Shown: piece by piece, positions 1 to 64,000 of the stretch
Layout of the letters: each line of letters opens with the position of its first letter
How positions within the stretch are numbered: the stretch's first letter is position 1
Assembly (NCBI GenBank): GCA_030390025.1
Contig: CM059432.1
Span: forward strand, 12,152,001-12,216,000
Origin: Squalus acanthias
Taxonomy: Eukaryota
Length of the DNA stretch: 64,000 nt
Direction: 5' to 3'
The notes under the pieces: model-generated
Seen by the model: the letters and a program-made list of their open reading frames with translations, nothing else
Databases searched by the model: none
Told to the model about the DNA's origin: nothing
Program-made: the position numbers and the translations under genes

Positions 1-2369
1 AGGGGTTTGAAATCGGTGGAAAGATTTGGAGTTTGTGGCGAGGGGCAAAGTCGATGGCTTCGGTCTTCCCGATGTTTAACTGGAGGAAATTGAGGTGCAT
101 CCAAGACTGGATGTTGGATAATAAGAGATTAGCGTGTAAAGTTAAGGCACATGGGATTGGGGGCAAGGTATTGACTTGGATAGAGAACTGGTTGGCGGAC
201 AGAAAGCAGAGAGTAGGAATTAATGGGTCTTTTTCCGAGTGGCAGGCAGTGACTAGTGGGGTACCGCAGGGATCGGTCCTTGGACCCCAGTTATTCACAA
301 TATACATTAATGATCTAGATAAGGGAACTAAATGTAATATCTCCAAGTTTGCAGATGACACAAAGCTGGGTGGGAGTGTGTGCTGCGAGGAGGATACCGA
401 GAAACTCCAGGATGATTTGGACAGGTTGGGTGAGTGGGCAGAAGCGTGGCAGATGCAATATAACATGGATAAGTGCGAGGTTATCCACTTTGGTGTCAAA
501 AACAGAAAGGCAGACTATTATCTGAATGGCAATAGATTGGGAGAAGGGGAAGTGCAACGAGACCTGGGTGTCCTTGTGCACCAGTCGCTGAAAGTAAGCA
601 TGCAGGTGCAGCAGGCGGTGAAGAAGGCAAATGGTATGTTGGCCTTCATAGCGAAAGGGTTTGAGTATAGGAACAGGGATGTCCTGCTGCAGTTGTACAG
701 GGCCTTGGTGAGACCACACCTTGAGTACTGTGTGCAGTTTTGGTCGCCTTATCTGAGGAAGGATGTTCTTGCCATGGAAGGAGTTCAGCGAAGATTCACA
801 AGGCTGATACCTGGGATGGCAGGAATGACATATGAGGAGAGATTGGGTCGATTGGGCTTATACTCGCTGGAGTATAGAAGAATGAGAGGGGATCTCATCG
901 AAACATATAAAATTCTGACAGGTCTGGACAAACTAGATGCAGGAAGAATGTTCCCGATGGTCGGAGAGTCCAGAACCAGGGGTCATAATCTAAGGATAAC
1001 GGTTAAGCCATTTAGGACAGAAATGAGGAAGAATTTCTTCACCCAGAGAGTGGTGAACCTGTGGAATTCTCTACCACAGAAGGTAGTTGAGGCCAAGTCA
1101 TAAATATATTCAAGAATGAGTTAGATATATTTCTTAAAGCTAAAGGTAACAAGGGATATGGGGAGAAGGCAGGTACAGGGTACTGAATTTGGATGATCAG
1201 CCATGATTTCATCGAATGGCGGAGCAGGCTCGAGGGGCCGAATGGCCTACTCCTGCTCCTATCTTCTATGTTTCTATAAGCAGACTGACGACACAGTGGT
1301 AGGTTCGAGAGGGGTGGTGAAGAGGTAGAGCTGGGTGTTGTCAGCGTACATGTGGAAGCTGATCCCATGACCGTAGATGATGTTACTAAGGGGCAACATG
1401 TAGATGAGGAAGAGGAAGTGCCTTAGGGGATTCCTGCGGGGCGAGAGGAGAAGCCAGTGCTGCAGATGGTCTGGCTACAACTGGATAGGTAAGAGTGGAA
1501 CCAAGTGTGGGCAGTCCCACTACGCTGGACAACAGAAGAGATGGCGCAGTCGACCACATCAAAGGCTGCAGAGAGGTTAAGGAGGGATATTGTACCATGG
1601 TCACAGTTATAGAGGATATCATTGCATGGGATAATACAGTGAGTCACCTTGAGCAACTTCATGGGAGATCAGCATATGTCTATATAATTAATGTAAAACT
1701 ACTTCACAGTGCAAATATACTCCCAGATACAATCCAAGTTTAGAAGGACAAATCTATAATTGCACTTAGATGTTTCTCAGTTTAAATGGATATAGTATGA
1801 AAATTTTACACATCGACTACTATGCTTAATCAAAGTACTAGTAACAGCACTGATTTAATAACTAGAGGATGGATTTGCTTTGTCAAAGCAAGTGACAAAG
1901 ATTAGAATATTCTGTCCCTTCTAAGGAAAGTTGGGATTGACTAGTATGGTAATTTGCAACACATGGCCTAAGGGCCAAACCTAGACCTCAAGATCTTTCA
2001 ACCTTGTCTGTGAATGCTTTGTTTCCTTTGGCTGCTGAATATTGACATTGGTACCTTTTGTCAAGGACAGCTTGCCTGAGCACTTCAAACTTCCCAGGCC
2101 TGGATTAGAAAAGGATGTTTACATCGTGTGTACAGCACAGAAACAGGCCATTCGGCCCACCTGATCTATGCTCCACACGAGCCTCCTTCCACCCTACTTC
2201 ATCTCACCCTATCAGCATAACCTTCTATTCCTTTCTCCCTCATGTGCTTATGTAGCTTCCCCTTAAATGCATCTATGCTATTTGCCTCAACTACTCCTCG
2301 TGGTAGCAAGTTCCACATTCTTACCATTCTTTGGGTAAAGAAGTTTCTCCTGAATTCCCTATTGGATTT
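1..2369. repeat. Local duplication, copy 1 (1-121 plus 1276-2369, interrupted by CR1)
   Basis: Near-identical to 2973-4183; identical ORF translations are seen at 1386/3200, 1423/3237 and near-identical at 1495/3309. Confidence 0.95.
122..1275 (+). mobile_element. 5'-truncated CR1 LINE (RT C-terminal half, 3' UTR and tail)
   Basis: ORF 33..1103 has GVPQGSVLGP, FADD and RPHLEYCVQFW motifs. The element ends in a (tttctatg)-type tail. The empty site is visible in the duplicate copy near 3090. Confidence 0.95.
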
Positions 2370-2849
2370 GTGAGGGTTCCTGCCTCTACCACCCTTTCAG
2401 GCAGTGAGTTCCAGATTCCAACCACCCTCTGGGTGAAAAAGTTTTTCCTCAAATCCCCTCTAAACCTCCTGCCCCTTACCTTGAAACTATGCCCCCTGAG
2501 TTTGGGGGATGGGTTGTAGGGCTGGAGCATTATTACATAGATAGGAAAGGCTGATCATTTTAAATTGGAGGGGCTGGGGACCGGTTGCCAATGTAAGTCA
2601 GCAAGGACAGGAGTGATAGGTGAGTAGGAATAGGAGCTGAAGTTTACAGATGGTGGAGGATGGGAGCCGGCCAGGAGAGCATTGGAATAGTCGAGTCTGG
2701 TGCTGCAAAAAGGATGAATGAGGGTTTCAGCAGCAGATGGGCTGACTCGGGTGAAGGCAAGTGATTTTTAAAAATTCGTTTATGGGATGTGGGCGTCGCT
2801 GGCAAGGCCAGCATTTATTGCCCATCCCTAATTGCCCTTGAGAAGGTCT

Positions 2850-3475
2850 TATGGAAGTGGAAGTAGGCGGTATTTGTGATGGAGAGGATGTAGATTTGGA
2901 AGTTGCAGCTCAGGATCAAATACATCTCTGAGATTGTGAACAGTCTGGTTGAGCCTGAGACGGTGGTCGAGGAGGGGTTTGAAATCGGTGGAAAGGATTT
3001 GGAGTTTGTGGCGAGGGGCAAAGTCGATGGCTTCGGTCTTCCGATGTTTAACTGGAGGAAATTGAGGTGCATCCAAGACTGGATGTTGGATAAGCAGACT
3101 GATGACACAGTGGTAGGTTCGAGAGGGGTGGTGAAGAGGTAGAGCTGGGTGTTGTCAGCGTACATGTGGAAGCTGATCCCATGACCGTAGATGATGTTAC
3201 TAAGGGGCAACATGTAGATGAGGAAGAGGAAGTGCCTTAGGGGATTCCTGCGGGGCGAGAGGAGAAGCCAGTGCTGCAGATGGCCTGGCTACAACTGGAT
3301 AGGTAAGAGTGGAACCAAGTGTGGGCAGTCCCACTACGCTGGACAACAGAAGAGATGGCGCAGTCGACCACATCAAAGGCTGCAGAGAGGTTAAGGAGGG
3401 ATATTGTACCATGGTCACAGTTATAGAGGATATCATTGCATGGGATAATACAGTGAGTCACTTTGAGCAACTTCA
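2850..3475 (-). mobile_element. Degenerate L2-type LINE RT fragment (second copy at 1-121/1276-1660)
   Basis: Minus-strand frames read FHMYADNTQLY and LLNLSAAFDVVD, similar to the long L2 at 57-60 kb. Confidence 0.85.
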
Positions 3476-4183
3476 TGGGAGATCAGCATATGTCTATATA
3501 ATTAATGTAAAACTACTTCACAGTGCAAATATACTCCCAGATACAATCCAAGTTTAGAAGGACAAATCTATAATTGCACTTAGATGTTTCTCAGTTTAAA
3601 TGGATATAGTATGAAAATTTTACACATCGACTACTATGCTTAATCAAAGTACTAGTAACAGCACTGATTTAATAACTAGAGGATGGATTTGCTTTGTCAA
3701 AGCAAGTGACAAAGATTAGAATATTCTGTCCCTTCTAAGGAAAGTTGGGATTGACTAGTATGGTAATTTGCAACACATGGCCCAAGGGCCAAACCCAGAC
3801 CTCAAGATCTTTCAACCTTGTCTGTGAATGCTTTGTTTCCTTTGGCTGCTGAATATTGACATTGGAACCTTTTGTCAAGGACAACTTGCCTGAGCACTTC
3901 AAACTTCCCAGGCCTGGATTAGAAAAGGATGTTTACATCGTGTGTACAGCACAGAAACAGGCCATTCGGCCCACCTGGTCTATGCTCTACACGAGCCTCC
4001 TTCCACCCTACTTCATCTAACCCTATCAGCATAACCTTCTATTCCTTTCTCCCTCATGTGCTTATGTAGCTTCCCCTTAAATGCATCTATGCTATTTGCC
4101 TCAACTACTCCTTGTGGTAGCAAGTTCCACGTTCTTACCATTCTTTGGGTAAAGAAGTTTCCCCTGAATTCCCTATTGGATTT
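2973..4183. repeat. Local duplication, copy 2 (uninterrupted)
   Basis: Matches 1-121 plus 1276-2369 with scattered substitutions; the copies diverge after 'attggattt'. Confidence 0.95.
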
Positions 4184-5059
4184 ATAGGTGCATCCTACTT
4201 GGTTTAAAAATACTGCTTCTTCCTTGGTCTGATTGGGCCAAACAGCTAGCAGCTTCTTGGCCAGAGAAGTTTAAACAGGCTGAAACCCACTGATGGACAC
4301 GTCACGAATAAAGCACCATGGCTGAGGGGTGAAAGAGCAGACAGGGTTAGGTAGCGGAAGAGGATGTGGGGAAGTACAGCGTACCAGCTTGGGAACAACA
4401 AAATGATGTGAGGTACAGTCTTTGTGTGAGAGAGGGGGGTTGGGGGTGGGGGGGGGGGTGGGAGGCGCAGAGGTTAGCTTTTTTGAGCTGCAGGAATGAA
4501 TTTTAGGATATGTTGGGCTTGGATTTTTGGCTTGGGGGTGGATTTCTGGTCACTTGTGGCCCACTCAATGATTGTGCCCTGTAGACCCTGCCCACTGCTC
4601 CAGAAGTCTGGATACCCCTGGACTGCTGCCAGTCGATTGTGAGACCTGTGTCTGCAGATTCTATTCTCTTTCTTCCTTTCTATCTCCCTGCTCTGACCTG
4701 TTATCTTTGGGCCAGCTGACCATGACATTGATGGGATGGACTGTTAGTGCAACATCTCGTCTTAAAATGCTGCACTACAGAGCGTGGAATGAGGATACAA
4801 TTCTCCATGCATTACTGAGTTCCAGCTATTCCACCAAGTATAGAAGCAGAGGTAAGGTATGATTTCCCCCAGCATCTATTGCCCATCCCTAATTGTCCTT
4901 GAGAAGGTGGGATGGGCAATAAATGCTGGCCTTGCCTGCGACGGCCACATCCCAGGAATGAATCCAAAAAAAATGCTCTAACATTCTGCCAGTGCAATGG
5001 CCATTTTACCCACCCAACCCCAGCAACAAATATGTACAGAGGAACTGAACTACACCACA

Positions 5060-5630
5060 GTGAGCCGCCATCTTGAACCGCTGCAGTCCGTGTGGTGAAG
5101 GTACTCCCACAGTGCTGTTAGGGAGGGAGTTCCAGGATTTTCACCCTGCAGCAATGAAGGATTGGCGATATATTTCCACGTCAGGATGGTGTGTGACTTG
5201 CAGGGGAACTTGGAGGTGGTGGTGTTCCCATGCGCCTGCTGCCCTTGTCCTTCTAGGTGGAAGAGGTCGCGGGTTTGGGAGGTGCTGTCAAAGAAGCCAT
5301 GGCGAGTTGCTGCAGTGCATCTTGTAGATGGTACACACTGCAGCCATGGTGCGTCGTTGGTGGAGGGAGTGAATGTTTAAGATGATGGATGGGATGTCAA
5401 TCAAGCGGGCTGCTTTGTCCTGGATGGTGTCGAGCTTCTTGAGTGTTGTTGAGCTGCACTCATCCAGGCAAGTGGAGAGTATTCCATCACACTCCTGACT
5501 TGTGCCTTGGAGTCAGGAGGTGAGGCACTCGCTGCAGAATACCCAGCCTCTGACCTGCTCTTGTAGCCATAGTATTTATGTAGCTGGTCCAGTTAAGTTT
5601 CTGGTCAGTGGTGACCCCCAGGATGTTGAT
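5060..5630 (-). mobile_element. Non-LTR retrotransposon 3' fragment (family also at ~9770-10195 and ~48845-49335)
   Basis: Dispersed near-identical copies; the 48.8-kb copy translates to LKKLDTIQDKAARLIG...HSLHHRR, an RT C-terminal signature. Confidence 0.8.
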
Positions 5631-6034
5631 TGTGTGGGAGGGAGTGAATTAACATTAAGTAATGGCGGTGGAGGAAGACGAAGCACCGATTTTATTGACC
5701 CATGATGCTGAGTTCCAAACCTTAGAAGGGTGGGAATGTTGAGAGAGAGGCATCCCAGTGTCACTGCCACACATGTTCAATGGGCTGGCTCAAGGTGTAA
5801 TTGAGAGAGGCCGAGGAGTAGGCTTGCCTGCCTTCTCAGTCATAGGCAGCATGTAGCTCAGGGAGATCAGGATTAGTGGGAAGGAAAAATAGAGAGTTTC
5901 ATACCGCCAAAACTGCAGATTCCTTTCCCCGATGGAAGAGCGAATGTTCCAAAGGTGTCAACAGAAGTAAGCTTTAGAAGTGCGCCTATTCCGTTTGTGA
6001 ATGGCTTTAACCCCACTTCCATGTGTTTCTGTAG

Positions 6035-6174
6035 CTTTGTGCTGAAAATGAGCACGTGCAGAGAAAGTTGAAGAAACTTCGGCAGAAGAATGAACGGTTG
6101 GAGAGTGAGCTATCAGAAATCCAGGAAAAACTGCGACTGCAACAGCTGATGAGGGACTTTGTAACGACCAGAGA
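6035..6174 (+). CDS. Coiled-coil protein with CEP290-like C-terminus, exon A (first confidently placed exon; the gene starts upstream)
   Basis: Acceptor ttctgtag, donor gtaag; LCAENEHVQRKLKKLRQKNERLESELSEIQEKLRLQQLMRDFVTTR; phase 0 to 2. Confidence 0.8.
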
Positions 6175-6834
6175 GTAAGAGCCCTAAAGGCATCCAAAAA
6201 AAATTGTTTTTTCTCTACCTGTGCAAACATACTGTAGGAATTCTTAAGTATTGTAGTTAAATTGTTGGTGCTACATTACCATATATACCCGAGTATAAGA
6301 CAACTCGCATATAATACGCCCCCCCCCCCCGCAAAATCCACCCAGGAAAAAGAAAAAAAATCGGTGACTGTTGTATAAGACGAGGGCCATGTTAGAAAAC
6401 CTCGATCCACCCAAATTCTTGCGTTCAATGTTGGCTGGATCCACAAGTATGTTTTCGTTCTGTTCTTTCTCATTGCAACCAGCGCCTTGGTATTCTCGAT
6501 TGGTTTAAATGACTTTTAGTTGACGTCATAATAAACCTCTCAACTGAAGGTTTAAATAATTCAATAATCCTACATTACAACAGTGACTACACTCCAAAAA
6601 GTACTTCATTGGCTGTAAAGCACTTTGAGACGTCCAGTGGTCGTGAAAGGCGCTATATAAATGCAAGTCTTTCTGTCTTTCTTTCTCTAATTCTCGTGCC
6701 TGGAACTAGTGATGTTACTGCATCTGCTTTTTAAAATGTTTTAAATCCTTCTGTAAAGTTTAGGTTTAACTGTAAATATGTAAGTGCCTTGGAGTGACAA
6801 GGGACAAATTATGTACCTTGAGTCCTCACACATT

Positions 6835-7664
6835 GGGCTGGATTTTGTCAATGGGGACATGATGGAGGCGGGACTCCCACTTTTTGGGTTGTAGTCCCGC
6901 CTCCATCGACTTGTGGCCAACCCACTGTATTTTCCCTTGATTGACCTTGTTAAGCCCGCCCAGTGGGCTTAGCAGGCCAATCAAGGGTCCCTTGGATACA
7001 GGTGACGTCAGCCATTGAAATTTCATCTGTCAAGAGCTTTTGACATGAAATTTCAGCGTTTGACAGCTCTGTGAAGCTGTCAAACATTGACAATATGATT
7101 TCTAACGTGAGTCCCTGTACTTAGACTCAGTTAGAAATCAATCCAGCACAGAAAGCAGAGACTGCAGCTTTTGACAGCTCCGCGGCCATTCTGCTTTCTG
7201 TGCCGTGGATGTGAGGGACTCCTGACACCGTAAGAAAGCTAGCCTGCAGGACAAAGTTAAGGTAAGTAAAAGTTCTTAAAACACTTTACACACACCAAAC
7301 ACACTTACCTCTGCACTCATGCACCCATCACTCACCTGCACACCGGACATCTCGACCCCTCCAAGCCCTCCAGACCGATGGTCCGCCTCGCTAAATCGGC
7401 GTGGTTCGGATCTGTCGGGAAGCCCACACTTCAGGGCTAAAAATAGGGATTAGGCAAAAAACTACCTGTTAACTACCTGTTAACAGGCAGTTTATTGGCA
7501 CTAATCCCCTTCCCGCCTCAGGGAGGCGGGTCCCAGCACAGGTCGGGTACCCGCCTCCTGTGAAACGGGCATGGGGGCGGGATGGATTCGGGCCCCCGAA
7601 TCTGCTATTTTCACACCACTCCCACCTCCAAACCCGCCTCCACGGGCCGGTGAAAATTGAGCCC
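6835..7664. mobile_element. Non-autonomous DNA transposon (PIF/Harbinger-like MITE)
   Basis: TIRs GGGCTGGATTTT...AAAATTGAGCCC with a 3-bp flanking duplication ATT. Confidence 0.7.
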
Positions 7665-7703
7665 ATTGAGTCCCTGTTCTCTACTATGCCAAACAGAGAC
7701 CAG

Positions 7704-8459
7704 GGGCTGGATTTTGTCTTGGGGTCGGGTTGGGGTCGTGTGATCCGCATTTTGTGTTGCCCCCCCGACTCCAGATTAATGTGGATGAATGATGCAATTT
7801 TAACTTAATTGGGCAATTGAGTTCCAGCATGTGGGAACCCATGAACCAATTAGTGGTTTCAGTCTGAAAGTCGCCTCTGATGATGTCATCATTGCAGAGA
7901 CTGCTTGGTCTCAGAGATTGTCTGGCTTTTGCTGTGAGTGGACCTGGATGCAATATGAGCAGGAGAGAGAGAGAGAGAGAGAGATCCAGATCCAGATCCA
8001 GATCCATATCCAGATCCATATCCAGGTCCTCTCACAGCAAGGCCAGGCAGTCTCTGAAGACATGCAATGCAGCAGCATCAAAGGCGACTTTCAGACCCAA
8101 TACTACTACTACCTTCATCACATCTCCGTTGTAGTAGTGGACCTGCAGCTGATAGTCAGCTATCCACTTGTGCTCCCGCCAGGTTTCACTGGAGTGTTTC
8201 ACATCAGGCGTGCTTCACGTCGGAAAAGGGTTAAACTAGCTCAAACGTTTCAAAATGGCATTACTGAGCCAATTTACGGCTTGTTAAGGGCTTTGATGGC
8301 CTCTCCCGCCTCTTGGAGGCGGGACTGGAGTCGGGAACCCTGCGACTGATTATGTCAAAATTGCGTGGAGGCGGGATGGGGTCGGGACCCCCGACCCCGC
8401 AACTTTAACCCCCCACACGCCTCCAAACCCGACTCCACAGGTCATTGAAAATGCAGCCC
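7704..8459. mobile_element. Harbinger-like MITE; same family as 13819-14474 in opposite orientation
   Basis: TIRs GGGCTGGATTTT...AAAATGCAGCCC with 3-bp TSD CAG; internal (GA)n and (TCCAGA)n tracts; internal sequence shared with the 13.8-kb copy. Confidence 0.75.
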
Positions 8460-8648
8460 CAGGAATTTACGCCTACAAGAGGAAATTGGAGGGTCTATCA
8501 CCCCAGGCTGCTTACCATCTCCTTACAGTGTTAATAGAAGAAGCCTGGGCATAGGCTTGTCCTAATAGTTGTTGGGGAATAATTGGGGTGATGTAGAAGA
8601 CATCAAAAGATGAATACTAAATTTCACAGTTTTAAATGTTTTATCAAG

Positions 8649-8732
8649 TGCTCAAATACAGACAGAACCTCAACCATGGCACAGAGCGGGTCTCAAAGAG
8701 GGCAATGCTTCAAAGGCAGATGAAAAGAGCAA
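8649..8732 (+). CDS. CEP290-C-terminus-like gene, exon B
   Basis: Acceptor ttttatcaag, donor gtaagt; (D)AQIQTEPQPWHRAGLKEGNASKADEKS(N); phase 2 to 2, joins both neighbours in frame. Confidence 0.75.
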
Positions 8733-10931
8733 GTAAGTATTTAATTATTGTTTTCAAAAATAATAATGTATTGAGCACAAAGAGGTAGCAAAACCTTGTC
8801 TTAAATTAGAGCAAATGGAATGAAAGAAGTGACCCAAAGGAAGCCAGGAATAGTTTTCTCTTTAAAGGAGTTGGAGTTGATGCAAGGTCTTAACCATAAA
8901 ATTAGGGCAAAATTGCTCCAATTTCAAGTTGTGACCCAGCATTTCTTTTACTCCCGACTACCACCCCCATCCTCAGACTTGTGGGGTCTGATGTAAACAT
9001 TAAAAAAAAATTTAAAAACCCTTTTTTAAAAATGCTTCTGTGCAGTGTTGTGAAACATGATTTTTATTGCAGTGTACCAGTGCACTTTCTGTTTCTTTCT
9101 CTGTGAAGCATTGTAAAATAAATATGCGATGATAGTTAGATAAGCTATTGATTAGGTCTCAAAATTGCATCATGGAATGCAGCAGGAAAACATTTCTGCC
9201 ACAAAGTAAATTGACTAGAATTGTGTATGTAGTCCAATGGATATAACCGCTATTAATCTCACTTTCAATCAGAGCAAGGCCAGTTAGGAGTGAAATCAGG
9301 AAGCACTTTTTCATACAAAGGGGAGTAGAAATCTGGAACTCCCTCCTCCAAAAGGCCGTGGATGCTGGGTCAATTGAAATTTTCAAGACTGAGATTGATA
9401 GATTTTTGTTGGGTGAGGGTGTCAAGGGAAATGGAACAAAGGTGCGTGAATGGAGTTGAGCTACAGGTCATCTATGATCTAATAGAATGATGGAACAGGC
9501 CGAATGGCCTACTCTTGTTTCTGTGCTCCTATGTTTTCTCTTTTGAAGTTGGCTGTTCTCAGAATTTTTAAAAACATTTTTGCATGCCAGAGGAAAGAAA
9601 TTATGTTGCGTGGTTGCTCAGCTTGAGACATATTTAATTACCTTGAAGCACAGTGACTTATGTAGGGAAATACAGCAGCCATTCTGCACCACCAACATCT
9701 CACAAACAGCAGTGAGATGAATGGCCAATGACCTGCTTTTTATTTGATGCTGCCATATATAGTTATGTTTTTATGGGATGTGGGCGTCACTGGCAAGGCC
9801 AGCATTTATTGCCCATCCCTAATTGCCCTTGAGAAGGTGGTGGTGAGCCGCCGCCTTGAATCGCTGCAGTCCGTGTGGTGAAGGTACACCCACAGTGACG
9901 TTAGGGAGGGAGTTCCAGGATTTTGACCCAGCGACGATGAAGGAACGGCGATATACTTCTAAGTCAGGATGATGTGTGACTTGGAGGTGGTTGTGTTCCC
10001 ATGCGTCTGCTGCCTTGTCCTTCTAGGTGGAAGAGGTCGCGGGTTTGGGAGGTGCTGCCGAAGAAGCCTTTGGCGAGTTGCTGCAGTGCATCTTGTAGGT
10101 GGTACACACTGCAGCCACAGTGCGCCGGTGGTGGAGGGAGTGGATGTTTAAGGTGGTGGATGGGGTGCCAATCAAGCGAGCTGCTTTGTCCTGGATTTGG
10201 TGGAGTTGGTTGAGGGACAGATATTGGTCAGGACAGCAGGTGAGCTATCTGCTCTTGTTTGATTTGTGCCGTGCGACCTTGAGGATGCACCCAAACTACT
10301 GAAACAGACATGTGCGTAGCCTAGTGGTTATGGTACTGGACTATCAGCCCATAGATCGTGAGTTCAGAATCCCACTATAGCCAGTTGCGGAATTAAATTC
10401 AAAAAATCTGTCAGTTTGTTGGTTAGCACCAGAAAAACCCAATTTGTTCACCAATATCCTGTCACACCTACCTACTTAGTGGACTCTTTATGCCCTGAGG
10501 GTAGCAAAGTGTATTATTTCAGATGGTGATCCTGTTATAGAATCATAGAAATTTACGGCACAGAAGGAGGCCATTCGGCCCATCGTGTCTGTGTCGGCTG
10601 AAAGAGCGATCCAGCCTAATCCCACTTTCCAGCTCTTGGTCTGTAGCCTTGTAGGTTACGGCACTTCAAGTCCATGTCCAAGTATTTTTAAAATATGATG
10701 AGCGTTTTGGTCTCTACCACCCTGTCTAGCAGTGAGTTCCAGACCCCCACCACCTTCAACTCCCCTCTAACCCTTCTACCAATTACTGTAAATCCATGTC
10801 CCTCTCTGCTGAGCGAAACAGGTCCTTCCTATCCACTCTATCTAGGCCCCTCATAATTTTATACACCTCAATTATGTCTCCCCTCAGCCTCCTCTGTTCT
10901 GGAACTAAACATAGTGTCTCTGTTTTCCTAG

Positions 10932-11025
10932 TCGGCTGCTACAGATGTACAATGCCCTGCAGAAACGTTACGAAAAAGAAATTAAAACCAACAAGGAGCA
11001 GAGCGAAATCATCTCGAAACTCACT
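10932..11025 (+). CDS. CEP290-C-terminus-like gene, exon C
   Basis: Acceptor ttttcctag, donor gtacg; RLLQMYNALQKRYEKEIKTNKEQSEIISKLT; phase 2 to 0. Confidence 0.8.
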
Positions 11026-11688
11026 GTACGTTCTGCATTTTTGTGTCACAACTGCATCGCAACTCATTCTTTATATAGTGAATGTGTATACATGACATAT
11101 TGTTGGCTTGGGATGAGCATAAAATCTATAACAGAATAACCCAGGTTCAGAGTCAATACTGAATTTGATCTAAAACAGGACTACAAGCTTATTTATGATG
11201 GCCTTTTCTTTTTACTTATGGATAAAAAATTGGTCCATTCAAGGAAACTTTTGGCTGTTAGCCTGAACTTACAGATGAAATTCTTTACATTGATAATGGG
11301 AGTTATATAAAAAGAATGTGTATAAATCATAGTTTCCAACCATTCATTTTTTTCCTTATGTGAAACACCTTGGAATGTTTCTTCTACATTAACGATGCCA
11401 TATTGTTTTTCAATTTTTACGGATTTCAGCATTTCCAGGGAACTGAAATGCCAGCTGTTTTCGGGACTGGTGAACTCACCCCATAATTATAGGGAGCATA
11501 GAAACAGGAGTAGGCCATCCAGCACCTCGAGCATTATATCATGAGCAGTCAGATTAGCACTTTTTAACAATTTTATAGTCTGCACTTTGCTTGGAACCAC
11601 AGTATTTTCAGAGACTACTTTGCCATTAAGTGTTGATAGTGTATTTTGATTCAAACTTCTTTGTTAACTTTGCTAATAATTCAAATTA

Positions 11689-12155
11689 GTGTCGGCCACG
11701 GCTCAGTGGGTAGCACTCTCACCTCTGAGTCAGAAGGTCGTGGGTTGAAGTCCCACTCCAGAGACTTGAGCACAAAAATCTAGGCTGACACTCCAGTGCA
11801 GTGCTGAGGGAGTGCTGCACACTGTCGGAGGTGCCGTCTTTCGGATGAGACGTTAAACCGAGGCCCCGTCTGCTCTCTCAGGTGGACGTAAAAGATCCCA
11901 CAGCACTATTTCGAAGAAGATCTGGGGAGTTATCCCCGGTATCCTGGCCAATATTTATCCCTCAATCTACATCACTAAAACAGATTATCTGGTCATTATC
12001 ACATTGCTGTTTGTGGGAGCTTGCTGTGCGCCAATTGGCTGCCACGTTTCCTACATTACAACAGTGACTACACTTCAAAAGTACTTCATTGGCTGTAAAG
12101 CGCTTTGGGACGTCTGGTGGTCGTGGAAGGCGCTATAGAAATGCAAGTCTTTCTT
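11689..12155 (+). mobile_element. tRNA-derived DeuSINE (SacSINE1/AmnSINE1-like), full length
   Basis: tRNA-like head with A/B-box remnants, central GGAGGTGCCGTCTTTCGGATGAGACGTTAAACCGAGG block, and an L2-type tail ending in (tctt)n. Confidence 0.85.
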
Positions 12156-12654
12156 TATTCAAATTCTATTGAAATTATCTTTGCGTTCCTCTTTATCAGA
12201 CTACATTTAGTGAAATTATGCTGAAGCCTTGAATCTGGGCTAGCATTACCTAAATTTTGCTGTGTTAATGCTTCTCCGTGAGTTTCTGCACTTCTAATTT
12301 TTCTTTTTCCTCTGCTGCCAACTGGGCTAATTGTTGCTCGCTTTAGGTTTTTCTGAGCCCTCTTAGACATGTTTGAACACTGCTGTTTACTACTATCTGT
12401 TTTACTTAAAATTGAGACTGTTTGAATAACCTTTGGATTGTAAGTGATATTCTAACCCAACCTTTGCTCCCGCCACTGTTATCTGTTCGGGTTTCAGTAC
12501 TTTGTTCAGGTTCAACATCACAGACCATTCCTGTAAGTGAGCTCTCACGCAACAACAACTTGCATTTATATAGCGCCTTTAATGTTGTAAAACTTCCCAA
12601 GGCGCTTCACAGGAGCATTATCAAAACAAAATGTTATACCGAGCCACATAAAGA

Positions 12655-13077
12655 AAGAAAGACTTGCATTTATATAGAGCCTTGCACAACCTCAGGACGT
12701 CCCAAAGCACTTTGCAACCAATGAAGTACTTTTGAAGTGTAGTCACTGTTGTAATGTAGGAAATGCAGCAGCCAATTGCACACAGCAAGCTCCCACAAAC
12801 AGCAACCTGATAATGACCAGATAAACTGTTTTTTTTTGTTATGTTGATTGAGGGATAAACATTGGCCAGGACACTGGGGATAACTCCCCTGCTTTTCTTC
12901 GAAATAGTGCCATGGGATCTTTTACGTCTATCTGAGAGCGCAGACGGGGCCTCGGTTTAACGTCTCATCCGAAAGACGACACCTCTGACAGTGCAGCACT
13001 CCCTCAGCACTGCACTGGAGTGTCAGCCGAGATTTTTGTGCTCAAGTCTCATGGAGTGGGACTTGAACCCACAACCA
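12655..13077 (-). mobile_element. DeuSINE copy, inverted relative to 11689-12155
   Basis: Reverse complement of the same SINE. Confidence 0.85.
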
Positions 13078-13491
13078 AGGAGATACTAGGACAAGTTGGT
13101 CAAAGAGGTAGGTTTTAAGGTGCGTCTTAAAGGAGGAGAGGTAGAGAGGCAGAAAGGTTTAGGGAGGGACTTCCAGAGCTGAGGGCCGAGGCAGCTGAAG
13201 GCACGGCCACCAATGGTGGAGCGATTAAAATCGGGGATGTACAAGAGGCCAGAATTGGAGGCACGCAGCGATCTCGGAGCCCAGAGTATGCTTTAATTTA
13301 TTTTACATCTAGGTAAATGTAGTGAGCCCAGGGGTCAAACAGAGGACACTTGTCATTGTACATTGACCACTGCGTGGTTTCCTCTTCAGAAAGGAAGAAG
13401 AATAAGCACTCTTATCAGATCGTGGTCTAGAAGATAAACTACTAGGCAGGTTATTGAACATTAGCCAAATAAATGAGTTGCATCAAATATA

Positions 13492-13697
13492 TGATGATGT
13501 GGAGATGCCGGTGTTGGACTGGGGTGGACAAATGTGAGAAGTCGCACAACACCAGGTTATAGTCCAACAGCTTTATTTGAAATCACAAGCTTTCGGAGCG
13601 CTGCTCCTTCGTCAGGTGAAGTCTTCACCTGACGAAGGAGCAGCGCTCCGAAAGCTTGTGATTTCAAATAAAACTGTTGGACTATAACCTGGTGTTG
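13492..13697. mobile_element. Penelope-like-element-derived fold-back insert with hammerhead cores
   Basis: Palindrome 13544-13700 with one mismatch; 13-bp TSD tgcatcaaatata; CTGACGA-stem-GAAA on both strands. Confidence 0.75.
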
Positions 13698-13818
13698 TGC
13701 ATCAAATATAAACAGTAGATTTACAGTAAATACAACATTTACTATTCCTGCACGGAATATTGAAAATAAAGTCCTTTCTCCTGCGCTAACCCTCAGACTA
13801 AACTGTAGCAGAAGCTAT

Positions 13819-14474
13819 GGGCTCGATTTTGCCAGGCCCGAGGAGGCGGGAATGGAGGCGTGTGGGGTGTTAAAATTGCAAAAAATGGCGGGCGGGCCCG
13901 ACCCCGGTTCCATCCCGCCTCCGAGCAATTTTCCCAAATGCGTGGTTTCTGATCTCCAAGAGGCGGGATAGGCCCTTAATAACCACTTAATTGCCTCTAT
14001 AATCCCATTTTGAGAGGCCTTTCTGATTTTAACACTTTTCCGACGTGATGCACGCCTCCTCTGAAACATGACGGTGAAACCTGGCGGTAGCACACTTGGA
14101 TTGCTGACTATCAGCTGCAGCTCCAACATTAAAAAGGAGATTTGATCAATCATCATTCTTGGTGGTGGTGGTGGTAAAAATCTGGGAGCAGACTTAGGTC
14201 TCCTGCTGCTCATTTTGCCTCCAGGTCCCTCTCACAGCAAAGGCCAAAAGGTTGGCAATCTTTGCAGACCTTAAATGCAGCAGCAATGATGACATCATCA
14301 GAGGCGACTTTTAGACTGAAAAAAACAATTGGGTCATGGGTTCCCACATGCAGGAACTCAATTGCCCAATTAGGGGACAATCGCATAATTCTTCCACATC
14401 CAATTGGAGTCGGGTGTCTAACACGAAAAGCGGATGACACGACCCCAGCCCGCCCCAATGACAAAATCGAGCCC
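13819..14474. mobile_element. Harbinger-like MITE
   Basis: TIRs GGGCTCGATTTTG...CAAAATCGAGCCC; homologous to 7704-8459 on the reverse strand. Confidence 0.75.
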
Positions 14475-15436
14475 TTAGTCTCTGACTAAACTTATGTGGT
14501 AATTTATAGTGGACTGCACCACAGAGTCTCTGGACTGCTTTACAATGCTTTCAGAATAACTGCTGTCTAGCAGGAAGTCAGCCTCAGATAGATTGAAATC
14601 CCTTTGAAGATATAATTTAATTTCTTTTATATCTGTTGATTTCAATTAGAAATGCCAATCAAACATACACCATAAAACGTACAAAAGATGTTTATATATA
14701 AATTGAATGGGTTGGACTCAACCTGGGGAATACATTATCCTGTGCCATCTGAATGCTTATTATTAAAAGCATTATGAAAGCATTTATGATCATGTAAACA
14801 GGTACTGAGTTCCAATTTACGTATGTATCAGACATTATCTGAGTCTGGCAATGGTTTGCATCAAAAATCCTGCTTATTTTTCTTTTAAGTGAATCTTGAT
14901 TTTGACCTGGCGTGTACTGCAACCCAAGGTGGAAGCAGATTCTATAGTAGTATTCAAAAGCGAACTAGATAAATACTTGAAGGGAAAAAATTACAGGGCT
15001 ATGGGGAACGAGCAGGGGAGTGGGATAGCTCTCCCAAACGGCCGGCACAGGCACGATGGGACATAAGAACATAAGAAATAGGAGCAGGAATAGGTCACCT
15101 GGCCCCTCCAGCCTGCTCCGCCATTCAATAAGATCATGGCTGATCTTGGGCTCAAAGCCACTTCCCTGCCCGCTCCCCATAACCCTTCACACCCTTATCT
15201 TGTAAAAATCTGTCTATCTCCACCTTAAATGTATTTAATGACCCAGCCTCCACGGCTCTCTGAGGCAGACAAATGGTCTCCTTCTGTGCTGTATCATTTT
15301 ATGATTCTAAGAAACACAAAATAATAGACAAAAAAGCTTATCTTTCATCACAATTACCTAGATCCTTCATTTCAATTATACTTGGGGGGGGGGAAAAAAA
15401 ATGTTTTGGCTCCTCACTCTTGTTCACATCTTCCAG

Positions 15437-15611
15437 GTGAATGTTCATGAGTTAGAACTACAGCTTGTGACATCAAAGCAAAGAATTCAGCAACTGGAAG
15501 ACACTCCCACAGGGAGAAGGCGAAGGACTCCAACGCCAGACCAGGGCTCTGCATCTCACCAACGCAGGTCTGGTGGCAGGAAAGGTTGCTCACCTGACTG
15601 CATTCACATTG
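15437..15611 (+). CDS. CEP290-C-terminus-like gene, exon D
   Basis: Acceptor cttccag; VNVHELELQLVTSKQRIQQLEDTP...GRKGCSPDCIHI. The donor gtgagg at 15612 gives the phase 1 needed by the next exon; the 3' boundary is less certain. Confidence 0.7.
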
Positions 15612-15695
15612 GTGAGGCTTCAACTGAATGTTTTCCCTCTTGCAGATGTTAACTCGTATTGGGGTGTGGTTCCACAGGCACTGGCTCAAGTGGCC

Positions 15696-16230
15696 ATTCC
15701 TGGGATGAGAGGGTTGTCCTATGAGGAGAGATTGAGCAGATTGGGCCTACAGTCTCTGGAGTTTAGAAGAATGAAAGGTAATCTCATTAAAACATATAGG
15801 GGGAAAAATTGAGTCGCGCCCTCTTAGTGCGCTAACAGGAGGCGCAAGGCAACCGAATTTTTCCCCCATAAGATTCCGAGGGGGCTTGACAGGATAGATG
15901 CTGAGAAATTGTTTCCCCTGGCTGGAGAGTCTAGAACTAGGGGGCATAGTTTCAGGATAAGGGGTCAGCCTTTTAAGACTGAGATGAGGAGGAATTTCTT
16001 CACTCAGAGGATTGTGAATCTTTGGAATTCTCTGCCCCAAAAGGCTGTGGATGCTCAGTCATTGATTATATTCAAGGCTGAGATAGATAGATTTTTGGAC
16101 TCTAGGGGATTCGAGGGATATGGGGATCGGGCGGGAAAATGGAGTTGAGGTCAAAGATCAGCCATGATCTTATTGAATGGCGGAGCAGGCGCGAGGGGGC
16201 CGCATGGCCTACTCCTGCTCCTAATTCATG
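15696..16230 (+). mobile_element. CR1 3' fragment containing a 69-bp MITE (15799-15867)
   Basis: Reads GMRGLSYEERLSRLGL and RRNFFTQR; the insert has perfect 12-bp TIRs and an ATA TSD. Confidence 0.85.
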
Positions 16231-17681
16231 TGTGGACGGAGTGCTGGCAAACTTTTCAACTGTGAGGGCGAATGGGGTATCACAGGCAAAGGTCTCCTCC
16301 TGGTCTCGCCTGATGACATCCACACTTTCTGACGGGAGTCATTTGACTGGTGATCAGGAATGGGAATGCTAGCTGAGAATTTCCCCCCCGCCTCCTCCTC
16401 CTCAAGCCTTAAGGGCAATGAGGCCATTTGTGGCACCCCGTTATCACCCAGGCTGTGATCAGCTAACTCAGCATAGACCATGGACCGAGCCTTGGATCTT
16501 TTCTGGTCTATATGGCTTAGCAGCACATTAATCCACTGAGTCATTTCTAGAAATTCAGCTGAATTGAACCTTTATAAAGGTACGCTATGCAATTTATGCA
16601 AACTTTTAGATGTATTTACATTCTATGGCAGCGTAAGAAACTGTGGAGTGAAATAAGGTTGTTTGGCCCAACAAGCCCACTTCTGCAGACCATGTGCCTA
16701 ATCCATCCCACTACTTAACCTGAGGAGAAGTTCTATATAATTTCTCCCTGGTCAGCAACGGTAATTGCAGGGACATAGGGAAAGAGCAGGGGAGTGGGAC
16801 TAACTGGATTGCTCTTCGAAAGAGCTGGCGCTGACTCGATGGGCCGAATGTACTAGTCTATGATTCTATATGTATTCATTGGTATGTCCCCATTTTCCCA
16901 CTTTTGAGTGGTGCATTCAATAAGAACACTGTCCACATCTTTTGGGTCTGGATGAATCTAGCACACAATGCAGGGACGAAAGTCCCTTTTTCTGCCAGAT
17001 GTCAGGCTCCTGAAAGAAACAACATTTTGGACACTTTGAAACCAGTTCCTAATGGGCGTGCATCCCAAACACAAAACTGTCCAGAAGTGGGCTGCAATAT
17101 CCAAACCAATTCAATCAGACCGTAAGGATATCTGGTATGAAAATTGGAAATGTTGCACTGTGGCTTTTTTGAGGTTGGTGTTAAAGGCACACTGTTGGGG
17201 AGAAATTTCCTCTGCAACTAACGTGCAAGTATCTGATGTTGACATTGAGTTCTATTTTCCAGCTCTGATATCCTTCACCTTGTACAAAATGAAAAAGAAG
17301 TTTAAAAACTAAAGTGGGATACAAATTTAATTTTCCCCATTACTGAGCTCCTAACCTCAGCTAACTTTGTTGTAGCAAAGCTCCAAGAGGTGGTCGGACA
17401 CTTGAATTCAGAGATGGGATCAGAGAGAGACTCATTCCCGGGATGGCTCTCGTGCTTCATAGGACCAGTTCAGAGTGGGTCTTGCTCTCACTTGGTGTGT
17501 GGGAGAAAGAGCTGAGGAAAATCTTTTAAAAAGGGACTCACAAAAAAAATACAATCAACATGCTGGCAACCACCAACAGAGCCTTCTACTGTGGACAAAG
17601 AACATTTCAGACTGTTTCAGCAGGTTATACCTTCTGCGTTTGCAATCCTGTAATTTACGTTTAATATTTGTGGTTTTCTAG

Positions 17682-17776
17682 AGCTGTTGTTCGAGATAGA
17701 AAGGCTGCAAAAGGAAAGGGACAGACTGACAAAGGAGAAAAGAAGCCTGAAAAATGAGCTGGCTGGACTAGACCAG
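17682..17776 (+). CDS. CEP290-C-terminus-like gene, exon E
   Basis: Acceptor ttttctag, donor gtact; (E)LLFEIERLQKERDRLTKEKRSLKNELAGLDQ; phase 1 to 0. Confidence 0.85.
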
Positions 17777-18005
17777 GTACTGACTGATGTTTCACAAGTG
17801 ATTTGCTGCAGACATTATTTAGTTGAGCGGTCTTCCACATCTGTCAGTTTATTTTACGCGCATTGTACCAGTCCATGCACGTGGGTTGCGCTCATGACTT
17901 CCCGCTCTCGGTGATCCACCGCTCCTGCAATCTATTTAAGTAGCCATTTTACTTCCCTCCCTTCTACAATCTTTTGCTTTTAAAACCCATCATCTAATCG
18001 CTACT

Positions 18006-18230
18006 ACAAAAGCAAATTACTGCGGATGCTGGAAATCTGAAATAAAAACAGAAAATGCTGGAAATACTCAGCAGGTCAGGCAGCATCTGTGGAGAGAGAG
18101 AGAAACAGAGTTAACGTTTCAGGTCGATGACCTGACGAAAGGGTCATCGACCCGAAACGTTGACCCTGTTTCTCTCTCTCCACAGATGCTGCCTGACCTG
18201 CTGAGTATTTCCAACATTTTCTGTTTTTAT
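18006..18230. mobile_element. Penelope-derived fold-back insert
   Basis: Inverted arms, 14-bp TSD atctaatcgctact, and CTGACGA-aa-GGGTC-atc-GACCC-GAAACGTT core. Confidence 0.75.
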
Positions 18231-18807
18231 ATCTAATCGCTACTTCCTGACTTAACCTTTTCTTCCACTTTTTCTGTATTCCTTCACCTTGGACCTAAGT
18301 TTCTCAACTTAAAAAAAACCTTTTAAAAGCAACTTTTGCACAGTTACTTTGATGAAGATATAAATGATGAAATAAGTACCTGTTGAGCGCCTGTTTAATA
18401 CTGTGTCTAATCCAATAATGATGAGTCACCTTGTAGTTCAGCTGTTGCTATGAATGTGGTTAGGCTATAAATTGCCTGGATTTCATTGCATTTGTGGTAT
18501 TTAGCAGGACATGATACTTTACTGCCTGACTATTAACCACTTCTGATCAGATTCCAACCCACATTGATCCCAATAGAATATCATTTACGTTTCATTTTGT
18601 GTGGGAACAAGGATTGTGTGGTATCAAGATATACAGTAGTTCTATTTAATATCCAAAACTATATTATGCTGGCATTTCAATCTGGGAGGGATTTTTTTTG
18701 TCACTTCATGTTCAGTACAATAAATATGTTAAGACATACATTTTTAATGTGATTTCCTGATAATTACATTTCCTTGACTAAGTTTATGTTTTGCCTGTGC
18801 GTTATAG

Positions 18808-18954
18808 GGTTTCTTTGAAGAAATTGAAGATCTAAAGTATGCTGTGCAAGAATCTACTAAACTGAATAAAGAATATGAAAAGTGTCTACGAAAAGTGTGT
18901 GAAAAATATGGACTTCCATTTCCGCAACCATCCCATCCAGTGGCCACAAAGTGA
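18808..18954 (+). CDS. CEP290-C-terminus-like gene, terminal coding exon
   Basis: Acceptor gttatag; GFFEEIEDLKYAVQESTKLNKEYEKCLRKVCEKYGLPFPQPSHPVATK-stop. FFEEIEDLKY matches the recalled CEP290 C-terminal motif. Confidence 0.85.
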   Translation, partial: GFFEEIEDLKYAVQESTKLNKEYEKCLRKVCEKYGLPFPQPSHPVATK

Positions 18955-20996
18955 AAAAAATTGAATTCATAGTGAATCAGATTAACCTTTTTGTTTTTAT
19001 GTACAAAAATTGTCATTTTTAGTATTTAAGGAGTCGCATCATGTTGGCGTGTGGACATGCTATGTGATATGGTGATAGTAAAGCAATTTAAACCAATGGA
19101 AAGTTACTTATCTAGGCTGGGCTGTCAAGCGGACAGCAAGCAAAAACTAGATCTCCTTCCTCATTGAAAAGGAGGAAACATTGGTGGACAATTCAACCCA
19201 CTTTGTGGTTGGGTACCTCCTAGCAACGTTGGCAAAGGCCTGTGACTGATTACTCTCCAACCCTCTTGCAGGGAAATATGTAGATGAACTAAATAAAACA
19301 AATGGAGTTAGCCAGAGTAGGAGACGGGGCAGGACTGAAAGCAAACAGTCTATTTTACAGCAAACAGATTCAATTTTGCAGCAGAGTCTATATTGCAGCA
19401 AACAGAGTCTACTTTACAGCAAACAGTATCTATTTTCTTAGCACAGTCTATTGAAAGGGTCTGTATGAACTACAGCAAAAAGAACTCATGAACAAACTAC
19501 AGCAGAGTCTCCCGATAAAAGCAGGGTGAATTCTCCAGCAAAATACAGTGAGTTAATGATAGTTACATAATACAAATTACGTGCGTAAAATCAATCCCAG
19601 TCACTTACAGCAGTGCGGTCTCCAGGCGTGATTGATGGGGGAATTACCCAATCATCTCCACTCTGGCCGGGACTTGTAACGTCACTATATGCGGCCTAAA
19701 TCAAATGTTGGGAGAATTTTGTGTTTTTTCTAATAAAATGTTGAAGTAATTATTTGGGTTATTTTAAGTCTATTTAAAAAAAGATGAACCTTCAGTGGCA
19801 GCACTAGAAAGTAGTTGCTCCAGAAGCAGCCTGACAGTCAAGCTTGTGACTCAGACCACTGACAGAGGTTATGTCTTGGGTGCAAAACATAATAGATGCT
19901 AACAGCAATGGGGACATTTTATGGGTACATTAAAATACATTGTGCAAATTGTTTGTCCGTGTACATATTTGTGTTACAGGTTGCACCCATTGTTAGTCAT
20001 CTAGCAAAAGAAAAACATTGCTAGCCAAAAACAGTTTAAAAAAAAAAAATATTTGGAGCAATTTAGGTCACAAATATAAGACAAGTCACTAATAAATCCA
20101 ATAGGGAATTCAGGCGAAACTTCTTTACCCAGAGAGTGGTTAGAATATGGAGTAGTTGAGGTGAATAGCACAGATGCTATTACTTAATTACTTGAAGGAG
20201 TAAAAATTGCAGGGGAGTGGGAAAACTGGATTGCTCTTCGAAAGAGCCGGTGCAGACTCAATGGGCCGAATGGCCTCCTTCTGTGCTGTACTATTCTCTG
20301 ATTCTATGGGGAAGCTAGATAAGCACATAAGGGAGATAGGAATAGAAGGATATGCTGATGGAGTTAGATGAAGTAGGGAGGGAGGAGGCTCGTGTGAAGC
20401 ATAAACACCGGCATGGACCTGTTGGGCTGAATGGCCTGTTTCTGTGCCGTACATTCTATGTAATTCTATATAATTTGATTGGTTTGCTATCTTCATTCTT
20501 TTATTGTTACCTGTTGCTGACTGCCCATTGTTTACTCATAGTGCTTTGAATTTCATGATTGAGTGTTTCATTTTTGCTTACTCCTTTCTGATTAGTATGT
20601 TGCCAACCTGTTGAGTTCAAATTAGTTGTTGATTTATGAATATGTAATTTGAGCCAATCAGACAAAAGTGTGACACATGAATCTTGCCTAAAATGTGACG
20701 GACGCTAAAGCGTGGTGGACAATGCGCACTAGCTCCATAAACCAGCTTATGTTGAGTCAGAGGCTACGCTATTGTGGTGGTGGTGGGGGAGGGAGGTGTA
20801 GCGAGTTGCTAGGAGATGAAGGTTTGGTGAGAGTTCTGCCCAAAGACAATACAGTAAGTATTTCTGATTGCTTCCTGGAAAGTGAATGAGTGATCTGCAC
20901 ACCCACTGCAGCGACATAAATAAACCTGTTTTGTAAACAATTAGTGTAATACTGCAGGATTTGGGGGATTGCTGGGCCAGGTACAGCTGTTACCTT

Positions 20997-21221
20997 AGCA
21001 AAATACTGCGGATGCTGGAAATCCGAAATAACAACAGAAAACACTGGAAAAACTCAGCAGGCCAGGCAGCATCCGTGGAGAGAGAAACAGAGTTAACGTT
21101 TCAGGTCGAAGACCTTTCGTCACCTGACGAAGGGTTTCGACCTGAAATGTTAACTCTGTTTCTCTCTCCACGGATGCTGCCTGGCCTGCTGAGTTTTTCC
21201 AGCGTTTTCTGTTGTTATTAT
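20997..21221. mobile_element. Penelope-derived fold-back insert
   Basis: Inverted arms, 12-bp TSD agctgttacctt, and a CTGACGA...GAAA core. Confidence 0.75.
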
Positions 21222-21239
21222 AGCTGTTACCTTCTTCAG

Positions 21240-22038
21240 CTGAGGGTGGTGAATCTTTGGAATTCTCTACCCCAGAGTATTTTTTAAATGGTGAGAGATT
21301 GGGAAATGTTGGTGTTCAGAGGAACCTGGGTGTCCTTGTACACGAATCACAGAAAGTTACCGTGCAGCTACAGCAAGCAATTAGGAAAGCAAATGGTATG
21401 TTGGCCTTTATTACAAGAGGATTTGAGTATAAGAGTAGCGACGTCTTACTGCAATTATATAGGGCCCTGGTGAGACCACACTTGGAGTATTGTGTACAGT
21501 TTTGGTCTCCTTACCTAAGGAAGGATATACTTGCCATAGAGGGAGTGCAACGAAGATTCACCAGACTGCTTCCTGGGATGGGGGGATTGTCCTATGAGGA
21601 CAGATTGAGTAGACTAGGCCTATATTCTCTGGAGTTTAGAAGAATGAGAGGTGATCTCGTTGAAACATACAAAATTCTTACAGGGCTTGACAGGGTAGAT
21701 GCAGGGAGGATGTTTCCCCTGGCTGGGGAGTCTAGAATCAGGGGTCACAGTCTCAGAATAAGGGGTCAGCCATTTAGGACTGAGATGAGGAGAAATCTCT
21801 TCACTCAGAGGGTGGTGAATCTTTGGAATTCTCTACCCCAGAGGCTGTGGAGGCTCAGTCGTGGAGTATATTCAAGACAGAGATCGAAAGATTTTTGAAT
21901 ATTAAGGGAATCAAGGGATATGGGGATAGTGCAGGAAAGTGGAGATGAGGTAGAAGATCAGCCATGATCTTATTGAATGGCGGAGCAGGCTCGAAAGACC
22001 AAATGGCCTACTCCTGCTCCTATTTCTTACGTTCTTAT
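21240..22038 (+). mobile_element. CR1 LINE 3' fragment
   Basis: ORF 21257..21898 encodes the CR1 RT C-terminus; typical 3' UTR and tail follow. Confidence 0.9.
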
Positions 22039-22214
22039 GACACAATGATAGGTCTGGGAAAAATATCAACTCAAACCCTTGGTATTTCAGATAGGCAGAG
22101 TTCTCAAGTAAAACATTGATGAAGCTACAGAAACCTACAGTACATAATTTCATGAATAATTTTAATCGTGCTATTATGCAATTTGTCAATTTTAATGGTG
22201 CAAGACATATCAAT

Positions 22215-22795
22215 CCATATCAATGACTTAGCTGAGGGGACCGAATGTAAAATATCCAAGTTTGCTGACGATACAAAGCTAGATGGGAAAGTAAGCGGCT
22301 GCAAAGGGATATAGACTGGGTAAGTGATTGGGCAATAAGGTGGCAGATGGAGTATAATGTGGGGAAGTGTGAAATTATCCACTTTGGTAGGAAGAATGGA
22401 AAAGCAGAATATCTTTTAAAAGGTGAGAGACTAGTAAATGTTGGTGTTCAGAGGGATTTGTGGATCCTTGTACACGAATCAAGAGAGTTAACATGCAGGT
22501 ACAGCAAGCAATTAGAAAGGCAAATGGCATGTTAGCCTTTATTGCAAGGGGGTTGGAGTATAAGAGTAAGGAAGTCTTGCTGCAATTGTACAGGGCTTTG
22601 GTTAGACCACACCTGGAGTACTGTGTACAGTCCCCTTACCAAAGGAAGGATATACCTGCCTTAGAGGGGGGTGCAACGAAGGTTCACTAAATTAATTCCT
22701 GGGATGAGTGGGCTGTCCTTTGAGGAGAGATTGAGTAGAATAGGCTGATATTCTCTGGCGTTTAGAAGAATGAGGTGATCCCATTGAAACGTATA
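22215..22795 (+). mobile_element. Degenerate CR1 RT fragment
   Basis: Frameshifted frames MEYNVGKCEIIHFG and KANGMLAFIARG. Confidence 0.85.
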
Positions 22796-22796
22796 A

Positions 22797-23730
22797 ACTC
22801 AGCAGCTGTGGAGAGAGAGAAGCAGAGGTAATGTTTTAGGTCGGTGACCGTTCGTTCATCAGAACTGGAAAAAGTTATAGATGTAACGGGTTTTAAGCAA
22901 GTACAGAGGCAGGGAAATGGGGGGAGGGGAGGAAAGAACAAAAGGGAAGGCCTGTGATAGGGTGGAAGGCAGGAGTGATTAAATGACAAAAGGGGGTGGT
23001 AATGGGACAAGTAAAGAAACAAAAGATGGGTCTAGAGGAGGTGTAAATGGCAACAGCAGAACCATTACCAGCACCTGCTGTCTGAAAAAAATGGGGTCAG
23101 TGGTTATGATCTACAATTGTTGAACTCAATGTTGAGTCCAGAAGGCTGTAAAGTGCCTAATAGAAAGATGAGGTGCTGTTCCTCGAGTTTACGTTCAGCT
23201 TCATTGCAGAGGAGTTCTCCCCAGTGTCTTGGCCAATATCTATCCCTCAATCAACATAATAAAAACAGATTATCTGGTCATTATCATATTGCTGTTTGTG
23301 GGAGCTTGCTGTGTGCAATTTGGCTGCCGCGTTTCCTACATTACAACAGTGATTACACTTCAAAAGTACTTCATTGGCTGTAAAGCGCTTTGGGACATCC
23401 GGTGGTCATGAAAGGCGCTAAATAAATGCAAGCTTTTCTTTCTTAACAGTGTAGGAGGCTGAGGACAGAGAGATCAGAGTGGGAGTGGGGCGCAGAATTA
23501 AAATGACAAACGACCGGAAGCTCAGGGTCTCGCTTGCAGACTGAACGGAGGTGTTCCCCAAAGTGGTTACCCAATCTGCGTTTGGTCCCTCCAATGTAGA
23601 GGAGACTGCATCATGAGCAGTGAATACAGTATACTAAATTGAAAAAAGTACAAGTAAATCGCTGTTTTGCCTGGAAGGAGTGTTTGGGGCCCTGGATGGT
23701 GGGAAGGGAGGACATAAAAGGGCAGGTGTT
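22797..23730 (-). mobile_element. Penelope-like element 3' part (GIY-YIG endonuclease end and terminal repeat), interrupted by a SINE tail at ~23208-23445
   Basis: Minus strand near 23120-23200 reads LEEQHLIFLLGTLQPSGLNIEFN, a PLE endonuclease C-terminus. It is followed by the same terminal sequence found in the fold-back inserts. Confidence 0.7.
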
Positions 23731-23869
23731 TGACAAATCTGAGAGTTTTTTTTACATAAGAACATAAGAAATAGGAGCAGGGGTAGGCCATTTGGCCCCT
23801 TGAGCCTGCTCTGCCATTCAATAAGATCATGGCTGATCTTCTATCTCATCTCCACTTTCCTGCACTTCC

Positions 23870-26292
23870 CAGCATTACATGTACCACATAACAAAAACTC
23901 CTGGCATTATTTTCTTTTAAATGAACTACAAATCCTACAAATAAACTACAAATCCAGTTTAATAACAGGTTTGCGGAGCCTTCCTGATCTCCTTAAAGAA
24001 GGTTTTGGTGTTGAACCAATTTTCGGGCTGTGTTCTGGTTCCGAACTATCTCAGATTTGTTTGAACCTGGTACTTCAGTTACTGAAGTCTGAACTGAGTC
24101 AAACTCATGTATGTGTTCATGATCGAGTGGTTCAAGATCACGTCTTGGTTCATCTCTGGCAGAGATCCTTTGATCTACAGGAACACCTCGGATGTTGTCA
24201 CCAATTTCAACCAAATATCTCTTGGTTCCACCAACCTCTACAATGGTTCCTATATCCCACTTGGGTGAACTTGACTTGCCAGGAGGACTGAGAACACGAG
24301 CACACTTGTTTTGTCTGAAACTGCATTCTTTCTGATTGCCGTCATAATAACGTTTCTGACTCAACTGTTTCTGTTTAACTCTTGAGGCCAAATTTGGTTG
24401 AACAAGACTCAGTTGTAGTGTGCGGAGTAGTTCTTCATGCTGAGTCCCAAACAACCCTGCAACACTTGCTTTTTGAGAGCTTCTTTTACTATTCTGATTG
24501 ACCTTTCGGCTGCTCCTTTTGAAGCTGGATGATATGGTGGAACGAGAGTGTGTTTGATACCATTCCATTTCATGAACTCTTGGAATAGAGCAGAACGGAA
24601 CTGGGGGCCATTTTTCAGAATCAAGCTCTTCAGGTAAGCCATGACATGTGAAGATAGATCTCAACTCATCTATGGTACGTTCAGTTGTAGTATTTGAACC
24701 CATGTGTTTCACTTCAATATTATGAATTCCTCCGTTTTGTTGTCGCTGCTTTGCATTGCCACTCGAATGGTTCTTACTTCCTGCTTTCGATCTAGCTCTG
24801 CAAGCTGTTGAAATATGGCCTTGCTTCTGGCAGTGAAAACATTTCGCATTTCTATATTGGCAGGACTGTGGTGAGTGATTTCTGTTGCAGCGATAACAGT
24901 TCACTGAACTGCTCTCACCGACATGCTTTTGACCCAGTATCACACCATTAGGTTCGGCGGTGGCTTTGTGACTGTAGACCTCAGCTGCACTAGTCACTTG
25001 AGTTGGACGGAGCTCCCTAGCATTCTTAGACGCCATCTCCATAGATAAGGTAATTTGTCATGCTATGTCAAGCATTAGGTTCGGAGTGTTCAGTAACTTG
25101 GACTGTGTGCGCTCATCCACCAGTCCACACACAAACTTATCTCGCAACGCATGATCAAAAAATGTGCCGAAGTTACAATGCAAAGACAGGTTCTTAAGAG
25201 CTACAATGTACTCACTGATGGTTTCACTTTGTTTTTGGTTTCTGGTGCCAAATTTATAGCTCTCTGCTATTTCTAATGGCTTTGGGTCGAAATGGTCCTG
25301 GAGTTTCTCGACAATGTCTTCAAACGACACATCCTTCGCTTTCCCTGGCGTGAGTAGGTTTGTTAACATTCCGTAGACATCTGACCCGATCTCCGTTAGA
25401 AAAATTGCTTTCTTCCATTCACGAATTACTTTATTTTGAGCTTGAACTTTCTCATCTGCACCTTTGGTTTCAATAATGTTATTGGTCCTAAAAAACATCT
25501 CCATTCGCTCAATGTAAGGGAAAACTAGAACCAGGGGTCACAGTCTAAGGATTAAGGGGAAGCCATTTAGGACTGAGCTGAGGAGGAACTTCTTCACCTA
25601 GAGAGTGGTGAATCTATGGAATTCTCTTCCACAGAAGGTTGTTGAGGCCAGTTCGCTAATTATATTCAAAAGGGAGTTAGATATAACACTCACAACTAAG
25701 GGGATCAAGGGGTATGGCGAGAAAGCAGGAATGGGGTACTGAGGTAGCATGTTCAGCCATGAACGCATTGAATGGCGGTGCAGGCTCGAAGGACCGAATG
25801 GTCTACTCCTGTACCTATTTTCTATGTTTCTATGTTTCTATGAATGGTTCGCGAGCTCGGTCACACATGCCGAGGCTTCCGATGAATCCCGTAGGCGCGG
25901 CCATGATTGTCCCGATCCCGTTGAACAGTGACTCGGCGCGCTACCTGTGTACATGTGTGAATCAACGCCGCTGTTGCTGTGTATACATACACGCGAAGGC
26001 GAAGCACAGACAATTCTGCGTCAGCATTAACAGTAAAACATCGCATAAATTCAGTTTAGGTGTCACAAATTCACCGTAAACTTTTCCACTCGAAGGTTGA
26101 ACACTGTGCCCTTCCATGATCCCTAAAAATGGCTTTGGGATCCCATCCTCGTCGCCAAAATGTAATATATGTGGGTAGAATAAATGAAGGACAGAGCCGG
26201 GATGAGTTGCTAGTCCATGTGCTTGCTTTACTGGGCGAGAGCGAACTGAGCATGCTCATAATAAGCCATGTGACAAATCATATATCATCACA
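23870..26292 (-). mobile_element. Internally deleted Gypsy-like LTR retrotransposon (5' LTR ~26161-26292, PBS 26140-26157, gag from 25904, integrase remnant)
   Basis: Gag reads MAAPTGFIGSLG...YIERMEMFF...LRDKFVCGL; tandem zinc knuckles CYRCNRNH...CFHCQKQGH; integrase remnant NGPQF...PPYHPASKGAAER; TG...CA LTR adjacent to the PBS. Confidence 0.85.
25519..25841 (+). mobile_element. CR1 3' end inserted into the gag N-terminus
   Basis: CR1 3' UTR with (tttctatg)n tail; gag sequence continues on both sides. Confidence 0.85.
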
Positions 26293-27114
26293 TTAGGGGG
26301 GACCTGAGTAGGACTGGAACAATGTTCCACATATCCCACAAAAAGGCAGGCATAGCTAAGATAGATAGCAAGACCTTTCATTTGGAGGAAGCGAATGGAG
26401 TCAAAGGAGAAGTTGTTCAATGTGAGAACAAGTCCAGCCAGGCGGAGGAGGGTGGTGGCGGCGGATGGGGACTAGTTGGGCCTCTGTTCATGGAAGAAGT
26501 GGGGCGCCCTCAGGCCGTCCTGGTGGGGGGATAGCCGTGTAGAGGGATTGGGATTATAAATGCAGGCATAGGAATTTTTAATCCAAAGAGATGTGGCAAA
26601 AAAATGTGACAACAGGATGTTACCTGCTGTAGACCTAAAGTATGTGCAGATGCCAGATTTTTTTTTAAAGTCAGATAAAATCAGAAGTTTACACAGCCCC
26701 CGAATCACTGACATTTTAAATCCAAGGTAGATCATTAGTGAAACGTGACACATGAATGAAACTAGGTTACATTTCTGTCTGCAAAAAAAAAATGAGCGAT
26801 TGCGACCTCTAACGACGTGAAGCTCTTGAGCTGGATTTGGCAAATTTGAAATCCATTCTTCGGGGGTGTTTTTTTTCCCACATTAATCTTAGAAGGTTAA
26901 TTTTTTCTCCTTTCCACCCCCGTTTGCATTTAAGTGAATTTGCTGCTGCGATTCTTATTTCCAATTGCAAAGGAATTGCTGCATTTGCTTAAATAATAAG
27001 CGCTGTCATTTGTATTTAGAAGTGCCTGGGGGCTGGAGCCGGAGCCGGAGCCAGCGCGGCTTGCGTTGCGGAGTGAGCGATGGTCGTTCGGGCTGTGATT
27101 CCATCCCTCGGACA

Positions 27115-27401
27115 ATGGTCATCCGGAGGCGGTCGCATTATCACCCCCACCCCCACCCCCACCGTGAGCTGCTGCTCTGCCTCTTGCTCAAGCTGCTGGC
27201 TCTGGGCTGCGCGGTGGTCCTGTTCTGCGAGCTCGGCATCTACTACGCGGTGATACTGGGATGTCACTGGCCTCCGCTGAAAGCTGCAGCCCAGCACGGC
27301 CACCAAGCGAGGTCCTCTCCTCCGGTCCTCAGGGCTTTGTTCCTGGCTGATACACATCTGCTGGGAGCCCTCAAAGGACACTGGCTCGACAAGCTGAGAA
27401 G
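27115..27401 (+). CDS. MPPE1: Metallophosphoesterase 1 (PGAP5), coding exon 1
   Basis: Kozak ACAATGG; transmembrane segment followed by [24 protein letters not shown]; donor gtgag; upstream acceptor tttag near 27019. Confidence 0.93.
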
Positions 27402-28034
27402 GTGAGCTATATACACACAAAACACACGCACACACACACACACAAATCAATGTCTATATTCATTTTTGCTGAAGAACTGGGCTGGCGGAGCAGCCAAAGT
27501 TGGGATCGTGGCTTTGCATTCCTTAAGTTTCCTTTGCTTATGATCAAGAATTCCGCTGGTCAGTATGGATCTGGTTTTTAAATTTTCTGGGCAAACTTAT
27601 CTCAACAACAACAACAAGAACTTGCATTTCTATAGCGCCTTTAACGTAGTAAAACGTTCCCAAGGCTGCTGCACGGGAGTGTTATAAGACAAAAAAAATT
27701 GACACAGAGCCACATAAGGATCTCGGCAGTTTTTGAAATACATTCTGTGTGGGGTTTTTTTTTTAACGCGACCAAATGCCAGCGGAAACAACTGCAACAG
27801 GGACAAATATTGCACAATTAAGTATGGAAATGAGGAAAAAAGGCTAGGAGTCCCAGACAGATTGAGCACAGACTGAGATGTGTTTGCTGTAACTAAGGAT
27901 ATGTCCGACTGAGTTGCCAACACTGAGGAAATTGCTAAAACTGGTGTTTGTGATTAGTAAACAGCTTTGCAAACCGATAGATCTGCGATTATTGCTCAGA
28001 ATATATTCCCTTACAATAGGTGGGGGAAGGGGGG

Positions 28035-28738
28035 GGGGGTCGAATTTCCGCTAGTAATATCAGCGCATTCCGGGCGGAATCGGCCGCACCAGCGCAAAAG
28101 ATCGGGGAATTTTAAACGTAAGCGAGTTTCGGCCGAAACCACTTGTGTTTTCCGTGATATTTTTTTTTACTCTAGTTTAAGATTAAATTCGCTGCTCACA
28201 AATCTGGCCAGGCCGACATTGCGGGTTTCCGCCGACTGCGCTGGTTCGGGAAGGCTCTTCAAATTGCTCTCATCTTCAGAGGCGCGCAGGCGCTAGTCGG
28301 CACTTTTAAAAAAGTTTTTTCGTAACGAAAAAATATTTAATTTACTAAGAAACCAACGAGTGTACACCAAGGAAGTTAGTAAATGGCGCATTATAGTTTT
28401 TGAAAGTGATTTTAACTCGGGTTACTCCCAGATGAAGGACTGGACGTGAGCATTTCCATACTTCAGAGTGCTTATTTTTTGTGATAAATCCACTTTCAGC
28501 TGTATTAGTAAAAGTGGACCAGGTTACCACTCTTAAACACGTCAATGAATGCTTTTTAATGGAAAAAAACAATTAGGTTCTATTACGCTGCCCGATTGCG
28601 CTGGTTCATGGAAGATTTTACGTTTGTGTTTATGCAAATGATTTTTATTGGAACTTGAACTGTAACCTAACCAGCGCAATTTCTAGCAGAATTTGGACGC
28701 AATTTCCAGATTGCACCCAGAGCGAAAACTCGACCCCC
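28035..28738. mobile_element. Non-autonomous DNA transposon (MITE)
   Basis: Terminal inverted repeats GGGGTCGAATTT...AAACTCGACCCC. Confidence 0.6.
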
Positions 28739-28929
28739 CGTATGTTTGAAAACCAAGACAAGTGATTATATTTCCTCATGAGCGATGGATGGCAAGTCCG
28801 TGTCAACAAGGGTTGACTAATAAGAGATGTGGGCATGGATTAATTATTTAGAATATCAACTGATTTACTTTGTGGTGCACCAAGAAATTTTGTAGACATA
28901 ACCTTCAGGAAATTAAGCAAATGTGAGTC

Positions 28930-31826
28930 AAGGCCATAGTGAGAGCCGGTAGTGCAGAGGACTGTATAGAGCGGAGGACTGTATAGAGCGGAGGACTATA
29001 GAGCGGAGGACTGTATAGAGCGGAGGACTGAATAGAGCGGAGGACTGTATAGAGCGGAGGACTGTATAGAGCGGAGGACTATAGAGCGGAGGACTGTACA
29101 GAGCGGAGGACTGTATAGAGCGGAGGACTATAGAGCGGAGGACTGTATAGAGCGGAGGACTATAGAGCGGAGGACTGTATAGAGCGGAGGACTGTATAGA
29201 GCGGAGGACTATATAGAGCGGAGGACTATAGAGCGGAGGACTGTATAGAGCGGAGGACTATAGAGCGGAGGACTGTATTGAGCGGAGGACTGTATAGAGC
29301 GGAGGACTTCATAGAGCGGAGGACTGCATAGAGCAGAGGACTATAGAGCGGAGGACTGTATAGAGCGGAGGACTGCATAGAGCGGAGGACTGTATAGAGC
29401 GGAGGACTGCATTGAGCGGAGGACTGTATAGAGCGGAGGACTGCATAGAGCAGAGGACTATAGAGCGGAGGACTGTATAGAGCGGAGGACTGCATAGAGC
29501 GGAGGACTGTATAGAGCGGAGGACTGCATTGAGCGGAGGACTGTATAGAGCGGAGGACTGTACAGAGCGGAGGACTGTACAGAGCGGAGGACTGCATAGA
29601 GCAGAGGACTGTATAGAGCGGAGGACTGCATAGAGCGGAGGACTGTACAGAGCGGAGGACTGTACAGAGCGGTGGACTGTACAGAGCGGAGGACTGTACA
29701 GAGCGGAGGACTGTACAGAGCGGAGGACTGTACAGAGCGGAGGACTGTATAGAGCGGAGGACTGCATAGAGCGGAGGACTGTACAGAGCGGAGGACTGTA
29801 TAGAGCGGAGGACTATAGAGCGGAGGACTGTACAGAGCGGAGGACTGTACAGAGCGGAGGACTATAGAGCGGAGGACTGTATAGAGCGGAGGACTGTATA
29901 GAGCGGAGGACTGTGTAGAGCGGAGGACTGTATAGAGCGGAGGACTATAGAGCGGAGGACTGTATAGAGCGGAGGACTATAGAGCGGAGGACTGTATAGA
30001 GCGGAGGACTGTATAGAGCGGAGGACTGTGTAGAGCGGAGGACTGTATAGAGCGGAGGACTATAGAGCGGAGGACTATAGAGCGGAGGACTATAGAGCGG
30101 AGGACTGTACAGAGCGGAGGACTGTATAGAGCGGAGGACTGTATAGAGCGGAGGACTGTATAGAGCGGAGGACTGTATAGAGCGGAGGACTGTATAGAGC
30201 GGAGGACTGTACAGAGCGGAGGACTGTATAGAGCGGAGGACTATAGAGCGGAGGACTGTATAGAGCGGAGGACTGTACAGAGCGGAGGACTGTACAGAGC
30301 GGAGGACTGTATAGAGCGGAGGACTGTACAGAGCGGAGGACTGTATAGAGCGGAGGACTATAGAGCGGAGGACTGTACAGAGCGGAGGACTGTACAGAGC
30401 GGAGGACTGTACAGAGCGGAGGACTATAGAGCGGAGGACTGTATAGAGCGGAGGACTGTGTAGAGCGGAGGACTGTACAGAGCGGAGGACTGTATAGAGC
30501 GGAGGACTATAGAGCGGAGGACTGTACAGAGCGGAGGACTGTACAGAGCGGAGGACTGTATAGAGCGGAGGACTATAGAGCGGAGGACTGTACAGAGCGG
30601 AGGACTGTACAGAGCGGAGGACTGTACAGAGCGGAGGACTGTATAGAGCGGAGGACTATAGAGCGGAGGACTGTATAGAGCGGAGGACTGTGTAGAGCGG
30701 AGGACTATAGAGCGGAGGACTGTACAGAGCGGAGGACTGTACAGAGCGGAGGACTGTATAGAGCGGAGGACTATAGAGCGGAGGACTGTATAGAGCGGAG
30801 GACTGTATAGAGCGGAGGACTATAGAGCGGAGGACTGTGTAGAGCGGAGGACTGTGTAGAGCAGAGGACTGTACAGAGTGGAGGACTGTATAGAGCGGAG
30901 GACTGCATAGAGCGGAGGACTGTACAGAGCGGAGGACTGTATAGAGCGGAGGACTGCATAGAGCGGAGGACTATAGAGCGGAGGACTGTATAGAGCGGAG
31001 GACTGTATAGAGCGGAGGACTATAGAGCGGAGGACTATAGAGCGGAGGACTGTACAGAGCGGAGGACTATAGAGCGGAGGACTGTACAGAGCGGAGGACT
31101 GTATAGAGCGGAGGACTGCATAGAGCGGAGGACTGTATAGAGCGGAGGACTGTATAGAGCGGAGGACTGTATAGAGCGGAGGACTGTATAGAGCGGAGGA
31201 CTGTACAGAGCGGAGGACTGCATAGAGCGGAGGACTGTACAGAGCGGAGGACTGTATAGAGCGGAGGACTGCATAGAGCGGAGGACTATAGAGCGGAGGA
31301 CTGTATAGAGCGGAGGACTGTATAGAGCGGAGGACTATAGAGCGGAGGACTATAGAGCGGAGGACTGTACAGAGCGGAGGACTGTATAGAGCGGAGGACT
31401 GCATAGAGCGGAGGACTGTATAGAGCGGAGGACTGTATAGAGCGGAGGACTGTATAGAGCGGAGGACTGTATAGAGCGGAGGACTGCATAGAGCGGAGGA
31501 CTGCATAGAGCGGAGGACTGCGTAGAGCGGAGGACTGTATAGAGCGGAGGACTATAGAGCGGAGGACTGCATAGAGCGGAGGACTGTGTAGAGCGGAGGA
31601 CTGTGTAGAGCGGAGGACTGTATAGAGCGGAGGACTGTACAGAGCGGAGGACTGTATAGAGCGGAGGACTGTATAGAGCGGAGGACTGTATAGAGCGGAG
31701 GACTATAGAGCGGAGGACTGTATAGAGCGGAGGACTATAGAGCGGAGGACTGTATAAAGCGGAGGACTGTTGTGGAAAGCAAAGCAAATCATCCTTAGGT
31801 CACTGGTTCGATTCCCGCTCGAAGAG
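28930..31826 (+). pseudogene. tRNA-Tyr(GTA) pseudogene, intron-containing, split by an internal minisatellite
   Basis: Degenerate 5' half ATAGtgagAGCcGGTAGtGCaGAGGACTGTA (~28936-28966); intron-like 31773-31790; 3' half ATCCTTAGGTCACTGGTTCGATTCCCGCTCGAAGAG (31791-31826). Matches recalled vertebrate tRNA-Tyr. Confidence 0.9.
28950..31770 (+). repeat. Minisatellite of 17-bp TAGAGCGGAGGACTGTA and 15-bp TAGAGCGGAGGACTA units, roughly 170 copies (estimated from length)
   Basis: Directly visible tandem array with interspersed variants (GCA, GTG, GTAC). Confidence 0.98.
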
Positions 31827-31841
31827 GCGGATGTGAAAGCC

Positions 31842-31914
31842 GGACCAGTGGCACGATGGATAATGCACCTGACTACGGAGCAGAAGTTTCTAGATTCGAC
31901 TCCTGGCTGGCTCG
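31842..31914 (+). pseudogene. tRNA-Arg(ACG) pseudogene
   Basis: 73-nt GGACCAGTGGCACGATGGATAATGCACCTGACTACGGAGCAGAAGTTTCTAGATTCGACTCCTGGCTGGCTCG is colinear with recalled vertebrate tRNA-Arg-ACG; stem mismatches and a mutated B box are present. Confidence 0.88.
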
Positions 31915-31920
31915 CAAACG

Positions 31921-32085
31921 GGAGCGAGCCCTCGGCTTAGTGGTGGCCTTCTCGCCTCTGAGGCAAAAGGTGCAGCATTTGAACCCCGCTCCAGCCAGTC
32001 CCGGCGGGTGGAAACCAGAGCTCCAATGTTGAATTCTGGGTTGGCATCCAACGGGACACTCGCGTCCGGTTGGTGTGGGTCTCCT
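31921..32085 (+). mobile_element. tRNA-like SINE head/body; related copy at ~47176-47300
   Basis: GGAGCGAGCC.TGGCTTAGTGGT...TTGAATTCTGG.TTG.CATCCA.CGGGA.ACTCGCGTCCGGT is shared by both loci. Confidence 0.65.
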
Positions 32086-32439
32086 GCATCAGATTGGAAA
32101 CTCAATTAATAGGAATCATGGGCAAAGACCCACATCCTATACCACTGGTGTTATACTTCGGAAACCAACTTACTGGATAATAATAAGTGCCTGTGCTCTG
32201 CCAGTGTGTATAATTTTGTATTTTGTGTTATAGGGTGGAGCCATGAATTTTTCAACCTTCATTTTACTGTGATCCTGTGCATGTGCTTAAAGCATAATAT
32301 TAAGAGATTATTTTGTGAATCGCAGTGACATATGATTACTGTAAATGATGCTGACTAGTTAACTTACAGCTGGCAAAGTCATACGTGAATTATGATTAGC
32401 TTTGCAACTGGAGATGTCTATCATAAGGCTTTATTGGAA

Positions 32440-33130
32440 ATATAGGAACAGGAGGAGGCCATTCAGCCCCTCGAGCCTGTTCCGCCATTCAATGAGATCA
32501 TGGCTGATCTGTGACCTAACTCAATATAAATAACCCACCTTTGCCCATATCCCTTTAATACCTTTGGTTAACAAAAATCTATCAATCTCAGACTTAAATT
32601 AACAATTGACCTAGCATTTTTTGCTGTTCACTGAAGAGAGTTTCCGAACTTCTACCACCCTTTGTGTGTAGAAGTGTTTCCTAATTTCACTCCTGAAAGG
32701 CCTGGCTCTAATTTTTAGACTATGCCCCCCTAGTCCTAGACTCCTCAACCAGTGGAAATAGTTTCTCTCTATCTACCCTATCAGTTCCCCTTAATATCTT
32801 GAAAACTTTGATCAGATCACCCTTTAACCTTCTAAATTCTAGGGAATACAACCTTAATTTGTGTAATCTCTCCTTGTAATTTAACCCTTGAAGTCCGGGT
32901 ATCATTCTGGTAAACCTACGCTGCACTCCCTCCAAGGCCAATATATCCTTCCTAAGGTGTGGTGCCCAGAACTGCTCACAGTGCTCCAGGTGTGGTCTAA
33001 CCAGGGCTTTGTATAGCTGCAGCATAACTTCTACCCCCTTGTATTCCAGTCCTCTAGATATAAAGGCCAGCATTCCATTAGCCTTTTTGATTATTTTCTA
33101 TACTTGTCTGTGACATTTTAATGATCTATG
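32440..33130 (-). mobile_element. CR1 3' fragment
   Basis: ORF 32720..33073 encodes the CR1 RT C-terminus. Confidence 0.9.
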
Positions 33131-34317
33131 TACAGTACCTGGACCCCTAAGTCCCGCTGGACTTCTAGCTTTTCACCATTTATGCCATTAATTTCCGCTA
33201 TCAGAAAAGTTAAAGAATCTGTCGGGCTGTCTAGTGGTCCCCACCAGACGCTTGAGCTCAGTATGGCATTCCGAACCTGCAAATCCTCCTTTGTATTGCT
33301 GCTAGGCAGAGCATGATTTGCCATAATACATGCCTTGCGTCTGCCTTTAATAAGTAAACGAGCTGCATTTAAAAAAAACCAGCAAATTGTACATTGTAAC
33401 ATATATCCTGGGTTCAAAATTGTAATAGTCACCTCACGTCCAAGAACAAAACAAACTGAACAAAAGTATGTTCTTAATACTCGACCAAAACGAGAACAAG
33501 AATGCAAAAGTAAAGTTCCAATGATAATGCAAACATGCAAAATTAAAATAAATGTTATCCAACACTAGAATGCAGAAAATGATGGAATGCACAGCAAGTT
33601 CAACAGCCTTTGAAAAGAAAAGTCAGGTTAATGTTTCAGCCGTAAATCTTTTCCTTCCCCAGTCGACTCCAAATTCAAAGCCCTTTTTTTTTTGCTCAAA
33701 TGAAGGAGCCAGTCATGCACATTAAACAATTTTAGTGAATCAATACACCAGAACACTAAAAAATGTCACGAGACATCAAAGCAACTATTGCAATGCACGT
33801 TATCAAAACTTGAGCACTATAAAGCTGCACAGTCTAAAGTCCAGTCATTTTGCGAAATACACTGCGACATAGGAATAGATGGAATCGGCGTCCTACAAAA
33901 AGGAATGTCAGCAATTAGGAAATAGATTAAAGAGCAGGCCCAACGAGAGTGGTTCATCTCGGGATTACTCCGGGTTCCATGTGCTAGACAGCATTGGGAT
34001 AGTAAAATAAGGGAGCTAAATTCGTGGCTGGTGAGAGGGTGGAGGAGGGTAGGGTTCAGATTCTTGGGAGACTGGGACCAGCTCTGGGGCAGGAGTAGCC
34101 TTTGTCAGGTAGACTGGCTTTCCTCCAACGTCTCTGTTCCAGCAAACATATTCCCTTGTTTCGTGTGCCTCAGAGCGCTTCACAAATTGAGTGACTTCGA
34201 AGTGCAGCGGCCGTCGTTACGTAGCAAAGTGAAGCGAACGAATGACAAAAAAATTGTGACATTTCTTCCGCAGTGTCGTAGCCGGTAATCTGTTTAATGG
34301 CTATTCTGTCTCTCCAG

Positions 34318-34426
34318 GGAATGGCAAATGGAACAGGCCTTTCAGACTGCTTTGTGGTTCTTTGAACCGGATGCCGTGTTCATTCTCGGTGACCTGTTTG
34401 ATGAGGGGAAGTGGAGTTCCCCAGAG
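34318..34426 (+). CDS. MPPE1: MPPE1 coding exon 2
   Basis: (R)[36 protein letters not shown] with the GDxxD motif; ag/gt boundaries and consistent phases. Confidence 0.95.
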
Positions 34427-35254
34427 GTACTACACTGTGTTTTTATCATGTTCTGGCCTGTAAATCTGCTGGACTATTCAATCAATCCAGTCTCAATTGG
34501 GGTATCATTGTAACTATTAAATTGGTGTACTACTTTTGATTAAATGCCACAAATATGTGCAAAAAATGTCCTATTGAACCGTGTGTACTAAAAGCAGTAC
34601 TAGTTGGTATATATTTCTGCGGATGAATATTCTATTGAGAGTAACAGCCTTTTCCCCCCTCCCCCCTTCCGCACCCCCACTCCTAATTTTCACTAACCAG
34701 CTCTCTCCAGGGCATGCACCTTCTGCGACTCAGAAGGAGGATTTGACGGCCTGTTTTTGCTAATCCTCAGTTTGGCAGAACGGCCTGAGCAGCCTGTTGA
34801 AAAGTGACCGTGCGGTCTCCTCGCTCCTCAGAGGGAGGTACCTGGCTCTATTTGGCAAGGCCCCCAGTTGAGGTTAGTTGCAGTGGGGATTTGCACCTTC
34901 TCCGGTGCCCTGAACAGTAGAACTACCACGTGATCCGGTTATTTTAATTTACAGTTCCTGCCCGCTTGGTTTTAATTTACATTCTTTTTAAATAGAATCA
35001 TAGAATATAATAGAATCGTAAATATCTTCCCTCCTCCTCTAAGTCAACTATACAATCGTACCCGAGAAAGTAGACCTGTTCCTGGGCTTCTGCCAATGCT
35101 GTTGTTAAGCTGGCCTGTAGAAGGTGAACAAGAATAGCCTCTGGGTGATTCACTGCTGGATTTTCTTATTATTATTTGACCTCTATCCTTGTACCAGTCT
35201 AAGCATACAGAATGACGTTTTCTTACAAGAATTGTAACAGGAAAGCTACATTCT

Positions 35255-35757
35255 TACAACAACAACTTGTATTTATAAAGCGCCTTTAACGTAGTAAAAC
35301 ATCCCAAGGCGCTTCACAGGAGCGATTACCCCAAAAAATTCGACACCGAGCCACATGAGATATTAGGACAGTTGACCTAAAGCTCTTGGAGGAGAGAGGC
35401 GGAGAGGTTTAGGGAGGGAGTTCCAGAGCTCGGGGCCTTGGCCGCCAATGGTGGAGCGCTGAAAATTGGGGATGTTTGAAGAGGCCAGAATTGGAGGAGC
35501 GCGGATCTCGGGAGGTTGTTGGGCTGGAGGAGGTTACAGAGAGAGGGAGGGGGCGAGGCCATGGTGGGATTTGAAAACAAGGATCAGAATTTTTAAATCG
35601 AGGCGTTGCCGGACCGGGAGCCAATGTAGGTCAGCGAGCACAGGGGGCGATGGGGGAACGGGACTTGCTGTAAGTTAGGATACTGGCAGCAGAGTTTTGG
35701 ATGAGCTCAAGTTTACGGGGGGTGCAAGGTGGGAGGCCGTCCAGGAGAGCATTGGAA
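35255..35757 (-). mobile_element. L2-type LINE 3' end with (ttg)n tail
   Basis: Reverse complement of the 3' end of the long L2 at ~59960-60525. Confidence 0.8.
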
Positions 35758-36081
35758 CACTGACATACAGTGGCACCAGGGTGTAGGGCAGCTGATCAAA
35801 TAGACGATGGACTGATACGAGGTGGTTTCGTTGACATACTCATTTCCGCTAAATTTCTATGAGGAAGTACTGTGCAGAGTCCCGTGATTCTCAAAGGGAG
35901 TCCTGCCACAGCAGTCAAGTGGGGGTCAGCATGTAGCAATGAAGTGAAACTGAAGGAGCCTGTGATGAATTCAGCGGCGCTGCTATCTTGAGAGCTTTTC
36001 TTGGATGTTCTCTCTGGACACCTCTGGAGAATTGCAGCGTAGCTAGCATCGCTAGCGGTCAGTTACAAAACCATGAGGTCA

Positions 36082-36510
36082 AAATAAAAACAAAATGCTG
36101 GAAATACTCAGCAGGTCAGGCAGCATCTGTGGAGAGAGAGAACCTGAGTTAACAGCCCCGAGTATAACTCCCGGTGGATTCCCTGCTCAGGCCTGAGTTA
36201 AATTATCGTTGGGGCTCAATGGTGTAATTGGGCAGCCACATGCATGGCTCCGGGCGCGGCGTCCTTGCCTGCCTGCTCAGGAGAGCAGGTTAAAATTGCA
36301 GATGTTGCGATCATGGCGGCTTTCGGGCAGGTAAGAGCCAGGGGCGATTTTAACCGCCCACCCGCCAGGTTTCTGCTGAGCGAGTCGGGTTAAAATCGCC
36401 CCCAACGTTTCAGGTCGATGACCGAAAGCTGTCCACAGATGCTTCCTGTCTTGCTGAGTATTTCCAGCATTTTCTGCTTTTCAGATTTCCAGCATCCGCA
36501 GTATTTGCCT
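36082..36510. mobile_element. Penelope-derived fold-back with a nested GC-rich MITE-like insert (~36154-36402)
   Basis: Same arms as the 18-kb insert, split at 'gttaac'; the insert ends in AAAATCGCCCC. Confidence 0.6.
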
Positions 36511-37020
36511 TTTGAGTAAGGGCAGAATGCTGGGAATAGCTAGCCCAGCATTTTGAAAATCTTTGCACTAATGAAATACACCCAAATATTTGGCTATTTG
36601 GTACTTGTATTAAAAAAAAAACTAAGAAATATTTAATTGTTTAAACCCTTGATAAACAGAATTTCTAAAAGAAAAATACATTTTTGGGAGGTTTAAATTG
36701 TAATGTATGGAAATGCTTTTTACTTTGTCTTGTGACTACCTTCCAAGAAATGTCTCCGAAATGATCCAAGGACTATGTTGGTCTAGAATGGAGACTTCAG
36801 CCTAAAGATGTTGGCAAACAAAGACGTGAAGAAATTCCCAGGAAGGGTGCAATTGCTTTGAGGATATTTTGGACATCTCAATAGCAATTAAGGCTAAATA
36901 TGTCCTGGCAAATAGACAAGGCTACAGGAAAAGGAAAACTAGTTTAATCTAGCAGTGTTCCACAGGCCAGGGACTGTCTTGTCAGTCATAGGAATGGACA
37001 GGGATGTTTTTGTTCTGTAT

Positions 37021-37632
37021 AGTGGGATCAGGCTGTGTAGGGTGGGATCAGGCTGTGTAGGGTGGGATCACGTACTCTAGGGTGGGATCACGCTGTGTAG
37101 GGTGGGATCACGCTGTGTAGGGTGGGATCACGTACTCTAGGGTGGGATCAGGCTGTGTAGGGTGGGATCAAGCTGTGTAGGGTGGGATCACGCTGTGTAG
37201 GGTGGGATCACGCTGTGTAGGGTGGGATCAAGCTGTGTAGGGTGGGATCACGCTGTGTAGGGTGGGATCACGCTGTGTAGGGTGGGATCACGCTGTGTAG
37301 GGTGGGATCATGCTGTGTAGGGTGGGATCATGCTGTGTAGGGTGGGATCACGCTGTGTAGGGTGGGATCACGTACTCTAGGGTGGGATCAGGCTGTGTAG
37401 GGTGGGATCAAGCTGTGTAGGGTGGGATCACGCTGTGTAGGGTGGGATCACGCTGTGTAGGGTGGGATCACGCTGTGTAGGGTGGGATCACGCTGTGTAG
37501 GGTGGGATCACGCTGTGTAGGGTGGGATCACGCTGTGTAGGGTGGGATCACGCTGTGTAGGGTGGGATCACGCTGTGTAGGGTGGGATCACGCTGTGTAG
37601 GGTGGGATCATGCTGTGTAGGGTGGGATCATA
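37021..37632 (+). repeat. 20-bp minisatellite (GGTGGGATCACGCTGTGTAG)n, about 30 copies
   Basis: Directly visible tandem array. Confidence 0.98.
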
Positions 37633-37734
37633 CAGCCTGTTTCCTTTTTGTTTCTCGATTATATACAGGTATTCTAAGACTTAATTAAATGGTGAATCTA
37701 TCATTCCTGTACTGATTCTGGGTCTATTCAATAG

Positions 37735-37838
37735 GACTTTAAAGATGATGTGAAGCGTTTTCAAATGATGTTCAGACATTCGAGCAGCACAGAGTTGTTT
37801 GTGGTAGTTGGGAATCACGACATTGGCTTTCATTATGA
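37735..37838 (+). CDS. MPPE1: MPPE1 coding exon 3
   Basis: [34 protein letters not shown] with the GNHD motif; donor gtaagt. Confidence 0.95.
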
Positions 37839-38104
37839 GTAAGTATAACCTACATACAATAATTAAAGCTCCACTCAAGTAGGGTGGAGTTATTGTAATC
37901 AGTGTTCCTGTCTGCCTGTCGATCTACTGTCTATTAATAAGAACATTTCAGAAATACTTCACCCAGTTATGGCAAATTTGTAAACTTGGCCTCAGTGGTG
38001 AATGCCTCGAACCAGCCTGAAATGTTTTTGGGCTGGGCCGAGCCCATCAGAAGATTCTCATCACCTATCATGCCTTATAGAATTTCCCATATCTTCCGCT
38101 GCTT

Positions 38105-38400
38105 CGTCTGCTCTCCCAGGTGGATGTAAAAGATCCCGTGGCATTATTTCGAAGAAGAGCAGGGGAGTTATCCCCGGTGTCTTGGCCAATACTTCTCCCG
38201 CAACCAACATAACCAAAAACAGATGATCTGGTCATTATCACATTGCTGTTTGTGGGAGCTTGCTGTGCGCAAATTGGCTGCTGCGTTTCCCACATTACAC
38301 CAGTGACTCCACTTCAAAAGTACTTCATTGGCTGTAAAGCGTTTTGAGACGTCCGGTGGTCGTGAAAGGCGCTACATAAAAAAATGCAAAATGCAAGTCT
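38105..38400 (+). mobile_element. DeuSINE 3' part (other partial copies at ~6570-6690 + and ~53277-53493 -)
   Basis: Matches 11880-12150. Confidence 0.8.
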
Positions 38401-39775
38401 TCCTGCTTCTCCCTCCCCCCCGCCCCCCCCACACTCCTGTAAAGATGACTAATTTTTTTAAAGCGAAACCCATCCGCTTTTAGGTTTGTTTTTAACACAG
38501 CTACTTTATACTTTAAAAAAAAAACAAAGTTAATGCTGATTTCTCCTTGGTTTTGTTAACAGAAGATTATTTTAAGAGATTTCAAAAATTATATATTTAA
38601 AAAAATAAAACTGTGGGAATCATCCCCAGGTCACTGCAAGAATTGGCACAGTGACGAGAGGCAGCGCATTATCCTGACGGTTTCCAAAATTAAATTCCTT
38701 TTTGAATGAAAGTTAAAAGAGCAGTGGGTGAGAGGGTAGTGTGGTAGTCTGGGGAGGTGATCATTTTAAAAAATCTCCAACAATAATTAAAATCTGAAGG
38801 AATGAGAATCCACACTTGTATAAATGTCAATATTCAGTGCCAGAAAGGTTGTTTGGTAGTAATTAAGACTTATCACGCCATTAAAAATTCAATTACACTT
38901 GAATGGACAAGCCCTAGCTTTTTTTGGCGTGTTTAGTGGGTAAGTACCGCAACTTCACACCCTTCATGTGTTTGAATGCCGAGTCTCTCAGTGAGGTACC
39001 GGTGTAGCGAAGTGCAGGGCAACTTCCTGATTTCTGCGTTCAAGTGCCCACGTGCCGATGCCGGAAGTTGCTGTCCGATTTACTCCTCAATAACGGCAAG
39101 CGCTGATAGCCTCACCGTTACCCCTGCCACAAAATCCGGGCCATTGTTCCAGAAGATTCGCTGCCTTTGGGACTCGAGCTTCTCCAAGTCTGTGTGAATC
39201 ACAGCGCCAAGATTTAGCACACTGTTGAGTCTGACACCCAAACAGAAGGCGGGGCAGCCTCAGAAATGTAAACGCTCACGTTACACAAGATTTTAAAACA
39301 TCAAGGTATTTACGTACAACATCGAGATGTTTTGAAATTCTCAACTGGGGAGGCATGTATGAAGTTTAAATCCACATCCCCATTAACTGGTATTATTGGT
39401 ACTAACAGACTTATCCAGCGGTGAGTAACACTGCTAAAATCTCCCAGACCTCAAACAGGACGAACAAGCAAATACAGGAAACTCTTTGGTATCCGGCACC
39501 GACGGGACCGGGGTGGTGCCGGTTGAATAAAAATTCCGGATGATGGAGAGGGTTATCTACCGAGGCTATTTTTAACAAACAAAAATAAAAAATCAAGAAA
39601 TGTGCAGTATACAGTAATTGGGTACTCACCTACAGAATGTTGTGTTAAATGGATGGTGGAGATGCTTGATTAAGTACAGTACTGCCAGTTGAGGGTAATC
39701 CATAATTCTTTAATTACTTAACAGTAAAACAAAACTTATAAACGACTGTATACAGTACTGTAGTTGACTGTACAC

Positions 39776-41533
39776 TTATTCCAAGTCAACTGGTTCATCA
39801 GGAATATCCATGCCAGCTGGGTCATCAGGAGCATGCACTTCCACAGATTCTTCAGGCACTTCCGCTGCTTCGACTCTTTTGGAAGCTTTCTTAAACATGT
39901 TGCGGATGTCGGCTTGCTTAGTGGACTCTTGCCTTTTCTGTAGAAATGTGGAATGCAGAATATGGAGTTGTATAACTTCTTGGACAGAGTAGCAAGGCTG
40001 CCTTTCAGCAAATTGGAGGATTGAAGAAAATCCTTCTGCAGCTTTAGCCCAAGAAATCTTGTTCTCTTCAGAAATCTCATCCTCTTCACTTTCCATCTCA
40101 CTTTCCTTTTCTTTTTTTGGATTCAAAACACTCTCAATTATTTCATCATCACTTAGCATATGCACAACAGCAACTTCTCTATCTGCAGCAACCCACTGCT
40201 CGATATCACTTTCACTGAGGTGACGTAGAGGGTTTGCTGGGCCTACATTTTTCACCATGCCAGCCATTTCCATTATTGTACTCTTCTTGGGACGAACATT
40301 GAACCCATGAAATTCCTCCTCTGAAGAAGAACCTTCAGCAAACATTACAGAAGGCCACAATTTGCACCAGGCTTGCCTCAGAGTGTGACCTTTCACCAAG
40401 TTCCAGGAACATGCAACATTATAGATGGCATCTTTAATACTGTATTCCTTCTGAAATGTGTGAATATTGTCATCTTGGTTTATCAGTTTACGTAGGAAGT
40501 CTTTCTTGTAATGACACTTCAGATTTTGGATAACGCCCTGGTCCATGGGTTGTATGAGAGAAGTTACATTTGGTGGCAAATAAATGGTGAAAATATTTCC
40601 CGAAACCAACTCGGATTCATGCGGATGGGCTCTACAATTATCAAGCAATAAAATGCATTTGCTATCTTCAGGTTTCCCTATTTTACGGAAATGTTCCCTC
40701 ACAGATGGAACAAAAATATGATGGAACCAATAGGAGAAGATTTCCTTATCCATCCAAGCATTTTTTTGATCTTTGTACTCAACAGGTAAGTGCCTCACAT
40801 TTTTAAATGCACGGGAATTTTTATACTTCCCAATAACAAGAAGTTTAACCCGGTGTGATCCAGCAGCGTTCGCACATGTTAGCACGATTACACGATCTTT
40901 ATTTTTCTTGTAACCTGAAGCATTAGCCTCACTAGCCCCAGCAAGCGTTGATTCTGGCAAAAACCTCCAAAACAAGCCAGTTTCATCGGCATTATATATC
41001 TGTGCTGGCGACAAATCATGTTGCTGCACAATCCGATTGAAATAATCGCAGTATTCTTCTGCGGCGTTGTGATCAGCTGATTTCTTCTCCCCGGAAATAT
41101 CGAGTCGTCGTATCCCGTGCCGTAACTTGAAGCATGTTAGCCATCCCTCAGAGAAAGCACACTTGTCAGTGAGCTCCATCCTTTCGTAGAAATCCTTCGC
41201 TTTCTCGATTAGCATGGGTCCGGAAAGTGGAACACCCTCTGAACGCTTAAGAGAAAACCACTCATAAAGCACGGTATCCAGCTCTTCAAGCTTAGGCTTA
41301 CGAAGCGTACGCCGTTTCTCTACACTCTTGCATGTCTCCAAGCTTGAATAAAACTTGAGCAGCTTATCCTTCTGCGATTTGATGTCGTAGATTGTTGACG
41401 AACCGATTTTGAATTCATTCATAATGTTGATACGCTTCTCTCCCCTTTCTAGTCATTGGCATATCTCGATTTTCTGTTTTAAAGTTAACATCACTCTCTT
41501 CCTTTTGCTTGGACCAGCTTTTGGGAATTCCAT
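39776..41533 (-). pseudogene. Tigger/Jerky-like transposase (CENP-B-type HTH plus DDD domain) with one in-frame stop at 41453-41455
   Basis: MEFPKAGPSKRKRVMLTLKQKIEICQ*LEKGEKR continues in frame into the 548-aa ORF carrying [16 protein letters not shown] and IQPMDQGVI. Confidence 0.9.
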
Positions 41534-41886
41534 AATGCAAGATGGGGGAGATAATTCCCGATAAAGATGGAGAGACACACAGAAAAATGGTGGCTCGGAA
41601 GAGACTACCAGCAGCGCGGGAGACACACAGTAAAATGGCGGATCAGAAGAGACTACCGGCAGCGCGGGAGAGTCCGACTCCTGTTATTGCGGTGTTCGGA
41701 CTTCCGACAGCGCCAGGAAGCCGAGTAGTGGCACTTTGGAGAACTACCGCCACTGACTAACTCGGCGTTTGCGTGAGACTCGGACTCGGCAACATTGCCG
41801 GTTATTGGGGAGGAGTTTTCGGAGTATGAATTTTGCCGGTTAATAGAGAATTCCGGATATTTAGGTGCCGTTTAAACGAGAGTTTC

Positions 41887-44043
41887 ATAAGAACATAAGA
41901 GGTAGGAGCAGGAGTAGGCCATATGGCCCCTCGGGCCTGCTCCGCCATTCAATAGGATCATGGCTGATCTGAACCTAGACTCACGTCCACTTCCCTGCCC
42001 GCTCCCCATAACCCTTCATTCCCTTATCAGCTCGGAAACTGTCTATCTCCGTTTTAAATTTATTTAATGTCGCAGCTTCCACAGCTCTCTGAGGTAGCAA
42101 ATTCCATAGATTTACTACCCTCTGAGTGAAGAAGTTTCTCCTCATCTCAGTTTTGAAACGGCAGCCCCTTATTCTAAGATTATGCCCCCTAGTTCTAGTC
42201 TCACCCATCAGTGGAAACATCCTCCCCGCCTCCACTCGATCAAGCCCCCTCACAATCTTATATGTTTCGATAAGATCGCCTCTCATTCTTCTGAATTCCA
42301 ATGAGTAGAGGCCCAACCTACTCAACCTTTCCTCATAAGTCAACCCCCTCATCTCCGGAATCAACCGAGTGAACCTTCTCTGAATTGCCTCGAGAGCAAG
42401 TATATCTTTTCTTAAATATGGAAACCAAAACTGTACGCAGTATTCCAGGTGTGGCCTCACCAGTACCTTGTATAACTGAAGCAAGACTTCCCTGCTTTTA
42501 TACTCCATCCCCCTTGCAATAAAAGCCAAGATTCCATTGGCCTTCCTGATCACCTGCTGTACCTGCATACTAACCTTCTGTGTTTCATGCATCAGGACCC
42601 CCAGATCCCTTTGTACTGTAGCACTTTGCAGTTTCTTTCTATTTAGATAATAACTTGCTCTTTGATTTTTTCTGCCAAAGTGCATAACCTCACACTTTCC
42701 AACATTATATTCCATCTGCCAAATTTCTGCCCACTCACTTAGCCTGTCTATGTCCTTTTGCAGGTTTTTTATGTCCTCTTCACTCACTGCTTTTCCTCCC
42801 ATCTTTGTATTGTCAGCAAACTTGGATACGTTGCACTTGGTCCCCTCCTCCAAATCGTTAATATAGATTGTAAAGAGTTGGGGTCCCAGCACTGACCCTT
42901 GCGGAACACCACTAGTTACTGATTGCCAACCCGAGAATGAACCATTTATCCCAACTCTCTGTTTTCTGTTAGATAGCCAATCTTCCACCCATGCCAGTAT
43001 ATTACCCCCAATCCCGTGATTTTTTATCTTGTGCAGTAATCTTTTGTGTGGCACCTTATCAAATGCCTTTTGGAAGTCCAAATACACCACATCCACATGT
43101 TCCCCTTTATCCACCCTGTTTGTTACGTCCTCAAAGAATCCGAGCAAATTTGTCAAGCATGATTTCCCCTTCATAAAACCATGCTGACTCTGTCCGATTA
43201 AATTATGCTTATCCAAATGTCCTGTTACTGCTTCCTTAATAATGGACTCCAACATTTTACCAACCACAGATGTTAGGCTAACTGGTCTATAGTTTCCAGC
43301 CTTTTGTCTACCTCCCTTTTTAAATAAGGGTGTTACATTAGCAGTTTTTCAATCTGCTGGGACCTTTCCCGAATCCAGGGAGTTTTGGAAAATTACCACC
43401 AATGCATCCGCAATCCCTACCGCTGCTTCTCTCAAGACCCTAGGATGTAAGCCATCAGGTCCAGGGGATTTATCCGCCTTAAGTCCCATTATCTTACCGA
43501 GTACCATCTCCTTAGTGATTTTAATCGTGTTTAGCTCCTCCCCCCCTATAGCCCCCCGTTTGTCCAGTGTTGGGATATTTTTAGTATCCTCTACTGTAAA
43601 GACTGATACAAAATATTTGCTCAGCGTATTTGCCATCTCCGAGTTCCCCACTACTAATTTCCCTGTCTCGTCCTCTAAGGGACCAACATTCACTTTAGCC
43701 ACCCTTTTTCTTTTTATATAACTGTAGAAACTCTTGCTATCTGTTTTTATATTTTTTGCTAGTTTAATCTATCTTCCCGTTCTTAATTCATCTTTTAGTT
43801 ATTCTTTGCTGGCTTTTAAATGCTTCCCAATCTTCTATCCTCCCACTAGATTTGGCTACTTTATATGCCCTTGTTTTCAGTCGGATGCTATCCTTTATTA
43901 CTTTACTTAGCCACGGATGGCTGTCTTTTCTTTTACGCCCTCAGTGGAATATATTTTTCTTGAAAGTTGTGAAATACCTCCTTGAATGTACACCACTGCT
44001 CCTGTACCGTCTTACACCTTAATCTATTTTCCCAGTCCACTTT
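41887..44043 (-). mobile_element. 5'-truncated CR1 LINE with a long open RT frame
   Basis: ORFs 41981..43267 (428 aa) and 43349..43702; (cttatgtt) tail; 6-bp TSD agtttc. Confidence 0.95.
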
Positions 44044-44648
44044 AGTTTCCTGTAATTTGTCGCAGGACTGAACTGCCTGGGCTTTGAGTGCTGGATTGCC
44101 AGATCTTGCGGCCAACATGTTGGAGTCCCCTTAACAGCCTTGCCCTCCCCGCTGCCTGCTCGTATCCTTTAATATCCCTCTTTTTCAAGCAACTATCAAA
44201 TTGCCCTTTTCATTTTTTAATAAAAGGACTCTGCTTTAACAAGTTTGTGGCAGGGAATTCTACCCTCCGTAAAGATTTTTTTTCCAACATAAGACATAAG
44301 AAATAGGAGCAAAAGTTGGCCATGTGGCCCCTCGATCCAAGGACTCCATTTGTCCCTTTTATGACTCTTATCTACTTGTGCAGCCAGCTTCTAATGACCT
44401 TTTTATCTGCACATCAACATTCTTTTGCTCCTCTACTCCATATTTAATGTTGCTCTACAGCAATATACACAGTAAGTTATTCCATTGTAACATGGCAGTA
44501 AGATCAGTCTTGATTTCACTGCCAACCAAATCATGTAATACACATACAGGCACCTTCTGTCCGTCTTTCAAGTCTGAGCACCGACAGCCTCATTGCTGCT
44601 ACAGAAATCCTAAAAATGGTTGAAAGTCTTTCAATTTGTCAATTATAA

Positions 44649-45120
44649 AGAAAAAAGAAAAACTTATATTTATACAGCGCCTTTCACGACTACCGGACGT
44701 CCCAAAGCGCTTTACAGCCAATGAAGTACTTTTGAAATATAGTCACTGTTGTAATGTGGGAAACGCGGCAGCCAATTGCACACAGCAAGCTCCCACAAGC
44801 AGCAATGTGATAATGACCAGATAATCTGTTTTAGTGATATTGATTGAGGGATAAATATTGGCCAGGACACCGGGGATAACTCCCCTGCTGTTCTTTGAAA
44901 TAGTGCCACAGAATATTTTACGTCCACCTGAGAGAGCAGACAGGGGCCTCGGTTTAACGTCTCATCCGAAAGACGGCACCTCCGACAGTGCAGCACTCCC
45001 TCAGTACTGCACTGGAGTGTCAGTTTAGATTTTTGTGCTCAAGTCTCTGGAGTGGGACTTGAACCCACAACCTTCTGACTCAGAAGGCGAGGGTGCTACC
45101 CACTGAGCCACGGCTGACAC
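44649..45120 (-). mobile_element. DeuSINE, full length
   Basis: Reverse complement of 11689-12155 including the tRNA-like head. Confidence 0.88.
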
Positions 45121-46065
45121 TGACCAATAGAAACACAGCTTGCAGTGTGTTACAAAACTGGACTGCATTTTAGGATTGAGAGGGCATTGGTAAGAACTTG
45201 AGATTTTCCTTGTGACCCACGACATGATCTCAACCTCCAGATGTGTTAGCTGCCTTGTAACACATTCCAGCCTGTGTCTGGTTGTTTTATAAACAAGTTC
45301 ACAAGTTGCAGTTAAATCTAGTAATTCATTCCCTCACTATGGATCTCTCGGGCAGGTTGGAGCGTTACATTTTCAGATGACCTTATTCGTTTTCTGAATT
45401 TAATTTATGGTTTGCTCTTATCCCGCTTGAAAAACATCTGCGGTTTTTAACCGATCAATCCAGCTGCTATATTACATTGGAGGTCTTCCATGTTGGTAGG
45501 TGCAGTAGCTAGTGCAGTGTCTCTGCATTAAATTATTTTAAATCCTGTTATCACATTTAAGTCCTTTATTTCCCTATCTAACGCTTTATGAGGAGTATAA
45601 ACCCAGTTCTTCAAAACCTTTGTCCACGTAAATTCTGCACTGCTAATAATTTTATACCCTTTTATACCCATCAGCCATGATCTTATTGAATGGCAGAGCA
45701 GGCTCGAGCGGCCAAATGACCTACGCCTGCTCCTACGTCTTATGTTCTTAGTTGGGTTTCTATGAAGGAATGCAATGATTATCGCTTTAAATATAAATGT
45801 GAAACGACATGGGTAATTGTGGATATTTAAACTTATGGGTTTCAGTTTGTGCTAATTCAGGAATGAAAAGTATCACATGAGAAAAGTTTCATCAAGCCCA
45901 TCTGTCTACTGACCTTAGGCTGTACCCACCCATTTAATCTTGTGAGCAAAAGTTCAGCACCGTTTCTCCCTAACTTCCAGAATATCTCTTTAACCTTCCA
46001 TTCTGCACTATATATACTTCAACTGATTGTTTCCCTTTAGCCAATAAGAGTTCTTCCTCCATTTT

Positions 46066-46742
46066 CGTTGATGCTGAGAGGTTGTTTCCCCTGGCTGGGG
46101 AGTCTAGAACCAGAGGTCACAGTCTCAGGGTAAGGGGTTGTCCATTTAGGACTGAGATGAGGAGAAATTTCTTCACTGAAAGGGTTGTGAATGTCTGGCA
46201 TGCTCTACCCCAGAGGGCTGTGGATGCTCAGTTGTTGCGGTAACTATTCACTCTCATTTATAAAAAAGGCACTGGAGAAGGCGCAAAAAAGATTTACTAG
46301 AATGATACCAGAACTGAGAGGTTATACCTATCAGGAAAGATTGAACAGGCTGGGGCTCTTTTCTCTAGAAAAGAGAAGACTGAGGGGTGACCTGATAGAG
46401 ATCTTCAAGATTATGAAAGGGTTCGATAGGGTAGACGTAGAGAAGATGTTTCCACTTGCAGGCGAGACCAGAACTAGGGGCCATAAATATAAGATCAACG
46501 CTCATAAATCCAAAAGGGAACTCAGGAGAAACTTCTTTACCCAGAGAGTGGTTAGAGTGTGGAACTCGCTAGCACAGGGAGTGGTTGAGGCGAATAGCAT
46601 AGATGCATTCAAGGGGAAGCTGGATGAACACATGAGTGAGAGAGGAATAGAAGGATATGTTGATTTGGTTAGAGAGGTGGGAGGAGGCTCGTGTGGAGCA
46701 TAAACACCAGTATGGCCTGTTGGGCCGGATGGCCTGTTTCTG
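46066..46742 (+). mobile_element. Two adjacent CR1 3' fragments
   Basis: ORF 46191..46703 encodes the CR1 C-terminus and is preceded by another CR1 end fragment. Confidence 0.85.
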
Positions 46743-46910
46743 AACTACTTCGTAATACTTTGTAATTTCTGTTAATGTTCTGATTTGTTATTTTTTTCAG
46801 TGAGCAGACGTAGCACATTTTAGCTTGAAAAATACTAAATGTTGGGTTTGTGCAAATGGCTTGCTTTTTTTAGTAAAACCGGAACCGCTATCTTTGACTT
46901 CCTTTTACAG

Positions 46911-46991
46911 AATGGATTGGTACAAACTGCAGAGGTTTGAGGGGGTGTTTAACTTCACCTCTGCAAAGGTGGTGACGAGGAAAGGAATAAA
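46911..46991 (+). CDS. MPPE1: MPPE1 coding exon 4
   Basis: (E)MDWYKLQRFEGVFNFTSAKVVTRKGI(N); acceptor ttttacag, donor gtaagt. Confidence 0.92.
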
Positions 46992-47549
46992 GTAAGTGAA
47001 CTCTAATTATTATTATCTGCTGTAAGAGTGTTGCTTGATTCATTTACGAGTTTAAAGAGCAGCTGGTATGCTATAGGGACGCTGGGGGGGGGGGGTGTGT
47101 GTGGGGGGGAGGGAATAGTTCCTTAATTTGACTTCCTATGCTTCGAGTCATGGTGGTTTAGCAAGAACAATATTGGAGCGAGCCTTTGGCTTAGTGGTAG
47201 CATTCCCACTCCAGACAGTCCCGGAGAACTGGAGTTCCGGCTTTGAATTCTGGATTGACATCCAGCGGGATACTCGCGTCCGGTGGGTGTGGGTGGATCA
47301 CTCCCCCGCTCCCCCCACTCCCATTGTATGGGTTGTGGAAACCCATAAAACCCTCCCACCATATAGGACCAATTACCCTACCGGCAATGTTCCCTTTAAT
47401 TTTTTTTTGGGTGCGTGGCCCCTTTAAGGGGCCTGCGCGGCCCATTCAAAATAGCGCGCATGCGCGGTTTTTTCTATTTAAAAGCCGGTGGGCCGGCTGA
47501 GCGGGAGCAGCAGAGCAGCTTAAAGGGAGCATTGCCTACCGGCTGGTAT

Positions 47550-47972
47550 AGAACAATAGGAGCAGGAGTAGGCCATTCGGCCCTTCGAGCCTGCTCTGCC
47601 ATTCAATATGATCATGGCTGATCCTCTATCTCAATACCATATTCCCGCTCTCTCCCCATACCCCTTGATGCCTTTTGTGTCTAGAAATCTATCTATCTCC
47701 TTCTTAAATATATTCAGTGACTTGGCCTCCACAGCCTTCTGGGGTAGAGAATTCCACAGGTTCACCACCCTCTGAGTGAAGAAATTTCTCCTCATCTCGG
47801 TCCTAAATGTCCTACCCCGTATCCTGAGACTGTGACCCCTCGTTCTAGACCCCCCCAGCCAGGGGAAACATCCTCCCTGCATCCAGTCTGTCTAGCCCTG
47901 TCAGAATTTTATACGTTTCAATGAGATCCCCTCTCATTCTTCTAAACTCTAGCGAATACAGGCCTAGTCGAC
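47550..47972 (-). mobile_element. CR1 3' fragment
   Basis: RTRGHSLRIRG...[10 protein letters not shown] on the minus strand plus 3' UTR. Confidence 0.88.
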
Positions 47973-50474
47973 CTAGAATGAAAGTGGTTACGGGCATGAG
48001 AGGAGCGCTCATGTCGCGCGTGGCCTGTCAGACTGTTAATCATCCTACGAAACCTTCCACTACTTCACACTGTTCTCCAAGGAAGGAGTGCGAAGATACA
48101 AGAACAACATCACCAAAATAATTACCGTTTTCTAGTGCGTGTGACACAGCGATACCGTGTTGTCGCCGGGTCCGCTCCAGTTAACCACCATTCATCTTTA
48201 TTCTACATCCTCGAGATTCCAAACGGGTAGAGTGTAGTTTGATGGGGAAACTACTACTTAAGAAGCATATGACTGCCGCGATACAGCAGATAGGTGCTGC
48301 CACAAGTCGGCTCCTACTCCGACACCATATAAAGCATCATCACCTGTGCCATTGCACCAGTTAGTTTTTCCTCGGTAGATGTTCTTTGCTCCTTGTGCCA
48401 GACATTTCCTTGTCATATGTTTGGAACAATCAGGTTAGATGTTAGAATATCAAACGTTCTGTTAATTTATCTGGCTTGTCCAGATTTCTGTATTTCCTTT
48501 TGGGTTTCACAGGAAATTAAGATGTCAGTACTAAGCATCGGACCTCCAGAAAATATCTAGGCTGGGTTCGTAAATATAAGATGGTCACTAATAAATCCAA
48601 TAGGGTATTCAGGAGAAACTTCATTACGCAGAGAGTGGTGAGAATGTGGAACTCGCTACCACAGGGAGTGGTTGAGGTGAATAGCAAAGATGCATTTAAG
48701 GGGAAGCTAGATAAGTACATGAGGGGAGAAAGGAATAGAAGGATATGCAGATAGGGTTAGGGTGAGATGAAGTAGGACGGGAGGAGGCTCATGTGGAGCA
48801 TAAACACCGGCATAGACCAGTTGGGCCAAATGGCCTGTTTTATTTTTTTTATTCGTTCATGGGATGTGGGCATCGCTGGCAAAGCCAGCATTTATTGCCC
48901 ATCCCTAATTGCCCTTGAGAAGCCGCCTTCTTGAACCGCTGCAGTCCGTGTGGTGAATGTGCTCCCACAGTGCTGGTAGGGAGGGAGTTCCAGGATTTTG
49001 ACCCAGCGACGATGAAGGAACGGAGATATATTTCCAAGTCAGGATGGTGTGTGACTTGGAGGGGAACTTGCAGGTGATGGTGCTCCCATGCGCCTGCTGC
49101 CCTTGTCCTTCTAGGCGGTAGAGGTCGCGGGTTTGGGAGGTGCTGACGAAGAAGCCTTGGCGAGTTGCTGCAGTGCATCTTGTAGATGGTACACACTGCA
49201 GCCACGGTACGCCGGTGGTGGAGGGAGTGAATGTTTAAGGTGGTGGATGGGGTGCCAATCAAGCGGGCTGCTTTGTCCTGGATGGTGTCGAGCTTCTTGA
49301 GTGTTGTTGGAGCTGCACTCATCCAGGCAAGTGTGATATAAATTCTATGTAAATTACAGGACAAGCGTACAAAACTAAAACGATTCCCTACAGGTCCTAT
49401 GCTAACACCAGCGACCAATCCTTCAGTTGTTGGACGGACAAATATATAGGCACCAAATGAGGGTAGACTAGAAATTGGAGTTTTATACACTGAGCACGGA
49501 CTACTGTAGCTGGGGTGGGATCTCTTCACACTATGCTGACTTCGGGATAGTCAAAACGAACTGTAAATATCCCTGCAGGACATTAGGGGGCCTGACATAC
49601 CATAACCCAAGAAAGTATCTTGAAACAAGGCTGGCTTTATACTCGCCTTCCCCACTGGGTGAAACTGCTACCAGCATGAACGTGGTCCCTATTTCACTCT
49701 TTTCAGAGATATTCACACACTTCCTTCAGGGAGAGGATTTGGAAAAAACGGAGAGAAATTTGCCACTCATTCATAGACAGTGCACCAGATGTCACACTTT
49801 GGAACTTTTGATTTTTTTTTTCAATGAAAGAATTTGGTATTTGAGTTCTGTGTTTTAGAACAAAGTGAATAGCAAAGGGTTGCAGGCGATGAAGAATGCG
49901 CCTTAAAGCTGGACAGACCAGTTTGGGGAGTGCCACATCTCACAGTCTACTTCAAACTGATGCCACAACGGTCTGTTCATAGAATCATTGAAACTTACAG
50001 CACAGAAGGATGCCATTCGGCCCATGTGCCTGAAAGAGCAGTCGTGCTCAGTCCCACAACCCCGCTTTTTGTCCGTAACCCTGTGAGCTCCTCATCCTCC
50101 AGTACCCGTCCGACTCCCTTTTAAAATTATTTCTGGAATCGGCTTCCACCACCTGTTCCGGTCGAGCGTTCCAGATCCCCGACAACTCTCCGAGTGAAAA
50201 AGTTTCTCCTCATCTCCCCTCTAGATCTTTTGCCAATGATTTTAAATCTATGACCTCTGGTTATTGACCCACTCGCCAGAGGGAATACTTTTTCTGCTCA
50301 TCTACGCTTTTCAAAATCTTTGGGATATTGTTTCATCCCAAACGCATTAGCCAGGAAGACTGGGAATGTTAACCAGTTGTTATCTCATCTCAGTTGGCCA
50401 AGGAATATTCACACCCATTGTATTGAGGACGATCGCATTAGCGCGAGCACGGCACATGGGCCCAGATTTTGTGG

Positions 50475-52184
50475 GCAAAATAAAGGAAAATCCCAATGTG
50501 TTTTATAAGTATATTAAGGGCAAGAGGATAACCAGGGAAAGAGTAGGGCCCATTAGGGACCAAAGTGGCAATCTGTGTGTAGAGCCGGAAGATAAAGGTG
50601 AGGTTTTAAATGAATATTTTGCATCTGTGTTCACTATGGAGAAGGACGATGTAGGCATAGAAATCAGGCAGGGGGATTGTGATATACTTGAACGAATTAG
50701 TATTGAGAGGGAGGAGGTACTAGCGGTTTTAGCGGGCTTAAAAGTGGATAAATCCCCAGGCCCAGACGAGATGTATCCCAGGCTGCTGTGTGAGGCAAGA
50801 GAGGAGATTGCAGGGGCTCTGACACAAATTTTCAGAACCTCTCTGGCCACAGGGGAGGTGCCAGAGGACTGGAGGACAGCTAACGTAGTACCATTATTCA
50901 AGAAGGGTAGTAGGGATAAACCAAGGAATTACAGGCCAGTGAGCCTAACATCAGTGGTAGGGAAATTATTGGAAAAACTTCTGAGGGACAGAATTAGTCT
51001 CCACTTGGAGAGGCAAGGATTAATCAAGGATAGTCAGCATGGCTTTGTCAGGGGGAGATTATGTCTAACCAATTTGATTGAATTTTTCGAGGGGGTGACG
51101 AGGTGTGTGGATGAGGGTAGTGCAGTTGATGTAGTCTACATGGACTTCAGTAAGGCTTTTGACAAAGTCCCACATGGGAGAAGGTAAGAGCCCATGGGAT
51201 CCAGGGCAATTTGGCACATTGGATCCAAAATTGGCTTAGTGGCAGGAGGCAGAGGGTGATGGTCGAAGGTTGTTTTTGTGACTGGAAGCCTGTGTCCAGT
51301 GGTGTACCGCAGGGATCGGTGCTGGGTCCTTTGCTGTTTGTAGTGTACATTAATGATTTAGATATGAATGTAGGAGGTATGATCAGTAAGTTCGCAGATG
51401 ACACGAAAATTGGTGGAGTGGTAAATAGCGAGGAGGGAAGCCTCAGGCTACAGGACGATATAGATGGGTTGGTTAGATGGGCAGAACAGTGGCAAATGGA
51501 ATTTAACCCTGAAAAGTGTGAGGTGATGCATTTTGGGAGGACTAACAAGACAAGGGAATACACAATAAATGGTAGGACCCTAGGAAGGACAGAGGATCAG
51601 AGGTGTGCATGTACATAGATCCCTGAAGGCAGCAGGACAGGTAGATAAGGTGGTTAAAAAGGCATATGGGATACTTACCTTCATTAGCCGAGGCATAGAA
51701 TATAAGAGCAGGGAGGTTATGATGGAGCTGTACAAAACGCTAGTTAGGCCGCAACTGGAATACTGTGTGCAGTTCTGGTCGCCACACTATAGGAAGGATG
51801 TGATTGCATTGGAGAGGGTGCAGAGGAGATTCACCAGGATGTTACCTGGGCTGGAGCGCTTCAGCTATGAAGAGAGACTGGACAGGCTGGGGTTGTTTTC
51901 CTTAGAGCAGAGAAGGCTGAGGGGGGACCTGATTGAGGTGTACAAAATGATGAGGGGCATAGATAGGGTAGGTAGAAAGGAACTTTTCCCCTTAGTAGAG
52001 GGGTCAATAACCAGGGGGTATAGTGTCAAGGTAAGGGGCAGGAGGTTTAGAGGAGATTTGAGGAAAAACTTTTTCACCCAGAGGGTGGTTGGAATCTGGA
52101 ACTCACTGCCTGAAAGGGTGGTAGAGGCAGGAACCCTCACAACATTCAAGAAGCATTTAGATGAGCACTTGAAACGCCATAGCA
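50475..52184 (+). mobile_element. CR1 ORF2 fragment with frameshifts
   Basis: Successive frames 50366..51187, 51211..51618 and 51605..52195 carry CR1 RT motifs. Confidence 0.93.
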
Positions 52185-52700
52185 TAAGAACATAAGAACA
52201 TAAGAAATAGGAGTAGGAGTAGGCCAATCGGCCCTTCGAGCCTGCTCCGCCATTCAATAAGATCATGGCTGATCTGATCCTCACCTCAAATCTAAAGAAC
52301 ACAAGAAGTAGGAGCAGGACCCGGCCACTCAGCCCCTGGGCCCACTACGCCACCCACAGGGCCTCGACCGATCCGAACTCAGCCTCATGTCCAATTTCCT
52401 GCCCGCTCCCCGTAACCCCTAATTCCCTTTACTTCTAGGAAACTGTCTATTTCTGTTTTAAATTTATTTAATGATGTAGCTTCCACAGCTTCCTGGGGCA
52501 GCAAATTCCACAGACCTACTACCCTCTGAGTGAAGAAGTTTCTCCTCATCTCAGTTTTGAAAGAGCAGCCCCTTATTCTAAGATTATGCCCCCTAGTTCT
52601 AGTTTCACCCATCCTTGGGAACATCCTTACCGCATCCACCCGATCAAGCCCCTTCACAATCTTATATGTTTCAATAAGATCGCCTCTCATTCTTCTGAAC
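52183..52700 (-). mobile_element. CR1 3' end with internally duplicated 3' UTR; related copy at ~63627-64000
   Basis: CR1 C-terminus in ORF 52385..52801; the 'taggagcagga...ggcc' block occurs twice in the UTR of both copies. Confidence 0.8.
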
Positions 52701-52897
52701 TCCAACTCCAACTCCAACTCCAATAGTCCATACAAGGCTACGGACCAAGTGCTGGAAAATGAGATTAGAATAGACAGGGGCTTGATGGCCAGCGCGGACA
52801 CGATGGGCTGAAGGGCCTCTTTCTGTGCTGTATAACTCTAAGACTCTATAAAAATGCAGATGGATGGAAGAGTTACACTGCTGTTTTGTGTTCGCAG

Positions 52898-53006
52898 TTT
52901 CGTTCTGGTGAACAGCATTGCTTTGCAAGGGGATGGCTGTTCCATCTGCAAGAAAGTAGAAAATGATCTTCATCAACTCTCCTTGGCATTAAATTGCTCC
53001 CGCCAG
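52898..53006 (+). CDS. MPPE1: MPPE1 coding exon 5 (later exons not found in the window)
   Basis: FVLVNSIALQGDGCSICKKVENDLHQLSLALNCSRQ; acceptor ttcgcag, donor gtaagt. Confidence 0.92.
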
Positions 53007-54199
53007 GTAAGTTAACACCATTTGCAGAACTGCTGGGACTAATTCCAATGAATGAATACACAGTTAAAATTATTTATTTTAAAAAAACCAAGTTGATTTG
53101 ATCTGGAACGCACTGTCTGAAAAGGTGGTGGAAGCAGATTAATAGCAACTTTCAAAAGGGAATCGGATAAAAACTTGAAAAGAAAAAAAGAAAGACTTGT
53201 ATTTATATATTCAGATTTGGATATGATCCATAAGATTCTCTGACGTCAGCAGAGTGGCTCTAAGCTTTGTGCGTAAGAAAAGAAAGAAAGACTTGCATTT
53301 ATATAGCGCCTTTCACGACCACCGGACGTCTCAAAGCGCTTTACAGCCAACAAAGTACTTTTTTGAAGTGGAGTCACTGTTGTAATGTAGGAAACGCGGC
53401 AGCCAATTTGCGCACAGCAAGATCCCACAAACAGCAATGCGATAATGACCAGATAATCTGTTTTTGTTATGTTGATTGAGGATAAATATTGGCCATGGGG
53501 AAAGAGCAGGGGGGAGGAGGGCTGATTGGACAGCTCTCCCAAAGAGCCGGCACAGGCACGATGGGCCGAATGACCTCCTTCCGTGCTGTATGATTCTAAC
53601 ATGCAAGAATACCAATCAATATACCATTTACTTTCCATTCTAGCCTTGTTGTAAGTATTAAATATTTGATATAAACATTGACAGTGATGCAATTGATTCA
53701 GTTCACTGATTTGTGGCAGTGACATTTATTTAAAAAAATTATTAAAAAATGTTTAGTTCAAATAAAAGCTCAGATTATTTTCTTATCTGGTCAAAATGCC
53801 ACCGATATCTTGTCTAATTGCGACTGTGGTGCTTCATCAATCCTTGAGCTCTCCATTACCTTTGATACAATTAACCCTCTCCTCGCCTTTCCTTTGTGGT
53901 CCACTTTTTGCACCTCCCAGTGTAGCCAACATGGCTGCATCTTCCATTCCCACACGGTCAGCTCTGGCATGCCCCATACTCTGTCCCTGCTGCCTCCTAT
54001 TTCTCATACATGCTGCCCCTTGGTGATATTATCCATAAGCATGGGGTCAAATTGCACATGTTGGTCAGTGACCTCTAGCTTTGCCACTTCTCCGCTACCT
54101 TCGACTCTACGATTGTCTCTGTGCTGTCTGATTGCTCGTCTGACGTAAAGTCACGGATAAGCCACAACTTCCTCTAAATAAACATCAGCAAGACCAAAG

Positions 54200-56310
54200 C
54201 AATCATGGAATCAAAGAATGGTTACAGCACGGAAGAAGGCCATTCGGCCCGTCGAGCTCGTGTCGACTCTCGGCTAGTCCCACTCCCCCGCCCTTTCCCC
54301 GTAGCCCTGCAATTTTTTTTCCTTCAGATACTTATCCAACTCCCTTTTGAAAGATTAAGATTGAGTTTGCCTCCACCACCCTTTCAGGCAGTGCATTCCA
54401 GATCCTAACCACTCGCTGCGTAAAAAAAAGTTTTTTCTTACGCCGCCTTTGGTTCTTTTGCCAATCACCTTGAATCTGTGTCCTCTGGTTCTCGACCCTT
54501 CTGCCAATGGGAACAGTTTCTCTCTACCTACTCTGTCTAGACCCCTCATGATTTTGAACATCTCTATCAAAGCTCCTCTCAATCTTCTCTGCTCCAAGGA
54601 GAAGAACTCCAGCTTCTCTAGTCTATCCACGTAACTGAAGTCCCTCATCCCTGGAATCATTCTCGTAAATCTTTTCTGCACCTTCTCTAAGGCCTTCACA
54701 TCCTTCCTAAAGTGTGGTGCCCAGAATTGGACACAGTACCAGTGTTTTATACAGGTTCATCATAACTTCCACACTTTTGTACTCTATACCTCTGTTCATG
54801 AAGCCCAGGATCCCGTAAGCCTTTTTAACTGCTTTCTCAACCTGCCCTGCCACCTTCAACGATTTGTGCACATATACCCCCAGGACTCTCTGTTCGTGCA
54901 CCCCCTTCAGGATTGTACCATTTAGTTTATATGTCCTCTCATTCTTTCTACCAAAATGTATCACTTCACACTTTTGTGCGTTAAATCTCATCTGCCACGT
55001 GTCTTCCCATTTCACCAGCCTGTTTCTGTCTTCCTGAAGTCTATCACTCTCCTCCTCACTGTTCACTATATTTCCAAGTTTTGTGTCATCTGCAAATTTT
55101 GAAATTGTGCCCTGTACTCCCAAGTCCAAGTCATTAATATATATCAAGAAAAGCAGTGGTCCTAGAACCGACCCCTGGGGAACACCACTGTGTACCTTCC
55201 TCCAGCCCGAAAAACAACTGTTCACCACTACTCTCTGTTTTCTGTCACTTAGCCAATTTCGTATCCATGCTGCCACTGTCCCTTTTATTCCATGGGCTTC
55301 AACTTTGCTGGCAAGCCTATTATGTGGCACTTTGTTGAACGCCTTTTGGAAATCCATTTACACCACATCAACCGCATTGCCCTCATCAACCTTCTCTTAC
55401 CTTATCAAAAAACTTGATCAAGTTGGTTAAACACGATTTGCTTTTAACAAATCCGTGCTGGCTTTCCTTAATTAATCCACACCTATCCAAGTGACTGTTA
55501 ATTTTGTCCCTGATTACTGTTTCTAAAAGCTTCCCCACTACCGAGGTTAAACTGACTGGCCTGTAGTTGCTGGGTTTATCTTTACATCCTTTTTTGAACA
55601 ATGGTGTAACATTTGTAATTCTCCAGTCCTCTGGCACCACCCCCCGAATCTAAGGAGGATTGGAATATTATGGCCAGTACCTCCGCGATTTCTGCCCTCA
55701 ATTCCCTCAGCATCCTAGGATGCATCCCATCTGCTCCTGGTGATTTATCCATTTTAAGTACAGCCAGCCTTTCTAATGCCTCTTTATCAATTTTTATCCT
55801 ATCAAGTGTCTCTACTACCTCCTCCTTCACTATGTCTATGGCAGCATCCTCTTCCTTGGTGAAGACAGATGCTAAGTACTCATTTAGTACCTCAGCCATG
55901 CCCTCTGCCTCCATGCACAGGCCTCCTTTTTGGTCCCTAATCGGCCTCACCCCTCCTCTTACCAACTTTTTGCTATTTATATGCCTATAGAAGACTTTTG
56001 GATTATCTTTTTATGTTGGCTGCCATTCTATTCTCATACCCTTTCTTTGCCCCTCTTATTTTCTTTTTCACTTCTCCTCTGACCTTTCTATATATAGCCT
56101 GATTCTCAGATGTATTTGCAACCTGATATCTGTCATACGTGCTCTTTTTCTGCTTCATCATATTCTCTATCTCGTTCGTCATCCAGGGAGCTCCGACTTT
56201 AGTTGCCCTACCTTTCCCCCTCGTGGGAATGTACCTCGACTGTACCCGAACTATTTCCTCTTTAACGGCAGCCCATTGTTCCACTACAGTTTTGCCTGCC
56301 AATCTTTGAT
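54200..56310 (-). mobile_element. CR1 ORF2 fragment, frameshifted
   Basis: Five successive minus-strand frames from 54355 to 56347 carry CR1 RT motifs. Confidence 0.93.
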
Positions 56311-56699
56311 TCTTGACGGAAACTCCGTATATTCGCCCCAATTTCATCCTCTTGGGCTCCTCACTTCGGCTGAACCCAGTAGTGAGCAGTGAGTGTCCTG
56401 CTTAAGCTGAGTTGGGCTTCAAATCACATATCCAGTTGCCACCAGGACTCCCTCTATCCTTTCTGACGAAAGGTCATTGACCTGAAACGTTAACTCTGTT
56501 TCTCTCTCCACAGATGCTGCCTGACCTGCTGAGTATTTCCAGCATTCTCTGTTTTTACACTGTAAGACTTAACTGTTGTGTCTCTATCTCTGCTGCAGAA
56601 AGATTTTTACCTTTAAACATCTGGCTGGGTCTCTGCTGAACTGGTTCTACTGCTTTTTCAGCTCTGCTGGCTCGTAGGTAGCAGCTCCACTTGCTGTCC

Positions 56700-59600
56700 G
56701 GTGACTCGTTCTACCGGTTTTCAGCTTTGCTGGTCACTGGTTTATGGTTTTACTTTTTCTCCGCCGCTTCGATCTACGGTGACCTCCAACTTGCGTCAAT
56801 TTCACCATCATCTTTCTGCACCGCTACCGACTCTCATTCCGACGGCAACAACCTCCATCCTCGAACTCCCTACCCTTCAAATAGCCTCTGGACTTCACTC
56901 ACCTGCTTTGGACAGCGGTTCGTCGATGCTCCGTGCCGGCCCCATCCTGCTTACGTCGGCTTTGTCCTTCCCTGGGACCTCTGACTTTGACCCTGGTCTC
57001 CCTACTATTGTCCCCAACCTATTCCCTGCTACCAGGAAATATGTATCCCATTAGTTACTACATTTAACCAGGCCTGTGTAACCTGAGCTTTTCCCGTGTC
57101 CATTTGCGTGCGCACTTTGGCTGCCGCTCCAGACCCGAGCCATTCCACTTTTCCCCCCTAGTTTCCTTTTCTCTCTATCTCTCCCTGACCGCACTCTCCT
57201 GTCGTCATGCCTCCTTTCATCTCTCCTCTCTCGGATACTCTGCCCTCCCAAATCCCTACCCCAATCCTTCATTACTCTTCGACCTTCCTACTCTCCTGTC
57301 GCCGTCCCAGGCTTGACTCCCTCTTAGATAAGCCCACAGATTCCCTCTGTGCCTCTCTTGGCATCCTACGAAGGGCCCATCGAGGCACTCGTCGCTGCCT
57401 CCTTACGAGCAGCAACCCCAACTGTCCCATCCTACTCTCTCACCGACCACCCTGCCCAGCGCGCCCACTGGGGGCAAATCTTGCCAATCTCCTCCCCATC
57501 CAACTCATCCCCCCCCCCAGCGCTGACCCTGTGGACACTGCCAGTGGGGCAGCCATCACCGACCCGCTCCGCATCTCCCTCCAGAATGTCCGTTCACTTG
57601 CGAACAAGGCCCTTGCCATCCATGAGCTTTTCGTGGATGATTGCATCGATATCATGGCCCTGACGGAAACTTGATTGAGGGGTGATGACCCCTCACCATT
57701 AAATGAAGCCTCCGCGGCTGGCTATACCTTCCACCACTTGCCCCGCTCAGACCGCCGTGGTGGCGGTGTGGCTCTCATCACCAAATCACACCTGGGTCTG
57801 TCCCCTACTCCTCCGGTAGTTTCTCCTCCTTTGAGCATCTCACCTTATTCCACCCCTCTCGCGTCTCATTTAAAATTCTTGTTCTCTACCGCCCGCCCGC
57901 CCAAGTACCATAAAAATTTTATTACTGAGATATCTTCACTGTTCTCCTCCCTCAGTCTCTGCACTGAACGACTTCTCATCCTTGGTGATTTCAACCTCCA
58001 TCTCAATTCATCATGCTCTCTCTCCTCCGAGTTCACTAGCCTCCTATCCTCCCGTAATCGCTTCCTCCATGTAAACTCCCCAACCCATATTCATGGTCAC
58101 CCCCTCGACCTTGCCATCTCTCGTGGCCTCGCTACTCCCATCGTGTCAATTGCAGATAAGGCCATCTCTGACCACTTCCTCGTATCGCTCTCCACCCACA
58201 TCCCCCCCATCCCCCGCAACCCAACTTCCTTCTGTGTCCGCCCCTGGAAAAAACTCTCTCCCAACTCTCTTACAACTGCATTTATGAAATCCCAACTGTC
58301 CAGCCTCTGGCCCTCCATTCACCATGATATTTCTGCAGCTACTGATCTGCTCAATCACACCCTCACCACCACCTTTGATGCCCTAGTCCCTACTAAACCA
58401 ATTACCCTCTCTCACCCTGGCCGTTCCCCCTGGTACAGCTCTCATCTTCGCTCCCTTAAGTCCAAGGAACGCAGACTTGAACGGATATGGCGGACAACTG
58501 GTTTAGCCATTCATTGCCAGATCTGGCTGGACCACATAAAGCACTATCGGGCCCTGCTCTCATCTGCCAAAATTGCTCACTATTCCAGAATCATTCTGAA
58601 ATGCAACGATAAACCCCGGCTCCTATTCTCTACTGCTAACCGTCTTCTTAAACCCCTCTCCCCTGTCTCCTCCACCCTCACCTCCGATAACAAGTGTGAG
58701 GAGCTCATGGATTTCTTTGATTCAAAGATTGAGACCATCCGTTCAGCTGCCTCTGCTACTTCCCTTCCTTCCCCTAGCCCACATGGCCAAACTTCTCTAA
58801 TGTTCCCCCCTGCCCTAGCCCTGGACTCACATCTTTCTCCAGTTTCTCTCCGATCTCCCCTCATGACCTCTCTGCGCTCACCTTGTCCAGGAGACCCACC
58901 TCCTGCTCCCTCGACCCTATTCCCACCAAACTGCTGACCACCCAACTTCCTTTTCTGGCTCCCATGTTAGCTGATATTGTTAATGGTTCTCTCTCCTCAG
59001 GTACTGTCCCCCTCTCCCTCAAATCTGCCATCATCACCCCTCTCCTCAAAAAACCAACCCTTGACCCCTCTGTCCTTGCAAACTACCGCTCCATCTCCAA
59101 CCTCCCTTTCCTCTCCAAAGTCCTTGAACGTGTTGTCGCCTCCCAAATCCGTGCCCATCTTTCCCGCAATTCCATGTTTGAATTCCTCCAATCAGGCTTC
59201 CACCCTTGCCACAGTACAGAAACTGCTCTCATCAAAGTCACAAATGACATCCTTTGTGACTGTGACAAAGGTAAACTATCCCTCCTTGTTCTTCTTGACT
59301 TGTCTGCAGCCTTTGACACGGTTGACCACTCCATCCTTCTCCAATGCCTCTCCACCGTCGTCCAGCTGGGAGGGACTGCACTTGCCTGGTTCCATTCTTA
59401 TCTATCTAATCGTAACCAGAGAATCACCTGCAACGGCTTCTCTTCCCGCTCCCGCATCATTACCTCTGGTGTCCCCCAAGGATCTATCCTTGGCCCCCTC
59501 CTATTTCTCATCTACATGTTGCCCATTGGCGACATCATCCGAAAACACAGCGTCAGTTTCCACATGTACGCTGACGACACCCAGCTCTACCTCACTACTT

Positions 59601-60527
59601 CTTCTCTCGACCCCTCCACGGTGTCTAAATTGTCAGACTGCTTGTCCGACACAGTTCTGGATGAGCAAAAATTTTCTCCAATTAAATATTGGGAAGACTG
59701 AAGCCATTGTTTTCGGCCCCCGCCACAAACTCCGTTCCCTAGCCACTGACTCCATCCCTCTCCCTAACATCTGTCTGAGGCTGAACCACACTGTTCGCAA
59801 CCTTGGTGTCATATTTGACCCTGAAATGAGCTTCCGACCACATATCCGCAGCATAACAAAGACCGCCTATTTCCACCTCCGTAACATCGCCCGTCTCCGC
59901 CCTTGCCTCACCTCATCTGCTGCTGAAACCTTTATCCATGCCTTTGTTACCTCTAGACTTGACTATTCCAACGCACTCCTGGCTGGCCTCCCACATTCCA
60001 CCCTACGTAAAATTGAGGTCATCCAAAACTCTGCTGCCCGTGTCCTAACTCGCACCAAGTCCCGTTCGCCCATCACCCCTGTGCTCGCTGACCTACATTG
60101 ACTCTCGGTTAAGCAGCGCCTCGATTTCAAAATTCTCATCCTTGTTTTCAAATCCCTCCATGTCCTCGCCCCTTCCTATCTCTGTAATCTCCTTCTGCCC
60201 CACAACCCTCTGAGATATCTACGCTCCTCTAATTCTGCCCTCTTGAGCATCCCTGATTATAATCACTCAACCATTGGCGGCCGTGCCTTCTGTTGCCTAA
60301 GCTCTGGAATTCCCTCCCTAAACCTCTTCACCTCGCTACCTCTCTCTCCTCCTTTAAGACACTCCTTAAAACCTACCTCTTTGACCAAGCTTTTGGTCAC
60401 CTGCCTTAATTTATCCTCATGTGGCTCAGTGTCAAATTTTTTGTCTTAAAATACTCCTGTGCAGCACCTTGGGACGTTTTACTACGTTAAAGGCGCTTTA
60501 TAAATGCAAATTGTTGTTGTTGTTGTT
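56700..60527 (+). mobile_element. Long L2-clade LINE (APE endonuclease plus RT), disrupted; 5' boundary uncertain
   Basis: Motifs LQNVRSL, ALTET, GGGVA, LGDFN, SDH, LDLSAAFDTVDH, GVPQGSILGP and YADD; (ttg)n tail; one stop and two frameshifts. Confidence 0.92.
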
Positions 60528-61589
60528 TTACTCCCTATGTCCCCAGTGTGTCAATTTCAAAATTCCAGCCCTAGCTCACATCCACCATGGGGCTCATTGT
60601 ATCCTTTCTATTTAACCTTCCCCCACTCCCCCCAGCCCTGTGTCCCAACTTACAGCCTCTACTGTTCTAAGTCTCAAGTACTTTATATTCAACTTTTCCC
60701 CCCCTCCCCCAATCAGTTTCAGGGCCATCAGCCACCATCTCCTTTCTCTTCCTACAGCCCCTTCCCTCTCTCTACATCTTTCTCTGCTTTCGAAAGCCTC
60801 CTTTAAGCTCATCTCTCTGACTAAGCCTATTTGCACTTCTCCAACCTCCCATTCCTTGCTGGGTGTCTTGTCGGCCCATCTGTGAAGTACCTTGGGATGT
60901 TACGTTAAAGGTGCTATATCAGTGTGAATTATTTTGTGGATACATGACATGACAAGATATATGAAAGTAGAAGACTTCTCACAGCCTCTTGGGCTCAGAT
61001 TTAGTTTGTTTCAGGTTCCTCCTGCCATGCAAGTGCACCTCTGCCTACCCAACGACGTATGGGGCGAAATGGTCTGACTCAGGCTTTCTCAATAGACGGC
61101 TTCATAAGATAGTCAGCATATTCAGTCTTGCTACCTCCTTCATTGAAATCATGTTTTTTAGGATCATTCTGGCAGACGATAACAGACAGACTTTGTTCTG
61201 GGAAAAGGGTAAACCCCACAGTTCATTTCAGCAATGACCTTTCTTGTACTGCCATCATAGGAGCACACACCTTAACTTTGGACTCTGTTATATCGTCTCC
61301 CCTCTGTCCTCTTTATGACCAGACATGAATCTCCAAATCTCTACCATGCCTTTTACCTGAATTCCCTCTGTGCCCAATCGTGTGCGCATTTTGGCTGCTA
61401 CTCCGGACCTGAGCCCATTACTTCTATATCTCTTTGTTATCTTGGCCCCTCTCAGTCCCTTCTTTCCTGTCTCCTCCCCTTCCTGTCACTCAGTCGTGCC
61501 ACCTTTAATTTCTCCCTTTGCACCCCCCCCCCTCCAATCTCTACGCCAATCAGCTACCCTCCTCTGCCTTCCTGCTGTCATGGTTCCAT

Positions 61590-63190
61590 CCCAGGCCTGA
61601 ATCCGTCGTGAATAAGTCCACAGCTACCGTGCCTCTCTTTACATTCTCCAACTGGCTCAGCGAGGCCTCCGTCACCACCACCTTACAAGCAGCAACCCCA
61701 ACTGTCCTCTTGTCGACGTTCTAGCCCAGTGCGGCTGCTGGGTGGTAACGTCACCAACCTCTTGCTCGTCCCGCTCACCCCACCCACCATTGCCCTCTTG
61801 GACTCTGCCAGAGGGCCAACAATCACTGGCCCTTCTCCACATTTCCCTCCAGAATGTCGACTCATTCGTGAACAAGGATCTGGCCATCCATGCTTTTAAT
61901 TGCAATGGCATCCTGAAACTTGACTTTCAGCTCGCACCTTTGCACCTTGCTGAGGTCTTTCTGCCCGGCTGTATTTTCCACCACCTGTTCTGCCCAAACT
62001 GTGCCGTCTCCCTTATCACCAAATCAACACCTCGGTCTTTCCCCCTACTCCTCTACTATCTTCTCCGCCTTCGAGCACCAAACCTTGTTTCATCCCTCTC
62101 ACTTATCCTTTCAAATCCTTGTTTACCAGCATCCCAAAGCTCTACTAAGAGTTTCTCAGTGAGATATCCATCCTCCTTTGCATTGAGCAACCAATTTCAA
62201 TTTCCATCTCTCCTTTACTCTCTGTCCTCTGAATTCTTTGTGCTCCTGCCTCTCCCTCCATATAAATTCTCCTATAACCCATATTCATGGCCACCCTTTT
62301 GAACTTGCTATTTCCCATGGCCTCGCTACTCCTGTGGACTCAATCGCAGACATCTGTGATCGGCTCTGATCACTTCCTTGTATCCCTCACCACACACATC
62401 CCCTACACTCTTCCAATCCCACTTCCTTCTGCGTCCACTCTTTTGTGTGGAGGGGGCGGGGGGGGTGGGGGGAACCCTTCCTCCAAGGCACTTACAACTG
62501 GAGTTTCAAACTTGCAACTGCCTATCCTTTGACCCTCCATTAGCCACGACACTTCTGCACCCATCGATTTGCTCATCATGCTCCTCATCTACACCTTTGA
62601 CGCTGTTGTGCCCAGCAATATACACTCTCCCATTCCGGTCGTTCTTGATGGTTTGGCCCCAATCTTTGCTCTCTCAAGTCCAAGGGGTGAAGACTTCAGC
62701 ATATTTGGCGTACAACTGGTTTAGCCATCTAATCACCAGATTTGGCTGGACCAGATGAAGCTCTATCTAGCCTCACTCTCATCTGCCGAAACCTTGCACT
62801 ATTTAAGGATCATCCTGGAAAGCAAAGATAACCTCCCCCCTCCCCCCCCCCCGGCTTCTTTTCTCCTCTACCAGTTGTCTCCTTAAACCCCTCTCCTCTG
62901 GCGACTGCATCCTCACCTCGTGCAAAGGACACATGGACTTCTTTGTCACTGAGACCATCAGTTCAGCTGCCTCTGCTGCTTCCTCTTGCTGACCAAGTTC
63001 CCCTTGCCTACCAAGCCAATCACCACCGCCCCCAGACTCCCCCTGCCCAGCGTCGTCTTCTAGTTTCTCTCCTATGATCTTCTCTGATCACACTTAGTCC
63101 ATGAGACTCACCTCCTGCTCCTTCCAACCATTCCACTAAACTGCTGACCACTCATCTTCCCTTCCTGGCCCCCCCAGGCTAGCTGATATA
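61590..63190 (+). mobile_element. Older degraded L2 endonuclease-region fragment
   Basis: Colinear similarity to 57390-58975 (ISLQNVDSFVNKDLAIH, SDHFLVSLTTH). Confidence 0.8.
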
Positions 63191-63538
63191 GAAACATAGA
63201 AACATAGAAGATAGGAGCAGGAGTAGGCCATTCAGCCCCTCGAGCCTGCTCTGCCATTCAATGAGATCATGGCTGATCATCCAAATTCAGTACCCTGTCC
63301 CTGCCTTCTCCCCATATCCCTTGATGCCTTTAGCTTTAAGAAATATATCTAACTCCTTCTTGAATATATTTAATGAATTAGCCACTACTGCCTTCTGTGG
63401 TAGAGAATTCCACAGGTTCACCACTCTCTGGGTGAAGAAATTCCTCCTCATCTCAGTCCTAAATGGCTTACCCCTTATCCTTAGACTGTGACCCCTGGTT
63501 CTGGACTCCCCCGCCATCAGGAACATCCTTCCTGCATC
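63189..63538 (-). mobile_element. CR1 3' end (same subfamily as 122-1275)
   Basis: ORF 63287..63526; the 3' UTR closely matches the reverse complement of ~1130-1275. Confidence 0.9.
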
Positions 63539-64000
63539 TGCAAAATACTGCGGATGCTGGAAATCCGAAATAACAACAGAAAACGCTGGAAAAACTCAGC
63601 AGGCCAGGCAACATCCGTGGAGAGAGAACATAAGAACATAAGAACTAGGAGCAGGAGTAGGCCAATCGGCCCCTCGAGCCTGCTCCGCCATTCAATAAGA
63701 TCATGGCTGATCTGATCCTAACCGCCAATCTACTATCTATCACAGAACCATCTCCTGCATCTAACAGAATTGCACACATGAAATAGGAGCAGAATCAGGC
63801 TACACGGTCCCTGGGCCCGCTCCTACTACCCACAGGGCCATGACCGATCCGAACCTAGACTCATGTCCAAATTCCTGCCCGCTCCCCGTAACCCTTAATG
63901 CCCTTTACTTCTAGGAAACTGTCTATTTCTGTTTTAAATTTATTTAATGATGTAGCTTCTACAGCTTTTTGTGGCAGCATATTCCATGGACCTACCATCC

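Follow-up and report, generated by a model that had tools for sequence, protein, structure and literature searches.

Minisatellites that arose within Alu, B1 or LTR copies are well established (PMC3389668, PMC9659126; here and below, each cited source is represented by those parts of its text that were available), and the two standard models of minisatellite birth account for only 6% of element-derived human repeats (PMC3389668). SINE-derived satellites of squamates and satellites related to tRNA in amphibians have been described (PolIII/TAN, OAX, Rana/polIII and Hy/polIII; PMC10702118), and pieces of tRNA, processed or not, are known to be retroposed, also in the form of tRNA/LINE chimeras (PMC5322556; bioRxiv 10.1101/2025.02.02.635956). 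Our search of the non-subscription literature returned no minisatellite born inside a nuclear tRNA copy.

Here we describe a 17-nt minisatellite within a 64,000-nt stretch of DNA (the window) that is part of contig C8 of a 3.7-Gb assembly. We favor, with moderate confidence, the reading that it is a single-locus minisatellite in a 5′-truncated, intron-bearing tRNA-Tyr copy, which was likely written by the reverse transcriptase (RT) of a retroelement and likely never was a working gene.

The array and its tRNA-Tyr surroundings

The original prediction described a 2.8-kb minisatellite at this locus, a description with which the sequence itself, TRF and decomposition into units all agree. On the window, TRF reported a tandem repeat at 28957-31770 with a period of 17, 169.5 copies, 91% matches and a score of 4606, while cutting at a fixed word yielded 169 head-to-tail units (135 of 17 nt and 34 of 15 nt), well within the 10-100 nt that define minisatellite units. 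Sixteen unit variants were distinguished, the three commonest of which have 67, 34 and 34 copies. The unit had been proposed to run from the end of the D-loop through the GTA anticodon, and it is indeed identical to nt 20-36 of the genome's intron-bearing tRNA-Tyr genes. The features of the locus, in window positions, are the following:

27115-27401, + strand: upstream coding exon of the host gene (95-aa open frame, GT donor at 27402)
28939-28949, + strand: left copy of an 11-nt near-direct repeat, a candidate target duplication, overlapping Tyr nt 14-19
28944-28966, + strand: head, decayed tRNA-Tyr nt 14-36 with the first degenerate unit (20/23 identical to Tyr genes; start of the profile match)
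28957-31770, + strand: minisatellite, 169 units of 17 or 15 nt, unit equal to tRNA-Tyr nt 20-36 (TRF, decomposition)
31755-31772, + strand: last, degenerate unit (nt 20-37), running into the intron (two differences from Tyr genes)
31773-31790, + strand: tRNA-Tyr intron remnant, 18 nt (best match 17/18)
31791-31824, + strand: tRNA-Tyr 3′ exon, nt 38-71 (31/34 identical; last two tRNA bases differ)
31825-31843, + strand: 17-nt spacer without T-run plus the first two Arg bases, holding the right 11-nt copy (31833-31843)
31842-31914, + strand: decayed tRNA-Arg(ACG) copy (Rfam RF00005, 29.3 bits, E 0.0047)
31920-32080, + strand: SINE-like dispersed repeat of ~160 nt, beginning 5 nt after the Arg copy
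34318-34426, + strand: downstream coding exon, in phase with the upstream one (AG/GT ends; weak Metallophos match)

The likely parents of this copy are abundant, as an intron-bearing tRNA-Tyr pattern has 102 exact matches in the genome, at least 100 of them with listed positions. Most fall in tandem arrays of a 1253-bp Tyr/Ala unit on C8 (37.41-37.44 Mb), C3821 and C613, next to single copies on C1, C8 (78 Mb), C9 and C26. Large tRNA tandem arrays as a class were seen on C8 at 36.0 Mb and at 37.41-37.48 Mb and on C3821, C613, C50, C462 and C463, with units of either 1253 bp (Tyr and Ala) or ~1235 bp (Arg(ACG) and Ala(CGC)); C613 carries both, with a switch between them.

The 18-nt spacer that follows the array matches the intron of the array-family Tyr genes at 15-17 of its 18 bases, which none of 2000 shuffles reached, the 17/18 match being to a variant found at the edge of the C8 tRNA array and at C26. 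The intron of the C6 Tyr gene matches at 15/18 bases (2/2000 shuffles), and three other Tyr introns match no better than shuffles. When the array was collapsed in a script, as the original prediction had suggested, a profile of eight Tyr genes aligned over model positions 14-95 (E 2.5e-19), whereas ARAGORN called no Tyr gene on the window or, even at threshold 80, on the collapsed locus (two forms). Taken together, the matches of unit, intron, 3′ exon and profile demonstrate, at the level of sequence comparison, that the array surroundings derive from tRNA-Tyr. Specifically, the collinear homology includes the intron, as in a tRNA-Tyr-derived pseudogene, and falls short of the full cloverleaf, acceptor stem and box A that a functional tRNA-Tyr gene has. 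Of the proposed order of 5′ half, intron and 3′ half around the array, the intron and 3′ exon are in place and the 5′ half only in part: nt 1-13 are unrecognisable, four bases of the tRNA 5′ end (ATAG) matching at the locus.

Within the array, variation is concentrated in a 5-nt junction that contains 10 of the 15 variant events (binomial p 0.003), and the remaining 12-nt core is nearly invariant. The junction is palindromic in 71/102 non-main units. Neighbouring units in runs of the GTAC variant pair into 8-bp hairpins (z -6.2 and -6.8) and main-type runs do not fold in this way (z +1.0 and +1.7), although shuffles control poorly for repeats. The junctions at both edges are of the main 17-nt type, and the edge units differ from Tyr genes at 3/23 and 2/18 positions, a decay similar to that of the tRNA remnants, suggesting that the seed is probably old. 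CpG loss, in contrast, affects 5/169 array units, while in the 3′ exon and Arg copy 4/9 sites are affected; a block of 10 units also recurs within the array (reached by 5/1000 shuffles). Together, these observations indicate that the inner units were turned over later. The window holds a second minisatellite at 37022-37630, with a strongly G-skewed 20-nt unit, 30.5 copies and 93% matches.

The array lies inside a 6.9-kb intron; the coding exons on either side of it are in phase and on the same strand. The downstream exon matches Pfam Metallophos at E 0.028, which is below cut-off; a Metallophos search of the genome gave 16 matches, none of them in the window, and comparison of the host-gene exons with Atlas and solved structures returned nothing useful. 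The host gene may be MPPE1-like, although none of these comparisons confirmed the name MPPE1 given in the original prediction. Downstream of the array lie the Arg copy and the SINE, which the original prediction had not mentioned and which share one strand with the Tyr remnant. The Arg(ACG) copy is 64/73 identical to an intact gene, with 3/6 CpG sites decayed, and neither tRNA is followed by a T-run or terminator. The SINE-like repeat has 39 other copies at 78-83% identity (40 of 792 candidates scored), and its tRNA-like head suggests the class SINE. Genome-wide, a Tyr-to-Arg(ACG) pair at 5-35 nt spacing matched once, at the window locus. A composite Tyr-Arg-SINE family was ruled out by this single occurrence and by the 39 other scored SINE copies, which never extend into Arg. 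Two further repeats were seen in the window: a high-copy dispersed repeat at 28469-28737, 200 nt upstream of the head (3538 candidates, 81-86% identity), and an untyped tRNA-like ARAGORN call at 47223-47316 that is probably a SINE head.

The spacer between the Tyr remnant and the Arg copy only loosely resembles a Tyr trailer, and among 30 of 192 Arg loci no leader closely resembled it. It does hold one of two 11-nt copies (28939-28949 and 31833-31843) that are 10/11 identical and bracket the Tyr remnant. This repeat was found post hoc, and its score was reached by 19/8706 control windows and by 28/20000 simulated decayed 5′ halves, corresponding to a p of about 0.002 before correction.

Occurrence of the array in the assembly and in sequencing runs

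The junction pattern matched 65 times in the genome, always at the array locus, and a pattern allowing any 1-8-nt junction gave 156 matches genome-wide (at least 100 of them with listed positions), the same number as a count within the window alone (exact patterns, one assembly). Growth of the array in place, as originally proposed, was supported by both counts, which put it nowhere else in the assembly, and the proposed search for other expanded tRNA-Tyr loci placed every tandem junction at the window locus (exact patterns). A mobile or multi-locus satellite was ruled out on the same ground, since 156/156 tandem junctions lie at the array locus (again for exact patterns in one assembly).

The array was also examined in two sequencing runs of organism A (X1 and X5, two samples from two studies), of which X1 is possibly the source of the assembly and X5 was read to 55%. 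Both runs yielded a contig that starts in the left flank, crosses the head and ends at 28986, the start of the first repeated 31-mer, and the 15-nt and GTAC variants are present in the reads. At window position 28898, the X1 and X5 contigs both read C where the assembly reads A. Outside organism A, organism B gave one contig with two full units and organism C gave 10 contigs that include the 15-nt and GTAC variants, the flank being covered in neither. The array is likely older than these lineages, with its position in B and C unproven and mislabelling possible.

These data bear on whether the array is real and how long it is. Array contigs total ~105x (X1) and ~36x (X5) the flank depth, and single-contig word counts over flank amount to ~0.2 (X1) and ~0.6 (X5) of the expectation from the assembly. 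Contig depths differ between the two runs and from the assembly, a possible sign of allelic length variation. Depth is a poor copy measure; accordingly, tens of units are supported by the contigs and the assembled figure of 169 stands without confirmation. The shortfall in word counts, together with the fact that no record spans the array, might suggest an assembly artefact, but a wholly false array is extremely improbable given the flank-to-head contigs in two samples, the summed array contig depths, the presence of both unit variants in the reads and the non-random order of the 16 variants. That the array is real and its length was inflated in the assembly, or is allele-specific, is a considerably less remote alternative, which the same shortfall makes a possible minority reading.

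Origin, growth and function of the array

The locus had been interpreted as a genomic, intron-retaining tRNA gene, which became doubtful on comparison with other tRNA-Tyr sequences in the genome. Among the matches listed, nine dispersed Tyr matches besides the window were examined (2, 27 and 10 further matches not being included). Those on C1, C6, C8 and C9 are intact or near-intact Tyr genes with terminators, and the match on C3 was rejected as a Tyr piece, as it has no Tyr homology. The near-intact, intron-bearing gene at C6:14548000-14548150 has a second tRNA-like sequence, presumably Leu-like, within ~25 nt on the same strand. In four of the five dispersed non-gene matches examined, a Tyr piece lies immediately 5′ of repeat DNA and shares its strand.

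One of these, at C26:7240242-7240358, spans 117 nt at 94% identity from an 8-nt leader through the intron and trailer to the T-run. The piece is fused to the 3′ end of a young LINE-like element that has copies at 97-98% and whose longer copies carry a 607-aa frame matching zf-RVT (E 2e-5 to 4e-5, below cut-off); the short C26 frame received no name from Pfam or Atlas. Because this unspliced copy is bounded like a primary transcript, the intron in a tRNA pseudogene is no proof of DNA origin, a caution that may apply to tRNA pseudogenes generally. Copy and element lie inside an unrelated minisatellite of ~44-nt units, so that the flanking repeat there does not prove a target duplication. The other three pieces are 5′-truncated and lie directly ahead of SINE-like or LINE-like repeats: the C10 piece is spliced and begins at nt 27, and the C7 and C13 pieces begin at nt 38 (C13 being weak, E 1e-4). 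No target duplication was found around these three pieces or around the SINE in the window. tRNA-Tyr carries m1G37, and the 5′ ends of the C7, C10 and C13 pieces possibly record tRNA modification sites. For tRNA-Tyr, PMC7704012 reports RT stops at nt 27 in both yeast and fly, and at acp3U20 in fly.

The Tyr pieces 5′ of repeats, these RT stops and the published retroposition of tRNA together suggest that the window copy was templated by RNA. Its homology is moreover confined to the transcript, as the locus has no similarity to the flanks of the parent Tyr arrays beyond the tRNA itself. It departs from strict tailless retropseudogenes, which are 3′-truncated by at least 10 nt and near-complete at the 5′ end, in being 5′-truncated and nearly complete at the 3′ end. 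Simulated decay at 12% divergence left nt 1-13 this poorly retained in 144/20000 cases, which favors a retrocopy. One point against it is that at 20% divergence the loss arose in 1014/20000 cases, so that plain decay or a small deletion could also have removed these bases. Decay of a resident or DNA-copied tRNA-Tyr gene (a stray Tyr-Arg pair, for instance), with loss of the first 13 bases and internal expansion, would account for the intron and for the four matching 5′-end bases; Tyr/Ala and Arg arrays do lie on the same chromosome as the locus, and the C6 gene with its close neighbour illustrates that close pairs exist. We nevertheless consider such an origin rather unlikely, since the genome has no other intact Tyr-to-Arg(ACG) pair within 5-35 nt, homology to array flanks and a T-run after either tRNA are both lacking, the copy is truncated at nt 14, and intron-bearing, RNA-bounded copies occur elsewhere in the genome. 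Under the retrocopy reading, the template would have been an unspliced pre-tRNA-Tyr whose intron belongs to the family found throughout the genome's tRNA arrays. Its reverse transcript would have landed either at the 5′ edge of the tRNA-Arg copy, duplicating a short target there, or in the final jump of a SINE-Arg-Tyr chimera.

Expansion had been attributed to slippage between two GTAG words 15 nt apart, which predicts a 15-nt unit with a GTA junction; this junction was seen in 0/156 cases. Instead, the main unit is a blunt duplication of nt 20-36, and the founding junction has no microhomology. A textbook microhomology was thus available at the locus, yet it does not match the unit. The slippage idea can be retained for the duplication step if a 15-nt GTAG seed later gained 2 nt to give a 17-mer that replaced the first unit type. 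The two GTAG words are present in Tyr genes, a single step separates the predicted unit from each of the main 17-mer, the 15-mer and the GTGTA variant, and short flanking repeats are a published route to minisatellites (the Haber and Louis model, as given in the available part of PMC3389668). However, unit length should then equal the distance between the flanking repeats (15 nt apart, against a main unit of 17), both old edge junctions are of the 17-nt type, and two events plus complete turnover are needed where a blunt 17-nt duplication needs one. With the predicted junction type missing throughout, we regard this route as unlikely.

Quite unlikely, if slightly more so, is that the first duplication took place during reverse transcription itself, with the RT reading an unspliced pre-tRNA-Tyr as far as nt 20, jumping to a tRNA 5′ half and recopying nt 36-20. 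Such a 5′ half would end at the anticodon, and the jump would land on its free 3′ end. The unit does span exactly nt 20 to the last base of the anticodon with a blunt junction, and other Tyr copies in the genome begin at nt 27 and 38; nt 20 is moreover the acp3U of fly tRNA-Tyr, an RT block (PMC7704012, text available in part). Against this, the intron position in Tyr genes puts the splicing cut after nt 37 and not 36, and in the accessible text of PMC8594491 the R2 RT jumps only from the template 5′ end and not from a mid-template pause. If such a jump did occur, the sites of tRNA processing and modification would have set a minisatellite's unit.

In the growth path that we prefer, a single duplication of nt 20-36, not aided by microhomology, would have occurred at insertion or soon afterwards, a process suggested by the observed junction. 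Slippage and unequal exchange would then have expanded and reshuffled the inner units, and edge units and tRNA remnants would have decayed. Hairpins between palindromic junction variants may have aided the expansion, which is a guess.

The array is likely neutral DNA, and no function was indicated. A functional reason for its persistence, for example that it multiplies a polymerase III factor site or gives rise to tRNA-like small RNA, might be read into the nearly invariant core with its junction-biased variants and into the presence of the array under two other organism labels. Such a reading is very improbable. Box A (nt 8-19) and box B are the established tRNA promoter positions, and the unit (nt 20-36) leaves out both; neither a D stem nor an anticodon stem can form within it, CpG decay is seen in the flanks, and the junction skew is explained by local mutability.

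Comparison with described tandem repeats

Minisatellite starts are poorly explained, and here the sequence that preceded the repeats is known base for base from ~100 living genes, making the locus a test case for minisatellite birth. As the same unit variants apparently occur in related species, the birth can be dated and the first step tested. The reach of the finding is modest, this being one probably neutral locus.

In E. coli, the distal 178-bp repeats of tyrT are likewise arranged in tandem and take in part of a tRNA-Tyr gene. Unlike the window array, they are bacterial, have a long unit in about three copies, and lie outside an intact, working gene.

With regard to retroposed tRNA, tailless retropseudogenes and tRNA/LINE-1 chimeras are LINE-copied tRNA pieces without an A tail and with short target duplications; the window copy resembles them in its probable retroposition, the lack of an A tail and a candidate target duplication. 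As described in the available text of PMC5322556, however, tailless copies are 3′-truncated and come from therian mammals, whereas the window copy is 5′-truncated and unspliced. Primate tRNA/LINE-1 chimeras (bioRxiv 10.1101/2025.02.02.635956, available part) are mostly antisense halves, in contrast to the window copy, which shares its strand with Arg and SINE. Squamate SINE-derived and tRNA-related amphibian satellites are, like this array, tandem repeats of polymerase III-derived sequence, but those described in the accessible part of PMC10702118 have units of ~70-360 nt and often many loci, as opposed to 17 nt from one tRNA without promoter boxes.

The closest parallels are element-born minisatellites, such as Alu-derived human minisatellites, the mouse B1 VNTR family, and Ms6-hm and Hm-2 in MaLR LTRs, in which an internal segment expanded locally in the same way and the parent copy is still readable on both sides (PMC3389668, PMC9659126, as far as their available text goes). 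They differ from the window array in their parent, which here is a copy of a cellular pre-tRNA and not a SINE or LTR, and in the state of their ancestor, which here survives unchanged in ~100 genes next to a single locus of ~169 units.
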